In this document: positions 1 through 64,000 of the stretch, piece by piece
Layout of the letters: every line of letters begins with the position of its first letter
How positions within the stretch are numbered: position 1 is the first letter of the stretch
Made by a program: the position numbers and the translations under genes
Notes under the pieces: model-generated
The model's database searches: none
Told to the model about the DNA's origin: nothing
Seen by the model: the letters and a program-made list of their open reading frames with translations, nothing else
Source: a virus
IMG/VR virus record: IMGVR_UViG_3300022752_004330
Coordinates: 1-64,000 of that record
Length of the DNA: 64,000 nt
Strand: one strand, 5' to 3'

Positions 1-151
1 CTTTGGTCATTGAATTGGGCAGCTCTATGATGTCAATGTCGCTATGGCCGTTCTTGGCCAGGACCTTGACACGTAGACTGTCATTACAGAAACGAACCTT
101 GAACTCACCGTTGAGTTTACTTACACCAGCATGTGAAAAAGTCTTAGACAT
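1..151 (-). CDS. Conserved-looking phage hypothetical protein, truncated by window start (MSKTFSHAGVSKLNGEFKVRFCND...)
   Basis: Read manually and absent from the ORF track. ATG at 151-149, preceded by AAGGAG RBS and a TTGACA-17-TATAAT promoter; frame open to the window edge. Confidence 0.75.
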   Translation of the reverse strand, partial: MSKTFSHAGVSKLNGEFKVRFCNDSLRVKVLAKNGHSDIDIIELPNSMTK

Positions 152-201
152 ATTGATCTCCTTAAATGTGAATGTCTGTGTGTGAATTAATTTGCTACTG
201 T

Positions 202-390
202 TCAAATATTATACTGAAAATCTTCTTCGATGTCAACCTGTTGTGTTTGGCCAACACCGAAACGGTGATCTGCTTCCTCTCGTGCCTCGCTATAGGTAAC
301 GGCGTCCAGCTGCTCTACACTGCCGTCATTGAACAAGGCACTCCAGTAGGCGGGCGCATCGGATATGATGTCAACTACATAGCGGCTCAT
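202..390 (-). CDS. Hypothetical early protein (62 aa)
   Basis: ORF track; coupled to upstream ORF by a 1-nt overlap at 390. Confidence 0.7.
   Translation of the reverse strand: MSRYVVDIISDAPAYWSALFNDGSVEQLDAVTYSEAREEADHRFGVGQTQQVDIEEDFQYNI
208..236 (-). promoter_or_regulatory. Sigma70 consensus promoter (TTGACA-17-TATAAT)
   Basis: Reverse complement reads TTGACA tcgaagaagattttcag TATAAT; lacks the ACCC/GGGT flanks of the other early promoters. Confidence 0.8.
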
Positions 391-785
391 TATACTTCCT
401 CCGACACTGTAACATCATTACAAAAGCGAGCAAACTCTGCGTGAGTGCCTTTGAACACAAGGTCTCGCTTGTAGTTAAAGATAATGACGTCCTTTTCGTA
501 GACATGATACTCGAAGTCTTGTCCATCGTCTCTGTCCAGCACAGGAGCATGAAGATAAAAATTACCTACTTCAGTCTTGAAGTGAGCAACCATTTGAGCA
601 GCCAAACAGCCCATACCGTTGGCCAACTTTGCTCGCTTTTGCCCAAAGCCGTTGACGATGTCGTACCCGTCTAAGAACGCAGCAAGTTCTGCTCCGTGCC
701 CAGAGGGGTAGCCGTCGTATTGACGATAGACGCAGACTACAGGATGCTTGCCCTCATATACATAAGTTAGTGATCTCGTTCCCAT
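390..785 (-). CDS. Phage hypothetical early protein (MGTRS...YDGYP type)
   Basis: 131-aa ORF directly after a promoter/RBS cassette. Confidence 0.8.
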   Translation of the reverse strand: MGTRSLTYVYEGKHPVVCVYRQYDGYPSGHGAELAAFLDGYDIVNGFGQKRAKLANGMGCLAAQMVAHFKTEVGNFYLHAPVLDRDDGQDFEYHVYEKDVIIFNYKRDLVFKGTHAEFARFCNDVTVSEEV

Positions 786-790
786 TTATT

Positions 791-856
791 ACTCCTTGTT
801 GTTCACTGTAATGCTATTATAGCAACTATCAATACCCCAGTCAACCATAGGGTTTC
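791..856 (-). promoter_or_regulatory. Early promoter cassette 1 (TTGACT-17-TATAAT, ACCC/GGGT inverted repeat around -35, AAGGAG RBS)
   Basis: -35 at 844-839, -10 at 821-816; leader CAGTGAACAACAAGGAG shared with other copies. Confidence 0.85.
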
Positions 857-1086
857 TAGTAGTCTGCTACGATGTCACCATCGTTGTTGCGAAAAACATA
901 CACTGCTACCTGTGACTCCTCGCCATCTTCCTTATACTTACAACGATAGGCAAACTGCCCACCATTGGTGATGCCTACGAATTTGCTAAAGGTTAGACGG
1001 TCTTGGGGATAGTTGCGACGCAGGGCTGACTCCACAGCACCCGTGTCTAACTTGGCTAGGGTTTCAATTTCAAAAGCGTAGATCAT
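856..1086 (-). CDS. Hypothetical early protein (76 aa)
   Basis: ORF with AAGGAG RBS in cassette 2. Confidence 0.75.
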   Translation of the reverse strand: MIYAFEIETLAKLDTGAVESALRRNYPQDRLTFSKFVGITNGGQFAYRCKYKEDGEESQVAVYVFRNNDGDIVADY

Positions 1087-1089
1087 ATT

Positions 1090-1156
1090 TGCTCCTTGTT
1101 GTTCACTATACCCATATTATACGGAAAATGAGTAACCCAGTCAATTGGCGGGTTAT
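1090..1156 (-). promoter_or_regulatory. Early promoter cassette 2 (TTGACT-17-TATAAT)
   Basis: -35 at 1144-1139, -10 at 1121-1116, ACCC-N11-GGGT, same leader/RBS. Confidence 0.85.
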
Positions 1157-1171
1157 TCTGGCATGTTGTAT

Positions 1172-1582
1172 TTAAACAACAACGTAGGGCTTGTTCCAGC
1201 GCCCAATATTTATGTCAATATAATGACTGGTGTGAAAGTAGTCAGTTTGGGCATCACTGTGATCAAAGAAGTCTGGACCTTTAAGGGCCTGAATAGCCTG
1301 ATCTAGGAACTCTGCAGCCGGACCTGAGAAGTGCTCGTGCGCCCAGTAGGTGTTTACATTGATATGATCTCGAGCAGGCCTAAAAGGCTGCTCGTTGTAA
1401 CGAGGATGCTGGCTGCAGGTAGCGTTAAAATTGCCGATAAAATCAATCTCACCCTGGCTAATGTTCAAGCACAAGGTTCTGTGATTATCCACACTAAGAG
1501 TACCTTTCAAGCCATACCGCTTAAGTAGGGACTTAACAGTGGGTGCCAATTTTGCTTTCATCTCTTGGGATACATAAGCCAT
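1172..1582 (-). CDS. Phage hypothetical early protein (MAYVSQE...DAQTDYFH)
   Basis: ORF track 1172..1612; start reassigned to ATG 1582, downstream of the AAGGAG RBS. Confidence 0.8.
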   Translation of the reverse strand: MAYVSQEMKAKLAPTVKSLLKRYGLKGTLSVDNHRTLCLNISQGEIDFIGNFNATCSQHPRYNEQPFRPARDHINVNTYWAHEHFSGPAAEFLDQAIQALKGPDFFDHSDAQTDYFHTSHYIDINIGRWNKPYVVV

Positions 1583-1586
1583 TTCG

Positions 1587-1652
1587 TGCTCCTTGTTGTT
1601 CACTATAGACACAGTATAGCACCAAACTATACCCTGGTCAACCGTAGGGTTT
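1587..1652 (-). promoter_or_regulatory. Early promoter cassette 3 (TTGACC-17-TATACT)
   Basis: -35 at 1641-1636, -10 at 1618-1613, ACCC-N12-GGGT. Confidence 0.85.
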
Positions 1653-1802
1653 CTAGAACTCCTTTACATCTACAATTTCAGTTTCCGCAATAGCAGGATG
1701 CTCAAAGTCGTAGTCCATTTCCTGGATGACCTCTGAGACATCTGCGTCCGCATCAATCCACATACGAACTAGGACATCTACTCTGCGTCTCACTTCACTC
1801 AT
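1653..1802 (-). CDS. Small hypothetical protein (49 aa, MSEVRRRVDVLVRMWID...)
   Basis: Read manually, below the ORF-track cutoff; fills the gap exactly between ORF 1805..2089 and cassette 3; GGAG upstream. Confidence 0.65.
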   Translation of the reverse strand: MSEVRRRVDVLVRMWIDADADVSEVIQEMDYDFEHPAIAETEIVDVKEF

Positions 1803-1804
1803 AA

Positions 1805-2089
1805 TTAATCTCCACTGTCAATTTGATAACTGTCACCACATAGGTCACAGGTGTATTCTGTCAAACAACGACCCACTGAACGACTGCGATAACGATGAAC
1901 ACAGGGCTCTCCGTTGGAGTTTAGGCGCACCCGTCCGGTAGGACGACCGTACATATACTGACCGCCGCAGTTGGTGCAGGGCAAGGTGCCTGAAGCAGCA
2001 TCATAGCCCGCCAGCAGGTAACGAGTATGATAGTTTCCCCCTGCAGGCACTCGCCCCGTGCCCCCACATACTGGACAAGTGCCCTCCAC
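1805..2089 (-). CDS. Zinc-finger protein (DnaJ-like CxxCxGxG motif plus further CxxC pairs)
   Basis: CPVCGGTG, CTNCGG, C..H, CDLC motifs. Confidence 0.7.
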   Translation of the reverse strand: MEGTCPVCGGTGRVPAGGNYHTRYLLAGYDAASGTLPCTNCGGQYMYGRPTGRVRLNSNGEPCVHRYRSRSVGRCLTEYTCDLCGDSYQIDSGD

Positions 2090-2298
2090 TATTCTACTCC
2101 TATACGACGAAGGTCAATCATGCCGTCCTCTGCCATCTGCACAATAGCATTGGCCAATTGCACAATGTCACGCAAGCCGCGCACTTCGTAAGGGTTCATG
2201 TCGTCAATCCACGCAGTGCCCTCTTCTGCCAAGCGGTCAACTACTGCCTGTAGGTCGTTAGCAGTGTTCTCGCACATACAGTAGGTCATATTTGCCAT
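2089..2298 (-). CDS. Hypothetical early protein (69 aa)
   Basis: ORF with GAGGAG RBS in cassette 4. Confidence 0.75.
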   Translation of the reverse strand: MANMTYCMCENTANDLQAVVDRLAEEGTAWIDDMNPYEVRGLRDIVQLANAIVQMAEDGMIDLRRIGVE

Positions 2299-2300
2299 TG

Positions 2301-2369
2301 TTCGCTCCTCGTTGTTTCAGTGTAATGCTATTATAGCAACTATCAATACCCCTGTCAACCGTAGGGTTT
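2301..2369 (-). promoter_or_regulatory. Early promoter cassette 4 (TTGACA-17-TATAAT, extended -10)
   Basis: -35 at 2358-2353, -10 at 2335-2330; nearly identical to cassette 1. Confidence 0.9.
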
Positions 2370-2633
2370 TTAGGCACTCCAGTAGGTTTCTGAACTGGGT
2401 GAGCAAGAGTAGGGCGTGTCGTAACGCTCTTGGAACTCTGCGCCCGTGATCAAGTTCTTGCGGGTTACCAAGGTCTTATGTATTTCGTAACGGTAGCCCT
2501 TGCTCTTAGGGCAGTTCTTACTGTATACAAATTCCAAAACACTAGGATCTGAGGTGCTGTGATCTACCTTGCGAACCAAACGCTCGCCTGCCTTCAATCG
2601 CCGATCTTGCTTGTAGACTTCTACGGTATACAT
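2370..2633 (-). CDS. Hypothetical early protein (C-terminal TPYSCSPSSETYWS motif)
   Basis: 87-aa ORF with RBS. Confidence 0.75.
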   Translation of the reverse strand: MYTVEVYKQDRRLKAGERLVRKVDHSTSDPSVLEFVYSKNCPKSKGYRYEIHKTLVTRKNLITGAEFQERYDTPYSCSPSSETYWSA

Positions 2634-2637
2634 AGTT

Positions 2638-2703
2638 TCTCCTTGTGTTTCAGTGTAGTCACATTATAGCAAGAATCAATACCCCTGTCAACTCAAGGGT
2701 CTT
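2638..2703 (-). promoter_or_regulatory. Early promoter cassette 5 (TTGACA-17-TATAAT)
   Basis: -35 at 2691-2686, -10 at 2668-2663. Confidence 0.9.
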
Positions 2704-2716
2704 TGTTGTTTTCTTG

Positions 2717-2926
2717 CTACAGCCAACTTCCAGGGAGTACATAGGGCCCACGCTGACCCCGTACCCGCACATCAATCTGTCTCACTGCTCGTTTCAGTCT
2801 CCGAGCCAGGTAGCGAGCACGACCCAGACTGGGCGTGGAGATGTAGTTGCTCCATCCACCGTCCGGGAAGGTACGGGGCTTGTTCAGTGCTACATAATAT
2901 AGGGTTTTGGGTCTAATAATCTTCAC
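2717..2926 (-). CDS. Basic hypothetical protein (69 aa)
   Basis: ORF track; last gene of the operon from cassette 6. Confidence 0.6.
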   Translation of the reverse strand: MKIIRPKTLYYVALNKPRTFPDGGWSNYISTPSLGRARYLARRLKRAVRQIDVRVRGQRGPYVLPGSWL

Positions 2927-3101
2927 GGTGACTCCAGCAAGTGAGCATATCTGCTACTTCATTTGAGTATAGATAGCTCAGTGTCTTCCATACACTATCT
3001 ATAACGTCATTGAATTCTCTGAATTGGGTATAGAGGTTTTTGAAGTAGAACTCGTCACCTCGTGCCTCTGCATACAGTTCTGCTTGTTTAAGGTATTCCA
3101 T
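2913..3101 (-). CDS. Hypothetical protein (MEYLKQAEL...)
   Basis: ORF track 2913..3209; start reassigned to ATG 3101, which overlaps the upstream stop. Confidence 0.6.
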   Translation of the reverse strand: MEYLKQAELYAEARGDEFYFKNLYTQFREFNDVIDSVWKTLSYLYSNEVADMLTCWSHREDY

Positions 3102-3286
3102 TACAGTTTCACATCCTTTAGAACTTGTCGGGATCCGTTGGGATCTGTTAGAGTAATTCGCACAATGTCTGGGTGAGTCTGCAATCCACAGCGATAAGTA
3201 AAATCCCAACGTTCGTCATCGCTGGCAAAGGTCTTACTCCATTCGTGTTCATTGCGGAACATCCATGTCAGTGTATACTCACTCAT
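3101..3286 (-). CDS. Hypothetical protein (MSEYTLTW...)
   Basis: ORF track 3101..3310; likely start 3286 or 3289. Confidence 0.6.
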   Translation of the reverse strand: MSEYTLTWMFRNEHEWSKTFASDDERWDFTYRCGLQTHPDIVRITLTDPNGSRQVLKDVKL

Positions 3287-3470
3287 CATCTTCATCCTCT
3301 TCGTAGGCAAAGCGTGGGCTCAGTTCGTTGGCATCTAACATGTCACGCACCTCATCCGTGCTCAGCCAGTTCAGTGCCGCATGAAGCATGAGCATGGGAT
3401 CTACCATGCCATCTTCTACAAGACTTAAGGCAAAGTCTCTGGGATCTCGCTTAAAAAGTTCTTTGTCCAT
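3279..3470 (-). CDS. Acidic hypothetical protein (63 aa)
   Basis: ORF with AAGGAG RBS of cassette 6; acidic C-terminus. Confidence 0.7.
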   Translation of the reverse strand: MDKELFKRDPRDFALSLVEDGMVDPMLMLHAALNWLSTDEVRDMLDANELSPRFAYEEDEDDE

Positions 3471-3473
3471 CGT

Positions 3474-3542
3474 TCGCTCCTTGTTGTTTCAGTGTAGTCA
3501 CATTATAGCAAGTTTCGATACCCATGTCAACTGTAGGGTCTT
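3474..3542 (-). promoter_or_regulatory. Early promoter cassette 6 (TTGACA-17-TATAAT)
   Basis: -35 at 3530-3525, -10 at 3507-3502. Confidence 0.9.
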
Positions 3543-3547
3543 TGTGG

Positions 3548-3769
3548 CTAAAAAGCCACACGCTGTATCACTCCCGCAGTGCCCGCAACGAACATTACCG
3601 CATTCGTAGCAATCAGTGCTCTATCCTGCATCTGTAGAGCAGCCACTAACCACAGTATACCTGCACAGTATAACATTACAGGACCCATACTGTTATTGAT
3701 CTGTGTAAGGTAAGCAGCGGGCACCATAAGTGCCGTTGCTGTCCATTTTAGAATCTGTAACATTAGCAC
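3548..3769 (-). CDS. Small membrane protein (about 3 TM helices)
   Basis: Hydrophobic 73-aa ORF. Confidence 0.7.
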   Translation of the reverse strand: MLMLQILKWTATALMVPAAYLTQINNSMGPVMLYCAGILWLVAALQMQDRALIATNAVMFVAGTAGVIQRVAF

Positions 3770-4080
3770 TCCATGCTCGCAACACCGTCCTCCTGCATGC
3801 CTTGCTCTGTAAAGCCAACATCAAAGCCCAGTGCTCCGCTAACAGCATTCTCAAATGCCGTGTCAGTGTAGATGTCCCAGGTGCTATCGTGTGCGACGTC
3901 TACTCGTGTATTAATGCTGTCGTCAAAGGCAGTATATATAACGCAGATACCTGTAACACGCACCTGTCGTCCTGCTTCACAGCCCCACAAGCCGTCGCCA
4001 GCAGTCGTTACAGTAAAGTCGCAGTCAAAATTGTGTATAACAGTGCCTGCATCAAATTCTGTGCTCTTAAGTCTCATCAT
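3763..4080 (-). CDS. Hypothetical early protein (GDGLW...FTEQGMQ)
   Basis: ORF track 3763..4116; start reassigned to 4080/4077 after the RBS. Confidence 0.75.
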   Translation of the reverse strand: MMRLKSTEFDAGTVIHNFDCDFTVTTAGDGLWGCEAGRQVRVTGICVIYTAFDDSINTRVDVAHDSTWDIYTDTAFENAVSGALGFDVGFTEQGMQEDGVASMEC

Positions 4081-4150
4081 CGCTCCTTGTTTGCCAGTGT
4101 CTGTGTAGTATAGCAAAAAACAAAGACCCTGTCAAGTGCAGGGTCTTTGG
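4081..4150 (-). promoter_or_regulatory. Early promoter cassette 7 (TTGACA-17-TATACT; perfect 11-bp inverted repeat CAAAGACCCTG/CAGGGTCTTTG enclosing -35)
   Basis: -35 at 4135-4130, -10 at 4112-4107. Confidence 0.9.
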
Positions 4151-4155
4151 CACCC

Positions 4156-4497
4156 TTAGTCCAATCTGGACCCAGCGTAGGCAGTGAAGCCGTACTTCTG
4201 GAAGACCTTAGCCGCAGCCTCTGCACCTACCTCTAAGGTGTCTACGTTCTGGCAACCGAACTTTGAGGGATTCCACATCTGGAGACCGCCACCATAGGCC
4301 TTGCGGATACCTTCTTTAGCCAGTGCCTTGCCCAGTCGCGTATTGCCTTTGACACCGTAGATGTTGACCCAGGCAAAGCCGCAGGCGTATTGGTCTTGCC
4401 CGCCCAACTTCTCCTGGAAGAACTTGCTAGCGGCTTGGTAAGCGGCCGTCTGGGCTTCTGCAACGATTTGGGGAATTTGCTCAGCAGTCACATTCAT
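4156..4497 (-). CDS. Phage hypothetical early protein (CGFAWV motif)
   Basis: 113-aa ORF with AGGAG RBS. Confidence 0.8.
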   Translation of the reverse strand: MNVTAEQIPQIVAEAQTAAYQAASKFFQEKLGGQDQYACGFAWVNIYGVKGNTRLGKALAKEGIRKAYGGGLQMWNPSKFGCQNVDTLEVGAEAAAKVFQKYGFTAYAGSRLD

Positions 4498-4501
4498 TTC
4501 T

Positions 4502-4572
4502 TGCTCCTGTGTAGTGTTTCAGTTCAATAAGTATAGCAAAAAGTGGAAACCCTGTCAACCTTAGGGTCTTTG
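4502..4572 (-). promoter_or_regulatory. Early promoter cassette 8 (TTGACA-17-TATACT)
   Basis: -35 at 4558-4553, -10 at 4535-4530. Confidence 0.9.
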
Positions 4573-4577
4573 GCACT

Positions 4578-4751
4578 CTAGGTGTTGTAAAAACCCAACA
4601 GTTCTGCCTGCTCTGCTAACTGCTCCAAAGCCAACTCACGCAGAACACGATTAATCGCGTCAAACTCCACTGAGGGATCCTCATAGAAGCGAGCCATGTC
4701 CAGTTCAAAGGCCTCAATGTCTTCAGGTGTCATATAATCCGGATATTGCAT
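4578..4751 (-). CDS. Acidic hypothetical protein (MQYPDY...)
   Basis: ORF track 4578..4781; start reassigned to 4751. Confidence 0.65.
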   Translation of the reverse strand: MQYPDYMTPEDIEAFELDMARFYEDPSVEFDAINRVLRELALEQLAEQAELLGFYNT

Positions 4752-4752
4752 C

Positions 4753-4974
4753 TTAGTCCCCCAAATCATAACGTTCTTCATAGAGCGCTTCCAGTTGGAG
4801 ATCCTCCTTATACTGGTCTTCCTCTCTGTTAAGGCAAATCAACTCCGTGTCCATCATGTCGCACAGGGCCATAGCCATGTCAAAAGCGTCTGAGCGCATC
4901 TTAGCACGGATTGGCTGTTCAATCTCGTGTCCGTTGGGGAAACGAAGCACTGCTACATAGTCATAGAATCTCAT
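4753..4974 (-). CDS. Acidic hypothetical protein (73 aa)
   Basis: ORF track; ATGA overlap with the upstream gene. Confidence 0.7.
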   Translation of the reverse strand: MRFYDYVAVLRFPNGHEIEQPIRAKMRSDAFDMAMALCDMMDTELICLNREEDQYKEDLQLEALYEERYDLGD

Positions 4975-5108
4975 ACTGAATCCTTATAAAGGTTAGCACG
5001 TTGCCATGCCCACAAGTCACCAATCCTGTGGAATGCGGGTCCAATCAATTCGCCAGTGGCCTTGACCATAGTCTGCCATCCACCTACTACACTAAGACAA
5101 CTATACAT
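4971..5108 (-). CDS. Small hypothetical protein (45 aa, MYSCLSVVGGWQ...)
   Basis: Read manually; AAGGAG RBS of cassette 9, stop overlaps next start (ATGA). Confidence 0.7.
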   Translation of the reverse strand: MYSCLSVVGGWQTMVKATGELIGPAFHRIGDLWAWQRANLYKDSV

Positions 5109-5111
5109 ATC

Positions 5112-5178
5112 TGCTCCTTGTTGTTCACTGTACCACTATTTTACTACCAATCAATACCCCTGTCAACCTAAGGGTTAT
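5112..5178 (-). promoter_or_regulatory. Early promoter cassette 9 (TTGACA-17-TAAAAT)
   Basis: -35 at 5166-5161, -10 at 5143-5138. Confidence 0.85.
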
Positions 5179-5390
5179 TGTGGAACTCCCGCGACCTCAA
5201 TGACTTCCTCGTGGTCTATGAGTACGCGAACAGCCTTCATTGCTCGCCACCGTAACTGAATAGGCTGGTCAAACTCTACACTATGCTGAACTCTGCCGCC
5301 ATACTTGACACGGCTTTCTACCACAACGCCCTCTACTTCCTGATCGCCAAAGTAACGAGCACGAATCCGCTGTCCCTCTAAGTTCCACAT
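5175..5390 (-). CDS. Hypothetical early protein (71 aa, beta-rich)
   Basis: ORF with AAGGAG RBS. Confidence 0.75.
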   Translation of the reverse strand: MWNLEGQRIRARYFGDQEVEGVVVESRVKYGGRVQHSVEFDQPIQLRWRAMKAVRVLIDHEEVIEVAGVPQ

Positions 5391-5396
5391 TGAGTA

Positions 5397-5457
5397 CGCT
5401 CCTTTAGTGTAGTCACATTATAGCAAGAATCAAAAACCCTGTCAAGCCAATGGTTAT
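5397..5457 (-). promoter_or_regulatory. Early promoter cassette 10 (TTGACA-17-TATAAT)
   Basis: -35 at 5445-5440, -10 at 5422-5417; left arm of the inverted repeat is degenerate (ACCA). Confidence 0.85.
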
Positions 5458-5580
5458 TATGATGCCCAAGCTGACTAAGATGTTCCATAGCCATAGACGC
5501 CCTAGTCCATACCACGTGGTACACTCTGGACAGCGAACAGAAAACAAAGGTACAGAGCGATTACAGTAGGGGCAGAGCAT
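5413..5580 (-). CDS. Small zinc-ribbon membrane protein (55 aa; CPYC...CPEC plus TM helix)
   Basis: Read manually: MLCPYCNRSVPLFSVRCPECTTWYGLGRLWLWNILVSLGIIITIGLTGFLILAIM; TGATG coupling to the upstream gene. Confidence 0.65.
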   Translation of the reverse strand: MLCPYCNRSVPLFSVRCPECTTWYGLGRLWLWNILVSLGIIITIGLTGFLILAIM

Positions 5581-5918
5581 CAATCTCCCCTACAATCCGT
5601 GTTCAACTCGGGCCGTAATGCCCTACGGATTTCAACTTCCCTACGATGAGCCACTGCCTTGCCCCGTAATAGTTCTACTACATGAATTTCAATCTCGTTC
5701 TTGTCTGCTAACTGGCGTAGAGCATGACATAGTGTCCAGTCTTTAGTCTCAGTCTTTGCTCTGTAGAAATGCTTTGCGGCACGTGACTTTACAGACTTCA
5801 GTACAGTAGTCTCAGTCTTAGCAGTGACTCCAATATAGCGAAGCCCGTTGACTACAAGCATGTAGACAATATGCGTACGATCTGAACGCTTTTTACGGGG
5901 TGCTTTTGCTTTGTCCAT
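5580..5918 (-). CDS. GIY-YIG-like nuclease-domain protein
   Basis: HIVYML...RYIGVT, R..H, conserved E and terminal LN pattern. ORF-track start 5969 lies upstream of the promoter, so start reassigned to 5918. Confidence 0.55.
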   Translation of the reverse strand: MDKAKAPRKKRSDRTHIVYMLVVNGLRYIGVTAKTETTVLKSVKSRAAKHFYRAKTETKDWTLCHALRQLADKNEIEIHVVELLRGKAVAHRREVEIRRALRPELNTDCRGD

Positions 5919-5924
5919 ACTCAT

Positions 5925-5966
5925 ATAATAGCAAAAAGACATACCCAAGTCAAATGGCGGGTCTTT
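5925..5966 (-). promoter_or_regulatory. Early promoter cassette 11 (TTGACT-17-TATTAT), no RBS
   Basis: -35 at 5953-5948, -10 at 5930-5925, ACCC-N12-GGGT. Confidence 0.75.
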
Positions 5967-5974
5967 CATTACTG

Positions 5975-6128
5975 TGTGGCGAATTCACAACACAGTGGCA
6001 TTTATGCTATTATGTGGCATCTGCGCCACAGGAACTCCCACAGTGGCTTCTATACAACATGTGGCTGATCTGCCACAGTCAATCATAGTTGACTAGCTCC
6101 TAGGGTCATGTGTTGTCTATAAGCCACA
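5975..6128. repeat. Array of 18-bp palindromes TGTKGY-N6-RCMACA (putative operator array)
   Basis: Copies at 5975, 5994 (degenerate), 6013, 6042, 6060 and 6111; single copies at 1164, 2704, 3543 and 4583. Confidence 0.75.
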
Positions 6129-6398
6129 GTTCAGCAAGTTTCATGCCCGTAGCCCGCTGGCCTTGTTCCGCTATACAGTTTATAGCATTGCTTAACCACA
6201 GATCACCTTGGTCAGCCATTCTCCGCACGGTTCGTGGGACTAAGTCCTTAACTGGCTGAGTCGCAATACTATTAGCTGATCTGTGCTGCTAGTATATCAT
6301 CAACTCGGTTTGCCATGCAGAATACAGTTTATATATAGACAAACACACTATAATTTATGGCATTTTGGAAGATATTTTGCCAGTTTTTGGCTTCAAAA

Positions 6399-6418
6399 TG
6401 TGGATAATCTGTGGATAT
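6399..6418. promoter_or_regulatory. Two phased DnaA-box-like 9-mers
   Basis: TGTGGATAA (6399-6407, perfect reverse complement of TTATCCACA) and TGTGGATAT (6410-6418), 11 bp apart, in non-coding DNA. Confidence 0.4.
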
Positions 6419-6510
6419 CGCCACCAGATTACTATGGTTTTTACCTTGGGATCACAGTGGATCTACAGTTAGGGGCACGGTGGGAGGGATAGGCTAAGCT
6501 CAAATACTCA

Positions 6511-6576
6511 ACTCAATCTTCACTCAATCTTCACACAGTATTCACACAGTATTCACTCAATCTTCACACAGTATTC
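6511..6576. repeat. Six tandem 11-bp units (ACTCAATCTTC / ACACAGTATTC), iteron-like
   Basis: Order A-A-B-B-A-B, read directly. Confidence 0.85.
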
Positions 6577-6679
6577 ACCCCAGCTGTCCTAGGTCACTAT
6601 TTCTTGGCTAAGTTCAAGTTCATCATGGTCTAGGGTCTCAGTGTTCTGTAAGCTATTCAAACAAGGTTTCCCAGCAGGT

Positions 6680-6730
6680 CTGTTCTAGCGGGGTTTTATC
6701 ATTATCTGTAACCTGTTCTAGCGGGGTTTT
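6680..6730. repeat. Direct repeat CTGTTCTAGCGGGGTTTT x2
   Basis: Copies at about 6680 and 6713. Confidence 0.8.
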
Positions 6731-6831
6731 GTATAAAGAAAATAGCCTGTTGAATTCTCAGTTAATTAAATATAGTAGATTAGTCTGTGACCATAGACTC
6801 GTAAATATATTAAAACAAGTTCAAACATAAC

Positions 6832-7398
6832 ATGGAATCATTAGTAGGAAAACTATTAGTAGCAAGACCAGGATTACGAGAAAGTATATTTGCTCGAAGC
6901 CTAGTCATTATCTGCAGTCATGATGCACAAGGAGCATGGGGTCTCATAGTAAATTCTCCAATAGAAAACACTGAGCGTTGTACTCAGGTATGGGATTATC
7001 TAGGATATTCTCAAGGAGCGCCCTTTGGCATGGATTTATGGTTAGGAGGTCCAGTATTGCCTGACAGAGTCATAGTCATGCATGATCTTTCCTGGCGTGG
7101 ACCAGCCACACAGCCCTTGGTTAATAATCTAGGCATCACACAGGATCCTTCAATATTTCAAGCTCTGCATCATGGTCATGGGCCCAGAGATTACAAGATC
7201 TTTCTAGGTTTTGCCGCGTGGTCTCCGGGACAATTAGAAGGGGAGTTAGGTGGTCAAGCGCCCTGGACAGTTGAGCAGAGTTGGTTAATCAGTGCAGTGG
7301 GGGGTGATGAGATCATGAGTGTAGACAGTCAAGAAGAGCAGTGGTTTTCTGCGGTGCAGGGTGTCAGTCAGCGTTGGGCTGAGGGTATATTATCCTAG
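6832..7398 (+). CDS. YqgE/AlgH family protein (DUF179)
   Basis: LLVA.P, F.RS.V.IC.H...GAWGLIVN, GGPV, G.A.W.PGQLE.E...SW motifs. Confidence 0.9.
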   Translation: MESLVGKLLVARPGLRESIFARSLVIICSHDAQGAWGLIVNSPIENTERCTQVWDYLGYSQGAPFGMDLWLGGPVLPDRVIVMHDLSWRGPATQPLVNNLGITQDPSIFQALHHGHGPRDYKIFLGFAAWSPGQLEGELGGQAPWTVEQSWLISAVGGDEIMSVDSQEEQWFSAVQGVSQRWAEGILS

Positions 7399-7782
7399 GG
7401 ATTGATGATTTTTAATTTCTCTAAGAGTTGAGCCAGAGATTTCGTTGATCTGTTGTTTAATTCTAGCACGATTATCGTTTTGGAAATACACAGTACGACT
7501 AGCGGTGATAAATGATTCTCCAAAGTCCTGACGTTGTTCGCAAGCTCTTTTATAATCTTCTACCTGCCAAAGCACGCGATTAATCATTTTTAGTTCTTGT
7601 TGGCACACACGAACTCGTTCGTTAGTGATGTTCAGTGCTTGATAGATCTCTTCTAGTCTGGAGTGTTCTTTACGTATCCAACTTCGTTTTTCTGTGTCTT
7701 CGATCATTTCCAGTTTGATCTCTAATATAGTAATTTTATCTATCAGTTCGCCCAAACTGATCGGGCAGAGTATGTCATTCAT
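7390..7782 (-). CDS. DUF6165-like helical protein
   Basis: PISLGELIDKITILEIK...LWQVED.KR...VY..ND.RA.IK..IN pattern, typical of proteins found near glycosyltransferases. Confidence 0.75.
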   Translation of the reverse strand: MNDILCPISLGELIDKITILEIKLEMIEDTEKRSWIRKEHSRLEEIYQALNITNERVRVCQQELKMINRVLWQVEDYKRACEQRQDFGESFITASRTVYFQNDNRARIKQQINEISGSTLREIKNHQSLG

Positions 7783-7793
7783 CTTAGGTCATC

Positions 7794-8543
7794 CTAGGGT
7801 TGAGGTTGAAAAATCACAGCCTGTTTTTTGAGATCAGGGTTAGGTAGCCACTGCCAGTGCATGACATGCTGTGGTGTTAGTTGTATGTGATGCTGTGGAA
7901 TAAAGTATTTTTCCACGGGTATTTTCAGTTGATCCACTAGATTAGCAAATACTGAATCAGTCATGATCAGAGCTTCTGCTTGTTCAATCACAGTGAGCCA
8001 GTCAAAGATCCAACCTTGTGTGGTTATGGGTATCACACGATATTCTGGGGGTATGAGGTCTGGAGGTAATCGCACAGTTTGTTCACTCGAAGTCAAATGA
8101 GTGATCACGTAGGGTTCTTTAATCTCTAAACTCTGTTTGAGCAGAGTTTCTCTCTGAAGATCACGCACTATGCAGTCTTTGAGTTGCCATTTTTCTTCAA
8201 AACTCACTCCTGCTCGGAGATATTTGTAGCGATCAAAACTCACATGTTGAAAATATGGCTCTGCTCCAAACTCGGGATGTCCGGTTAGGCTGTTGTATAG
8301 ACAGATCACTTCGTCTACGCCCACGTCCTTGAGTATGGCCTGAGGTAAGTCATAGTAAAAAAGATGACCGTCATCTTTCACTGCATGCCATGTACACCAT
8401 CTAGCATGATGTCTCAGCTGTGCTACCCACGAGTCGGTCACGCACCAATGTACTTCCCAGCCCAGACGATGATAATGATGTGCTATGGGCAGAGCGATGA
8501 TTATGTCGCCCAGGCCTCTGCTCTGTATGATACCTAGTTTCAT
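7794..8543 (-). CDS. Putative glycosyltransferase (GT9/heptosyltransferase-like)
   Basis: N-terminal RGLGDIIIALP, C-terminal IMTDSVFANL; start reassigned to 8543. Confidence 0.65.
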   Translation of the reverse strand: MKLGIIQSRGLGDIIIALPIAHHYHRLGWEVHWCVTDSWVAQLRHHARWCTWHAVKDDGHLFYYDLPQAILKDVGVDEVICLYNSLTGHPEFGAEPYFQHVSFDRYKYLRAGVSFEEKWQLKDCIVRDLQRETLLKQSLEIKEPYVITHLTSSEQTVRLPPDLIPPEYRVIPITTQGWIFDWLTVIEQAEALIMTDSVFANLVDQLKIPVEKYFIPQHHIQLTPQHVMHWQWLPNPDLKKQAVIFQPQP

Positions 8544-9307
8544 TGAAAATAATCTCCACGAGGATGATCTGGAAAGTAACATTCATTACGAACCAAGGGT
8601 AGATCGGCTCGTGCTTCACAGGCATATTCAATACCTAACCCTATGGCCAAACTCAGTGCCAGGCTCTGATTGCCTATGAATTGATCTGCACCGGCGATGA
8701 TTTCTGCCATGTGATTGATATTTTCAGTGTGTTCATAAGGAATACGCCACGCCATCTCACTACAAAAACTATGATATTCTTCCTCCAGGCCAATGAACAC
8801 GCTGTGATCTTCAGCTCCTTGTTGTTTAATTTGGTCCCAACTAGCTCGAGCCCCCGGACTTTGCCAACGCGGAGTACGATTGATAATCACTGATCTATTC
8901 TCTATGCGTCTGGCTCGTTTCACAGTTAACCATGGTGTGTCACGCAGGATTTTTTGAGTCTTGGGTTCTATATTAAACAGACCACTGAACATGTCCACAT
9001 AATTACCAGGATGATTGACAAACAAGGGCCTGAACCTATCTAGGTTATGCGTGATTTCCTTGTCTGCTGTGAAAGGTTCAAAACAGGTGATGTAGGGTTG
9101 AGCCAGCATGAATTCACGTAGTTGTAGATAATCTTCTTCTGTCATTCTACCACGATGAAAGGGCAGGGGTTGACCCCCATAGTAATGCTGAACTATCCAA
9201 TCTATCTGATTCAAGTGCAGATAAAACTCACCTCCACCTAGATGTTTGACCACGGCTAGGCTATAGATAATATCACCATGTGTGCCTGAATGCTTGAAAC
9301 GTTTCAT
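8540..9307 (-). CDS. Putative glycosyltransferase (GT9-like)
   Basis: HSGTHGDIIYSL and IAGADQFIGNQSLALSLA motifs. Confidence 0.65.
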   Translation of the reverse strand: MKRFKHSGTHGDIIYSLAVVKHLGGGEFYLHLNQIDWIVQHYYGGQPLPFHRGRMTEEDYLQLREFMLAQPYITCFEPFTADKEITHNLDRFRPLFVNHPGNYVDMFSGLFNIEPKTQKILRDTPWLTVKRARRIENRSVIINRTPRWQSPGARASWDQIKQQGAEDHSVFIGLEEEYHSFCSEMAWRIPYEHTENINHMAEIIAGADQFIGNQSLALSLAIGLGIEYACEARADLPLVRNECYFPDHPRGDYFQ

Positions 9308-9398
9308 TGATTTGCTCGTTATTAGTTTATTATCTTAGTATTTAATAGTCAAGGTTCTTGGGTTAAGAATTTCATTATCTACCAATAAATATGTGATC

Positions 9399-12300
9399 AT
9401 GCCAACCTACGCCTTTACCAACCCCTCAAGCACACAAAGTCAAACCGAAGGTTCATCATTGACCTTCACTGTAACCACCTCTGGAGTGAGCAATGGTACG
9501 GAGTTATATTGGGCCGCCTTGGCCATAGGCACTGCTGATAGATATGACATAGTAGATCCCAGTCCGCCCTTGGGTTCTACCACCGTTCAAAGTAACCAAG
9601 CCACTATCACTGTGATTGCTGCGCAGGATTGGTTGACACCAGAGTCAGGTGAAGGGTATTTTTTAAGATTATATATCAGTCAGAGTGATCGAGATTCGTT
9701 TATAAATCATCTAGCAGAAAGCGTGAGTATCACCTTGACAGATCAACCCCCTGGTAACCAAACTGACCTCACTGCGAACCTAGCCACCTACATCAGTGCC
9801 AGCGCAACTAGTTTTGCTGATGTGAATACCTTGACCACGGGTGAAGTTTCATGGACAGGTGCAGGAGCCACTATTAATGTGACCAGCTATGGTGCAGTGG
9901 GCAATGGTGTGACTGACTGTACAGCCAGTATAATCACAGCCCTAGGCAATGTCAGCAGTTATGGTACGCTGTATTTTCCCGCGGGCACTTACATAGTCAC
10001 TGGTACATTGAATTTGCCCAGTAACATACGCCTATTAGGAGATACCACTGGATTAACAGTGATCAAGTTGGGCGCAGGCATGGGTGCTGCCACTAGATTA
10101 TTTCAAAATAGCACGTTCAATGGTCTAGCGGGTACATATACTCAGACTGATATCTGTTTTGAAAATATTGTATTAGATGGTAATCTCAATGCCAGTAGAA
10201 CAGAATATCTACTAGCACTCATACAGGTAAACGGTGTGAAGATTATCAAATGTGGGTTTATTAATCATACCTACATCACAGTGACCTTGGCAGGCTGTAA
10301 GAACGTGGATATCTGGGGATCTAAGTTTGCAGTGTGCGGAATACCCTTGCCCAACACTGTGAGTTCACCTGCACTGTTTGTGGGTGGGTCAGCTAACTAT
10401 GCAGGAGCCTGTACCTTTGTTCGAGTGAATCGTTGTGTGTTTAGGAATAACCTATGGAGTGGTATATATTTCTTTCCCAAAAACGCCAGTGTGCAAAATA
10501 GTTTGTTTGTTAATAACGGTGAAAGCTCGATATTTGTCAACGACACAGGAGAAAATCAGACCTTTCTCAACAATTATATCTATGGCGCTACTAGATCCAA
10601 CATTTCAGCCAGCGGATTGGAACTAGGTGGTACCAACATAGTAGCACGTAATAATTTTCTTAGAAACAATGGTAGTGATGGGATCAGTTTGACCAATGTC
10701 AAGCGTGCTTTGGTAGAAGGTAATACCATGTATAACAATGCACAGGAAGTGGCCTATGCAAGTTTTGCCAATGCCAGTGGGGTTGGTATATATACCATAC
10801 AGACTACCACAGAATTTGCGGAAAATGTCATAGTTAGATATAACAGAATGTACAACAGCTCGGGTACCACACCGCAGCAGGGTGGTGTGGTATTTTATAA
10901 AAATCTTACCAATCTAGTAGAAACTACAGAAATATCTAATAATAACATATTCAATCACGCACAGGGTAGTTTTATCAATATCAATGGTAATAGTTATAAC
11001 CCTGCCACTGTGACTTTTAATAATAATATCAGCAACTCAGGTGACCTATCTAGTGGAGCCAGCGTGGTAGCCACAGTGAATACCTTTGTAGCTTCTGCCA
11101 GTGCTAGTTATTCTGTAAGCAGTAACACAGTGAGTATAACAGAAGGTAGTTCTGTAACTTTTACCATTACAACTACCAATGTACCAGATGGAACTACTTT
11201 ATATTGGACCAATGCTGGTACCACAGTGGCCGCTGACTTTGTGGGTAACATAAACAGTGGAAGTTTCACAGTTTCTGGAAATCTTGGTTCAGTTACTCTA
11301 ACTGCCCTATCAGATGGTAGTGCAGAGGGCACAGAAACTCTGATCTTTCAAGTAAGGCTGCTCAGCACTGCGGGCACAGTGGTAGCCACAGCGGCCACAG
11401 TGAGTATAGGTGACGCAGGTGGAGCTACCTATGCAGTTTCTCCAAGCACACCAACTGTGGTAGAAGGCAACTCCGTTACCTACACAATAACCACTACTGC
11501 TGTGGCCAATGGAACTACGTTGTACTGGACCAATGCAGGAACAACCACAGGAGCAGATTTTTCAGGTGGTGCCAACAATGGTAGTTTTGTTATTAATTCT
11601 AATAGTGGATCAGTGGTCCTAACCTTGGTCAGTGACGCCACTGTAGAACTAGGTGAAACTATTATTCTACAGATACGCACTACCAGCATAGCAGGCCCCA
11701 TAGTGGCCACTGCTAGTACGGTGGCAGTGGTTGACCCAACAGGCACTACATTTCCTGCTAGCACCAGTTCGCTGGCCACAGCAACAAATTATAATGAATT
11801 AGTCTCAAGGATAGATCAGGTAGCAGGATTAAATGATTTTGCCTATGGTAGACGTGACCTATTGGGTATTCCAGTGACTACAGGAACCAGAGTTACTAGG
11901 TTACAGTGGATAAATCTCATAGCAGACATTAATAAAATTAATATTCATCAGCGTAATGCCAAGTTAATTAACGTGGGTGAATTTGCTGTTACTCCGACCA
12001 CAGCCACTTGGCAAATGAACACACTAACAGCCATAAGCACGGTGAGTTACATCAGCATACCTGGGTTTTTATATGATGCAGTAGGCGTAAATGCGGTAAA
12101 CACCGCGGTTAATGTAATATCCACAAACACCTATACTGTACATAGTACGCAGCTTACTGCCTTGGCTAGCAATGGTATACGCTCAACTAGCACAGTGTTT
12201 ACCAATACAGGGATCAGTCAGGTCATACAGGCCAAATGGCCTAATAGCAGCACAGCAAAATATTTTTTCAATCTAGGAGGAGCCATACAGTTAGCAGTGA

Positions 12301-12602
12301 CCTGTACTGGCAGCACCAGTACTCAAGAAGATGTTGTTATTCAACAGCTATTGGCCAGAGTGAGCACACTTACTTCTGTGACCAGTTTTGGTAGGAATAA
12401 TTACTTGACAACGCCAACGAACACAGGAACCTGGACTACCTATGCTTTTTCCGGTACTTACAATTATGTAAGGGTAAGGGTAGAAACTTATAAAACAGAA
12501 ACCAGTGTGCTCATGGCTTTGAGTATAACCAATACCAGCACAGCAGTGACTAATTATACCAGCCCAAATGGTAGTAATTGGAACAATCCTGTGTTCTTAT
12601 AA
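9399..12602 (+). CDS. Tail fibre/spike with pectate-lyase-3 right-handed beta-helix and Calx-beta-like repeats
   Basis: INVTSYGAVGNGVTDCT...LYFPAGTY motif, Asn-rich helix rungs, three EG.S.TFT.TT..V..GT.LYW repeats; probable start ATG 9399. Confidence 0.8.
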   Translation: MPTYAFTNPSSTQSQTEGSSLTFTVTTSGVSNGTELYWAALAIGTADRYDIVDPSPPLGSTTVQSNQATITVIAAQDWLTPESGEGYFLRLYISQSDRDSFINHLAESVSITLTDQPPGNQTDLTANLATYISASATSFADVNTLTTGEVSWTGAGATINVTSYGAVGNGVTDCTASIITALGNVSSYGTLYFPAGTYIVTGTLNLPSNIRLLGDTTGLTVIKLGAGMGAATRLFQNSTFNGLAGTYTQTDICFENIVLDGNLNASRTEYLLALIQVNGVKIIKCGFINHTYITVTLAGCKNVDIWGSKFAVCGIPLPNTVSSPALFVGGSANYAGACTFVRVNRCVFRNNLWSGIYFFPKNASVQNSLFVNNGESSIFVNDTGENQTFLNNYIYGATRSNISASGLELGGTNIVARNNFLRNNGSDGISLTNVKRALVEGNTMYNNAQEVAYASFANASGVGIYTIQTTTEFAENVIVRYNRMYNSSGTTPQQGGVVFYKNLTNLVETTEISNNNIFNHAQGSFININGNSYNPATVTFNNNISNSGDLSSGASVVATVNTFVASASASYSVSSNTVSITEGSSVTFTITTTNVPDGTTLYWTNAGTTVAADFVGNINSGSFTVSGNLGSVTLTALSDGSAEGTETLIFQVRLLSTAGTVVATAATVSIGDAGGATYAVSPSTPTVVEGNSVTYTITTTAVANGTTLYWTNAGTTTGADFSGGANNGSFVINSNSGSVVLTLVSDATVELGETIILQIRTTSIAGPIVATASTVAVVDPTGTTFPASTSSLATATNYNELVSRIDQVAGLNDFAYGRRDLLGIPVTTGTRVTRLQWINLIADINKINIHQRNAKLINVGEFAVTPTTATWQMNTLTAISTVSYISIPGFLYDAVGVNAVNTAVNVISTNTYTVHSTQLTALASNGIRSTSTVFTNTGISQVIQAKWPNSSTAKYFFNLGGAIQLAVTCTGSTSTQEDVVIQQLLARVSTLTSVTSFGRNNYLTTPTNTGTWTTYAFSGTYNYVRVRVETYKTETSVLMALSITNTSTAVTNYTSPNGSNWNNPVFL

Positions 12603-12625
12603 ATAATTACGAGGACAACATATTC

Positions 12626-12940
12626 ATGGCAGCGCAGACATTTACGCTTTATAATAATGGAGCAGTGAGTTTAACCATTACTGGGATACAATTTAATACC
12701 CCAAGTCAAGTTACTCACGCGGCCAATCTCAGTAATTTTAATGGTGGCACCACTGCTTTTACAGGTACTACTTTTGCCACAACAACCATAATTGCCACAG
12801 GTGGTACTAAGACCATGACTGTGGATCATTACAGAACAACCAGCACAGCAGGAACCTATGGAGGGACCATAGTGGTAACTGCGTTTAATGGAACAACCAG
12901 CACAACAGCTACAATTACTACTAGCTTTGTTGTTAGTTAA
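12626..12940 (+). CDS. Small Ig-like (ASH/choice-of-anchor-D-like) virion protein
   Basis: FTLYNNG...LTITGI...IATGGTKTMTV pattern; GAGGA RBS before ATG 12626. Confidence 0.55.
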   Translation: MAAQTFTLYNNGAVSLTITGIQFNTPSQVTHAANLSNFNGGTTAFTGTTFATTTIIATGGTKTMTVDHYRTTSTAGTYGGTIVVTAFNGTTSTTATITTSFVVS

Positions 12941-12945
12941 AAATC

Positions 12946-13983
12946 ATGCCTGATATCCTTGACGAAGAACTACTGGCGTTGCAAGAAGGTGGTGGTGGCG
13001 GTGGTGGCGATTGGGGAGGTGAAGGATTTGGTAGTGACGGCGTGGGGGATGCCTCGGGCCTAGATAGCTATGGCGGGAATGATTATATTGACGCTGCTAA
13101 TATTCCAGACGGCAATAGTGTCACAGTAACAGCGTCAAGAGATGATGATCTAGCCGATTTATTTGCCTTAGGTGATGGTGATGATTATTCTACAGGTGAT
13201 GTAACTGGTAGCGATCTTGACCCGCTGTTGGCTGACCTACTTAATCCTTTAGACGTAGATGTAGACCCAGATGCTGTGGTTACAGAAGTCATAAGTGATA
13301 GCATAGCCACCGGTTCCTTGAGCTATGGAGGACTTTTGGTCATACTGCCCTATATTTCTTTTGGCAGTACAGCAGTTATCACAGAATCAGATGGCGTAGT
13401 CAGTGAAAGTCTAGGAACAGATAGTGGTTATCCTGGCACAGGAGGAGTTGTAGGTGAAGGCTATACCACAGTTGAAAATTTTCTACAAACCTATCGAATA
13501 ACTAATAGTGGATTAAACACAGCTTATGTTAGATCTATTACTTTTGACACACCAGATGGTATAAGTCATCTAGCAGATCTTTCAGCATTCAGTGGTGGCT
13601 CAGCTGGGTTTACATCAGAAAGTTTTGCCACAAATACCAGTGTAGCAGCAGGCAGTTCTAAGACTTTTACTGTGGCCTATAATTATCTCTATGGTGGCGT
13701 TGGAGTAAGACAGGGATTTATCACAGTGAGAGGTTCAAGTGGTGTTGAACTAACTATCAGAGTAACCATAGTGATAACAGAAACTGGAATTACCGTAGGC
13801 GGATCTACTATAAGCAGTGGAGGTAGTTCCGGTGGAATTTACATACCTCCTGCTGAAGGTTCAGCAGGCGAAGGAACCGGCACTGAAACCGGCACTGAAA
13901 CCGGCACTGAAACCGGCACTGAGTCAGGTTCAGAAGCTGGCGCCGAAGGTGGCGCCGAAGGTGGCGGTGGAGCAGAAATGTAA
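12946..13983 (+). CDS. Acidic Gly-rich protein with an Ig-like domain
   Basis: Asp/Gly-rich N-terminus, Ig-like module paralogous to 12626, TGTE repeats at the C-terminus. Confidence 0.65.
   Translation: MPDILDEELLALQEGGGGGGGDWGGEGFGSDGVGDASGLDSYGGNDYIDAANIPDGNSVTVTASRDDDLADLFALGDGDDYSTGDVTGSDLDPLLADLLNPLDVDVDPDAVVTEVISDSIATGSLSYGGLLVILPYISFGSTAVITESDGVVSESLGTDSGYPGTGGVVGEGYTTVENFLQTYRITNSGLNTAYVRSITFDTPDGISHLADLSAFSGGSAGFTSESFATNTSVAAGSSKTFTVAYNYLYGGVGVRQGFITVRGSSGVELTIRVTIVITETGITVGGSTISSGGSSGGIYIPPAEGSAGEGTGTETGTETGTETGTESGSEAGAEGGAEGGGGAEM
13876..13923 (+). repeat. 12-bp coding tandem repeat (ACCGGCACTGAA x4; TGTE)
   Basis: Read directly. Confidence 0.85.
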
Positions 13984-14026
13984 CCAAATCCGTTAAATTT
14001 TCTTTTTTTCTACCATAAGTACGAAC

Positions 14027-15664
14027 ATGAATTTAAAAGAACAAGTTCGTCGCCACCTAGTAAATCACGCTGTGATATTTGGTGATAATATACAGAACAA
14101 GCGTTGGCAATATTTTTTAGATATAAGACAGGCTCTGTTGACTGGAGGAATTTTAGCCAGTGCAGGTGAATTAGTTTGGCAACAAATCAAAAAATACCAA
14201 CCAGATATTCTAGTAGGTCAGGGCATAGGCGCTATGAACTTGTTAGTTGCCACGCAGATTGCCGCAGAGAAACAAAACTACAAGGTCAATACTTTGGTTT
14301 CACGTGAAGCTAGAAAAATGAGGCAGCGTCATAGATTAGTTGAAGGGCCTAGACCCAAGAATGGTGCCAGAGCTATTTTTGTAGATGATTCTATGGTAAT
14401 GGGCACAACTTATACTAAACTACAGGAAAATTTAAAAGAAGAAGGTATCCAAATAGATATCTGTGCGGCTGTTATATTCTATGATTTTTATAGACAATAT
14501 GGTAGTAGACGTTTAGAAATATTAGGATTACCAATAGAGCGTGTTTTTACAAGACATGATCTGGGATTAACCAGAATAGATCCAAAAAATAGACCGATTG
14601 AAAAACAATTAGCATGGAGGAATCTCAGTTATGCACAATGGGCCGAAAAGAAATATGTACAATGTCCTCCTATTATACATAATGAATTTGTATTATTTGC
14701 CACTGATAACCATGAGGTATTTTGCCATAGGTTAAATGATGGAGAGCTAATTTGGTCCTGGCAAGGATCTAACCCAACCATGGAAAAAGGCATAGGCAGT
14801 CAACTTGTCATAGCTAATAATAGAGTATACTTTTCAAGCTATGACGGAAATAGTTATTGTTTAGATTTAAGCACAGGTGTAGAAATTTGGGCAATGAGAT
14901 TAGATATGTTTTTACATAGTACTCCCTATGTTAATACTAAGGCAGGAGAATTATATCTAGGAACAGAAGGCGGGCTACAATATACAAGAGGTGATATAGT
15001 CTGTCAAGACATGGAAACTGGTTTAGTTAAGTGGAGATTTCCTACTCGGCATGTTATTCCGGCCAGTCCATTTCTCTTTAATGATCAAGTTATCTGTTGC
15101 AGCAATGATGGGTTTATCTATAGTATAACACAGGGCAGATTAAATTGGTCAAAGTTCATTGGAGTGAGCAAAGGTAGACCGGCTAGTTATAATAATAAAT
15201 TATTTGTGGTCACGGAAGAAGGTAGACTACTAGCAATGGACACTTTTGGAAATATTTTATGGGAACGTTGTTGTGGGATAAAAACCATTCATCAATTTCT
15301 TCAGATCCATTCTAGCGGATTAATCTACGTAGGAAACCAAGAAGGATCAGTTATAGCATTTGATAGTCTAGGTAACCAAATATGGATCAGAGTAATTAGA
15401 GGCCCTGCTTGGTTTAATTTAAAATTATATAACGATGAACTGGCTGTGATTGCGCAGAATGGTTATGCTGTGATACTTGATGCTTTGACAGGTTACAAAC
15501 AAGAACAAAGTTGGTTAAAATATCCGGTACAAAGCCCACCTGATTTTAATGAAGATTACTTTATAGTTCATAGTGCAGATAGAGGGCTATTTGTTTATCT
15601 TAGACAAACATATGACGTGCCTAGCCCCCAGGCAAATTTAGATTATGTAAATTATGCCAATTAA
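14027..15664 (+). CDS. Type I phosphoribosyltransferase (OPRT-like) fused to a PQQ/BamB-like beta-propeller
   Basis: PRPP loop AIFVDDSMVMGTT in the N-terminal ~180 aa; repeated ..D..TG...W blades C-terminally. Confidence 0.75.
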   Translation: MNLKEQVRRHLVNHAVIFGDNIQNKRWQYFLDIRQALLTGGILASAGELVWQQIKKYQPDILVGQGIGAMNLLVATQIAAEKQNYKVNTLVSREARKMRQRHRLVEGPRPKNGARAIFVDDSMVMGTTYTKLQENLKEEGIQIDICAAVIFYDFYRQYGSRRLEILGLPIERVFTRHDLGLTRIDPKNRPIEKQLAWRNLSYAQWAEKKYVQCPPIIHNEFVLFATDNHEVFCHRLNDGELIWSWQGSNPTMEKGIGSQLVIANNRVYFSSYDGNSYCLDLSTGVEIWAMRLDMFLHSTPYVNTKAGELYLGTEGGLQYTRGDIVCQDMETGLVKWRFPTRHVIPASPFLFNDQVICCSNDGFIYSITQGRLNWSKFIGVSKGRPASYNNKLFVVTEEGRLLAMDTFGNILWERCCGIKTIHQFLQIHSSGLIYVGNQEGSVIAFDSLGNQIWIRVIRGPAWFNLKLYNDELAVIAQNGYAVILDALTGYKQEQSWLKYPVQSPPDFNEDYFIVHSADRGLFVYLRQTYDVPSPQANLDYVNYAN

Positions 15665-15682
15665 GCTAGCAAAGGAAAAAAT

Positions 15683-16318
15683 ATGTATTATCTTGTATTA
15701 GATTGTTCTTGCAACAGAGTAATATATTTCACAGATACTAGTGCTGTGAGATTAACCCTCAACCAACATGTATACCTCAGAGAGTGGGATGCTGATCTTC
15801 CTGTGGGCATGAGTATAAAGAACTGTTGGGATTGGAAATTAATTGGTAACAAATTAATCTTAGATCAAGGATTAAACAAAAATATCAAGAAAAGTCTAAT
15901 CGAGCAAAATAAAGAAAAAATGCTTAAATTCTTAACTGAACGAGTTAATCATTTACGAAAACCCTTTTTGCCAACCTGTAGCGAAGGATATTATTTAAGA
16001 TCCATTAAATTAAAAGAAGCTATTAATGGTGGAGGACCTTTATTAGAAATCATAGCTAAAAATAAAAGTTATGAGTTAACGACAGAAATAAATGAAGTGC
16101 TTGCGGCAAATAAAAGATACAAGTACATCATGCTAAAAACAGAAATATTTCGAGAATTATATAAAGAAAAAATTCATTTGGCGCAGACTAACGAAGAAGT
16201 TTATAAAATTAGAGACGAAATTGCAGAATTTGTCATAGATTCTAAACGACTTCAAGAAGTAATGGGTGATGTCATGCAATTAGTCAAGGTTCCAAATATA
16301 GATAGTGATAGTAAATAG
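15683..16318 (+). CDS. Hypothetical protein, possibly tail-fibre assembly-like
   Basis: 211 aa with helical C-terminus; located among virion genes. Confidence 0.5.
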   Translation: MYYLVLDCSCNRVIYFTDTSAVRLTLNQHVYLREWDADLPVGMSIKNCWDWKLIGNKLILDQGLNKNIKKSLIEQNKEKMLKFLTERVNHLRKPFLPTCSEGYYLRSIKLKEAINGGGPLLEIIAKNKSYELTTEINEVLAANKRYKYIMLKTEIFRELYKEKIHLAQTNEEVYKIRDEIAEFVIDSKRLQEVMGDVMQLVKVPNIDSDSK

Positions 16319-16326
16319 TATATACC

Positions 16327-17820
16327 ATGCCTACAATTAATGTTATCATTACTTCTACTATGGGATTTGTTAAATCTACCAATGCTATAGTAAGTCCCAA
16401 TGTACTAGTTGGTAGTCTATTGAATTTCCAAGGTCAGAGCACTTCAACTATAGGTGAACCTCAAACCAAGGTACTTTCAATTGAATCAGAAACTTCAGGG
16501 TATCCTATTCCTGTTTTTAATTGTTACCCAGGGCAAGATAGCGACAGCCAAAAGATATTATTTAAAAACTCAGGTACCACCAGCTTGGTTGTCACCAGCG
16601 TTTTATTCAGCAGTGAAGGTGCTACACCAAAAATTGAATATGGCCCAGGCTGGGGAGCTGTGGGTACGACAATTTCTCCAGGAACTAACAAATATTTTAA
16701 TCTCAGATATAATGGCGGTGGTTCATTTGGTAATTTTATAAATTTTATCACAGTTAATAGTGATAATGATCAAGGTTCGATTAAAATACCTACAAGACAA
16801 AATATAAGCTATGGATTTAATTGGGTAAGCACTCCTAGCAATTATAATGAGACAATTACAGAGATAGGAAAAAGTATAGAAACTACTTTCTTGATTAATC
16901 CAGATAGTAGGAGCACGGCAAATGGTGACATCATTACACAGCTATCAGCCACGAGTACTCATTCTGGCGGCTGGAAAATTTTAGATACTGGTATATTGAA
17001 TGGTGTAGGCCATGTTAAAGTAAGATTTGATGCTGACTATGTGGCCAACACCAATATCTATAGTCAAAGCCTTGTGGTCACAGTAAATGGTATCACCAAG
17101 AATATAACAAATTATGCAACTGTTATAGTTAGTACTGGTTCATACAGGCATTTTATAGATTGGCTTAGTCCAATAAGCACACATAATTCTGTGGTCGGAA
17201 TTAGCTACGATTTAGTTGATGCCAAGAGAATTTTAACCATAGGAGTAGGTATGGGCGGTGATGGTACTCCACAGTACGATCAGGGTGGGTCTCTTTTATT
17301 AGATATGAAAAATTTAGGTATAGGTGCTGCTTCGCAAGATGCACCTTTTGCTCATTGGGCAGAAGTGTATCAGTTTTATAACCTAGGAACAGGCACAGCA
17401 CGTACCATGGTATCTGGGTTGAAAAACTTAGATGGTGAATATTATTATAAAGTTAAGACCAGTGATTATTATAATTATGGGGATTATTTTGGTAATGGTA
17501 CTGCAAGAGGTTCTATGTTTACTGTGTACGATGACGGCACAGGTAATCTCAGTATTTCATTAAATGGGATACGCGAATATAGCACAGACGCAAATTTTAA
17601 TATGACTCTAGATAATCTCAGCAGATCATTTCACTATTATAGCCAAACTGACACAGGAACAAGATTTAACAATCTTCCGCAATATCCTATAGATTCTTCT
17701 CCTAGCACTGGTACGGTAAAAACTCCAATTACAGAAACTCGTACAAGAATATTTAGAGGGTTCAGCGGCATTGGGAACACATGGACCACAGTTACCAGTA
17801 TTGTTTCAATACCAAATTAA
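16327..17820 (+). CDS. Virion-associated beta-rich protein with an Ig-like module
   Basis: ILFKNSGTTSLVVTSV...ISPGTNKYFNLRY module like 12626/12946; Ser/Thr/Gly-rich. Confidence 0.6.
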   Translation: MPTINVIITSTMGFVKSTNAIVSPNVLVGSLLNFQGQSTSTIGEPQTKVLSIESETSGYPIPVFNCYPGQDSDSQKILFKNSGTTSLVVTSVLFSSEGATPKIEYGPGWGAVGTTISPGTNKYFNLRYNGGGSFGNFINFITVNSDNDQGSIKIPTRQNISYGFNWVSTPSNYNETITEIGKSIETTFLINPDSRSTANGDIITQLSATSTHSGGWKILDTGILNGVGHVKVRFDADYVANTNIYSQSLVVTVNGITKNITNYATVIVSTGSYRHFIDWLSPISTHNSVVGISYDLVDAKRILTIGVGMGGDGTPQYDQGGSLLLDMKNLGIGAASQDAPFAHWAEVYQFYNLGTGTARTMVSGLKNLDGEYYYKVKTSDYYNYGDYFGNGTARGSMFTVYDDGTGNLSISLNGIREYSTDANFNMTLDNLSRSFHYYSQTDTGTRFNNLPQYPIDSSPSTGTVKTPITETRTRIFRGFSGIGNTWTTVTSIVSIPN

Positions 17821-17853
17821 CCTAGGTAGGTATTCTGTAAAACTAATTACTAG

Positions 17854-19092
17854 ATGCTAATTAGTGTACCTTTACTTGATTCTGAAATAGTTAGAAATAT
17901 TAGATATGATGGGAATTCCGCATCGTATGACTCTCAGCTCAGATTATCCGGAGATGCTGAGCATGAATTAATGGTGTTTAATCCATGGGTAGATGATTCT
18001 AAACCTTTATATTTTTTATTCACTATAGATAACAACTTTGTTAGTTTTAATCATACGCTTATAGAAGGATACGGAAAAAAATGTATTGTCTGGAATTATA
18101 AGGGACAATGGTTAGCAAAATATTTTCCTAGAGGATGGATTCCTAAGCATAGATACAAAGATTTATCCATTTTACTTCCTAAGGGACAATGGATTAAAAA
18201 TCCAGATCTTAATTTAGAATTAAATTTTAATAATAGCGGGTTTAAAAAATATCAGCCTGATCCTTTTGAATGCCGCTGCGAGCTAATTTGGTATCTGGAT
18301 CCTCGATATTCATCAGGACCTGATAAAATCTGGGCATTCAAATATAAGCCTAAAAGTTCACTAGCCTATGAATCTAGAGATATGGGGTTAGTTAGTCCTG
18401 ACCTGCCAAAACAAAAAGATGTAATTTTTATAAGCTATAACGAATTAAATGCGGAAGAAAATTGGCGCAGGCTTATTGAAAAGTATCCTAAAGCCAAAAG
18501 GGTACATGGAATAGAAGGAATATTTGAAGCTCATAAAGTAGCAGCCATGATCTCATCTACAGAAATGTTTTATGTGGTAGATGGTGATGCATGGATAGTA
18601 GATGAATTCAAGTTTAATTTTCAATTAGACTTATATGATAGAGATTGTACTTATGTCTGGGCAAGTATAAATCCTTTGAATAATCTTATATATGGCTATG
18701 GTGGAGTAAAATTATTTAACAAGTATAATTTGTTAAAAATGAAAAAATGGAACAGTTTAGATCTTACATTAAGCGTGAGCAAAAATTATAAATTTATAGA
18801 AGAAGTAAGTAATATTACCAAATTTAATACAGATAATTTTACAATTTGGAAGAGTGTTTTTAGAGAAACTGTCAAATTGGCCAAAATTAACAAATATGGA
18901 TTAATTGAATCCTGGAACAAAGCTAAAAATAAGACAGCCCGGCATGCTCAAGAGGCCGCTTTACAATTTTTTCAAAAAAATAAAAACTTAAAAAGAGAAC
19001 TATTGAAAATTAACGATGCTGTTTTTTTACAAAAATTTTACGAACAAAATATTGAAGAATTAAAAAATTTCAGTAAGGGTTCTATTTTTTAA
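17854..19092 (+). CDS. Putative glycosyltransferase (GT-A-like, phage type)
   Basis: DVIFISYNE.NA, GI..AH, FYVVDGD (DxD) and GYGGVKLF motifs. Confidence 0.6.
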   Translation: MLISVPLLDSEIVRNIRYDGNSASYDSQLRLSGDAEHELMVFNPWVDDSKPLYFLFTIDNNFVSFNHTLIEGYGKKCIVWNYKGQWLAKYFPRGWIPKHRYKDLSILLPKGQWIKNPDLNLELNFNNSGFKKYQPDPFECRCELIWYLDPRYSSGPDKIWAFKYKPKSSLAYESRDMGLVSPDLPKQKDVIFISYNELNAEENWRRLIEKYPKAKRVHGIEGIFEAHKVAAMISSTEMFYVVDGDAWIVDEFKFNFQLDLYDRDCTYVWASINPLNNLIYGYGGVKLFNKYNLLKMKKWNSLDLTLSVSKNYKFIEEVSNITKFNTDNFTIWKSVFRETVKLAKINKYGLIESWNKAKNKTARHAQEAALQFFQKNKNLKRELLKINDAVFLQKFYEQNIEELKNFSKGSIF

Positions 19093-19746
19093 CCAAATAT
19101 CGTAAGTACCAAAATCTAAAAAATTTCGGACCATGGAGGTTTTAAAATATTCACCTTGATAGATCATATATTGAATTATGTGACTTAGATATATTTCTGC
19201 ACCATTGCTGACAAAATTTTCAAAATAGTAACAATACTTTAGAGAAGATTCAAATTTATAACCACCCACACAAAAGTAATCAGAAATAATTTCTTTCTCT
19301 ACTATTTTTTCTACTTGGTTATTTTTATTGGTCCTTAAATAACTATATTCTTTTTCCCTCAGGTTAGAATGTTTTTGTAGTTGTGAAATATATACTAGAT
19401 TTCCTTGTTCATAATTTGAATTAAAAAAATTGTCACAATCCTTGACCAATATTTCATCTTCTATTCTTGACCTCTTTATTATTTCAAAAACAGTCTCTGC
19501 AGGTCCTCGGGTAAGATTAGGTAAAAAGACAATGTTAATATTATCATCTTTCTTTTGTAAAATTTTTGATACATTAAATTTTTCTTCGTGTGCCTGTAGT
19601 ATTCCGACTGTTACCTTGTATTTTTTTAAATAAGGCTGAACTGATCTATATAACATAATATGTCCATTAGAATCTTCCAATAAAAACTTAGGTTCAAGTG
19701 TAGGAAATCTGCTTGACAATCCGGCAGCCGGAACAATTATGTGCAT
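19060..19746 (-). CDS. Sugar-phosphate nucleotidyltransferase
   Basis: IIVPAAGLSSRF...PK, DCD, VEK and DFGT motifs. Confidence 0.8.
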   Translation of the reverse strand: MHIIVPAAGLSSRFPTLEPKFLLEDSNGHIMLYRSVQPYLKKYKVTVGILQAHEEKFNVSKILQKKDDNINIVFLPNLTRGPAETVFEIIKRSRIEDEILVKDCDNFFNSNYEQGNLVYISQLQKHSNLREKEYSYLRTNKNNQVEKIVEKEIISDYFCVGGYKFESSLKYCYYFENFVSNGAEIYLSHIIQYMIYQGEYFKTSMVRNFLDFGTYDIWLKNRTLTEIF

Positions 19747-19835
19747 GATTAATCCTTAATAATTTATTTAATTATAAATTATTCAGTTTTATAAAACTTT
19801 GAATGAGCTAGACATAATTATTAAAAAAATATACT

Positions 19836-21152
19836 ATGAAATCTTTACAAGAACTTACTAAAAACTCTAGTTTTTGCGTGATTCCATTTATCAGTCTAAT
19901 GGTGAATACCGACACTTATATTAGGTACTGTTGTTTGACCAAAGGACTTGAAGGTAGGATTAAAAACAGTCAAGGAAATTATATCAGTTGTAAGGATAAT
20001 TTTAAAGAACAGGCATGGAATTCAGGGCATCTTAGAGCTATAAGGATTTCCATGCTTAACGATAGTAAAGTAACAGGTTGCCAATCCTGCTATCTGCAAG
20101 AACAAAGCGGCAGACAGAGCAACAGGCAATTGAGTAATAATGAATGGATTAACAGGTTGGGCAGTGACCAAATTATGAAACTTGTTGAACAAGCTGCTAA
20201 ATCGGGTTTTGTTGTTGACGATCCTGTTTACCTTGATTTAAGATTAGGAAACCTATGCAATTTAAAATGCAGAATGTGTAATCCTTGGAACAGTAGTCAA
20301 ATCGCAAAAGAACATGTTGAATTAATAGAAAAAGACCAAGACTATGCAGATACATGGAATAAAAGTTTTAGTAAGTTTTCTATAAAATTTATGGATAACC
20401 AACCATGGTTTCAAAGTGATATTTTTTGGAATCAAGTTATTGAATTAATTCCAAGTTTGCAAAAGGTTTACTTAACAGGAGGTGAGCCTACTTTAATTGA
20501 GCAAAATTTTACCTTCATGCAAAGTTGTATAGATCAAGGTAGAAATGATATTCAATTATTTTTTAATACTAATTGCACTAATATCAATAAAAAGTTTTTA
20601 GAATTAATAAGACAATTTTTTAATTGTTCTGTAAATGCGAGTATAGATGGATTCGGAGAAGTAAACGATTATATTAGGTTTCCGAGTAAATGGGCTAGGT
20701 TAGAAAATAATATAGAACAAATGGCTCGTATGCCTAACATAACATTAGGGATTACTCCTACTGTACAAGTTTATAATATTCTAAATTTAGTAGAAATACT
20801 CAATTGGGTTGACAGGTTAAATGCAAAATATAAAAAGAATATATTTGTAGATTTTTTAATTAATACTCACCCATCTCATTTAGCAATAACAATTTTACCA
20901 GATAATATAAAACAACAAGCTCTGGATATGCTAGAACATTATCGAGATAATGTGATGTCTAAAAATGCACATGGTCTAACGCAAAATAGTTTAAACGGAG
21001 TTATTGGTATGTTGAAGTTAAATCCTCCTGATGATTTAGAGGAACAAGTAAAAAGATTAAGAATTTACACAAAATCATTAGACAAAGAAAGAAAACAAGA
21101 TTTTACTGTGTTAGGACCAGAACTAGCTGAGTTTATAAATGGAAAAGAGTAA
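19836..21152 (+). CDS. Radical SAM protein with SPASM/Twitch-type auxiliary Cys domain
   Basis: CNLKCRMC, TGGEP, N-terminal FC.IPF...CC...C..C. Confidence 0.9.
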   Translation: MKSLQELTKNSSFCVIPFISLMVNTDTYIRYCCLTKGLEGRIKNSQGNYISCKDNFKEQAWNSGHLRAIRISMLNDSKVTGCQSCYLQEQSGRQSNRQLSNNEWINRLGSDQIMKLVEQAAKSGFVVDDPVYLDLRLGNLCNLKCRMCNPWNSSQIAKEHVELIEKDQDYADTWNKSFSKFSIKFMDNQPWFQSDIFWNQVIELIPSLQKVYLTGGEPTLIEQNFTFMQSCIDQGRNDIQLFFNTNCTNINKKFLELIRQFFNCSVNASIDGFGEVNDYIRFPSKWARLENNIEQMARMPNITLGITPTVQVYNILNLVEILNWVDRLNAKYKKNIFVDFLINTHPSHLAITILPDNIKQQALDMLEHYRDNVMSKNAHGLTQNSLNGVIGMLKLNPPDDLEEQVKRLRIYTKSLDKERKQDFTVLGPELAEFINGKE

Positions 21153-22377
21153 AACATTTTGTATACTACCTTGGATTCATGCAGCTACCTATACAGATGG
21201 CAGTGTATTATTATGTTGTGTGGCCAATAGTAGCAATCTTAATTTGAATAAAGTTAATTGGCAAACAGCCTGGAATAGTGATTATTTTAAAAGAGCTAGG
21301 CTTACCATGCTTGAAGGAAATGAATTTCCTGATTGCTCAAATTGTTATAATAATGAAAAAAGCGGGGTAAAAAGCCATAGGCAGATTCAAAATTTCTTAT
21401 GGAGTAAAAAACTCGGCATTGAATACATAGATGATATTGTTTCAAAAACAGAGAGCGACGGAAAGGTTAACAATAATATAATTGCGCTGGATTTGAGATT
21501 AGGTAATACCTGTAACTTGCAATGTGTTATGTGTAGACCTACTGATAGCAGCAAGTGGTTGAAAGATGCGGAAACTTTATCTAATGAATTAACCACAGAA
21601 GCTAAGTGGGATTGGAAATGGAAAATTGAAAACTTTACCATTGAAAACTTTGAATGGTATAAAGATCCTGCTTTCTGGGAAGATTTTTACCTTCGTGCCC
21701 ATGACATAAAACATATTGTCATAGGTGGCGGAGAACCTATGTTATTGAAAGAGCATAAAGAATTATTAGTACAATTAGTTAACAGAGGATTGAGTAAAAA
21801 TATTGAGTTGAGATATCATACTAACGGTACTATATATAGTCAGGAAATAGTAAACCTTTGGACTAAATTTAAATTAGTTGAAGTTATGATTAGTCTGGAC
21901 GGTCATAAAGAAGTTAATGACTATATAAGATATCCTTCAAATTGGGAATTGCTTGAAAAAAATTTAGATTTATATGATCAGACGGAATCTATGATAGACA
22001 TCAAGATTCTGTGTACCGTGCAAGCATTAAATTTATATTATCTACCAGACTTCGCAGATTGGTTGTTATCTAAAAACTACAAAAAAATAGGTAGAACTGC
22101 GCATGATGGGTTATTTCATACTGGGGTTCTGCATTGGCCTAGATATCTCAGTGTAAAGGTTTTACCAAAAAAACTAAAAGATAAGATTACGAAAAAAATA
22201 TTGAATTATTCTTCTAAAAATAAAAATAATAAAACCATACAAAATTTCAATCACCTGATTACATTAATGAATAGTGAAGACCATAGTGTCATGTTTGTTC
22301 AAATGAAGGAATATTTACAAAAACTAGACAATCTTCACGGAACGGATTATAGAAAATTAGGAGATTTTTTCCTATGA
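21139..22377 (+). CDS. Radical SAM protein with SPASM/Twitch-type domain (paralogue of 19836)
   Basis: CNLQCVMC, GGGEP, FCILPW...CC...C..C. Confidence 0.9.
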   Translation: MEKSKTFCILPWIHAATYTDGSVLLCCVANSSNLNLNKVNWQTAWNSDYFKRARLTMLEGNEFPDCSNCYNNEKSGVKSHRQIQNFLWSKKLGIEYIDDIVSKTESDGKVNNNIIALDLRLGNTCNLQCVMCRPTDSSKWLKDAETLSNELTTEAKWDWKWKIENFTIENFEWYKDPAFWEDFYLRAHDIKHIVIGGGEPMLLKEHKELLVQLVNRGLSKNIELRYHTNGTIYSQEIVNLWTKFKLVEVMISLDGHKEVNDYIRYPSNWELLEKNLDLYDQTESMIDIKILCTVQALNLYYLPDFADWLLSKNYKKIGRTAHDGLFHTGVLHWPRYLSVKVLPKKLKDKITKKILNYSSKNKNNKTIQNFNHLITLMNSEDHSVMFVQMKEYLQKLDNLHGTDYRKLGDFFL

Positions 22378-23399
22378 AGTTTTGGAAACAGGATAAATTT
22401 CTTGTGATTCAAGCAGGAAATACGACTAATGATGTACTAGAATTAAGATACAATTTATTAGATACTGATGTGTGTGACAGATGGATAGGATTAATTAACG
22501 AAAATAATAATAGAAATAATAGCTTAAGGTACAATTATCGTAAAATTTTAAGTGATTCAGAAATTGACCAAAGATTTCAAAATTTCAAAGATAATATTAA
22601 TTTTATAAATCGTAACTATGATAGAAAATTGAAAGACATTGTTAGTTTAGAATATTTAAAAAACAATCAAGATATATTAAATGATTTGCATGAGGAATAC
22701 GAGATTTATGGAGACAGATTAGAAGAACTGGTTAATATTGGATATTTTAATAATCCGAAAAATTTTCCTAAATATTATCATCCAGTATGGCCTGGTTCAA
22801 AAAATTCTAACGATAAAGAAGTACATGAAGCATTTTTGCTATTAAATGAACAGATACATAATTTCGAAGCAATTTACAGAAATTATACTAGAAGAGATCA
22901 AACTTTATGTACATGTCTTTGGGATTTTATGCCTGCAGGATTGCATGAAGATCTAAAGCCTGAAGATTATTTTTTATTCACTCCAAATCATCTGTGGGGG
23001 TGGGCTTATCTTGGATATAATACTTTAGGAAAGCACTGGGCCAGTAGTTGTAATGACAACGATGTTGAAGTTGTTCGCAGGAAGCAAGTTAGGCCACAGA
23101 CTAGATTTGCTGCGGAAACCTATATGAATTTTAGTTTGCGTGAACCTGAACATGGCATGCAGGTAAATTTATACAATTGGTGGTTAAAAAATGATTTTAG
23201 CAAAATTATGAATCCTGCAGAAATGAAACTTAGTGATATTGCATTAGGATTTATCCCCATTGGTAAAATTATAGGATATAGAATAAATCATGAAGATTTT
23301 CAGATGATTAACCAAGATACAAACAAAGGACTATGGAATAAACATATCTGGAGTAGATTCAATACGATAGAATCTGTTATAATTAAAAATCATGTATAA
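22374..23399 (+). CDS. Hypothetical protein (LNDLH..YE / LNEQIH.FE, YNTLGK motifs)
   Basis: 341-aa ORF, translationally coupled within the operon. Confidence 0.7.
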   Translation: MKFWKQDKFLVIQAGNTTNDVLELRYNLLDTDVCDRWIGLINENNNRNNSLRYNYRKILSDSEIDQRFQNFKDNINFINRNYDRKLKDIVSLEYLKNNQDILNDLHEEYEIYGDRLEELVNIGYFNNPKNFPKYYHPVWPGSKNSNDKEVHEAFLLLNEQIHNFEAIYRNYTRRDQTLCTCLWDFMPAGLHEDLKPEDYFLFTPNHLWGWAYLGYNTLGKHWASSCNDNDVEVVRRKQVRPQTRFAAETYMNFSLREPEHGMQVNLYNWWLKNDFSKIMNPAEMKLSDIALGFIPIGKIIGYRINHEDFQMINQDTNKGLWNKHIWSRFNTIESVIIKNHV

Positions 23400-24054
23400 T
23401 TTTCCTAATGAACTTATTGACTTTTATAATTTGCATCACTTAGGTAAAAATCCTACTTACAACAAGTTAGTAGATGCTCAGAAAGATTTATCTTGTAGCT
23501 ATTATGAAATTAAATTTCATTTCGATCCGCAGCTACTTTTACAAGAATGCAAAAGTGTGGATCAATTATTTTTTAATCATAGATCACAAGATAAAAAGAA
23601 AGGGTATGGTCATCGAGGGTGGCAAAGTTTAACCTTACATGGCTTAGATAAGCATAAAACCGAACATTATACCAGGTACGGATTCACTTCTTTAGAAGAC
23701 GCAAGTTATAAGTGGACGGATGCTAGCGATTTGGTTCCAAACTTGACAAAATTTTTACAATCTTTACCCTATAAAATCTTTGATAGAGTAAGAATAATGA
23801 AATTAGCAGCCGGTGGCTATATCATGCCTCATTCTGATGGTCCTAATAGAATATTCAGTCCATTAAATATAGCTATAAATAATCCACCTGGTTGTGAATT
23901 TGTATTTCACACAAATGGAGTGGTTCCTTTTAAAGGTGGATCAGGTATGATTCTTGATGTTGCTAGGGAGCATATGGTAATCAACCGAAGTGACGAATCT
24001 AGATATCATATAATTGTTCACGGTTTTTATAGTCCGAATTTTTTGAATTATTAA
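23392..24054 (+). CDS. 2OG-Fe(II) oxygenase, aspartyl/asparaginyl beta-hydroxylase-like
   Basis: RVRIMKL..GG.I.PHSD (HxD), distal H in EHMVIN, RYHII. Confidence 0.8.
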   Translation: MYNFPNELIDFYNLHHLGKNPTYNKLVDAQKDLSCSYYEIKFHFDPQLLLQECKSVDQLFFNHRSQDKKKGYGHRGWQSLTLHGLDKHKTEHYTRYGFTSLEDASYKWTDASDLVPNLTKFLQSLPYKIFDRVRIMKLAAGGYIMPHSDGPNRIFSPLNIAINNPPGCEFVFHTNGVVPFKGGSGMILDVAREHMVINRSDESRYHIIVHGFYSPNFLNY

Positions 24055-24055
24055 A

Positions 24056-25456
24056 ATGTCTTTTACTAAAATAAAAATTTCTAAAAATACATTGTTAGAA
24101 AGAAAATTTCATTATGCTATTGTTGATCAGAATTGTATCAAGGAAAAGCATGAAGAATTATATAACAAAATGAAACAGACTTCTTTTAGTTTTACTAAAA
24201 AAATGAGTGCTAACAGTCTAAAAGGTGACATAAAGTTTTACAATAATATTGATGATTGTCTAAGTGAATGTTTAAATGATTATGGTATAGTTTTAATTCA
24301 AAGTATTGGCAATTTTATTCGGATTAATAGTTTTTTTGAATACCTGAACACTTATGTTGAAAATAACCCCGATTTTTTTATTTTATCATTTACTTTAGAT
24401 TGGGAATCAGAGCACGGACAGGGATGGATAGAAATACATAACCAAATGATGGTAGTGAATATTGATAAATGGAAAGAACTTGGCTGTCCAAAGTTTGGAG
24501 GTTGGGAAAATTCGGTAGAACCTTTACCTAACTATGAAAGATCAGTTGAAAATTTTCACGACAAATATACTCCGCATTGGATAAAAGGAATTGACGGAGA
24601 GACTACTAAGTTGAGAAAATATCCCGGATGGGGATTTCTCAAAGCCGCCTTACAAAATAAAGTTAAAATAGATAATTTCACTGAAGAAATGAGAAATTGT
24701 AGATTGTACACCTATCCAGAACATGAATCTAATAATTTCTATGATGCTATAATATCTTTAGATAGTACCAAAATTAATAATCCTAATCAGAAAAAATTTA
24801 TTAATTCTTGGCTTAAACCTAAACCTGAAATTTGGATTTTTAATAGTGAAGATTACAAGTTCAATGTTCCGTTTATTTCAATTGATCACTATTATGGCCC
24901 TGCAGCAGGTTTTAAATATTTAGATGTTTTTAATTCCACAGAGAACCCTAAGTTTATTTTTTATGATATAAACAAAGATTCCTTAGATTGGATAAAAAAC
25001 TTAAAAGAAAATTGGGATGGAAAAAATCTGTTCCAGTATTTAAAAAGCAAACCTTTAGAACTTAAAAAGTTATATAAATTTATTAATAAAGATATCGAAA
25101 CTAATATAAATTTATTAATGGAGACTTATAGAGATGAGGATAATTTTTTAACATATTGGAATAAGTTCAGGCAAAGCGAAGCTGAATTCCTTCATATCAA
25201 TCTACTTGATGTAGATAATTTTTTAGCTACCATAGAACAATTCAAATCAAAAAGACCCTTTTTTTATTATAGTAATATTTTTTCAACAGATTTTTTATCT
25301 TGTCGATATAGCATAGAAGAGGTTACATCTATCTATAACAATTTTTTTGAAAAATTTAATAAAATTTATCCACAGTCGTTTTGCTTAGGGTCTGAAATTT
25401 TTGGTGAATGGGAATATCGTAGAAATGGAAAAAAATTTACACTAAAAATGGAGTAA
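24056..25456 (+). CDS. Hypothetical protein (possible transferase)
   Basis: 466-aa ORF in the operon; HDKYTPHW motif; no confident family. Confidence 0.65.
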   Translation: MSFTKIKISKNTLLERKFHYAIVDQNCIKEKHEELYNKMKQTSFSFTKKMSANSLKGDIKFYNNIDDCLSECLNDYGIVLIQSIGNFIRINSFFEYLNTYVENNPDFFILSFTLDWESEHGQGWIEIHNQMMVVNIDKWKELGCPKFGGWENSVEPLPNYERSVENFHDKYTPHWIKGIDGETTKLRKYPGWGFLKAALQNKVKIDNFTEEMRNCRLYTYPEHESNNFYDAIISLDSTKINNPNQKKFINSWLKPKPEIWIFNSEDYKFNVPFISIDHYYGPAAGFKYLDVFNSTENPKFIFYDINKDSLDWIKNLKENWDGKNLFQYLKSKPLELKKLYKFINKDIETNINLLMETYRDEDNFLTYWNKFRQSEAEFLHINLLDVDNFLATIEQFKSKRPFFYYSNIFSTDFLSCRYSIEEVTSIYNNFFEKFNKIYPQSFCLGSEIFGEWEYRRNGKKFTLKME

Positions 25457-25458
25457 TC

Positions 25459-26238
25459 ATGTATAATAATATTGCGGTGTTTATAAGAGGACATAAAAGA
25501 ATTTGGGATTATTTAAAACTTATGACCTTTGAAAATTTTGAAAAAATTTCTAGAAACGTAGATTATTATGTTGCAGTTTGGAATGATGGGAGTGTTGATA
25601 TAACAAAGTTAAAAAAAGACTTTGATAATAAAAATTTAGTAGAATTTTTGGAAGGTAATATATTTGAACATTTTGGTACGCCATATCTATCACCGACTTG
25701 GTTAAATTATAACCTTTTGCCTTCTAAAAAAATCAGAGAAAAAACAGTGAAATATGATGTAATCTTTGATCACAGGTTTGATTTGTTAGTATTTCCAAAC
25801 GATAATTGCTCAATTCCAATAGAATCTAATACTATCTATTCTCCATTCGTTGTAAGAGATTATATAAACTATGATCCTCAATCAGCTCATTTAAAAGATT
25901 ATGGATGGTGTTGTGATAGTTTGACTTTTGATAAATTTTGTGAAAGATTTGCAGAAGGTAACGATACTGATTTATCGGCAGAGGCACAATGTAGTAAATT
26001 TGCTAATAAACTCAATATTAGACTAAGACACTATATTTTTTACAATATTTTATTAGCTAGACCTGATATAGGAAAAATTACGGAAATTAACACTCCCATT
26101 ATTTTTAATCCTTGGGTGAAAGAATATTATGATAAACAACCAGAATGGGATAAAATTACAAAAGATGAAAAAATTAAAATATGCGAAAATTATCAGATAA
26201 ATCTTGAAGATTATATAGAAAATATATTGACAAAATGA
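25459..26238 (+). CDS. Putative glycosyltransferase-like protein (RG..R / YD....RFD type)
   Basis: IAVFIRGHKR, VDYY..W, YDVIFDHRFD; paralogue of the next gene. Confidence 0.55.
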   Translation: MYNNIAVFIRGHKRIWDYLKLMTFENFEKISRNVDYYVAVWNDGSVDITKLKKDFDNKNLVEFLEGNIFEHFGTPYLSPTWLNYNLLPSKKIREKTVKYDVIFDHRFDLLVFPNDNCSIPIESNTIYSPFVVRDYINYDPQSAHLKDYGWCCDSLTFDKFCERFAEGNDTDLSAEAQCSKFANKLNIRLRHYIFYNILLARPDIGKITEINTPIIFNPWVKEYYDKQPEWDKITKDEKIKICENYQINLEDYIENILTK

Positions 26239-27149
26239 AATACAAACATATTGGTGTTTTTTTAAGGGGGCAGTTACGTACTTGGAACTTTTGCAAAACT
26301 AATATTTTTGCTGTATATGAGTCTATAGCAGAAAATGTAGATTATTATTTTTCTACTTGGGATGTTTCTTATGTTGACAAATCTACATTATTAAATGATT
26401 TTTTAGGAAAAAGTTTAATTGGTCATGAATTTTTAACACAACCCGAAAAATTTGATAGTGACCCTTCATTCTACGCTCCTGCCATGCAAACTTATAGCTT
26501 GTTGCCTGCCAAATGGAAAAGAGAAAAGGAAGTTACTTATGACGCCTGCTTTGATCAAAGGTTTGATGTTATAAATTGGATAGTTTATGATCCTTATCTG
26601 CCTGAACCTATGGAAATATATACACCTCAGCCGCCGTTTAAACACAAGGTACCGATTTTTAGTAGAAATGAAAATGATTTTAAGGTTGATAATTTTGTTG
26701 ATGCGGAAGGATTGGCCGATATAGGATTTATGAGTGATTCGAGAACCTTTGATATCATATCTTGTAGATTTTTAAGAAAATCTGAAGATAAATCTCCAGA
26801 ACTTAAACTAAGAGATTTTTGCCTAGATGCTGGAATAGAAATGCCTGGTATGATGCCGTTCGGACATTGTATAATTAGGCCTCACATCACCGATTTATTT
26901 TTAGATCCTGTTACTATTTTAACAAATGAACAAATAGATAAAATAATTAACAATATTTTTGAATGGCAAAATAAAACCATTGAGGATAAAATTAAAGACT
27001 GCCTTAAAAACAATATAAATTTGAATGAATTCCTTTTTAACATAAAACACTTTGGTTTAGATGCAAATAACTCTTTTGAAGAAATAAAAAATTTATACGA
27101 TAAACATAACATAGGAAATATAACATTTCATGATAAAACAAGTGAATAA
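26235..27149 (+). CDS. Putative glycosyltransferase-like protein (paralogue of 25459)
   Basis: IGVFLRGQLR, VDYYFSTW, YDACFDQRFD. Confidence 0.55.
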   Translation: MKYKHIGVFLRGQLRTWNFCKTNIFAVYESIAENVDYYFSTWDVSYVDKSTLLNDFLGKSLIGHEFLTQPEKFDSDPSFYAPAMQTYSLLPAKWKREKEVTYDACFDQRFDVINWIVYDPYLPEPMEIYTPQPPFKHKVPIFSRNENDFKVDNFVDAEGLADIGFMSDSRTFDIISCRFLRKSEDKSPELKLRDFCLDAGIEMPGMMPFGHCIIRPHITDLFLDPVTILTNEQIDKIINNIFEWQNKTIEDKIKDCLKNNINLNEFLFNIKHFGLDANNSFEEIKNLYDKHNIGNITFHDKTSE

Positions 27150-27567
27150 ACATTGGGGTAAGGAGTCATGGATTCAAGATGGACAAAGCACTCCGTATGC
27201 TTTTAAACGAATTATGTTTTTGGCAGGACATAGAACAAGTCTTCAAGTACATAGAAAAAAGATAGAAACAAATTATGTATTAAAAGGTAAAGGAACATTA
27301 CTTTTAAGCAAGGTTCAATTAGATATTGATAAGTTCTTAATCATCGGCATGTCTGAACAAGAAATAAAAGATTTTGAATCTCAATGTGAAAATATTACGC
27401 TAGAACAAGATATGAATTTTACAATTTATCCAGGTTACGTTCATCGTGTCACGGCAATTACAGATTTAGAATTCTTTGAAGTAAGTTCTCCTGAATTAGA
27501 TGATGTATATAGGTTACAGGACGATCATGGAAGAACTCATGGAAGAATACAATCAGAACATAAATGA
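27130..27567 (+). CDS. Cupin, mannose-6-phosphate isomerase C-terminal / sugar isomerase-like
   Basis: V.K.WG.E, TSLQVH..K.ET, HRV, EVS.P..DD..R..D..GR. Confidence 0.85.
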   Translation: MIKQVNKHWGKESWIQDGQSTPYAFKRIMFLAGHRTSLQVHRKKIETNYVLKGKGTLLLSKVQLDIDKFLIIGMSEQEIKDFESQCENITLEQDMNFTIYPGYVHRVTAITDLEFFEVSSPELDDVYRLQDDHGRTHGRIQSEHK

Positions 27568-29083
27568 CCCTCTAGTAGTCATACCTACAGCAGGATTAGG
27601 ATCTAGATTAGGATATCTTACTCATAGTTTTAACAAATCCTTATTACCTTTTCAAAATAAACCAATTTTATCACATATAATTGAAAATTTTCCGAAAAAT
27701 TCAAGTTTCTTAATTATTTTAGGATTTCAGGCCGAACAGGTAAAAGATTTCTGTAAACTAGCTTACCCTGAACTCCATTTTACTTTTATAATCGTAGATG
27801 ACTATGAATCCAACAAGGCTGGCCCCGGATATTCATTATTATATGCTCGACAATACATAAACAGAAGCTTTTGGTATGTGCCATGCGATACAATTTTTAA
27901 ACACAAATTTAAATCATATGAGCCTAATGAAGATACTTTTTTTGTCGCAGTTAATGATAACCATATAGATTATACTACCTTTGAGATAATAGATAGTAGA
28001 ATTACAAGTATTAAATTTAAAGAAAATTCTCCAGAAAATTATCTAGTGTTCACTGGTTTATCTTTTATAAAAAACTATAAAGAATTTTTGAATAATATAC
28101 ATGAAGCCGGTGGTTTAGAAATGATATCAGGTATTTCCATTGGTAGTAAGGCAGATACCTTAGATTCATGGTCTGATATGGGAAATATAAATTTATATAA
28201 AAAATTACAAACGGGTTTTGATTTTTCTAAGACTGAAGAGTATACTTATCGAGTTGGAAATAAAGTATTAAAATGGAACAAAGATAAAAATATTACTTTG
28301 AAAAAATACAAACGCTGGAGGTTTAACTCGTCTATAGTGCCTAAAAATTGTCTTCATTTTAATAATTGGTTAACTTATGATTATTTTCCAGGTAATGTGC
28401 TTTATGATAAACATGATATTCTTACTCTTGAAAATTTGTTAACATGGCTTAAGGAAAAAGTGTGGATAAAAAAAGAAATAAATCTATATGAGGCCAGTAA
28501 GAATTTTTATTTTCAAAAGACTAAACTTAGATTAGAAAGTTTCTTTACAAAATATCCCAATCTGCCAAATATCTCAAAGATTAATAATTTAGATGTTAGG
28601 CCTTATGATTACTATTTTAGTAAGATTGATTGGAATATATTGTTTTCAGAAAATGTTAGCGCCTTTATTCATGGAGACCTGCAATTTGATAATATTATAA
28701 TAGATTCAAATAAGAATTTTTGTATGATAGATTGGCGAACAGATTTTGGAGGAGAAATAGCAGCCGGGGATATACATTACGATCTTGCTAAACTGCTATG
28801 TGGATTTATTATTGACTATACTAGAATAAAAAATAACGATTTTAAAATTAGTTTTGATACTAACCATGTATTCTTAGAAATTCCTAATATTTTGAACAAT
28901 AAAGAGTACACTAATATAGTTGAACGATTTATTCATGATGAAGGATATTGTTTTAAAAAAGTTCAAACACTGGTACCTTTAATATTTTGGAATATGTCTC
29001 CACTACATAGTGCCCCTTTCGATTTATTTTTGTTTTACTTAGGAATAAAATTATTTGCAGAATTAGAGAATGAAGTTTTATAG
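27500..29083 (+). CDS. Nucleotidyltransferase fused to an APH/choline-kinase-like phosphotransferase
   Basis: VIPTAGLGSRL...NKSLL N-terminally; IHGDLQFDN, IDWR and YDLAKL C-terminally; true start may be 27527 or 27539. Confidence 0.85.
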   Translation: MMYIGYRTIMEELMEEYNQNINDPLVVIPTAGLGSRLGYLTHSFNKSLLPFQNKPILSHIIENFPKNSSFLIILGFQAEQVKDFCKLAYPELHFTFIIVDDYESNKAGPGYSLLYARQYINRSFWYVPCDTIFKHKFKSYEPNEDTFFVAVNDNHIDYTTFEIIDSRITSIKFKENSPENYLVFTGLSFIKNYKEFLNNIHEAGGLEMISGISIGSKADTLDSWSDMGNINLYKKLQTGFDFSKTEEYTYRVGNKVLKWNKDKNITLKKYKRWRFNSSIVPKNCLHFNNWLTYDYFPGNVLYDKHDILTLENLLTWLKEKVWIKKEINLYEASKNFYFQKTKLRLESFFTKYPNLPNISKINNLDVRPYDYYFSKIDWNILFSENVSAFIHGDLQFDNIIIDSNKNFCMIDWRTDFGGEIAAGDIHYDLAKLLCGFIIDYTRIKNNDFKISFDTNHVFLEIPNILNNKEYTNIVERFIHDEGYCFKKVQTLVPLIFWNMSPLHSAPFDLFLFYLGIKLFAELENEVL

Positions 29084-29801
29084 TTTAAGCCAATATCCGG
29101 GAACTACCGGAAAGAAGTTCTACGAACATTTTTTTAAAAAATATGGTTTGAGTAATTCTTACACACCACTTGCTTGTAATTTAGAACAATTTGAATTCCA
29201 ATTTAGACATCTTATAGAAGATGAAGCAGATGGAATTAGTGTGAGTATGCCTTTTAAAAATATTGTATTAAAGAATTTAACCGAGTTGGATATAAGCTGT
29301 AAAGATTACTTATCTTGTAACACTGTCATTGTTAAAAATAATAGGCGGACAGGTTATAATACTGATATTCAAGGTATTTACTATGTAGCATCCTTTATAC
29401 AGAAAATGGACAGAATTTCTATTCTAGGGCAGGGTGCTCTTGGAAAGATGTTTACTAAATTCTTTAAAACAAATCATTATCATAGAACAAAGGTTTATAG
29501 TCGTCATGAAGGAAATTTTAATGATAGGCACACCCCTACAGATATTTTAATTAATTGTACAGGAATAGGAACAGTAAATACTGATAGTCCAGTTGAGTTT
29601 ATACCAAAAAATACAAGACTAATTGTTGATCTTAGCCTTACAGAAAATAAACTTTTTCAACAGTGTTTAGATACAGAAGTTCAATATATAAAAGGGCTAG
29701 ATTTCTATTTAAGGGTATTTCAAAAACAATTTAGTTTATATGCAGGTATTGAACTTTCAATAAATGAAATAGAAGAAGATATTTCCTTAATTTTATTATG
29801 A
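29070..29801 (+). CDS. Shikimate-dehydrogenase-fold oxidoreductase
   Basis: GISVSMPFK, CNTV, GYNTD..G, ILGQGALG, INCT.IG. Confidence 0.8.
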   Translation: MKFYSLSQYPGTTGKKFYEHFFKKYGLSNSYTPLACNLEQFEFQFRHLIEDEADGISVSMPFKNIVLKNLTELDISCKDYLSCNTVIVKNNRRTGYNTDIQGIYYVASFIQKMDRISILGQGALGKMFTKFFKTNHYHRTKVYSRHEGNFNDRHTPTDILINCTGIGTVNTDSPVEFIPKNTRLIVDLSLTENKLFQQCLDTEVQYIKGLDFYLRVFQKQFSLYAGIELSINEIEEDISLILL

Positions 29802-30280
29802 TAAAAAAATTAGTTTTTGATATAGATGGAGTATTCACCAATGGTAGCATACTATATAATGCACATGGTAAATCTTATAAAATTTTCGGACCTCATGATA
29901 AAGATGGAATAAAAATTATAAGGAAATATATTAACGATATAAACTTTATAACGGCAGATACTTCAGGATGGGACATCACCTATGCAAGATTTGTTAAAGA
30001 TTGGAAAATTGATCCCAAAGATTTAATACTTGTTCCAGAAGAAAGTAGATTAGATTGGTTTTTAGATAATTGTGAGATGGAACAAACTGCATTTATGGGA
30101 GATGGATATTACGATGCTCCTATTCTTTCAAGGGTGAAAATAGGTATTTGCCCCGGCTCAGGAAGAATTGAAGCTCAACAGTCTGCTGACTATGTTACTC
30201 AAAGTCCAGGTGGAAATGGTGCTGTGTTGGATGCATGTTTATATTTAGAAAAGATTATGATCAAAAATGCTATTATCTAA
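29798..30280 (+). CDS. KdsC-like HAD phosphatase
   Basis: FDIDGVFTNG, FMGD..YD, ADYVT..GG.GAV. Confidence 0.85.
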   Translation: MIKKLVFDIDGVFTNGSILYNAHGKSYKIFGPHDKDGIKIIRKYINDINFITADTSGWDITYARFVKDWKIDPKDLILVPEESRLDWFLDNCEMEQTAFMGDGYYDAPILSRVKIGICPGSGRIEAQQSADYVTQSPGGNGAVLDACLYLEKIMIKNAII

Positions 30281-31289
30281 ATTTAAAATTGGGGTAGGTC
30301 CTATGAGCTCTGAAATAATTAATCTTATTTTAGAATATGCTCATATTACCGAAACGCCGATAATGATAATTGCTAGTAGGAATCAGGTTGATCATGACCT
30401 AGGATATGTAAGTAATACAAGGAACTTAGTAGCTAAAATTAAAAGTAGTATTTACTATGACTCTTCTAAAATATTAATTTGTAGAGATCATTGTGGTCCA
30501 TATTTTAGAGATGATGAAAAATCTAAAAATATTACTCAAGCTACTGCCAATTGTCTGGCTACCATTGAAAATGATATCGAGAATGGATTCGATATTTTAC
30601 ATATTGATGTAGGAAAAGTAAACAAAGACCCTTATAAAATTGCCGACAGCCTTATTTCCAGAGCACTGCATTTAAATCCTGAAATTATATTAGAATTTGG
30701 TAGTGAAGACAACACCATGGAAAATTTAGATGATTTGACACATCTAAATAATAATATAAATTATGTAAAACAATTTAAAAATGTAAAGTTTTTAGTGAAT
30801 AAGACCGGGAGTTTAACGAAACATACACAGGTAGGTAATTTTATTCTAAATAGAAATAGATCTATAGCCGATAAAATTCATGCCGAGGGGCTATTGTTTA
30901 AAGAGCATAATGCAGATTATCTAAATAAGGAACAACTTTTGTTACGGAAATTGTGTGGAATTGATGCTATCAATATAGCTCCTGAGCTTGCCTGTGCCCA
31001 AACAAAATGTCTTTTACAATTTGCACCATACTTTCCTGCATCATTTTTTGAATTCAAGAATTTCGTTTTAAAAAGCGAATTATGGAAAAAATGGACAGAT
31101 TATGATAATAAAGAGTTACAATTTGTAGTTAGTGCCCATTATTTTTATAACCATAAACTAGGTATTGATATTAGAATGACCTTAAACAAAATAGCTGAAT
31201 TTAAATCTTTATTAAGAAAAGAAGTTTTTTCTATTTTAGACAAATATAGTCATTACCTATTAAAAGATGAATATGATTCCTGTAAATAA
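30267..31289 (+). CDS. GatZ/KbaZ-like (class II tagatose-bisphosphate aldolase / C4-epimerase family) protein
   Basis: ASRNQVD...GY, RDHCGP, GFDILHID, KEHNADY, NIAPE. Confidence 0.75.
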   Translation: MLLSKFKIGVGPMSSEIINLILEYAHITETPIMIIASRNQVDHDLGYVSNTRNLVAKIKSSIYYDSSKILICRDHCGPYFRDDEKSKNITQATANCLATIENDIENGFDILHIDVGKVNKDPYKIADSLISRALHLNPEIILEFGSEDNTMENLDDLTHLNNNINYVKQFKNVKFLVNKTGSLTKHTQVGNFILNRNRSIADKIHAEGLLFKEHNADYLNKEQLLLRKLCGIDAINIAPELACAQTKCLLQFAPYFPASFFEFKNFVLKSELWKKWTDYDNKELQFVVSAHYFYNHKLGIDIRMTLNKIAEFKSLLRKEVFSILDKYSHYLLKDEYDSCK

Positions 31290-31818
31290 AGATGCTTTTA
31301 GTAGTGGACAAATATCTAGCAAACTATGGCTGTGTGAAGAACTAGAGAGAACTCGTTGGACCAGTAACGAAACAGCCATCTACGGTGGATGGTATGGTCT
31401 CACAGCATTTCTGTTACTAACTAGAAATAAATTTAAAGTTCATAAAATACGCAGTTATGATATTGACTCTAATTGTGAACCTATGGCAGACATGATAAAT
31501 GAAAATTGGGTTTGGCAGGATTGGAAGTTTAAGGCAATAACAGAAGATTGTAATATTCTTAAATCTACAGCTGATATAATCATCAATACTAGCACTGAGC
31601 ATTTTCATAGTAAACAATGGTTTGACAACATAAATTATGGTACAAGAGTTGTTCTTCAAGGCAATAATATGAAACACGAAGATCATGTTATACATTTTGA
31701 AAATCTGCAAGAATTTCTGCAAGAATTTCCTTTGACAAAAATTAATTATAGCGGACAATTAGATTTTGAATATCCTACTTGGAAATTTACAAGATTTATG
31801 TTAATCGGTATAAAATAA
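31267..31818 (+). CDS. Class I SAM-dependent methyltransferase-like protein
   Basis: SKLWL, GGWYG, SYDID, IINTSTEH, RFMLIG. Confidence 0.65.
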   Translation: MNMIPVNKDAFSSGQISSKLWLCEELERTRWTSNETAIYGGWYGLTAFLLLTRNKFKVHKIRSYDIDSNCEPMADMINENWVWQDWKFKAITEDCNILKSTADIIINTSTEHFHSKQWFDNINYGTRVVLQGNNMKHEDHVIHFENLQEFLQEFPLTKINYSGQLDFEYPTWKFTRFMLIGIK

Positions 31819-31829
31819 ATTCAAAATCT

Positions 31830-31858
31830 TTGCTTTTTGCCAGGTTTTATTATATAAT
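31830..31858 (+). promoter_or_regulatory. Sigma70-like promoter (TTGCTT-17-TATAAT)
   Basis: Upstream of the AAGGAGG RBS of the SleB gene. Confidence 0.55.
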
Positions 31859-31909
31859 TACCTTGCATAGTATAATTAATCTTACCGCTAACGAATAAGG
31901 AGGTCAATA

Positions 31910-32491
31910 ATGACTGAAATTACGCTAGACAGGGAACAAGCAGATCGGAACATCGTTAAAAATATTGCTATGGTTCTCGGTGTTCTATTAATGCTAGTAG
32001 GTTTATATATGTCTGTAAATCTACTGTCTTGGGCAATAAAACATAAATTACAGACAGTTGAAACTATCGAACCTTCTCAAATAACAGCTCAGGTTAGAGA
32101 AAGACAATTATCTTGCCTAGCAAAAAACATTTATCATGAAGCTGGTTCTGAACCTTTTGAAGGTAAGGTAGCAGTGGCACAGGTCACAATAAATCGGGCC
32201 AATAGCGAAGGTAAATTTCCAGGTGATATCTGTCACGTCATCTATCAGAAAAATTTATTTTATGATAAAGTACTTTGTCAGTTTAGTTGGGTCTGTGACA
32301 GAAACGTATTGTTTAATCCGAAACATCCCGAGATATACGATGAAAGCATGGAAGTAGCCAAAAAGGTACTACTTGAGGGGTTTAGACTTCCAAGTTTAAC
32401 TGAGGCGCTGTATTTTCATGCAGATTATATTAACCCGGGTTGGAAAAGGGAAAGGGTGGCTAAAATTGGGCGGCATATCTTCTACAAATAA
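31910..32491 (+). CDS. Cell wall hydrolase, SleB/Hydrolase_2 family, N-terminal TM anchor
   Basis: CLAKNIYHEA..E...GK.AVAQV..NR, CQFSW, YFHA, IG.HIFY. Confidence 0.9.
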   Translation: MTEITLDREQADRNIVKNIAMVLGVLLMLVGLYMSVNLLSWAIKHKLQTVETIEPSQITAQVRERQLSCLAKNIYHEAGSEPFEGKVAVAQVTINRANSEGKFPGDICHVIYQKNLFYDKVLCQFSWVCDRNVLFNPKHPEIYDESMEVAKKVLLEGFRLPSLTEALYFHADYINPGWKRERVAKIGRHIFYK

Positions 32492-32828
32492 ATTTAACGG
32501 CGTAGTTACAAAAATAACAGGGTTTGTAGCTAATATTCCAAATACAGTATGGGAGTTTTTGCGTAATCATCTTGGTAGGATCAGCGCACATACTCTTGGA
32601 TGGTTGACAATAATACTATTACATTTTGCCAGTATTCCTACATTGTTGGCAGTTTTAATGGCGCAAAATGATAAATTACCGCCCGTGGATCTTATGATCT
32701 TTGTGTGGAGTGGACTAATTACTTTCTTTTTTAAAAGTCTTATAGAACGTAACTTTCTGTACATTGCGACAATTTGTCTAGGCTTCGGAGCTCAAACAGT
32801 GATAATGAGTCTTATACTTTTCAAATAA
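32418..32828 (+). CDS. Membrane protein (about 3 TM), possible holin; start uncertain
   Basis: Hydrophobic segments; adjacent to the cell wall hydrolase. Confidence 0.55.
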   Translation: MQIILTRVGKGKGWLKLGGISSTNKFNGVVTKITGFVANIPNTVWEFLRNHLGRISAHTLGWLTIILLHFASIPTLLAVLMAQNDKLPPVDLMIFVWSGLITFFFKSLIERNFLYIATICLGFGAQTVIMSLILFK

Positions 32829-32836
32829 ATAATTTA

Positions 32837-33085
32837 ATGCGTATAAACGAATTATTAGAAAAGAAAATATCTGCTCCATCTGCCAGTCAATGTTCTGTAG
32901 GCAAGGCAAGGTTAAGTAATGTTCGCTATAGTCAATGCGTTAGTAGAGGCATGCTAAAACATGACAGCGAACATACAGCTGGTACTGGTAAACAAGGAAA
33001 AAAAGGAACCGGCGTTCGTCTTAAGGGCAAAAAGATGAAAAGCGTGATACACGGAGGTCCTGTGAAAGATTACGACGGCAAATAA
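32837..33085 (+). CDS. Basic hypothetical protein (MRINELLE...)
   Basis: Start reassigned to ATG 32837, 5 nt after TAAATA. Confidence 0.65.
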   Translation: MRINELLEKKISAPSASQCSVGKARLSNVRYSQCVSRGMLKHDSEHTAGTGKQGKKGTGVRLKGKKMKSVIHGGPVKDYDGK

Positions 33086-33426
33086 CCGTCCCAATCTCTT
33101 GTTTTTTCAATGAAAATTTCTAAAATTTCTTTATGATCTAAGTTTTGGAATTCTTTGCTTACTGTGTAAATTTTGTCTATGTCCATGGGTTCCATACCTT
33201 TTAATCCAATAAGTTCAATTATTTCTTGAAAACTTATTTCTTCATTTCTCATGCTGCTTACCCAAATACAAGTTACTAAACAGGCCATAAGCACAATTTT
33301 ATTATTATAGACTCCCTGTATTTCACACCATTCTACAGTGCGTTTGAGATAGTAATCTATATCTTCTAATCTATTTTCTAAGTTCTTGATCCAGTCTTGA
33401 GTGTCTGTTCTTAACCAAGGCTTCAT
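33070..33426 (-). CDS. Hypothetical protein (118 aa)
   Basis: ATGA-coupled to iscA. Confidence 0.7.
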
Positions 33427-33749
33427 ACGCTAAAACTTTCTCCACATCCACATTTGGCCTTTTCGTTAGGATTTTTAAATTCAAACCCTTCGTTTAATCC
33501 TTGCTTGACCCAGTCCATTTCTAAACCGGTTAGATAAACCGCACTCTTACCATCCACATAAACTTTTACCCCGTGGTTATCATAGACAAATTGATCTCGG
33601 GTAATAGGCGGAGTATCAACATATTCTAGCACATAGGCTAGCCCACTACATCCTGTGGTCTTTACTCCTACCCTAATGCCTAGGCCTTTACCTCTGCGGG
33701 CAAGATTATGCTTTACTTTTTCTGCTGCTCTTTCAGTTAACGAGATCAT
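33423..33749 (-). CDS. iscA: Fe-S cluster assembly A-type carrier IscA
   Basis: [17 protein letters not shown]...CGCGESF. Confidence 0.92.
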
Positions 33750-34130
33750 GTTTTTGTTTATAATCTGCTATTGCCGCTTTTATGGCATCTTCTGCGAGGA
33801 TTGAACAATGTATTTTTACTGGGGGGAGCGCCAGCTCTTCGGCAATCGCCGTATTACGTATTGTGGAAGCCTGGTCAAGAGTCTTGCCTTTAACCCATTC
33901 AGTAACCAGCGAACTACTAGCGATTGCACTGCCGCAACCATAAGTTTTAAATTTTGCATCGGTAATAACACCATCCTCTACCTTTATCTGTAGTTTCATC
34001 ACATCGCCCGTCAGCCGCAAGCGGGAGCACCGACCATGCCGGTTCCCACTTGCGCCATTTCCTCCTTATTAAAAGATCCTACGTTTCTGGGGTTCTCATA
34101 ATGATCCAGAACTTTTTCGCTGTAAGCCAT
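33733..34130 (-). CDS. iscU: Fe-S scaffold IscU, interrupted by an 8-nt insertion (34013-34006); 129 aa if the insert is skipped
   Basis: 5' part 34130-34014 reads [39 protein letters not shown]; 3' part 34005-33733 reads DVMKLQIKV...[10 protein letters not shown]...LPPVKIHCS. All three Cys and the LPPVK motif are intact. Confidence 0.9.
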
Positions 34131-34132
34131 TT

Positions 34133-34717
34133 TTATTCTCCTAAAATACTTCTAACAACTTCCATTGATTGGAATGAATCCCATTTCTTTCTGTTTTCTT
34201 CTCCTAAGATCCATCTTAAATTTTTCCTACTCCCTAATATAGAGGGATCTATTCCTAGCTCAAATCCTTGACGATAGGGAATAATATGATCCAACTGATA
34301 TTGATTTTTCCTTTTACCTGTGTCAGCAGGTATAAAACCTTCTTGTTTCATAGCATACCAAGATCGATATGTTGCTTTTCTAACTTCTCTCTTATATGCA
34401 GTAAAATTATCGTCTACATAATTCTTAGGACGCCGATTATTAACGCGACCATCTTTGTTAGGATTATCTTGTTTCCATCTTTTGCTTTGTTTTTCATTAG
34501 CAATGCCCTTATTCCAGCCCCATCCTTTTTTTAATCCTTCTCTGTTTTGTTTTGACTTTTGTTCTTCTGTCAGAGTTTTTCCTTTGTTCCAGGGTGTGTA
34601 TTCTCCTCTGTTCAAAGGATTTTTACATTTTTGTGAACAATAATCTAAAAATCTCGGCCTAGTTTCAAATTTTAAACTACAAAAAAGACAAGTTTTAATA
34701 ATGCCATATTTTTTCAT
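34133..34717 (-). mobile_element. Free-standing HNH homing endonuclease (Zn-finger + NUMOD3-like WNKG repeats + HNH)
   Basis: CLFC...YCSQKC, PWNKGKTLTEEQK, GWNKG, YQLDHIIP...NL...EN..K; probable start ATG 34717, 5 nt after TAAATA; sits between iscU and its divergent promoter. Confidence 0.75.
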
Positions 34718-34787
34718 AACATTATTTATCATCTCGGCGTGCCCGTTTGCGAGTTTAATTTTTAAATTCCTTTTTACTATACTAGCA

Positions 34788-34804
34788 TATTTACCAGGTA
34801 AATA
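34788..34804. promoter_or_regulatory. Back-to-back TAAATA late-type promoters (palindrome TATTTACC-A-GGTAAATA)
   Basis: Perfect 8-bp inverted repeat between divergent HNH/iscU/iscA and erpA. Confidence 0.6.
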
Positions 34805-34809
34805 CAAGC

Positions 34810-35133
34810 ATGATTGATATCACAACGTCCGCACAAAATAAGATACAAGAGTTACTTTTGGAAGAAAACAATCCTAATATAAAACTACGCACCTTTGTTC
34901 AAGGAGGTGGATGTTCTGGCTTTCAGTACGGGTTTACTTTTGATGAAGACCAAGCAGATGACGATTTTGAAATTCCAGTAGGCCAATTCAAAATTCTTGT
35001 AGATGCAATGAGTTTACAATATCTGCAAGGAGCAGAAATTGACTATGCAGACGATTTATCTGGTGCTAGTTTCAAAATTAAAAACCCAAATGCTGCTTCT
35101 TCATGCGGATGCGGAAATTCCTTTTCCATTTGA
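34810..35133 (+). CDS. erpA: Fe-S insertion protein ErpA (HesB family)
   Basis: [46 protein letters not shown]. Confidence 0.88.
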
Positions 35134-35134
35134 C

Positions 35135-35163
35135 TTGACAAAAAGCCAGATTTAACATATAAT
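35135..35163 (+). promoter_or_regulatory. Sigma70 consensus promoter for DNA ligase (TTGACA-17-TATAAT)
   Basis: TTGACA aaaagccagatttaaca TATAAT. Confidence 0.8.
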
Positions 35164-35195
35164 TATTGAATCGTAACTATTAACATTCATACACT

Positions 35196-36509
35196 ATGAG
35201 ACATTGCGATTCAATTATTCGTATTCTACAAGATCACCCCAGCAGGTTAAACAAAGAAGCTATTATTCTTGCAGAAGCAGAATCTGGTAATGAAGAACTT
35301 TTCGCCGGATTTAGATGGTGCCTGAGCCCATATGCTACATTTGGTGTGAAAAAAGTTCCAGAACACAAAAACCCAGATGGTCCCGGAGTGTCTTGGAACG
35401 ACTTTGAAACATTATTGAACATGCTGAGTTCACGAACTATTACTGGACACGATGCAAGAGATGCTATTGAGCGAGTAATGCTAGCCAGCACCAGAAGTCA
35501 ATGGAATGATTGGTATAGACGCATATTGATTAAGGATCTGCGTTGTGGCGTAAGTGAAAAAACTATCAACAAGGTACTACAGGATTTTCCTAACATTGTA
35601 CCTATTCCTGTATTTGAGTGTATGTTAGCACATGATTCTGCTAATCATGAAAAGAAAATTCAAGGTAAAAAATTATTAGAACCCAAACTAGATGGTGTCA
35701 GAGTAATCACCATAGTTGACACTGTGAATAACACAGTGGTGCAATATAGTAGAAATGGTAAAGTATTAGAAAATTTCACTCATATTACCGACAGTTTGTT
35801 AAAACACATTAATCTAATTGAACGTCCTATGGTATTAGACGGTGAAATAGTAAGTACTAGTTTTCAAGATCTTATGAAGCAGGTACATCGCAAGGACAAT
35901 GTACAGGCTGGCGACGCAAGATTAATGCTGTTTGATATTATCCCGTTAAGTGAGTTCAGGGCAGGGGTTAGTGTAATGGGACAGCGCCGCCGTAGTAATT
36001 TGTTACGTACGATGAAACCAATTTTTAATATAATTGGTCATATTGATATTATTCCTCAAGAAGAAGTTGACCTGGACACCTATGTTGGAGAGTTGCAATT
36101 TAAACAGTTTAACAAAGATGCTATAGACAAGGGTTTTGAAGGTATTATGATAAAGGATTTAGAGGCAAAGTATGAATGTAAAAGATCAGCTAGCTGGCTT
36201 AAGCAAAAACCTTTCATTGAAGTATCACTTCAAGTCGTTGAGGTTGAAGAGGGCACAGGCAGGAATGTGGGCAGACTTGGTGCACTGGTCTTGGAAGGTG
36301 TGGATGACGACAAGACAATCAGAGTTAACTGTGGTTCGGGCTTTAGTGACGCTGACCGCGGTATATTTTGGACAGGGCGTGATACGCTACCTGGTCAAGT
36401 AGTAGAGGTTCGTGCAGATGCTATTACACAAAATCAAGACGGTTCTTACTCGCTTAGGTTTCCGAGATTCCTACGTTTCCGAGGATTTAAAGCAGGGGAG
36501 AAACTCTAG
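35196..36509 (+). CDS. lig: ATP-dependent DNA ligase
   Basis: EPKLDGVR (motif I), LDGEI, FDII, EGIMIK, SLRFPRF. Confidence 0.95.
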   Translation: MRHCDSIIRILQDHPSRLNKEAIILAEAESGNEELFAGFRWCLSPYATFGVKKVPEHKNPDGPGVSWNDFETLLNMLSSRTITGHDARDAIERVMLASTRSQWNDWYRRILIKDLRCGVSEKTINKVLQDFPNIVPIPVFECMLAHDSANHEKKIQGKKLLEPKLDGVRVITIVDTVNNTVVQYSRNGKVLENFTHITDSLLKHINLIERPMVLDGEIVSTSFQDLMKQVHRKDNVQAGDARLMLFDIIPLSEFRAGVSVMGQRRRSNLLRTMKPIFNIIGHIDIIPQEEVDLDTYVGELQFKQFNKDAIDKGFEGIMIKDLEAKYECKRSASWLKQKPFIEVSLQVVEVEEGTGRNVGRLGALVLEGVDDDKTIRVNCGSGFSDADRGIFWTGRDTLPGQVVEVRADAITQNQDGSYSLRFPRFLRFRGFKAGEKL

Positions 36510-36510
36510 T

Positions 36511-36753
36511 TTGGATAAACAAGCCTTGAAGAATATCTTATATGGAAGTATATATGAGTTAGCTAAAGATCAGAAATATTTTTATCATAGTCCCTTTGGA
36601 GGAAAGTATAATCATTTTACTCCAGAAGGAGAAAAGGCTGTTTTAGAAATCTTAACCATATGGGTAGAAAAAATTTTGCAAGAAGAAAAAACTATTTTAG
36701 ACCAACGTGCTAAAGAATTAGTTATTAAAGGATTAAAAGGAGACAAAGACTAG
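36511..36753 (+). CDS. Hypothetical protein
   Basis: ORF track 36412..36753; likely TTG start at 36511, after the ligase stop. Confidence 0.6.
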
Positions 36754-36971
36754 TGCCAAAAGAGGATTTAATAAGTTTAGATGGAAAAATTGAAGAAGTT
36801 TTACCTAATGCCATGTTCAGAGTGAAATTAGAACAAGGAGCAATAATATTAGGACATATCAGTGGTCGTATGCGGCAAAATAAAATACAAATTTTAACCG
36901 GTGATCGTGTTAAAGTTGAAATGAGTCCTTATGATTTAACCAAAGGACGCATTGTCTATAGAGAAAAATAG
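36753..36971 (+). CDS. infA: Translation initiation factor IF-1
   Basis: [38 protein letters not shown]. Confidence 0.95.
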
Positions 36972-37487
36972 TTAATCTAAATCTAAATAACGTCTCCAGC
37001 TGGCATGGGCGAGCGAAAACTCCATGCTTTTTCTGTTATCTACTAACTGGTAGTAATTAGGTTTGTAAGGTTTAATCTTTGGCTTAATTTTTTTGTTATT
37101 TCCCTTTTTAGCATTGCAATCTCCACAGGCTGTCACTGTGTTTTCAAACACAGTTTTACCACCATAACTGGTCGGTAAGACATGATCTAACGTAGCTGTG
37201 GCACGATTCACTTTTACCTCGCAATATTGACAGGTAAATCTATCACGTAGAAATACATTAGATTTACTAAATCGTACGGTTAACTTACGTTTTTCATAAA
37301 CGTGCAACATCATCACCGAAGGCACAGGAGTTGACCAATTTGGTGAGCTTACTACCCAGTTTTCATAAAACTCTAATACTGCGGCCTTTTCTAATACCAT
37401 GTATTTTATAGATTCTTCCCATGGAATTACACTTAACGGAAGCCAAGACACTGGGGCTCCGTCTGCATTTAATATCAACGTCGTCAT
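36972..37487 (-). CDS. HNH endonuclease (McrA-like)
   Basis: LILNAD, NVFLRD.FTCQYC, TLDHVLP..GG...N.V.AC..CN..K. Confidence 0.9.
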   Translation of the reverse strand: MTTLILNADGAPVSWLPLSVIPWEESIKYMVLEKAAVLEFYENWVVSSPNWSTPVPSVMMLHVYEKRKLTVRFSKSNVFLRDRFTCQYCEVKVNRATATLDHVLPTSYGGKTVFENTVTACGDCNAKKGNNKKIKPKIKPYKPNYYQLVDNRKSMEFSLAHASWRRYLDLD

Positions 37488-37564
37488 TTTTGAATTTATT
37501 TATGAAAGTAAATATACTACTTTATTCTAACATAAAATAAAAATAAATGCAACTAAATAATGAT

Positions 37565-37846
37565 ATGACGTATTCTACCTTTATCCATTCTGGCATTGTT
37601 AATCCAAAGACCACAGTCTTACCCGAAAACAAAGAACCCGAAACTGTGGTTATTGAATATGATTTATTATCTGAAATCCTACAGTCTGTTCACGGACGTA
37701 AAGAAATAAAGACAATTTTAGAAAAAATTAAAGAATTAAAAGATACTGGTGTACTAACTAAAAAATCTCATGCTGAGGCGTTTGAATTAACTATCTCAGA
37801 AGATGATAAAGCTCTAAAAGATATTAAAAAATTAGCTGGATTGTAA
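37565..37846 (+). CDS. Hypothetical protein (ends IKKLAGL)
   Basis: Start reassigned to ATG 37565, 5 nt after TAAATA. Confidence 0.6.
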
Positions 37847-37847
37847 A

Positions 37848-39047
37848 ATGAGTATATTATTCATTAACACTGGAACTGGAGCCAATGCTAAAAATGGCGA
37901 TTCACTAAGAACAGCGTTTAATAAAGTAAATCAAAACTTTGCCTATTTAAGCACTGCAAGTTTCGATAAGCATGGAGTTACAGGACCCCAAGGAGTTCCA
38001 GGACCAACTGGTCCAGAAGGTCCGCAGGGTGGACTAGGTCCAATTGGTGTAACTGGTCCACAAGGGCCAAAGGGTGATTTTGGCCCAACTGGTCCTAGCG
38101 GCCCGGCCAGCACAGTTCCAGGGCCACAAGGTCCCACAGGTTCAGTAGGCCCAACTGGTCCAACGGGTGCTATAGGTCCCACAGGTCCCAGCGGAGGACC
38201 TCCAGGTCCAACTGGCCCAACAGGTATACAGGGGCAAATAGGACCTTCTGGTCCATCAGGCCCTCAAGGTTTAAAGGGTGATACTGGAAGTATACAGGTA
38301 AGTTTAATTACTATTGGTAATACTATTACCAATGCTGTAAACAATGTAACCGCATTGAGATTTGATCAGGACAGCGGATTTGATGTTGTGAACCTAGGCG
38401 GCGGTGCTGCCAAAATACAGCTCAATAGTACCTTTAAATATTGGAACGTAAACGGTCTTCCAGGATTAACAGCTGAGGCATTAGATACAGTTAATTTTGT
38501 TGCCAGCACAGGCACTAGAATTGTAGCAACTACATCTGGCACTAACAAATCTATCACATTTAGCGTATTACCCGCTACCACAACTACTCTAGGCGGTGTA
38601 AAATCTGGCGTAGGATTAAACATTTCTGCAGACGGAACTCTCAGCGTAAGAGCAGCTACCACACAGTCTTTAGGCGGTATTATTATTGGTAGTGGTCTAG
38701 CAGCAGGAGTAGACGGCACTGTTAGCGCAGCAGGAGTTATAAAAACTTTTAATGTTGCAGGTGAATTTTGGAGTCCTGTAGCAGGCACAGCAGCCTTTTT
38801 TGTTACTCAACAAACCACACTAAGGTCTGTTAATATCAGTGTAGGATCTGGTTCTACTTCAGATATCATGGCGGGTTTATATAGAAATAATAGTTTGATA
38901 TCTTTTTTTACTTTGCCAGCTGGTTATCAAAACTTGTGGATAAATAGTCCTATTACCACCTTATATGTAAATGATAGACTTACAGTGAGCATTGAAACTG
39001 GTCAAGGGTTGAATTTTTCAATGGAACTGCTTAATATCCAAAAATAA
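37848..39047 (+). CDS. Collagen-repeat virion fibre with baseplate-type N-terminus
   Basis: [23 protein letters not shown] (T4 gp9/gp10-like N-terminus), long G-X-Y run, ATTTTLGGV repeats. Confidence 0.8.
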
Positions 39048-39112
39048 TAAAAATAGATAAATAAATTTACAATAAGTTTCGGGTGAGACTTGAGAAATAG
39101 GAGATTAAACTA

Positions 39113-42112
39113 ATGGCTACTTTAAATGAATTAGGTAGAAATAGTGCAAGTATAACATACGGACCGTTCGCGACTGGTGCTGACATTTGGCCAACTTTTG
39201 CTTTGTTTGATCAATGGATTAGAAATGATACCATGCAAGGCACAGTTACAGCTTCTGGCACAACAGTTACAGGTGCCGGTACTATTTTTACTACACAATT
39301 ACGTGCTGGCGATGTTGTAATGGTCGCTGGACAACTTAGAACAATTGCAACTGTGGTATCAGATACATCATGTACTGTAACAGTGGCGTTTAGTCCTGCC
39401 GTGAGCTTGCCAACATTAATGGAACACATTAATAACACGTTCGGTGGAAGCGGTGGAAGTCTTACAGGAACTATTGCTTGTTCAGTAAGAAATAATGTAA
39501 CAGGTGTAGTTAGTTGCACCAACGGTTCTGCCGTGGTAAATGGTGTTGGAACGTATTTTTTAAGTGAATTAACTAATAGCGTAACAACAAATGCACTAGC
39601 TGGTACAGTTGCAGTAGACACAAGTGGAAATGTTACAGGTTCTGCTACTACATTTAACCAAGGTGCAGATGGAAGCACTAATAGACTACAGGTAGGCGAT
39701 AGTGTGCTTATCGGAAGTGCTTATTTTATTATTGCAACAGTAACTAGTGATACTGCTGCTACTGTTGTAACTCCTCCTGCGGTGGCTATTTCAGCTGGTG
39801 CTACTATTGCTAAAGCGCTTAACGCAGTTTCAGGAAGAACAGTTCAAATACAAGGCAGATTAAGAACAGTTTTATCTGTTGTAAGTAACAACCAAATTAT
39901 TCTGAACGCTCCAATGGATTTCACCGATAGCAATTTAAAAATTAGATCATGGCCAAGAGGTACACTTACTGTTTCTGCTGGTAGTTCTGGTGTTACAGGT
40001 GTTAGTACAAACTTTAGCTGGGATTGTGTAAACGGTGATCAAATGTGGATCGGTGATGAGCTTAGAGGTTTTACATTTACTGCTAATGCTACAAACAGTG
40101 CTACACTAGTCGACTATACAGGATATGCAGGATCATCGATTGCGGTGTTACGTCAAGCAGTGACAGCTATTCAGTTTTATCGAGATGACACATACCTAAT
40201 AGGTACAGGTTCTAATTTTATCAACGAAGTTAGAGTAGGCGACGATTTAGTAATTGATTGCACAAGAGTTACTGTAACAGCAGTATTAAGTGCAACCAGT
40301 ATGAGAATCAGTTTACCATTTAGTCATAATATCACAGCAGCCACTGCCTATAAGCTGAAGAAGTTACATGGTTATGTACTAGAAGGTACAAGAGAAGGTG
40401 CAGGTACCGGTGGTAAATTTTCTCAGGTTACTTCGATGGCGTTGGCCGCTGGTACAATTTATCCAGCAGGTTCAACACAGGTTGTTGTTGCTTCTTCAAC
40501 AAACTTTTCACAGTTTGGTATTATAAAGATTTCAGGTGCAGGTGGACCACCTCAGCAGTTAGCAGGTCAAGTTACTGCAACAGGTACCGCAGTTACTGGT
40601 GTCAATACATTGTTTACAACACAGTTACATATTGGTGCAGAAATTATTATTGCTGGACAACATGCCGTGGTAACTGCGATAACCAGTGATACTGCTTGTA
40701 CTGTTTCACAGTCTTTCACTATTGCTGTGGCAACAATTACCCCAATTTACAGAAGTATTCCTTTGTATACATGGATGGCTGCTGTAAGCGGCACGACAAT
40801 CACACTGGGTGTTCCATTACGTCACCCAATTTATAGCACCGGTCAACTGCCACATCTAATCTACACACATACAGGTGCCACAGACTTTATTGAATATGTC
40901 TACAGTGCTCCAAATTATGCTATTGACAACTTAACAGGCGGCGGTACGGCAACATTGAGTAATGTAAGCTTAGATAGAAAGTATTTCGGGCTAAGATATT
41001 ATCCATTAGCAACCGGTGATGGTTCAGGTAACTTAATTACCAACGCTGGTAGCGCAATGAATCTTACTGTATACGAACGTTGGGCAGCTAGTTATGGTCA
41101 AGCAGGTGGTGTTGGAATTAACCAAGCAGATTTAAGTGGCGGTACACATGCGCTCACAGCCACTGCTCCAAACTTCTATGGTGTTGATCAAACTAACATG
41201 TCACAGACCACAGGCGGTTTCTTGTACTTGTTTGCTCATCCACGTTATATGGTTGTTCAAGGCAAGACATTCTTAAACGTTCAAAAGAGATGGCTCGGTT
41301 GTATTGAGTTTGAGCGTGCCCAACCAGAAGATACTTCAACTGGTCTTGGTACCACAGCAGGTATTACGTTTAACCTCGGTGCTCCGTTACTTACTGTTGG
41401 TGGTAGTGGATCTAACGTACCAATTTCGTTGAATATTTCACCATGGCCCTGCTATGCTTATTTCAACGGTGAGCGTTTCCCAATTGGTGGATCGCAATTA
41501 GCTACACTTCCTGTGTCATTGACACATGGGACACACGGTATGTTATTTGCTACACCACGTGTTCGTTGTTCAACAGGCGATTTAACAGGTCAAAACGCAC
41601 ATATCTATAGCGCATGTACTATTACAACTGGTGCGTGGGGTCATATGATTGAGTTTATTGGTAGCGGTGCTTATCAAACTACTTCAGCAGGTTCGGGCGG
41701 TGCTTTAGTAGCTCAACCAGCTGGTGCGTTCCCTCAGTTACACATGGGACAGATTGTGCCTGTTTATACTAACGTATATAACAGTAAGCGTTTTATGTTT
41801 AGTCCAGTGGTTGTACTTGGTCCAAAATATGATCCAGATATCCGTGGTAGAATTTACGGATTGAAGATTATTCCAAGTGGTCTAGGTACACTAATGGATA
41901 CAGTAAGTGTAACAATTGACAGTGCGTTCTTTTATAACGCAGCAGGAACAGCCACTGATCATTGGGTACTAACTTCTTCAGTTAATACATTTAGAACTAC
42001 ATTGGCAGGTAATAACTTCCAATCTTCACGTAGTTTAGAAGATTCAACAACACTTGCGGCTAACAGTGTTCTAACATTTACTAATAACTTTAGGTTTGCT
42101 TTGCCTGCCTAA
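39113..42112 (+). CDS. Large virion structural/fibre protein (repeated VTG.GT.F...L..GD modules)
   Basis: 999 aa, Thr/Gly/Ala-rich repeats, AGGAG RBS, downstream terminator. Confidence 0.75.
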   Translation: MATLNELGRNSASITYGPFATGADIWPTFALFDQWIRNDTMQGTVTASGTTVTGAGTIFTTQLRAGDVVMVAGQLRTIATVVSDTSCTVTVAFSPAVSLPTLMEHINNTFGGSGGSLTGTIACSVRNNVTGVVSCTNGSAVVNGVGTYFLSELTNSVTTNALAGTVAVDTSGNVTGSATTFNQGADGSTNRLQVGDSVLIGSAYFIIATVTSDTAATVVTPPAVAISAGATIAKALNAVSGRTVQIQGRLRTVLSVVSNNQIILNAPMDFTDSNLKIRSWPRGTLTVSAGSSGVTGVSTNFSWDCVNGDQMWIGDELRGFTFTANATNSATLVDYTGYAGSSIAVLRQAVTAIQFYRDDTYLIGTGSNFINEVRVGDDLVIDCTRVTVTAVLSATSMRISLPFSHNITAATAYKLKKLHGYVLEGTREGAGTGGKFSQVTSMALAAGTIYPAGSTQVVVASSTNFSQFGIIKISGAGGPPQQLAGQVTATGTAVTGVNTLFTTQLHIGAEIIIAGQHAVVTAITSDTACTVSQSFTIAVATITPIYRSIPLYTWMAAVSGTTITLGVPLRHPIYSTGQLPHLIYTHTGATDFIEYVYSAPNYAIDNLTGGGTATLSNVSLDRKYFGLRYYPLATGDGSGNLITNAGSAMNLTVYERWAASYGQAGGVGINQADLSGGTHALTATAPNFYGVDQTNMSQTTGGFLYLFAHPRYMVVQGKTFLNVQKRWLGCIEFERAQPEDTSTGLGTTAGITFNLGAPLLTVGGSGSNVPISLNISPWPCYAYFNGERFPIGGSQLATLPVSLTHGTHGMLFATPRVRCSTGDLTGQNAHIYSACTITTGAWGHMIEFIGSGAYQTTSAGSGGALVAQPAGAFPQLHMGQIVPVYTNVYNSKRFMFSPVVVLGPKYDPDIRGRIYGLKIIPSGLGTLMDTVSVTIDSAFFYNAAGTATDHWVLTSSVNTFRTTLAGNNFQSSRSLEDSTTLAANSVLTFTNNFRFALPA

Positions 42113-42132
42113 TGAGTTTAAAGGTAGAAATT

Positions 42133-42161
42133 AAATGCCCGTCAATGACGGGCATTTTTTT
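42133..42161 (+). terminator. Rho-independent terminator
   Basis: AAATGCCCGTC-AAT-GACGGGCATTT followed by a T run. Confidence 0.85.
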
Positions 42162-42176
42162 GGTAAATAGTTTATC

Positions 42177-45100
42177 ATGAACTACATCTATCCTGCAATC
42201 GGTAATCTATATCAAATCAGTGGTAGTAACAAAATCACAAGTAATAGTGTTCAATACTATACATATGATAGGGATATTCTTACTACTACATTAAACACTT
42301 CTACTGCTACAACTTATTTTTATAATAACAGAGCTGGTTCTACCAGTGGCAGCATAACACAAGCAATATTTTTAAGTTTAAGTTACACAGGAACATTTAC
42401 TACATCTTACTATGTAGAAACGGTGAATGTCACCACAAATACCAATAATAGCATTACTTTTGTGCCTCCGGTGGGATTTCCTGATTTTACTTTTGGAGAT
42501 ATTCAAGTAATTGTAGCATCTGGTATAACATATCCAACCTCTGGTTTTCAACTGGATAACAAGGTACTGAATTATACAGTGGCACCAAAAATGCGGGCGA
42601 TATCTAATGTCATTGTGCCCAGTAGTGTAAAAAGAGAATTCACGGCTCGTGCAAGATTAGATTCAAGATTTATATCAACAGGTCAACGTGTAGATTTATT
42701 ACAAAGATTAAAAACTAGCGAGAAACCTTTAATACCAGGTAATCAACTTTTAAAAACACCTCCGGTTGTCGTGGAAGGGTGGGCCACAAGAAGAATCTAT
42801 TCAGCTACGACTTCTACTCAAGACAGATATTTAATAATTAATACCACAGCCACTACGTCATATTTTACAGGAACAACTACGGCTATTGTTTTGACAGCTC
42901 CGTTAAACCAACCAGTATTTCCGAATTCTCTAATTCAAATTCTTAATATTCCGCAGCTGAACTTTTCAGCTTCTGCTGGAGTGGTATTATTAGATGAAGG
43001 TCTGTCTCCTGCAGGTACTTTAGTTTATTGGAGTCCGCAAACAACTTTCTCAATGACATATGGTAACCTTGGAAGTGGTTCAGCTCACGGCTATGTACCA
43101 TCAACAAGTTTTGTTTTAACATATCCCAACTTACCTAACCATACACAAATGAGATATAGTTTCAATTGGCATTTTGTTGATAGTGTAGATAGTGAAACTA
43201 GCTGGTTTGAAATAGATGGACTTAGATATTTCCAATTTACCAAAAGCGGCGTTGTAGGGGCTCCTCAAAATATTTCCGTAGATCGTTTGACTCCGAATTC
43301 ATCTAATGGTGGAGGTTATGCTTGGTCAGGAGTACAAACCTATAGTTATCGACCGTTCTATGGTGGCAGTCAAGGAGGTGACGGGTATATAACTATTGAT
43401 ACAGGTTGGATTAACCACTTTGCCGGTAGCGTGATAATTAATCACTTTATTGGAGTCGATCAAGTACAGACTGACGAAGCAAGCTATATAAGTCATGCTA
43501 AATTACAAGTACGAGGTAATCAAGTGTCATTGCCAGTGAACTTTGGTCTAGGAAATTATTTGGTGGATAGTGTTAGCACAAGCTCTAACACTATATTTGT
43601 AAAAGGTTTAAATGTTTTTACTACGGCTAGCGGAATTTCCACTCCTTCAGTTCTTGGTACAGTTACTAATTTCTTAAATGTTTATTCTGTATACAGTCCA
43701 GTTACAGTTTTTTCTAATAGCTTTACACAACAAACTCAACTTTTGGTCACAGGAAAGATACCTAATCAAGTTGAACGTATCAAGGCAGTAGTTGAAGCTC
43801 CAGTGAAAGTAGCCACAACCAATTTATATAGTAAAATTAGGGGGGTGGTCACTGATAATTATATTAATAGAACACCTAATCTAAGGATTTTAAATTTATT
43901 CAAAGAAATAAGAGTAGGTTACCGTGGCACACAAACTGAAACTAAGGTACTTATTTTTAATACAGTAACAGTAAAATATCCCTTATTAGATAATGCAAAT
44001 ATTCTTAAAGTTTATTCACCTACCGTCACTTATGGGGATGCTTGGGGCGTAGTAGCAAAGACAGGAATATCAGGGGTACCAGAAAATCCTAACGTTACAG
44101 GAGTGTTTTTTAATACTTCAAGCACCTTGTTTACAACTATTACAGCGGATAGTACTTTACCGCAGTTTTTTCCAGGATACCAAGTAAAGATCCAAACACA
44201 ATCACGTGGAACAGTAGAATTAACCCCTATTACAAGCTCTACTGATGTTTCTACTAGAGTTGGAGCTAATGCTTATATTCAATTTTCTGGACAAATTGTT
44301 GCCAATACCTTTCAATATAACGGATTTTTTGGTGTTCCAACTTATTATGAAGCATGGGTGAATTTAAACAATAGTAATGGTGGATTCATTGCTATGGAAC
44401 AGCAGTCAAGTTGGGACGATTCAATTAATATAGCCTTTGGTATTGGACCTGCCTTGGTAGGCGGGGGAACTAGGGTATTCATGGGTTATAATACTGGATA
44501 TTGGTCGGGCTGGAGTACTTGGTATATAGCTGCGTCAACAAACCAAGTTACACCGGGCCGTTGGACTCATATCGCAGGTTCATGGGATGGCGGAACCTTT
44601 AGAGTTTATATAAACGGTACACTAGAGGGATCGTCCGGTACAAGTGGTCAGTTACAAAATGGTGGTTTTGGATATGTAAATCTTTTAGCTAACAATGGTG
44701 GTGGTGAAATTTTTGATGGCTCAATATTTAATTTCAGGATCATTAATACTATAACCACTGTGCCACCTTCGGTATTGGCTCTACCAGGTAACGGATTTGC
44801 TGGCCCAACTGGTCAGTTTTATGGTGGTGATATTGTTCCTGGAACTAGGATGGTAGCATTTAATAGTCCATTTAATAATAATAACCTTCCAAAAACAGTA
44901 AACACAACAACTATGATTGCTTTTCCAACGAATGCATTGAGTGTAGGCACTGTTAATTTTATTAATCCTCAAAATTTTAATTTCCCTCAGAACGTAGCCT
45001 TCATTAGACCAGCAAATACTGTGACAATTGTATATCCTGAAGAAACATATGAAGTGATAGGAGCGTCGGGTAACCAGTTATACATTAAAGGATTGGCTAG

Positions 45101-48100
45101 TTTTAGAGATTTAAGCCAGTGGAAAATTACTATAAATCAACTTAACAATCCACAAACACCATTATATGGTGTTACTGCTACCATGGTTACTAGAACAAGA
45201 GAAATAGGCAAAGTTAAAAGTTTACAACAATTAAAAACTGTAGCATTACGTACTCAAGTAGCCAAAGCTAGTTTCGTTAATTTATTTAAAGAATCATTAG
45301 GTAATAGAATATTACCTGGTAGTCAAAATAGTATACGATTACTTAATTTCTCTGATGTAAACTTTGTAAAAAATTATTCATCAGGCACAACCACTAGTAC
45401 GTTTTGGACTGAAAGGAATATTTTCCTAACCACTAGCACTGTGGTAGGAACCTCAACCGTTTTAACTTTAAGCACTGCGGTTTCTTATCTATCAGTACCT
45501 AACTATGTTAGATTAGACTATAGATCATCTACATTAGAGACATTTCTTACCAGTAGAGAATCAGATTATGACAATCCTTTACAAGGAACCTATGGTAACA
45601 ACGTAGTAGGAGCAGTTGAGTTTACTTCGGCAGGAACCTATACCTTCTTCCCCCCGCCGGGCGTAACAGAAGTACATGTTGTCTGCATTGGTGCAGGGGC
45701 TAGAGGAGGAAGATTCAATTTTACTGGGGACGAATACGCAGGTGGCGGCGGTGGACTTGGGTGGAGAAATAATATTCCTGTGGCTGCAGGACAAGGATAT
45801 ACTGTTGTAGTAGGTTCTGGTAACGGAGCAGGTTATGTTGAAGGTGCAGATGGAGGCGATAGTTACTTTATTAGCACGGCCACTGTGGCAGGATTAGGCG
45901 GTAAAACTGGAAGGATAGCAGGTACTACTGGTACTACCATAGTAGGAACCATTACAAATCTTGTCATTGGATTTATGTCTGGTGCTGGCGGCGGATATGT
46001 AGGTGATGGAGGCGGCCGTGGAGGAAGAGGATTTAGTGGTGGTGGTGGGGCAGGTGGTTATTTTGGCTCAGGCGGAGACGGTGGACAATTTCCTCTGAGC
46101 TCTACAACTTTTGATGGTCTAGATGCTCAGTTAGGTAGTGGTGGGGCAGGTGGTGGTGGTGGAGCAGGTGATGCAACTGCAAGTTGGTATTTTTATAGAG
46201 CTGGTGGTGGCGGATCTGGTACAGGATATTACGGAATAAATCTTACTGGGCGAGGTGGTTTTAGAGGGAATACCCCTACTTTTGGATCTGGTTTGAGAGG
46301 ACAATTTGGTATTCCGGGTAGTCACGGCCAAAATGCTGAGGGTAATAGTAATAACCCAATTGGCGGTAGTGGAGGATTTCCTGGAGGTGGGGGTGGTAGA
46401 AGCGAACGACCAGGTGCCTACGGTACTGCCGAAACTCATGGAGGCGGCGGTAATGGTGCTGTAAGAATCATGTGGGGTAAAGGTAGAAGTTATCCATATA
46501 ATACAGTGCCTAGTGTAGGTACCAGTGTCAGATTTAATGGTACAAGTGATTATATTTCTATACCATATGCATTTATTAGACCAGTGTCTAGGTCTAGTCC
46601 GCAAATGGTTGAAGCTTGGGTAATGCCTGGACAGACAACGAATGGTATGATAATTGCCAGTGAAGAATATACCGGAGGTAGCAACTCTATTAACGTAGTT
46701 TTAGGATTAAGTAATAGTCCTCCGACAGGTTCTGGTAATAGAGCATGGTTTGGATTTTATACCGGAGCCACGTGGTATACTGCTGTTGGAATTACCCAAC
46801 TTCAAACTAATACATGGTATCATGTAGCTGGTCAATATGATGGAAATCAATTAAGGATTTATGTAAACGGTAATTTAGAAGGAACTACTGTAGTAGGGCT
46901 AGTTAACCTAAATGATTTTAATGGAAATTTATTCTTTATTGGAAAACGTTGGGACAATGGGGTTGATACTACACAAGTTTATTTCAACGGACACCTGTAT
47001 GGGGTAAGAGTAATTAATGAAGTAATCATGTATACAGGAAAGTTCACACCCCAATGGTTAGGATACATAACAACAATAGGACAAAATACTTTATTAGCAT
47101 GTACAGACAAGGCACCTATGATCAGCGTGCCCGGCCCTGGCACATATATTTCTAACGATTATCGAGGTCAAAACCTAGCAAGTTTGGCAGGTAGCACTGG
47201 TACAGTTAAGTTAAACCTAGGCAATGCTACAGGACGTCCTTTCTATGAAGAAAAAACTTATAACGTTTTATCAGCCAGTACTAATACCCTGACAATTGAT
47301 TTACCTCTTAACATAAACTTGGACAGATTTAACTATAGAGTTACGTTCACTGGACAGAATATTAATCAACCTCAACAAAATATAACATTTACAACTCTAT
47401 TAGATAAGCCACAAAAATTCTTAGCTATACCTACAGTAAAAGAAGCCAAAGATAAAGTCAAAGCTGATCAATTTATGTTTAATCCTAAGGTAACTTCGGC
47501 TTTGGAAGTACCTAGGTCCGCTAGCCAAAAAAGTCTTATTAAAGTCAGGGGATTACCTTTAGATAATTTAAATAAAGTAGCTAGACAGGAAAAATACAAA
47601 TCAACGAATTATTTTTCATTATTTTTACAAAATCAAGGTTTAATCAATAAATCGGCAATATCGCTAAGATCATTGCCTACAAGGTTAACCACTGATAAAG
47701 TTTTACAGATTCCTAGAATTACAGGAGAATTAAGTAGAATAATAAGTGGTCAAACACAGATAAGAAATTTAGTTAAGATGCCTGACGATAAATCAATCGC
47801 CAGAAACTTTTCATCTTTCAGCACTACAACAGAATTCTTTAGTCAAATAGATATTAGACCAATTAACCCACCAACTAATGCCAGAGAACGTTTATTCTTT
47901 GCTAACCTAGCAAGAAGTAAGTATGGTGTTGATCTTAATGTACAGACTAGAAACATAGCTAGTCCTATTAACCTAACACCTCCTAAAACAGGTATAGTGG
48001 TATCTGGAGCAGGTGTGGTATGGGTAAATCAGGCCTATAGAATACGAGGGACAAACTTACAGACCACTGCAAATTTAAATTGGTATACCGCTGATGATCC

Positions 48101-50162
48101 TAGACTAACATTAACATATAACACCGGAACTAATATGGTCTTGTATTTTGACAATGTTCCCGCTATATCTACGGTATTATCTAGTTCGCATGTGAGATTA
48201 GTCAATTATGTAGGTTATGATCAGTCATTTCCTATAGTGTCTTACACAACTAACAGTATAACCATTGCTAGACCTGCGAATTTTCCGTCAATAAGTACTC
48301 TAAATGCTTATTTTGGCTCAGCTGGTACTGTTGATCAAATTATATGGAATGATCAAAACACTGTACCTGTATTCACTAGTAATCTAACATTTGTACCAAT
48401 TACAGTACAAGCAGAAAAAATAATATTAGTTTCTCCTGGTGTATTAACTGTACCTAGCAGGTTTAACCTAGTGACTAGACCAGTTGGTGTAGAAAGAATT
48501 AGAGATTATAGCAGAATTGAATCTGAAAATACTCAGACCTATGTAGCTGGTATGAATTACGGTTTACCAAATACAACAAGAGGTAGGTTCGAATACATCA
48601 GCATAGCGCCTGGATACAAATATAACACAAAGTTTGACTTAGCTTCTAGTAGGTTCTTAACCCCAATGAGTATAGAAACGGGTAAAACTTTACTAAGTTT
48701 TATTAATGGTCTAGGATTTACTGGACCAGTTGATGGTAATAATGGTTCAGGTCCGTGGCTAACCGGTCACGCAAACTTACCCTATACTTTCGTTCAAGTA
48801 GGCAGCTTTAGTAATTATTTTTCCAGAGGCACAGTAGCTGTGATGATTGGTGACGGCTCCGCTGATGGAAGCGATCAGGCTGTATTTTATTTTAATCCTG
48901 GAAACGCAGGTGGTGATTTTGACGGCAATGCAGCCTTTTATGCATTTTTCGGAGGAGAAAATTCACAAGGTACTGGATATTTAAATGGAACTGTTGGTAC
49001 TATATGGGGATTTTCACCTCTTAAAGGATATCGTCCTTTATTTGTCCTACCACTTCCCTCGGGCGGATCGTTTAACCATTATTTTGCAGGTTGGTACAGT
49101 GCAGGAAATACTGTGACTTCAGGTAATGGTAAGAGAAGCAATTACGACACATTTAAGTGTGAGAAATACCTATTTACTTGCGGTAATACATGGAATGAAC
49201 CAACTGGATCTACCTTATCCGATATGATTAATAGTGTTGGGGTCAATGCTTCTATCATACAGGCGGATGTACCAGGTGCTTCAGTTACAACGGAGATATA
49301 TGAGTCAAGCGTAGGTCCTGTAAATTGGTTCAATAACCAAATGTCACCAAATAATATTAGAATTGATACATTGAAAACATCTACAGTATTGAAAGATCTG
49401 CAAAATAATATTAAATCTAATAACATAGAATCTTTAGAAACAATTGATACTCCAAGTGGGTTTAATTATGGACAAAGTAGGCAAAATATTTCTACCAGAC
49501 GGAGATTATTTTTTACTGAATTAGCACCTGGGCTAAGAAAAAATATACAGTTTGAAACAAGGTATGGCGGATTGTTGATGAATAGAGGATATTCCTTGGC
49601 CACTCAAGGAGTAACTAATTTTGATTTTCAAGAAAAAACAAGAGTACCTCAATATCAGCAGATAAAAGATATCAAAGTTACTATAAAACCTATCGAAGAT
49701 AGATTATACAGAACAGGTACAGCAAGAATTATTACACCACTTAAACGTGCTACTTTAGAAGACAGAACTTCTGGATTGATACGTAGAATACCAAGTCCTC
49801 AACATGTTCCTCATTTTAAAGAAGCAGGTGTCTATGGTAAACGTAATATAAATTCTGTAGGACAGGTTAGAGGTACTCCTTTTGAGTTAAGACCAACTGT
49901 GATGAATAAAGGTGTTATTAGTGTCAGAGCAATACAAGCCAATAATATAAGAGTTGGTGCTAGTAATATTCCTATAATACGGTGGAGTTATCATAAAGCT
50001 GATTATCCTATCCTTAAGTTTAGCACAGTCAATAAAGGTACAGTTTTTAATATTAATAGCGGTATAGTAGGCATAGGACAAGACAGAAACAGAAGATTAG
50101 GTAACGTTAGACCACCATTCGAAGGTGCAGGACGCAGAGTACCAGTTCAGTTCTGGAGTTAA
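42177..50162 (+). CDS. Giant virion protein (2661 aa) with two LamG/ConA-like domains and a Gly-rich domain
   Basis: WTHIAGSWDG..RVYING and WYHVAGQYDG..RIYVNG motifs; P.GVTEVHVVCIGAG Gly-rich region. Confidence 0.8.
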   Translation: MNYIYPAIGNLYQISGSNKITSNSVQYYTYDRDILTTTLNTSTATTYFYNNRAGSTSGSITQAIFLSLSYTGTFTTSYYVETVNVTTNTNNSITFVPPVGFPDFTFGDIQVIVASGITYPTSGFQLDNKVLNYTVAPKMRAISNVIVPSSVKREFTARARLDSRFISTGQRVDLLQRLKTSEKPLIPGNQLLKTPPVVVEGWATRRIYSATTSTQDRYLIINTTATTSYFTGTTTAIVLTAPLNQPVFPNSLIQILNIPQLNFSASAGVVLLDEGLSPAGTLVYWSPQTTFSMTYGNLGSGSAHGYVPSTSFVLTYPNLPNHTQMRYSFNWHFVDSVDSETSWFEIDGLRYFQFTKSGVVGAPQNISVDRLTPNSSNGGGYAWSGVQTYSYRPFYGGSQGGDGYITIDTGWINHFAGSVIINHFIGVDQVQTDEASYISHAKLQVRGNQVSLPVNFGLGNYLVDSVSTSSNTIFVKGLNVFTTASGISTPSVLGTVTNFLNVYSVYSPVTVFSNSFTQQTQLLVTGKIPNQVERIKAVVEAPVKVATTNLYSKIRGVVTDNYINRTPNLRILNLFKEIRVGYRGTQTETKVLIFNTVTVKYPLLDNANILKVYSPTVTYGDAWGVVAKTGISGVPENPNVTGVFFNTSSTLFTTITADSTLPQFFPGYQVKIQTQSRGTVELTPITSSTDVSTRVGANAYIQFSGQIVANTFQYNGFFGVPTYYEAWVNLNNSNGGFIAMEQQSSWDDSINIAFGIGPALVGGGTRVFMGYNTGYWSGWSTWYIAASTNQVTPGRWTHIAGSWDGGTFRVYINGTLEGSSGTSGQLQNGGFGYVNLLANNGGGEIFDGSIFNFRIINTITTVPPSVLALPGNGFAGPTGQFYGGDIVPGTRMVAFNSPFNNNNLPKTVNTTTMIAFPTNALSVGTVNFINPQNFNFPQNVAFIRPANTVTIVYPEETYEVIGASGNQLYIKGLASFRDLSQWKITINQLNNPQTPLYGVTATMVTRTREIGKVKSLQQLKTVALRTQVAKASFVNLFKESLGNRILPGSQNSIRLLNFSDVNFVKNYSSGTTTSTFWTERNIFLTTSTVVGTSTVLTLSTAVSYLSVPNYVRLDYRSSTLETFLTSRESDYDNPLQGTYGNNVVGAVEFTSAGTYTFFPPPGVTEVHVVCIGAGARGGRFNFTGDEYAGGGGGLGWRNNIPVAAGQGYTVVVGSGNGAGYVEGADGGDSYFISTATVAGLGGKTGRIAGTTGTTIVGTITNLVIGFMSGAGGGYVGDGGGRGGRGFSGGGGAGGYFGSGGDGGQFPLSSTTFDGLDAQLGSGGAGGGGGAGDATASWYFYRAGGGGSGTGYYGINLTGRGGFRGNTPTFGSGLRGQFGIPGSHGQNAEGNSNNPIGGSGGFPGGGGGRSERPGAYGTAETHGGGGNGAVRIMWGKGRSYPYNTVPSVGTSVRFNGTSDYISIPYAFIRPVSRSSPQMVEAWVMPGQTTNGMIIASEEYTGGSNSINVVLGLSNSPPTGSGNRAWFGFYTGATWYTAVGITQLQTNTWYHVAGQYDGNQLRIYVNGNLEGTTVVGLVNLNDFNGNLFFIGKRWDNGVDTTQVYFNGHLYGVRVINEVIMYTGKFTPQWLGYITTIGQNTLLACTDKAPMISVPGPGTYISNDYRGQNLASLAGSTGTVKLNLGNATGRPFYEEKTYNVLSASTNTLTIDLPLNINLDRFNYRVTFTGQNINQPQQNITFTTLLDKPQKFLAIPTVKEAKDKVKADQFMFNPKVTSALEVPRSASQKSLIKVRGLPLDNLNKVARQEKYKSTNYFSLFLQNQGLINKSAISLRSLPTRLTTDKVLQIPRITGELSRIISGQTQIRNLVKMPDDKSIARNFSSFSTTTEFFSQIDIRPINPPTNARERLFFANLARSKYGVDLNVQTRNIASPINLTPPKTGIVVSGAGVVWVNQAYRIRGTNLQTTANLNWYTADDPRLTLTYNTGTNMVLYFDNVPAISTVLSSSHVRLVNYVGYDQSFPIVSYTTNSITIARPANFPSISTLNAYFGSAGTVDQIIWNDQNTVPVFTSNLTFVPITVQAEKIILVSPGVLTVPSRFNLVTRPVGVERIRDYSRIESENTQTYVAGMNYGLPNTTRGRFEYISIAPGYKYNTKFDLASSRFLTPMSIETGKTLLSFINGLGFTGPVDGNNGSGPWLTGHANLPYTFVQVGSFSNYFSRGTVAVMIGDGSADGSDQAVFYFNPGNAGGDFDGNAAFYAFFGGENSQGTGYLNGTVGTIWGFSPLKGYRPLFVLPLPSGGSFNHYFAGWYSAGNTVTSGNGKRSNYDTFKCEKYLFTCGNTWNEPTGSTLSDMINSVGVNASIIQADVPGASVTTEIYESSVGPVNWFNNQMSPNNIRIDTLKTSTVLKDLQNNIKSNNIESLETIDTPSGFNYGQSRQNISTRRRLFFTELAPGLRKNIQFETRYGGLLMNRGYSLATQGVTNFDFQEKTRVPQYQQIKDIKVTIKPIEDRLYRTGTARIITPLKRATLEDRTSGLIRRIPSPQHVPHFKEAGVYGKRNINSVGQVRGTPFELRPTVMNKGVISVRAIQANNIRVGASNIPIIRWSYHKADYPILKFSTVNKGTVFNINSGIVGIGQDRNRRLGNVRPPFEGAGRRVPVQFWS

Positions 50163-50212
50163 ACAGATAAATAAATATAAATATTGAAAGCAAACAAACA
50201 AAGGAGAATTTC

Positions 50213-50467
50213 ATGTCAATGTTTGAAACATTAAACAATGCTTTTCCAAATCATACACATTTTTATGTAGTATCCGGAATGCAAATTAGTGAAGCTATGG
50301 ATCGTTGCGCTAGATTAACTCTAGATGATGGTCAAGTTTTTCATTATAATAATCAAGTGATTTTTGCTGTTAATCATGATGTTGAAACAGTAGATATTCC
50401 ATGGTTAGATCCAGTGGAAGGTTCACCACATACACCATTATTCCAACAAAAACCAACTGATGAATAA
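50213..50467 (+). CDS. Hypothetical protein (84 aa)
   Basis: AAGGAG RBS; TATAAATA upstream. Confidence 0.75.
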   Translation: MSMFETLNNAFPNHTHFYVVSGMQISEAMDRCARLTLDDGQVFHYNNQVIFAVNHDVETVDIPWLDPVEGSPHTPLFQQKPTDE

Positions 50468-50488
50468 TTTTATTATCTGAGATAACCT

Positions 50489-53401
50489 ATGGCCAAGAAA
50501 ATAATAAGAGAAGCCTATACTTTTAATCCTGCGACAAGGACTATTACTATAACAGGTAGGTCCTTGCGAAGAGAGCAACTTGTTCTTATAACCAATGTAA
50601 CTACAAACGTAGTAATTTATAATTTTGCTGATACATCTTTAACTGCCAGCAGCTATACTGTTACCACTACTAACAATGTAGAAACAACTACGATTGTATT
50701 GACCTATAACACAGGGAGTATGAGCTCTACCGACAAATTGGCCATACTTATCGAAGATACTAATGAGTGGTTATATCCTGCAGAAGCATATAAAGATCCT
50801 GTAGAAAAGATGCGTATCAGCGCACCTCAGGCGCTGATTGATACTGACTTTGAATATGGCACCCAGCCTACTAAGTGGGAAACTATTGCCTTGGTAGCTA
50901 ACCGTCCTGCAAGTTTTTATGATTACACACAGCCAATTACTAACGTAAATACACAATATAGTATTAATGGTGGTGCTGTTGGTAACTATCAAATCACCAA
51001 CGTAGTAGGAAATGGTAATTATTCAGTTACAATAAGTATTAATAATACAACTGGTATTACAACTTCAACTCCAATTTTCGTTCAAGATACAACTGATGCT
51101 AATATAAATGGTTGGTGGATTCCAACATCTATATCTGCTAATACTTCTATTACATATAATACAGAACGACAAATAACCAACGGTAGTGTATTTGATAGTG
51201 CTAAAACCATTGTATTTGTTGGAGCATTTTATACCGGTGCTGCTTTCCCACATGCAACCAATGCATTTACCAATGTAGGAAGTATAGTTACTGTAACAAC
51301 AACACATGCGCACAACATGAATGCAGGGCAGGCAATATTTGTGACAGGTACTTCTGCTACGACAAATGCACCAAACGGTACTTGGGTGATTAGAAGAATT
51401 CTAAGTTCAAATAGTTTTGACTTTGATGTTGCGCCTCAGGCTTCGGCTCCAACTGGAGCTATTACAGCAACACTAAATGGAAGTTTATATTCTAAAACAT
51501 GGGGTAATAGTTCTCACAGAGCATTCGACGGTGGGGTAACTTTCACAGCTGGATTGCCATATCATGGAAATCAACTGATAAGGCAGACTCGAAGATACTT
51601 TCGTTATCAGTCAGGCAAAGGAATTCAGTTCTCTACCGGAAGTAATTTATGCGCACCATTTCAAACTGATCAATTATCAGCTTCTGGTACCACTGTTACT
51701 GTGACGACCAAATATCCTCATAATATTAATATAGGATGTGTAGTTCAAGTAGCAGGAGCAGATCAAGCAGCTTACAATGGAAGCTTTACTGTAACCAGCA
51801 TACCTACGGAAACAACATTTACCTATACTGCATTATCAGCTCCAACTCCTACAGTAGCAACATCTATTACAGCAAATGGTTTTACAGTGCAGCCAAAAAA
51901 TTGGTACGGTGCTAGTTGTAGATTAGGAATGTTCGATCAACAAAACGGTTTATTTTTTGAATATGATGGACAAACACTTTATGCAGTAAGAAGATCTAGC
52001 ACTACGCAGATTCCTGGTTTTTTAACAAGTCTTGCAAACGGTAGTCAGGTTTGTACAGGTTCTGCTGCCTGTAAGTGGGCAGAAAATTTAATTCCAGGTG
52101 ATTACGTTGTAATTAGAGGCATGAGCTACATGGTAGTTAGTATTGAAAGTAATACTAGCATGACAATCTACCCAGATTTTAGAGGTCCTTCGATTACAAG
52201 CCCTTCTACTGTGATTATAAGCAAGACGATTGATTTTAAAGTTCCACAGAGTTCTTGGAATATAGACAAGTGTGACGGAACTGGGGAGAGTTTATTCACC
52301 TTAGATATTACAAAGATGCAGATGTTCTTTATTGATTATGCATGGTATGGTGCTGGTACAGTGAGATTTGGATTGAGAAATCAAGCTGGTCAGGTAATGT
52401 ATTGCCATAAAATGGCTCATGGTAATCAACAAACAGAGGCTTACATGCGTTCTGGTAATCTGCCAGCACGTTATGAGGTTAATACTCTATATCCAAAAAC
52501 TATTATGGATCCTACAACTAGTATCACGGCAGTATCTAATTCTATTGTAGTTAGAGATACAACAGGATTTCCTAATACAGGAACTTTTGTTATTCAGGCT
52601 GCGGGTAATACAGGAGCAGCCGTAGAATATGTAAATTATACAAGTAAAACTTCTACATCATTTTCCGGTCTAGTAAGAGGAATACAGTCTTTATCTGGAC
52701 CAGGAGCACAGGCGAATATGGGAGGTGGTGCAGCATCTTCTTTTACACCTACTGCAACTGCCCCGGTTGGTATACAATATTGGGGGCCACAGGCCGCTGT
52801 TACTATTAGCCATTGGGGCAGCTCGGTTATCATGGACGGTGCTTATGATGATGATAGAGCTATTTTGTTTAACTATGGTATTAACACGCCTTACACATTA
52901 ACCACTGCCGGTGTAAGATATCCAATTTTTAGTATAAGGTTAGGACCATCAGTGGACTTCGGTGCCACAGGAACCCTAGGTCAGAGAGAAGTTATCAATC
53001 GTATGCAATTACAGCCACACGGTGTTGGTGTGTTTGCAGCAGGATCAACAATTCGTGTTGAACTATGGTTGAACACTGCGGTAAGTGGTTCATCAACTTT
53101 TGTAGGTGTCGGTGGTTCTAGTTTGACACAAAGAGCTGATCATACAAACACACAAGTTATCAGTGGGGGTGAAAGTATAGCTACCTTCTTTGCTCCGGTA
53201 GGTTCATTCTCTGTGCTAGACTTAACTAAAGCTCGTGATATTGGAAATAGTATTTTAGGTGGTGGTATTACTAATACCTATCCAACTGGAGTGAATAATA
53301 AGTATCCAGATGGTCCTGATATTTTAACAGTGGTTTGCATTCCAACCTCAAACGGTGCAACAGCACTTGTTCGTATGAACTGGATTGAAGCACAGGCTTA
53401 A
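50489..53401 (+). CDS. Large virion structural protein
   Basis: YTFNPATRTI...LITNVT.N..IYNFAD N-terminus, LIDTDFEYG, RQTRRYFRYQSGKG. Confidence 0.75.
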   Translation: MAKKIIREAYTFNPATRTITITGRSLRREQLVLITNVTTNVVIYNFADTSLTASSYTVTTTNNVETTTIVLTYNTGSMSSTDKLAILIEDTNEWLYPAEAYKDPVEKMRISAPQALIDTDFEYGTQPTKWETIALVANRPASFYDYTQPITNVNTQYSINGGAVGNYQITNVVGNGNYSVTISINNTTGITTSTPIFVQDTTDANINGWWIPTSISANTSITYNTERQITNGSVFDSAKTIVFVGAFYTGAAFPHATNAFTNVGSIVTVTTTHAHNMNAGQAIFVTGTSATTNAPNGTWVIRRILSSNSFDFDVAPQASAPTGAITATLNGSLYSKTWGNSSHRAFDGGVTFTAGLPYHGNQLIRQTRRYFRYQSGKGIQFSTGSNLCAPFQTDQLSASGTTVTVTTKYPHNINIGCVVQVAGADQAAYNGSFTVTSIPTETTFTYTALSAPTPTVATSITANGFTVQPKNWYGASCRLGMFDQQNGLFFEYDGQTLYAVRRSSTTQIPGFLTSLANGSQVCTGSAACKWAENLIPGDYVVIRGMSYMVVSIESNTSMTIYPDFRGPSITSPSTVIISKTIDFKVPQSSWNIDKCDGTGESLFTLDITKMQMFFIDYAWYGAGTVRFGLRNQAGQVMYCHKMAHGNQQTEAYMRSGNLPARYEVNTLYPKTIMDPTTSITAVSNSIVVRDTTGFPNTGTFVIQAAGNTGAAVEYVNYTSKTSTSFSGLVRGIQSLSGPGAQANMGGGAASSFTPTATAPVGIQYWGPQAAVTISHWGSSVIMDGAYDDDRAILFNYGINTPYTLTTAGVRYPIFSIRLGPSVDFGATGTLGQREVINRMQLQPHGVGVFAAGSTIRVELWLNTAVSGSSTFVGVGGSSLTQRADHTNTQVISGGESIATFFAPVGSFSVLDLTKARDIGNSILGGGITNTYPTGVNNKYPDGPDILTVVCIPTSNGATALVRMNWIEAQA

Positions 53402-53700
53402 TTATTTTGCTGTAACAATAAAGTTTTTTTAAGATTATTATAATCGTCTACAAAACTTAATTGTTTAGGATCTTTAGGGGTATCCTGCCATTCTGATTCT
53501 GTGATATTTTTAGTTATAAAAATTTCATAGTCATGGCCGGTGCCCTTATATAAATTTACAGTTTCAAATCCCACAGGATTTTCGGCTGCTCTGAGCAGGG
53601 CTCTTCCAAGTTCTTTTAATGCTGTTGTTTCTCCTATAATCACAGCCTGTCCTTTTATATCAGCACTTGGGTATATATGTAATCTTGATTGTACTTTCAT
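53398..53700 (-). CDS. Hypothetical protein (100 aa)
   Basis: ATGA-coupled operon member. Confidence 0.7.
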   Translation of the reverse strand: MKVQSRLHIYPSADIKGQAVIIGETTALKELGRALLRAAENPVGFETVNLYKGTGHDYEIFITKNITESEWQDTPKDPKQLSFVDDYNNLKKTLLLQQNN

Positions 53701-54341
53701 CTTTTTAATAGCTCATTAACAAAATCTAATAATAATTCATGATGTAACTTCTTATGCCAGCGTTTTACCATGTATTTCTTTCTATACCAGTATTGTTCAC
53801 TTTCCGGATGGCAACCTATTAGGCCTATGTTACCTTGTATTATAGCCATAGGATCATTATTGGCGTATCTTGAAATAACTTCAAATGTTCGTTCGTTTCC
53901 TAGATAAGTACATCCGTCGTAAAAAAACATATCGTAATCTTCATCATACCATTTGATCTGAGCAGTGGTGGCATACGAGCGTTTTACATCTGAATTTGGT
54001 CGTTTTATATATTGCACTACATCGATATCTTCTAATAAATCAAAATACCATGGACCCGCCCAATAGGCACCCATACATATGCCAAGATATTTCCCGCCAT
54101 ATTCAATATACTCAGCCATCATATTACCTTGGCGACGTGTAAAAAAATTATAATGTGTATGACTATCTCCAATACCTCCTGGAAACATTACTGCACTATA
54201 GTCTTTCAAAATTACTTTATTAAACTCTTCTTTGGTGAACAAGTCTATTTTATAATAAGAAGATAATGCTTCTATCATTCCATTGCAACAATCTATGCTA
54301 CATTCTGGATGATGATTAAACAATGCTAGTTTTAATTTCAT
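53697..54341 (-). CDS. BPL_N-like class I glutamine-amidotransferase-fold protein
   Basis: FPGG, GGKYLGICMGAY (nucleophile Cys), CHPE (His-Glu). Confidence 0.8.
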   Translation of the reverse strand: MKLKLALFNHHPECSIDCCNGMIEALSSYYKIDLFTKEEFNKVILKDYSAVMFPGGIGDSHTHYNFFTRRQGNMMAEYIEYGGKYLGICMGAYWAGPWYFDLLEDIDVVQYIKRPNSDVKRSYATTAQIKWYDEDYDMFFYDGCTYLGNERTFEVISRYANNDPMAIIQGNIGLIGCHPESEQYWYRKKYMVKRWHKKLHHELLLDFVNELLKR

Positions 54342-56002
54342 GCGACATCTTCTAATTTAAATTTTTTATGTTTATATACTGTAACATACTCTGTGTTATT
54401 TTTATATCCCAATTTTCCTTCCCCCCATATGATTGGATGTTCATGTAAACTTGTAGCATGTGGTAAAACAACATCTAAATAACGACCATTACCTGTTCCC
54501 AATGTGACGAATGTTATGTACTCTTTTGGTTTAGACTTGAACACACGATAATTAGCTACCAACCCACAAAATTCTACCCGTCCAGGACGGCGTATTTCTT
54601 GACATTGAGGTATAAAACTCTTTGAACGCCAACGACCCATTTTCATTAGGTCCTCAATCTCACCACCTTGCCCTACAGCAGGAACAGCACCCGCTAACTT
54701 TGCTTCTTGCCAATATACCCATCGAGCATATGAACCTTGACAATGTTTTAGAGCAGCACGCCAAAACGCTTCAGGATTATGCGCCTTCTGATAAGCCAAT
54801 GCCCAAATTAATCTACCTAGGTTAATGGCATGAGCTCGACATAAGCCAAAATGACTAAGCTCTCTCAAAGCTAAAAAAACATCATTTTTTCGTGGATGAT
54901 CGCCTATTAATTGCATAAATTCAAACATTTTTTCTTCATTTTTCTTGGCAAAGGCACGTCGCCACATGTCCGCTGTATACTTGTCACAATCTAGTATTTC
55001 AGAAATAAGATCTATGGCATCATCTTCAAATACTATAGTATCTTGGAACCCATCTTTGCTCCAGTCTTGAAAGAATGAAGCCTTGCGGCGACCCTGTGTG
55101 GCCACTGGACGAATTAGGGCAGTGGCCAAGGTGCAGTCACTTTTACTCTTAGGACGAATAGCACGAAACAGACGTTTCATAGCAGGACTTTCGCCCTGTG
55201 TGACTCCTAAGATATCACCACGACACAATAGTTCGCTAGTAGCCTCATCGTGCTCCGGGTAGTCCGACAAAGAACGCTGTTCTATTTCCCATAGTTGACT
55301 CAGCCCACGATTAGCAAGTACGTCTATCTTAAAGTGTTCAAGATCTTCAATTTCATACTTGTCTAGTAATATTTGGTTTTCAGAATTGATTAGGCTTTTA
55401 GGCACAGCACGATCGAAGATCAATATACCACCACAGTGTTTAGAAATACAGCGTTTTTTGCCTAATAGTTTATTGGCTAGTCTTTCAGCATCTTTTACAA
55501 ACTCAGGAACTACTTCTTCTAATTTAAAGTTGCGTTTGAGTTTGCCCTTGGCACCATAGCGTTTTGCTGCTTCGCGTAGTGCGGATTTTTCTTTGTAGGT
55601 CACGTAATTACTAACACGAGCACTTTGCCCTTTCCATTTATTGAATATACGATTCATAACAGTTTCTTGTTGCCAGTGCGGAAAGTCAAGATCTATATCA
55701 GGTAAATCGTCGCGTTTTGGATTCATAAAACGTGCCAGCGGTATGTGTTCTTTAACAGGATCTACATCCGATATTCCCATTAGATAACAGATTAGACTTG
55801 ATCCTGCTGATCCTCTAGTTATATGTGGAATATCACGAGTTAGGTCTAGTATTTCCCTAACCCTAAGAAAGTGTTTGGCAAAACCTAGTTGTGCTATGAG
55901 TTCTAATTCTTCTGTTAGTCTTGTGTTATATTCTTCAGTATCGGGTATTTGCCTGGTAAATTTAGTGATGAGATAATCTAATTCCTTGTATCTTGATTCC
56001 AT
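54338..56002 (-). CDS. dnaE: DNA polymerase III alpha-like (DnaE), compact form lacking the PHP domain
   Basis: RGSAGSSLICYLMGISDVDP, RFMNP.R..LPDIDLDF, HCGG, KIDVL, LIRP, RAHA. Confidence 0.85.
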   Translation of the reverse strand: MESRYKELDYLITKFTRQIPDTEEYNTRLTEELELIAQLGFAKHFLRVREILDLTRDIPHITRGSAGSSLICYLMGISDVDPVKEHIPLARFMNPKRDDLPDIDLDFPHWQQETVMNRIFNKWKGQSARVSNYVTYKEKSALREAAKRYGAKGKLKRNFKLEEVVPEFVKDAERLANKLLGKKRCISKHCGGILIFDRAVPKSLINSENQILLDKYEIEDLEHFKIDVLANRGLSQLWEIEQRSLSDYPEHDEATSELLCRGDILGVTQGESPAMKRLFRAIRPKSKSDCTLATALIRPVATQGRRKASFFQDWSKDGFQDTIVFEDDAIDLISEILDCDKYTADMWRRAFAKKNEEKMFEFMQLIGDHPRKNDVFLALRELSHFGLCRAHAINLGRLIWALAYQKAHNPEAFWRAALKHCQGSYARWVYWQEAKLAGAVPAVGQGGEIEDLMKMGRWRSKSFIPQCQEIRRPGRVEFCGLVANYRVFKSKPKEYITFVTLGTGNGRYLDVVLPHATSLHEHPIIWGEGKLGYKNNTEYVTVYKHKKFKLEDVA

Positions 56003-56097
56003 AAGATGCCTTTATAATTGCCATAATATGGATATTTAAGAAATTAAATTTTGTATTGATGAGTTTTTGGTTACAAATATCATCTATAAAATATTTT

Positions 56098-56173
56098 AAC
56101 AGGATCCGTTTTTGGGATATCAGGACTGCGAACAGTCTCAAAGAAGGCCAAATAATTTTGCTGTAAGGATCCT
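56098..56173 (-). ncRNA. Candidate small structured RNA (~75 nt)
   Basis: 5' AGGATCC pairs with 3' GGATCCT; internal hairpin GACTG-TTCG-CAGTC; TAAATA 5 nt upstream; intergenic. Confidence 0.5.
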
Positions 56174-56187
56174 AATTGTATTTAACT

Positions 56188-56556
56188 TTATAAAGTCATC
56201 TTCTGAGCAGCCATGGCTCGTTCTTCATCTGTTAATTCGTAGCATTTAGGCAAACGATTAGGATCTCGTAATAAATCATATTCGGATCTTTTCGTATACG
56301 TCTGTTTAAAATGTCTAAATACCAACCAGGTTACAAATGCCATGCTTACTACTGCTACATGTCCTATTACATTATAGCCAATGAGATAAAGTTCTCCCGC
56401 CCACAAACTAAATGCCACGGCCCAAAAACTTGCCAATAAAATACTGGCAATATATTTGATTTGTGGTGGTGCATCTTTTAGAGCATTTCGATTGGGGTCA
56501 AGAAGTTCGACGAATGCTCGATACACAACGATAATGAATTTAATTAGTCCAAACAT
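56188..56556 (-). CDS. Membrane protein (2 TM; LDPNRNALK motif)
   Basis: ORF track 56188..56628; start reassigned to 56556 after GGAG. Confidence 0.7.
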   Translation of the reverse strand: MFGLIKFIIVVYRAFVELLDPNRNALKDAPPQIKYIASILLASFWAVAFSLWAGELYLIGYNVIGHVAVVSMAFVTWLVFRHFKQTYTKRSEYDLLRDPNRLPKCYELTDEERAMAAQKMTL

Positions 56557-56575
56557 ATTAAGTATCTCCGAAAAA

Positions 56576-56725
56576 TTAGTCTTTAGATTTACCGCAGAGA
56601 TCCGGGTAAAATTGTTCATTACATACATTGGTTACAGCGTAATGTTTGTCTTTAATCCAATAAAGACCTAGGCAGATTAAAATTGGTAGTACAAAGGCTA
56701 CAAATATAGCAATTAAATACTTCAT
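56576..56725 (-). CDS. Small membrane/secreted peptide (49 aa, MKYLIAIFVAF...)
   Basis: Read manually; AGGA RBS and a TTGACC-17-TATAAT promoter at 56776-56748. Confidence 0.6.
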   Translation of the reverse strand: MKYLIAIFVAFVLPILICLGLYWIKDKHYAVTNVCNEQFYPDLCGKSKD

Positions 56726-56821
56726 AGTGTGTCAGTCCTAAATAATAATTATATACTATTTAATTAGATAGGTCAATGGTTACTTAAATTTTTTGAATAG
56801 AAATTTACTAGGTAAAAAGTA

Positions 56822-57319
56822 TTAAAATGACCAACCTGAATTATATGTATTCCTAGATGTGGTTGCAAAAAAGTCTACGACAGCATGTAATAAAAACCAA
56901 TCAGCATTATTATTACTTCCGGAAATATTCCAAGTTCTAGGATCTCTAGCAGTAACATCATTTGCTGTTGCCCAATTGTAACCATTAAAGGTTCTTGTTG
57001 TGGTAAAATCAAAAACCACTATGGTAGATCTTCCTGTAAAATCATTTAGGTCTAAAAATTTAGTTCCAGTATTTCCATCTACTAATTTTGGTGGTTCCTC
57101 ATTAACAGGACTACTTCCCCCCGGATTAGTTACCGTAACACCAGACATACTTTGATTAACACCATCAGCTGTGAATACAAACTCCGATGCTTGAGGAAAA
57201 CTATTAGAACCTTGATTTACTCCTCCTCGAATGTTATTAATTTCCCACTTATAATATCTAAAAGGCAACAAGGAAACAGTAACTCCTCCTCTTATAACCA
57301 CTCCTCCTTGAAGTTGCAT
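56822..57319 (-). CDS. Discoidin/F5/8-like beta-sandwich virion protein
   Basis: KLVDGNTGTKF, TAND...RDPRTWNISGSNN...W; start reassigned to 57319. Confidence 0.7.
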   Translation of the reverse strand: MQLQGGVVIRGGVTVSLLPFRYYKWEINNIRGGVNQGSNSFPQASEFVFTADGVNQSMSGVTVTNPGGSSPVNEEPPKLVDGNTGTKFLDLNDFTGRSTIVVFDFTTTRTFNGYNWATANDVTARDPRTWNISGSNNNADWFLLHAVVDFFATTSRNTYNSGWSF

Positions 57320-57332
57320 ATTATAACATCCG

Positions 57333-57965
57333 CTAAACTTTTCCACTGGCAAGAACTATTTGACATATATGTTCTAAGCGTTCTATATGTTCAAAAGCAC
57401 GCCATGGAGTGGTATCTATGCTGACTACACCGTGTCCCTTAATACCCACTATGTCATAGGCAATATTTCCAAACTGATCTAGTTCTAGAGCACGATGACA
57501 ATGATCTGCTAGTTCTTGGCTAATTGGAGCAACATCTCCTACATTAGGTGCTACTTTGGTATAACGGCTTAGTTCAGGAAAATCTTTTACTAGGTCTTGT
57601 AGCACGATACCACGGTGCATGGCTGCTATGGTATAGGTTGGATGTAGATGAACTACCACACGAATATCTTCTGAGTGCTGTCCCATCTCTCTTTGTAGTC
57701 CCCAATGTAAAGGTAATTCTCCACTTGGTTTGAGATTCCCGCTAATGTCATCCTGTTCTATGACTTCAGGATATTCTGTTGTGCCATTATTAGCAATACG
57801 GATTTTTTTAAACATATCGTATTGTAGTTTTTGCTTACGCACACCACTAGGTGTTATATAAAAATGATTACGATCGTGATAGCGTATACTTAGATTACCA
57901 TCTCTACTAGTAATCCAATTACGACGGTATGCTTCTGCTAAAACATCGCAGCAAGTTTCTAACAT
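57333..57965 (-). CDS. Class II aldolase/adducin family protein
   Basis: DGNLS.R, ITPSG, PSGELPLH, VVHLHP, GHGV. Confidence 0.9.
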   Translation of the reverse strand: MLETCCDVLAEAYRRNWITSRDGNLSIRYHDRNHFYITPSGVRKQKLQYDMFKKIRIANNGTTEYPEVIEQDDISGNLKPSGELPLHWGLQREMGQHSEDIRVVVHLHPTYTIAAMHRGIVLQDLVKDFPELSRYTKVAPNVGDVAPISQELADHCHRALELDQFGNIAYDIVGIKGHGVVSIDTTPWRAFEHIERLEHICQIVLASGKV

Positions 57966-57984
57966 AAATTATCCTTGATGTACT

Positions 57985-59109
57985 TTAATATAATCGCTCA
58001 ATGCTGATAAAATTCTTTGAATAACCAGGGCCGATCATCAAAGTTATTCTGTAAAAACGATTGTTTGTAACATCGTTTACTAGATATTGACTACCATCAC
58101 CAGCATTTGGAAAATTATATCCAAACCAGGATCCGCTGGGAGTTGTAGTATATGTAGCAGCACTGGTCGTTGCGTTGCCACCTACACCATTTACATAACC
58201 GAACGTGGCACTAATATGAGCTTGAAATGATCCCGAAACAGCGGCTACACTTAATCCCCTATTACCTGATGTAGTAACCGTGGCCTTAATATTGTCTAAT
58301 GTAACAAACTGTCCTGCATCTACATAGTTAGAGATTGATTTAAAATCTGATACTGTAGGTATTATATAAATGAATGTGCCTGGGGGTTCACCTTGAGTTA
58401 GTGTTCCCGTATGTGTCCAACTGCTGGCAGGATCTGTAGATACAGTATAATGTGATCCATTACTCCAGGTCCCAAAATATCCATATAGTGTATAACTGGT
58501 TAGAGAATTTTGTATAACTTTAAAAATAGATGGGGCAGAAACATTGCTACCTAAAGCAGTATTTCTACTGGCAGATCCGTCACCGTAAAATCCATTTTTA
58601 TTTGATTGACCATTTGAAGTTTTAAAATATAACTCTGTCACTTGATTTTGAGAGAATTCTGTGTTGTAGCCACAGTGAGCAACTATTCTCATATAAAGAG
58701 TAGTTCCCTCATTAACCGTAGTCCAAGTTCCTAAATTCACATAGGATGCACTGCCTCCTGTTTGTGGAATATTAAAACTTGTAGAACCTCCTGAATCTCC
58801 CTTTGGTCCAGTATCGCCTTTAGGTCCTTGAGCACCAGTATCGCCTTTAGGTCCTTGAGCACCAGTATCCCCCTTAGGTCCTTGAGCACCAGGTAGTCCA
58901 TCCTTGCCAGCAGGTCCCGGCTCACCTTTCTCTCCTCTAGGTCCCATGTCACCCTGTGGCCCAGGTGTTCCATCTTTTCCATTCTCTCCACGATCGCCTT
59001 TAGGGCCTACCTCTCCCTTTATAACTGTTGTGTTATTAGAATCTAAACCGGTAAGCTCGCCTAGAATTGCCTTTAATTGTTCTTTTCTATAATTTATTAA
59101 AGTACTCAT
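57985..59109 (-). CDS. Collagen-repeat tail fibre protein
   Basis: G-X-Y run including a 27-bp DNA repeat x3 (GAQGPKGDT); start 59109 is ATGA-coupled. Confidence 0.8.
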
Positions 59110-59483
59110 TCGTATAATCTCCACTCTTCACCATTATAAAACACACCAATGCTATCATTGTTTAAACTTACCGTAATGTAAGGAGTCCCTAATATTGTAT
59201 TACCGTTTCCATCTAAGATTAAATTATTGGTAGAAAAAGTTCCAAAGGCATCTAAGAAAAATATAGCATCTCCAATAGATGGAATTTCCGGTAAAGTAGC
59301 GGTTATTTTTTGACTTCTACTGTCTACTCCATACCTTTTTCCGGACATAGCATTAAAGTTGTCTGATTTAATGTCAAACCCAGGTTCTAAATGAGACTTA
59401 GAATTTAATCTCTGTAATACTTCATCATGAGTACCGGAGGTTGAATCTATAAACGGAGTAAAAACAAAAGTTGTTTGTGTCAT
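59106..59483 (-). CDS. Baseplate/fibre-type beta domain (T4 gp9/gp10-like)
   Basis: YGVDS....TATLP..PSIGD.I.F.D..GTF..NNL...NG..I.G...W. Confidence 0.6.
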
Positions 59484-59530
59484 AGAAATTTCCTAATATT
59501 AAATTATAATATTATTTAAACATTTTTATT

Positions 59531-59845
59531 TTATTTTTCAATCTTAACTCTAACCGAAAACTCGCTATTTTCACTGGCACTTAATACACACCCTTGATTA
59601 TTTTTGTATTCAATTATAGTCCATGCAGTAGTTTTTTCATTATAAAGTAAAACTACATTATTACCTTCGTCGTTATTCCTACCTCTCCAAATCGGAGTTT
59701 CTCCATATTTAGGGTCGCTGAGTTGTTTTAGTACCGAAGTAAAATCCGAAAAACAAACAACTGGTTTAGAAAAAAGATTTTGCCCGTATGTACTATCAGA
59801 CAAAAATATACACATGGTTATAGTTAGAATTTTTATTATTTTCAT
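59531..59845 (-). CDS. Secreted hypothetical protein (signal peptide; KPVVC...YGETP.W)
   Basis: N-terminal signal-like sequence. Confidence 0.65.
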   Translation of the reverse strand: MKIIKILTITMCIFLSDSTYGQNLFSKPVVCFSDFTSVLKQLSDPKYGETPIWRGRNNDEGNNVVLLYNEKTTAWTIIEYKNNQGCVLSASENSEFSVRVKIEK

Positions 59846-60627
59846 TATAAATTGTACCTACCTCTAAAGGCGTCATAGTTTTGAATTATTTCATTATCAG
59901 TTAATGCTCGATCATATAAAAGAAAAACGCCAAACCTACCAATAAATCTTCCAACTCCCCAATTTACAGCGGTGTTGGCTAATCCTATTTTTGCAGGTGC
60001 ATCAGTTGTACTACTGACATATGCACCAAAAGTGCTTACAGATGAAAATACGCCGTTAGTAAACATTGTAACTGTTGCACCGGACTGTCGCATGCCTATA
60101 AATTGCCAACGATTAGCTGTATCTTGTAAACCTGAACTATTTCCTGCTACAGAATTATTTGCCGCAAACATCGTATAGGGATTTCCCGTATATGCATTTC
60201 CTGGTGTCCCCCCATTGGCATTAATTATGCGCCAACCATTAAAATACCCTGTACCTGTTCCATGAATTATATAACTATCTCCGGAATTATTTCCACCAAC
60301 GCCGAAATTCGTTATGAAATAAGAACAACATAATGAAAAATTTCTACTACTTCCTAGTGAGTTATAATCTATTCCAGAACTCAATTGTATATATTGGTAC
60401 GATGAACCGTCTATTGTAAATGTTCTTTCCGCAGAATTATAGGTCGGAGAATTTACCAAGCTTGCAGTTCTATTATTACCACTGAGATCAAACCAACTTG
60501 TTCCAGACCCAGGATAACTGGTTGAATTGGCAGCATCTAAATACGTTATTAAATTAGAAACTACTGGAGACGGTGGTGCAAGGATATTTATAGGACCGAA
60601 AAAATTTACACCACCGGATATGTTCAT
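59845..60627 (-). CDS. LamG/ConA-like virion protein
   Basis: LDAANSTSYPGSGTSWFDLSGN, YDRALT..EI.QNY...RGRY. Confidence 0.8.
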   Translation of the reverse strand: MNISGGVNFFGPINILAPPSPVVSNLITYLDAANSTSYPGSGTSWFDLSGNNRTASLVNSPTYNSAERTFTIDGSSYQYIQLSSGIDYNSLGSSRNFSLCCSYFITNFGVGGNNSGDSYIIHGTGTGYFNGWRIINANGGTPGNAYTGNPYTMFAANNSVAGNSSGLQDTANRWQFIGMRQSGATVTMFTNGVFSSVSTFGAYVSSTTDAPAKIGLANTAVNWGVGRFIGRFGVFLLYDRALTDNEIIQNYDAFRGRYNL

Positions 60628-60656
60628 ATATTTTAAAATCAGTATAATAAATGTAT

Positions 60657-60890
60657 TTAATGTTTTGTGGTAAACCTCGAGATTAACATTTCTCTCATCA
60701 TTTCTAATTCGTCTTTTGATTTTACAATTATTTTAGAATCTAGATCTTCATCATCTTCCCAAAAATGTTTAGGAAAACGTAAGAAAAGGTAAATGTCTCT
60801 CCATGTAGTAGTTACACCTTGGTCAAAACACAACTCAATCACACGAAATATACTATAACTTATTATTTGGTGCAATTGGTTTTCGTTCAT
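60657..60890 (-). CDS. Hypothetical protein (77 aa)
   Basis: ORF track. Confidence 0.55.
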   Translation of the reverse strand: MNENQLHQIISYSIFRVIELCFDQGVTTTWRDIYLFLRFPKHFWEDDEDLDSKIIVKSKDELEMMREMLISRFTTKH

Positions 60891-61011
60891 TTTCTTTTTC
60901 TATCTTATCTACAGGATTTTGTGATTGCGACTGATTAATGGGAAATTTTTTGTCCCTAATAAAGCTAGGAGGAAGTGGTTCAGGTCTACGTTTAGATCTG
61001 AACCATGTCAT
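60853..61011 (-). CDS. Possible small protein (52 aa, MTWFRSKRRPEP...)
   Basis: Read manually; fills the gap, overlaps the next gene by 38 nt. Confidence 0.4.
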   Translation of the reverse strand: MTWFRSKRRPEPLPPSFIRDKKFPINQSQSQNPVDKIEKENERKPIAPNNKL

Positions 61012-61054
61012 ATTTAACTAACCTTTGAAAGTATATCATAGATTAATATACTTA

Positions 61055-62029
61055 TCATTTGTTTGCCAAAGGATTATCTAGAGCTTTTTTCAAATCCTCA
61101 TTAATCTTTTTATCTAGAGCCTTCATTCTTGCATCTATTTCTTTGTTATTAGCAGCTATGGCCTTGGTATTTTCAGCAGACATACGATTCATTTCTTTAG
61201 TTGCATTGTTCAGAGCAAGGTCGGCTTGTTTTTGAATATTCCTTACATCAGCCTTGACCTCTTGTACGGTCTTATCTATTTCTCTTTGCTGACTCTTATT
61301 ACTGCTTTCTACTCCTTCTACTACCTTATCCAATCTACGTATGTCATTCTTAAGATCGTTCTTTATATCTCTTGTATACTCTGCTGTTTTGTCCGATCCT
61401 TCTTGCACGGCTTTGAGAGTTTTATTCATGCTTTCTTCAGTCTTGGCCATGTTTTCTTCAATCACTGTGATTCGCTTGTCATAGGTTGAAAGATCGGGAG
61501 CTACATATTTGGCAATTTTCTCCTTCATATCTATATAGCCTTTGTAAACTTCGAAAGCACCATACATACCACCAATAGCAGAACTCAATGCAGCAGCGGC
61601 AATTCCTATTTTGGCCGGCGTAAATTCAATACCGGCCACGGTCCACACTCTGTTTTTATCAGTTAGTTTTTTAATTTCATCTACTTTTTTATCTAAATTT
61701 ATAGTAGCAGGCTTCTCACCGGTAGATGGTACGGCTGTTTGAGTTGTTGAGTTAGCAGGTTTGGTTGTTTGAACAGTTGAAGTTTTTTTAGGTAACGTTT
61801 TTTTACTTTTCGAAGCAGTTGCCTTTTTTCCTTTGACAGCCTTTTTTGTCTTTCCTTTATTAGCCAAGGCCGCAGCTCCAAGAGCACCTGCTGCTAGTAA
61901 GGCTGCATTTGAGCCTTCTTCAGTCTGTTCTTCTTCAGTCTGTTCTTCTTCAGTCTGTTCTTCTTCAGTCTGCTGCTCTTCGTTATTTTCTTCAGGTTTT
62001 TCTTCTGTTTCATCTTTGTCTTTAGACAT
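61055..62029 (-). CDS. Membrane-anchored coiled-coil protein with acidic/basic low-complexity N-terminus
   Basis: EEEQT repeats, central TM helix, long heptad region, ends DNPLANK; GGAG RBS. Confidence 0.75.
   Translation of the reverse strand: MSKDKDETEEKPEENNEEQQTEEEQTEEEQTEEEQTEEGSNAALLAAGALGAAALANKGKTKKAVKGKKATASKSKKTLPKKTSTVQTTKPANSTTQTAVPSTGEKPATINLDKKVDEIKKLTDKNRVWTVAGIEFTPAKIGIAAAALSSAIGGMYGAFEVYKGYIDMKEKIAKYVAPDLSTYDKRITVIEENMAKTEESMNKTLKAVQEGSDKTAEYTRDIKNDLKNDIRRLDKVVEGVESSNKSQQREIDKTVQEVKADVRNIQKQADLALNNATKEMNRMSAENTKAIAANNKEIDARMKALDKKINEDLKKALDNPLANK
61916..61980 (-). repeat. 15-bp coding tandem repeat (EEEQT x~4)
   Basis: TCTTCTTCAGTCTGT units. Confidence 0.8.
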
Positions 62030-62032
62030 TTT

Positions 62033-64000
62033 TTATCTCCTATACTGCTGTTCTATCATTTCTTGATGCCTTGCATCTTGAGCTAGATTACGTAATGCTC
62101 TAACATTATCTATTGTACGTTGGTTACGATATATTTCGCGTGGTGTATAAAATGCTGCATCTTTTAACACCAAAGAAGCATAAACATTAAAACCTTGAGG
62201 GGCTAGGGCAATGGTCTCTATACCGATACCACCGGCAAGTTCATTATTGGCTACATTTCTATTCACGCTAGATAATTCTGTTTTTGGCTGATTAGAATCA
62301 GTCATTAATATACGTCCTTCAACTATTGACGTTATTGGATTTGTTCTATTAGTAATGAAATTAGCAGGATTCACTATAGAATCTAATTCTGTAGTTTTTA
62401 TTTCAACTGGATTTACCACAGTGGACTGCGTAATAGTACTTGATTCAGGTATTATTACACTGGCAGGTGCGGGCGCTGAATCTGTCATTGGTATTGTTGG
62501 TCTAAACACATTGGTTACCTGCGGACGATTGTCAATTACCGCTAGGTCAACTTGTGGTACAGTCATTAACATTGGTTCTTGCTTAGGTGTCTGTACTATG
62601 TCATTACCCTGTGGTGATTGATAGGGCGTAATTATCGCTGCTACGGTTGTTGTTTGCGTGACAATATTTTGTTGTGGTTCAGGCGCTCTAACTTGAGAGA
62701 TCAATGACCCTGTATTTGTAGGTTCGTTAGGCATTACAATTTCTACTGGTGTTGAAGTTTGTCTTTGTGCTATTGATAACTGTGGTTGAAGTGCAGCAGA
62801 AATTGAGCTTAATGTTGTATTGGTAACAGGTCCTAAATTCATCTGCGCTGCCATGGTATTAACACTGTTGGTAGTCATTGGAACATTAGCAGCTTGAGCG
62901 GCGTCAGCAGCAGCATCTGAGGCCGCTGCACCTTGCTGTTGGTTAGCGTCTGCTACAGACACAGCCTCCGATCTTGCGGCATCGGCACGAGCAATAGCTT
63001 CATTTCTAGCATTTTCACTCGCTCTTTGTGCTATAGTTTGCTCTCTACGCTGATTTGCCTGTACAAGACTTAGGGCAAATTGTGTATTGGATCTAGTCGC
63101 AGATGGTTCATTACTGGCACTAGTGTTTACCGCAGTTGCTACATTAACAGAGGGTGTAGCACCGTTGGCATTTTCTATAGTAACAGTGATTGCACCGCCT
63201 GGGGCAGATGAGCTAGAGCTAGTAGTTGCTGGTGTTAGAGCAGCTATGCGTTCTTGTTGTGCCTTAACATCTGCTATGACTTGAGTCAAGGTTGATTGAA
63301 AATTACTACAATTAGGACTATATAAACCATTAGTGTAACAAGGATCAGGAGTCCAGATAGGCCTAGTCCAACCGACCCAACCAAAATGATTCCATACATC
63401 ACTGGCCCACCATTGAACAGATCCCATGTCTAAACTATTCTTACTTTCAGTGAACAAATGCCTAGAACTAAAACTACCAGCATTATTATTACCAGATACA
63501 TACCATTGATTTTGAAACATAGTAGTATTGTTCTTATCACTTATTCTAAAGTTTATATTACCGCCACCATCGGTACGCCAATCTGTACACCAAAACAAAA
63601 AGGTATTATAACAAGCACCGTAATTATACCAATTGAATCCGTAGTCGTAGCCGTGCAATACCACACCTCCGCCAATGTGTGGCAAGGATTGAGCTATGTT
63701 ATAACTATAATAAAATGTTGGACTTTTGGCTCCTTGTAGAACATTAGAAAATCCGGCACAACTGGAATTAAATGCAGGATTTAATATACAAGGATCTACA
63801 CTATATATGGCACGGATGTATGCGTCTTTTACTTGAGGTCCATAACAGTTTGGATTACATGCCCAAAATCCCTGGTCACTTCCAATGATTTCATAATTTA
63901 CAGCACCGGCCTGAGCTAAAGGTTTTGCCCCAGCAAAGGTAACTGTTTGTGATAAAGTTTGCCAGCTGGGGTTATAGGGACTATTACCATCGTTTATGTT
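62033..64000 (-). CDS. Large hypothetical protein, 5' end outside the window
   Basis: Frame of ORF 62033..63685 stays open to 64000 (NINDGNSPYNPSWQ...); two DPC..N...S..C..F motifs; low-complexity C-terminus. Confidence 0.75.
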   Translation of the reverse strand, partial: NINDGNSPYNPSWQTLSQTVTFAGAKPLAQAGAVNYEIIGSDQGFWACNPNCYGPQVKDAYIRAIYSVDPCILNPAFNSSCAGFSNVLQGAKSPTFYYSYNIAQSLPHIGGGVVLHGYDYGFNWYNYGACYNTFLFWCTDWRTDGGGNINFRISDKNNTTMFQNQWYVSGNNNAGSFSSRHLFTESKNSLDMGSVQWWASDVWNHFGWVGWTRPIWTPDPCYTNGLYSPNCSNFQSTLTQVIADVKAQQERIAALTPATTSSSSSAPGGAITVTIENANGATPSVNVATAVNTSASNEPSATRSNTQFALSLVQANQRREQTIAQRASENARNEAIARADAARSEAVSVADANQQQGAAASDAAADAAQAANVPMTTNSVNTMAAQMNLGPVTNTTLSSISAALQPQLSIAQRQTSTPVEIVMPNEPTNTGSLISQVRAPEPQQNIVTQTTTVAAIITPYQSPQGNDIVQTPKQEPMLMTVPQVDLAVIDNRPQVTNVFRPTIPMTDSAPAPASVIIPESSTITQSTVVNPVEIKTTELDSIVNPANFITNRTNPITSIVEGRILMTDSNQPKTELSSVNRNVANNELAGGIGIETIALAPQGFNVYASLVLKDAAFYTPREIYRNQRTIDNVRALRNLAQDARHQEMIEQQYRR

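Follow-up and report, generated by a model that had tools for sequence, protein, structure and literature searches.

Introduction

Programmed translational bypassing has so far been described largely for bacteriophage T4 gene 60 and its homologues, together with the byps of yeast mitochondria. In gene 60, a Gly take-off codon is followed directly by a stop codon and the matching Gly landing codon lies 47 nt further on; the gap interrupts a highly conserved motif at codon 46, and a free-standing HNH-type gene, mobA, is found just upstream. In MobA/gene 60 elements the nuclease can decay while the gap is kept (bioRxiv 10.1101/2022.08.31.505936). mRNA structure 5′ to the take-off codon has been implicated in forward movement, and pairing of the exiting mRNA has been proposed as its driver (bioRxiv 10.1101/2024.12.09.627546). 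Hops over a stop codon were engineered in E. coli by Weiss, Dunn, Atkins and Gesteland in 1987; in these, 9 nt comprising matched codons around a stop yield one amino acid (reviewed in PMC5009743). According to the same 2016 review, no natural occurrence of in-frame stop hopping was known, and shorter counterparts of bypassing had long been presumed to exist (PMC5009743).

The locus described here lies in a 64 000-nucleotide stretch of viral DNA (positions 1 to 64 000 of IMG/VR record IMGVR_UViG_3300022752_004330), which we call the window. Its iscU gene is interrupted after codon 39, again about 40 codons in and within a highly conserved motif, by a short insert that starts with a stop codon and ends with a Gly codon matching the one before the stop. 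As in T4, an HNH-like gene stands immediately upstream, the endonuclease decays in some relatives in which the gap is retained, and there is mRNA structure 5′ to the take-off codon. The iscU cassette differs from gene 60 in that 3–7 nt rather than 47 nt separate take-off and landing, and in that the host gene does not encode a topoisomerase and has not been divided in two by the endonuclease. Leaving the nuclease and MobA aside, the two cassettes have no evident similarity in sequence. A take-off stem-loop or mini-Shine–Dalgarno sequence conserved across lineages is missing, and no dedicated nascent-peptide signal is evident; conversely, the 5′ hairpin is conserved, whereas the 5′ stem-loop of gene 60 is reported to be non-conserved between clades.

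The mitochondrial byps of Magnusiomyces capitatus are likewise numerous, short, mobile bypassed inserts, non-coding and situated in protein genes, with matched take-off and landing codons, but they measure 27–55 nt, occur in a yeast mitochondrion, use an unused codon in the A site and are not known to be linked to a homing endonuclease gene or to serve immunity. The synthetic stop-hops are closer in size, and one natural iscU allele (L115, GGT TGA GGA) has exactly their layout; however, those constructs were engineered and inefficient, whereas the iscU layout is natural, conserved, equipped with a hairpin and includes out-of-frame gaps. We found no published description of this iscU cassette.

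The interrupted iscU gene

The features of the locus are collected in Table 1. Reading along the minus strand, iscU runs to a Cys codon (34019–34017) and the GGC that follows it, meets the TGA and, after a second GGC, continues as GAT GTG ATG AAA in another frame. The 5′ segment matches positions 1–35 of Pfam NifU_N (E = 5.7e-11) and the 3′ segment positions 34–124 (E = 7.1e-37). Taking out 34013–34006 joins 39 and 90 residues into a protein of 129 amino acids with no further lesion. NifU_N (PF01592) on both pieces, the three Cys ligands (Cys37, Cys63 and Cys106), Asp39 and the LPPVK motif, all present in the joined product, identify it as IscU. The preliminary description had reported this 8-nt stop-containing break in GAPAC-G-DVMK, the restoration of IscU on its removal, and a nuclease reading frame that stops 2 nt before the iscU ATG; all three hold. 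The GGAGA motif 5′ of the iscU ATG is kept in cassette-bearing loci. The window contains no tRNA genes, and a search of 33600–34900 against Rfam gave no match.

Table 1. Features of the iscU locus (positions in the window)
Feature	Positions	Strand	Remarks
Free-standing HNH-like nuclease gene, NUMOD3-like repeats, 194 aa	34133–34717	−	ATG at 34717, TAA 34135–34133
iscU ribosome-binding site GGAG	34138–34141	−	Inside the last codons of the nuclease gene
iscU 5′ segment, codons 1–39	34014–34130	−	Start at 34130; ends with Cys37 and the take-off Gly codon
Stem-loop, 17 bp	34016–34054	−	Basal 11 bp, 34054–34044 with 34026–34016; apical 6 bp, 34043–34038 with 34034–34029
Proposed take-off codon GGC	34014–34016	−	Gly38 in mature numbering; Gly39 with the initiator Met
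8-nt insert TGACGGGC	34006–34013	−	TGA 34013–34011, CG 34010–34009, proposed landing GGC 34008–34006
iscU 3′ segment	33733–34005	−	Resume codon Asp39, GAT, 34005–34003; stop 33735–33733
iscA-type carrier gene	33423–33749	−	Pfam Fe-S_biosyn, E = 1.7e-18; overlaps the iscU end; context, outside the cassette

A single G within a run of G separates the window variant from the more common TGACGGC, a difference of the kind that a sequencing or assembly artefact could produce. An identical insert is present in two further diverged contigs, L147, whose DNA matches that of the window at 80% over 2.6 kb, and L167; it is therefore not an assembly error. Further 8-nt variants are found at more than 20 loci, drawn from many samples. 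An artefact in the window is accordingly the least probable of the explanations considered here, and almost vanishingly so; the recurrence of the insert across the family would hold regardless.

Recurrence and grammar of the insert

Viral and metagenome contigs (IMG/VR and JGI) yield 44 distinct junction alleles with an interruption at this same site of iscU; their 24 insert variants of 6, 7, 8, 9 or 10 nt use all three frames, so the insert is more than a one-off lesion. Uninterrupted GAPACGDVMK is found in 73 of 80 related iscU genes, from which the insert-bearing alleles differ only by the 6–10 nt. Both flanking reading frames are intact in every insert-bearing allele, and the arrangement is that of a non-coding gap in an otherwise colinear frame, as expected for bypassing.

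The take-off codon is always GGN, and GGN also terminates every insert. A stop codon opens 23 of the 24 variants (TAG in ten, TGA in nine and TAA in four, with TGA-C the commonest context), placing the slow A-site codon that bypassing calls for directly 3′ to the take-off codon; the exception, TGTTGGA (L125 and L126), has TGT there. All of the in-frame inserts (6 or 9 nt) retain their stop, which indicates that the insert is never simply translated. On the 3′ side of the gap the codons GGN GAY GTN show synonymous changes only (GGA/GGC/GGT, GAT/GAC and GTA/GTC/GTG/GTT) and are thus read in the downstream frame.

The codons of take-off and landing are identical in ten variants and U/C wobble partners (GGT to GGC) in six; the remaining eight pair GGT with GGA (seven) or GGA with GGT (one). 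These last combinations lie beyond a single tRNA(Gly) of the E. coli type, so that a hop would need either a tRNA(Gly) reading all four codons or a P site that tolerates a mismatch at the third base. In two variants, that of the window included, a GGG 1 nt ahead of the landing GGC overlaps it, so that ribosomes could land in the wrong frame.

An alternative genetic code was considered and rejected. All three stop codons terminate open reading frames in every clade; treating TAG or TGA as a sense codon opens no long frames and leaves the 7-, 8- and 10-nt inserts unexplained.

A conserved hairpin ends on the take-off codon

The 3′ arm of the 17-bp stem-loop spans the Pro-Ala-Cys codons and its last base is the first G of the take-off codon. 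Its minimum free energy (MFE) in the window is −28.8 kcal/mol (48 nt). Across the alignment 95% of cells are paired and there are four compensatory pairs (pair 12–42, for example, is A-U, C-G or U-A); the covariation score was reached by none of 500 shuffles. The basal stem has 10–11 of its 11 pairs in 44 of 44 insert-bearing alleles (mean MFE −24.5), which share ancestry and so are not 44 independent observations, and 4–9 of 11 in the 86 insert-less alleles, comprising 19 with the nuclease gene (MFE −10.7) and 67 naive ones (−13.5). The hairpin therefore follows the insert, not the nuclease gene, and constitutes the conserved mRNA structure expected at a bypass site; it may act as a stimulator of the bypass. 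The small CCG-CTTG-CGG hairpin noticed earlier is the tip of the base of this much larger structure. No general hairpin 3′ to the take-off codon is conserved; a UGACG...CGUCA pairing is confined to the TGACGGA and TGACTGGA lineages. The conserved 5′ hairpin, like the target-codon substitutions described below, goes beyond the preliminary description.

A strong hairpin adjoining the insert, with short direct GG repeats flanking the gap, could also be thought to guide removal of the insert from the RNA, by transcript realignment or processing, to give a normal mRNA. We regard this as very improbable. Retention of a stop as the first triplet of the insert makes sense only for a ribosome, homopolymer runs at which transcription could slip are absent, and there is no match to an Rfam family. 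We know of no bacterial system that excises 6–10 nt.

Recoding of other kinds would have to combine a +1 shift (7 and 10 nt), a +2 or −1 shift (8 nt) and stop read-through (6 and 9 nt), so that one to three residues would be added to IscU between Gly38 and Asp39. The hairpin could serve as a general pause or shift stimulator, and an A-site stop with C after TGA resembles the shift site of prfB (RF2), where a slow stop, often UGA-C, likewise allows the P-site tRNA to re-pair downstream. However, the prfB event is an overlapping +1 shift with an upstream Shine–Dalgarno sequence at fixed spacing, whereas in iscU the shift would be 6–10 nt between non-overlapping codons with a hairpin as stimulator; all three frames are used, and no Shine–Dalgarno-like stimulator is conserved at the prfB position, 3 nt upstream of the shift codon. 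Three or four mechanisms would be required in sister lineages with the same hairpin, varied residues (D, N, R, E, L-T and others) would be placed beside Cys37, a cluster ligand, and Asp39, within a motif that shows no variation among the 67 naive alleles, and the in-frame inserts would have no reason to keep their stop. Judged by nuclease relationships, the 6-nt insert of L115 is nested in the clade with the 8-nt TGACTGGA and the 7-nt insert of L125 in a 9-nt clade. This coexistence of 6–10 nt inserts in close relatives disfavours the −1 shift that the preliminary description had offered beside a GGC-to-GGC hop, and favours the hop, which alone accounts for all of the inserts by one mechanism. 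Recoding other than a Gly-to-Gly hop is thus unlikely.

Selection on both halves of iscU

In insert-bearing alleles pN/pS is 0.149/0.612 for the N half and 0.144/0.789 for the C half, compared with 0.164/0.770 and 0.136/0.773, respectively, for the same halves of intact iscU genes. Both halves of the interrupted gene are under purifying selection as strong as that on intact genes. No insert-bearing allele has a second lesion, and two carry a Hint (intein-like) insertion of about 337 aa that is open in the downstream frame.

These data bear on the possibility that the insert is a tolerated knock-out, that is, a repair scar or immunity mutation inactivating a dispensable auxiliary gene. iscU is an auxiliary metabolic gene absent from many phages, and nuclease activity could select any disruption of the target. 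Nevertheless, pS between insert-bearing lineages is 0.6–0.8 (saturated), and still each half keeps the pN of about 0.15 that intact genes have; a second lesion is absent from every allele, the long Hint frame has stayed open, and the grammar of a stop followed by Gly is maintained together with a covarying hairpin. A knock-out is already strongly disfavoured and, in our estimate, highly improbable.

Selection on both halves is also predicted if termination at the stop leaves IscU as two chains, an N-terminal peptide of 39 aa and a C-terminal fragment begun anew at Met41 (the DVMK ATG). The two might act together or only one might matter, and the case would be comparable to T4 genes 39 and 60, which homing endonucleases have split. 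The stop stands right after codon 39 and the ATG 9–16 nt further on in all alleles, and genes split by Mob-type endonucleases can yield functional complexes (bioRxiv 10.1101/2022.08.31.505936). Against a split or truncated IscU, the three codons between the stop and the ATG vary only synonymously, as translated codons do, the model accounts neither for the duplication of the Gly codon nor for the loss of the conserved Asp39, re-initiation has no evident use for a hairpin that ends on the take-off codon, and a Shine–Dalgarno motif before Met41 is not conserved across all variants. We consider re-initiation unlikely, although it is the least unlikely of the alternatives to a hop.

The nuclease gene

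The upstream gene had been described as an HNH endonuclease. It is indeed free-standing and HNH-like, but the family assignment rests on sub-threshold matches: searches of Pfam, NCBIfam and the PDB (sequence and profile) gave no match above a curated threshold, Pfam HNH was found below threshold in nine of 19 family members (best E = 0.0012) and NUMOD3 in four of 19, and the sole PHROGs match is phrog_5104, of unknown function. Residues Asp143, His144, Asn166 and Asn175 are invariant in the family, in a D-H...N...N pattern. The best structural match is the HNH nicking endonuclease with PDB code 4h9d (Z = 5.0, r.m.s.d. of 2.9 over 65 residues), followed by the HNH protein of phage GVE2 (5h0o; Z = 3.9); Foldseek against the PDB returned only Cas9 HNH domains with E of about 1.

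Homologues of the nuclease lie almost without exception directly 5′ of iscU. There is no further copy in the 113.7-kb record from which the window is taken and none in 185 579 species genomes, which therefore give no clue to the host. Against GenBank phages, tblastn gave weak matches only, to unannotated proteins of T4-like phages, and none of 50 697 GenBank phage records is a cultured phage with the cassette.

Linkage, mobility and changes at the target site

If insert and nuclease belong together they should co-occur, a check that had been proposed at the outset. In the iscU-sampled set a nuclease gene or its remnant is present at six of seven insert loci and at one of 73 insert-less loci (Fisher p = 1.6e-7).

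The sequences flanking the insert are mosaic. Over nt 1–117 of iscU the cassette mate is favoured at 36, 45 and 37 informative sites in L095, L088 and L099, respectively, and the naive relative at none; from nt 178 the mate-to-naive ratios become 4:38, 10:50 and 10:53. In four independent trios the breakpoint falls within about 10–60 nt 3′ of the insert site, which shows that the insert and the 5′ part of iscU are transferred together with the nuclease gene as a single unit. Sporadic presence beside a conserved target gene, with co-conversion of the flanks, is what is expected of a homing endonuclease. The left boundary of the cassette cannot be fixed, since L041 has a 307-aa radical-SAM-like frame in place of the nuclease gene in the best pair (with L095). 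An IscU protein tree has too few columns to test multiple gains, so the mosaic analysis was used instead; on the best tree the insert label needs 11 changes, and a single starred branch separates the insert-bearing groups.

Some nuclease-positive alleles have no insert. In the viral-contig set all eight of these have replacements at positions where the 67 naive alleles vary little or not at all, and those of the metagenome set show the same kind of target-codon change. Every nuclease-positive allele thus has either the insert or replaced target codons, as expected if the target site is altered in carriers. The substitutions may be an alternative route to immunity that blocks cleavage. The T-even MobE/Seg endonucleases, with their sporadic distribution, flanking co-conversion tracts and altered targets in carriers, are in the situation of the 19 nuclease-positive insert-less iscU alleles; most lineages with the iscU cassette differ from them in using an untranslated mini-insert, not substitutions, for the presumed immunity. 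In L005, L014 and L137–145 the nuclease has decayed and the insert is retained.

A probable homing cassette with a proposed stop-hop

The explanation that we favour, and consider probable from the comparative sequence evidence, is a homing cassette whose insert confers immunity and is bypassed by a hairpin-driven Gly-to-Gly stop-hop. This supports the interpretation given in the preliminary description, for which each of the proposed computational checks had a favourable outcome. Such a cassette would have colonised the iscU of a group of large freshwater phages and would comprise a free-standing gene for the HNH-like nuclease that abuts iscU translationally; nt 1–117 of iscU, apparently recoded for a 17-bp mRNA hairpin ending on the Gly codon after Cys37; and the 6–10 nt insert, made up of a stop, 0–4 nt and a second Gly codon. 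The nuclease would cut or nick the insert-free iscU of co-infecting relatives at the GAPACGDVMK codons, and in the ensuing repair the recipient would acquire copies of the nuclease gene, of the 5′ part of iscU and of the insert. Carriers would be immune by virtue of the insert or, in some lineages, of substitutions in the same codons.

A translating ribosome would pause while peptidyl-tRNA(Gly) occupies the take-off GGN and the A site holds a stop that is read poorly. The hairpin would refold in the ribosome's wake and so pull the mRNA through, the tRNA would re-pair with the next GGN and decoding would resume at Asp39, giving normal IscU with no added residues. In E. coli, short hops that are not programmed have a low efficiency of about 1% or less. 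Recurrence, linkage, mobility, purifying selection and the insert-specific, covarying hairpin are observed, whereas cleavage, immunity and the hop, as well as its efficiency, are what we infer. A more far-reaching idea, which we put forward tentatively and hold to be somewhat short of an even chance, is that the 39-nt hairpin and 'GGN-stop' form a compact, self-contained driver of bypassing, with which ribosomes would hop efficiently across an arbitrary gap of 3–7 nt to the next cognate codon and would need no nascent-peptide signal.

Implications

The 24 natural variants, which differ in gap length, in stop codon and in how the codons pair, form with the covarying 5′ hairpin a ready mutational series suited to the study of take-off, sliding and landing, and especially of how pairing of the exiting mRNA may push the ribosome forward. 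The cassette would provide a second, independent example of a homing endonuclease joined with an untranslated insert in one selfish unit, and it favours the view that recoding can arise as immunity to a phage's own nuclease. Genes of this kind are at present annotated as fragments or pseudogenes. If the hairpin and 'GGN-stop' do drive bypassing as suggested, these would be the first natural stop-hops, and short hops behind apparent frameshifts or 'pseudogenes' beside homing endonucleases would be a general and overlooked immunity device of phages.

Interruption of iscU and its recurrence

The iscU gene of the window is broken by a stop codon, and its downstream frame is shifted by 8 nt relative to the upstream piece. 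Both pieces match Pfam NifU_N (profile positions 1-35 for the first and 34-124 for the second), and deletion of 34013-34006 (TGACGGGC) gives a 129-aa IscU with every ligand residue present, as the preliminary description had stated. The ribosome-binding site of iscU, GGAG, lies within the final codons of the upstream ORF. The parent IMG/VR record is 113.7 kb long with an estimated completeness of 32%, and its source is therefore probably a large phage. Two diverged iscA-type genes on opposite strands and a ligase gene flank iscU, which together with the two carrier genes is a small phage Fe-S assembly module. This neighbourhood is a variable hot spot: the related locus L041 has a 307-aa radical-SAM-like ORF (L041:1897-2820) at the position of the upstream ORF, and 0.5-1.4 kb of extra genes lies between iscU and iscA in several loci (L005, L006, L028, L041, L058, L076).

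Features of the window around iscU
Feature	Position	Strand	Basis or remark
iscA-type carrier gene	33423-33749	-	Pfam Fe-S_biosyn
Stop codon breaking the iscU frame	34013-34011	-	sequence
Stem-loop, 17 bp	34054-34016	-	MFE -28.8
iscU start	34130	-	sequence
Upstream ORF, 194 aa	3' end 2 nt before iscU ATG	-	sequence
Second iscA-type carrier gene, diverged from the first	34810-35133	+	Pfam Fe-S_biosyn
ATP-dependent DNA ligase gene	35196-36509	+	phrog_114

With the C-terminal piece of IscU as query, viral contigs gave 80 loci (80-93% amino-acid identity); GAPACGDVMK is unbroken in 73 and interrupted at exactly the window's site in seven. Searches with the upstream ORF returned 63 viral and 80 metagenome loci, and in nearly all it lies directly 5' of iscU. 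All searches pooled, there are 44 distinct insert-bearing junction alleles with 24 distinct inserts at the same site, which rules out a one-off lesion. The inserts measure 6 nt (one variant), 7 nt (nine), 8 nt (six), 9 nt (seven) or 10 nt (one); they open with TAG (10), TGA (nine), TAA (four) or TGT (one), and all close with GGN. TGACGGGC is found again in L167 and in L147, the latter only 80% identical in DNA to the window over 2.6 kb, and an assembly artefact is therefore excluded.

No insert-bearing allele has any additional stop or frameshift. By pairwise Nei-Gojobori comparison, pN / pS is 0.149 / 0.612 for the 5' half of insert-bearing alleles (uninterrupted alleles, 0.164 / 0.770) and 0.144 / 0.789 for the 3' half (uninterrupted, 0.136 / 0.773). 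As synonymous sites are near saturation and the protein is conserved, the insert has been kept over a long period of divergence, with both halves under purifying selection; judged by these substitutions, the interrupted iscU is a living gene. Only synonymous variation is seen in the first three codons 3' of the gap, so it is in the downstream frame that they are translated; this disfavours the alternative that translation re-initiates at Met41, since these codons lie between the gap and Met41. Nothing in these loci indicates an alternative genetic code.

The upstream gene and its movement with the insert

The preliminary description placed an HNH endonuclease gene immediately before iscU. The position holds; the product is HNH-like only, with no match to curated models at threshold. 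Its family has sub-threshold Pfam HNH, HNH_4, HNH_5 and NUMOD3 matches and an invariant D-H...N...N pattern. The predicted structure is confident for the C-terminal residues 101-194 (pLDDT about 90), and the two structures that it matches best both belong to HNH endonucleases (Z 5.0 and 3.9); BFVD matches are uncharacterised proteins of T4-like phages. We thus regard it as a putative HNH-like nuclease. Merely 92 nt (34718-34809) separates its ATG (34717) from the divergent iscA paralogue. Starting instead from a TTG at 34807, the ORF would have 224 aa; the ATG is preferred because all homologues align from MKKYG or KYG.

The predicted association with the insert was borne out: in the iscU-sampled set, a nuclease gene or remnant accompanies six of seven insert loci and one of 73 others (p = 1.6e-7). 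Mosaic alleles were examined by three-way comparison, counting informative sites that agree with a cassette mate or with a naive relative (lacking both insert and nuclease gene).

Informative sites in mosaic iscU alleles (mate vs naive)
Locus	nt 1-117	nt 178 to end
L095	36 vs 0	4 vs 38
L088	45 vs 0	10 vs 50
L099	37 vs 0	10 vs 53
L111 (nuclease-positive, no insert)	26 vs 3	4 vs 58

L095 is also 90% identical to the naive L041 across 1.9 kb upstream; nuclease gene, 5' iscU and insert have thus been copied jointly into foreign iscU genes. The crossover lies just 3' of the insert, and joint copying of this kind is the hallmark of homing with co-conversion. Each of the eight nuclease-positive alleles lacking the insert in the viral set has replacements (M>L, V>T, A>S, V>L and M>L across the set) at positions invariant or nearly so among 67 naive alleles, and their metagenome counterparts show similar replacements. 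These codons would therefore contain the nuclease recognition site, and the replacements would confer immunity by a second route. The insert-less state has two or three origins on the nuclease tree. L014, L137-145 and L005 retain the insert with a nuclease remnant, a parallel to the decay series of MobA elements (bioRxiv 10.1101/2022.08.31.505936).

Insert-bearing iscU alleles of two loci (L098:3272-4282 and the same place in L101) also hold an open insertion of ~337 aa in the downstream frame at Cys63, the second ligand Cys (KTYG/C...HN/CGS, slashes marking the borders). Its Hint-module similarity is below threshold (E 1.3e-4) and it is probably an intein whose middle part has the size of an endonuclease; two of the Cys codons of iscU would therefore each house a selfish element of a different kind.

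Proposed decoding of the insert

The 6- and 9-nt inserts are in frame, yet keep the stop; 7 and 10 nt require +1 and 8 nt requires +2 or -1. Even cassettes that are very near relatives differ in gap length: L115, with 6 nt, has a nuclease almost identical to the one in the 8-nt TGACTGGA clade, and the 7-nt L125 is nested in the 9-nt clade. The order of Gly codon, stop, 0-4 nt, Gly codon and Asp codon is invariable, just as a hop by peptidyl-tRNA(Gly) would need; a hop is the only single mechanism that would cover all insert variants. Its weak points are take-off/landing pairs of GGT with GGA or GGA with GGT in eight of 24 variants, an overlapping GGG 1 nt before the landing codon in two (the window's included) and TGTTGGA (L125 and L126, near L126:3195-3201), the single variant without a stop after take-off. 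This last lies inside the TAGTTAGGT clade and reads GGT TGT TGG A GAT with the hairpin and both reading frames kept; if it is decoded at all, the hop scheme does not explain how. Short hops that are not programmed have low efficiency in E. coli.

All insert-bearing alleles can fold the 48 nt up to and including the take-off codon into a 17-bp stem-loop, newly described here as specific to the insert. Codons for Pro, Ala and Cys make up its 3' arm, together with the final nucleotide of an Ala codon and the G that opens the take-off codon. Insert-bearing alleles (n=44 unique) form 10-11 of 11 basal pairs (mean MFE -24.5), against 4-9 in both nuclease-positive alleles without insert (n=19 unique; -10.7) and naive alleles (n=67 unique; -13.5). 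Across 14 distinct aligned sequences, 95% of cells pair, against 30-42% with the partner slid; compensatory changes occur at four pairs (A-U, C-G and U-A at 12-42; five pair types at 15-39), and 0/500 shuffles match the observed covariation. The 5' arm encodes xQVG or xHVG rather than the TDIG, DTVG and similar of naive alleles, its pairing having been reached via amino-acid changes. Since it is the insert that the hairpin tracks, rather than the nuclease gene, a role in decoding the insert is the most economical explanation. When GGN occupies the P site, the 3' arm would lie within the ribosome and the 5' arm would wait outside; their re-pairing would draw mRNA out on the exit side, and the ribosome would advance a few nucleotides. 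The same principle, pairing of exiting mRNA, has been proposed to drive forward bypassing in T4 gene 60 (bioRxiv 10.1101/2024.12.09.627546).

L086, L090, L117, L014 and the TGACTGGA lineage have a further small hairpin, (A)UGAC(G)...(C)GUCA(U), in the ~20 nt that start at the stop codon; it spans the stop and landing codons. It employs the Val codon GTC, rare in naive alleles (6/67), and may be a lineage-specific take-off structure. In three naive loci (L017, L018, L069) the 48 nt before the Cys-Gly codons also fold strongly (-23 to -25 kcal/mol), into a hairpin whose register differs; these loci may be former carriers with precise insert loss, or this may be chance.

Comparison with T4 gene 60

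The iscU cassette probably works like that of T4 mobA/gene 60, which likewise has an endonuclease gene adjoining the interrupted gene, an untranslated insert with an immunity role (presumed in iscU), a Gly take-off codon followed by a stop and an involvement of mRNA structure (also presumed). It differs in sitting in another host gene, in its between-codon gap (3-7 nt against 47 nt) and in having no visible conserved take-off stem-loop, mini-SD or nascent-peptide signal; the tests available gave no homology between the two cassettes. The literature on iscU bypassing, stop-hops and short-distance bypassing yielded no description of the iscU case. The earlier interpretation as a miniature bypass and homing cassette is thus supported and extended, with hop, cleavage and immunity inferred. 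The layout of L115, GGT TGA GGA, is literally identical to that of a 'stop-hop' construct built synthetically in 1987 (reviewed in PMC5009743). No natural occurrence was known as of that 2016 review; if the hop is true, alleles of the L115 type would be one.
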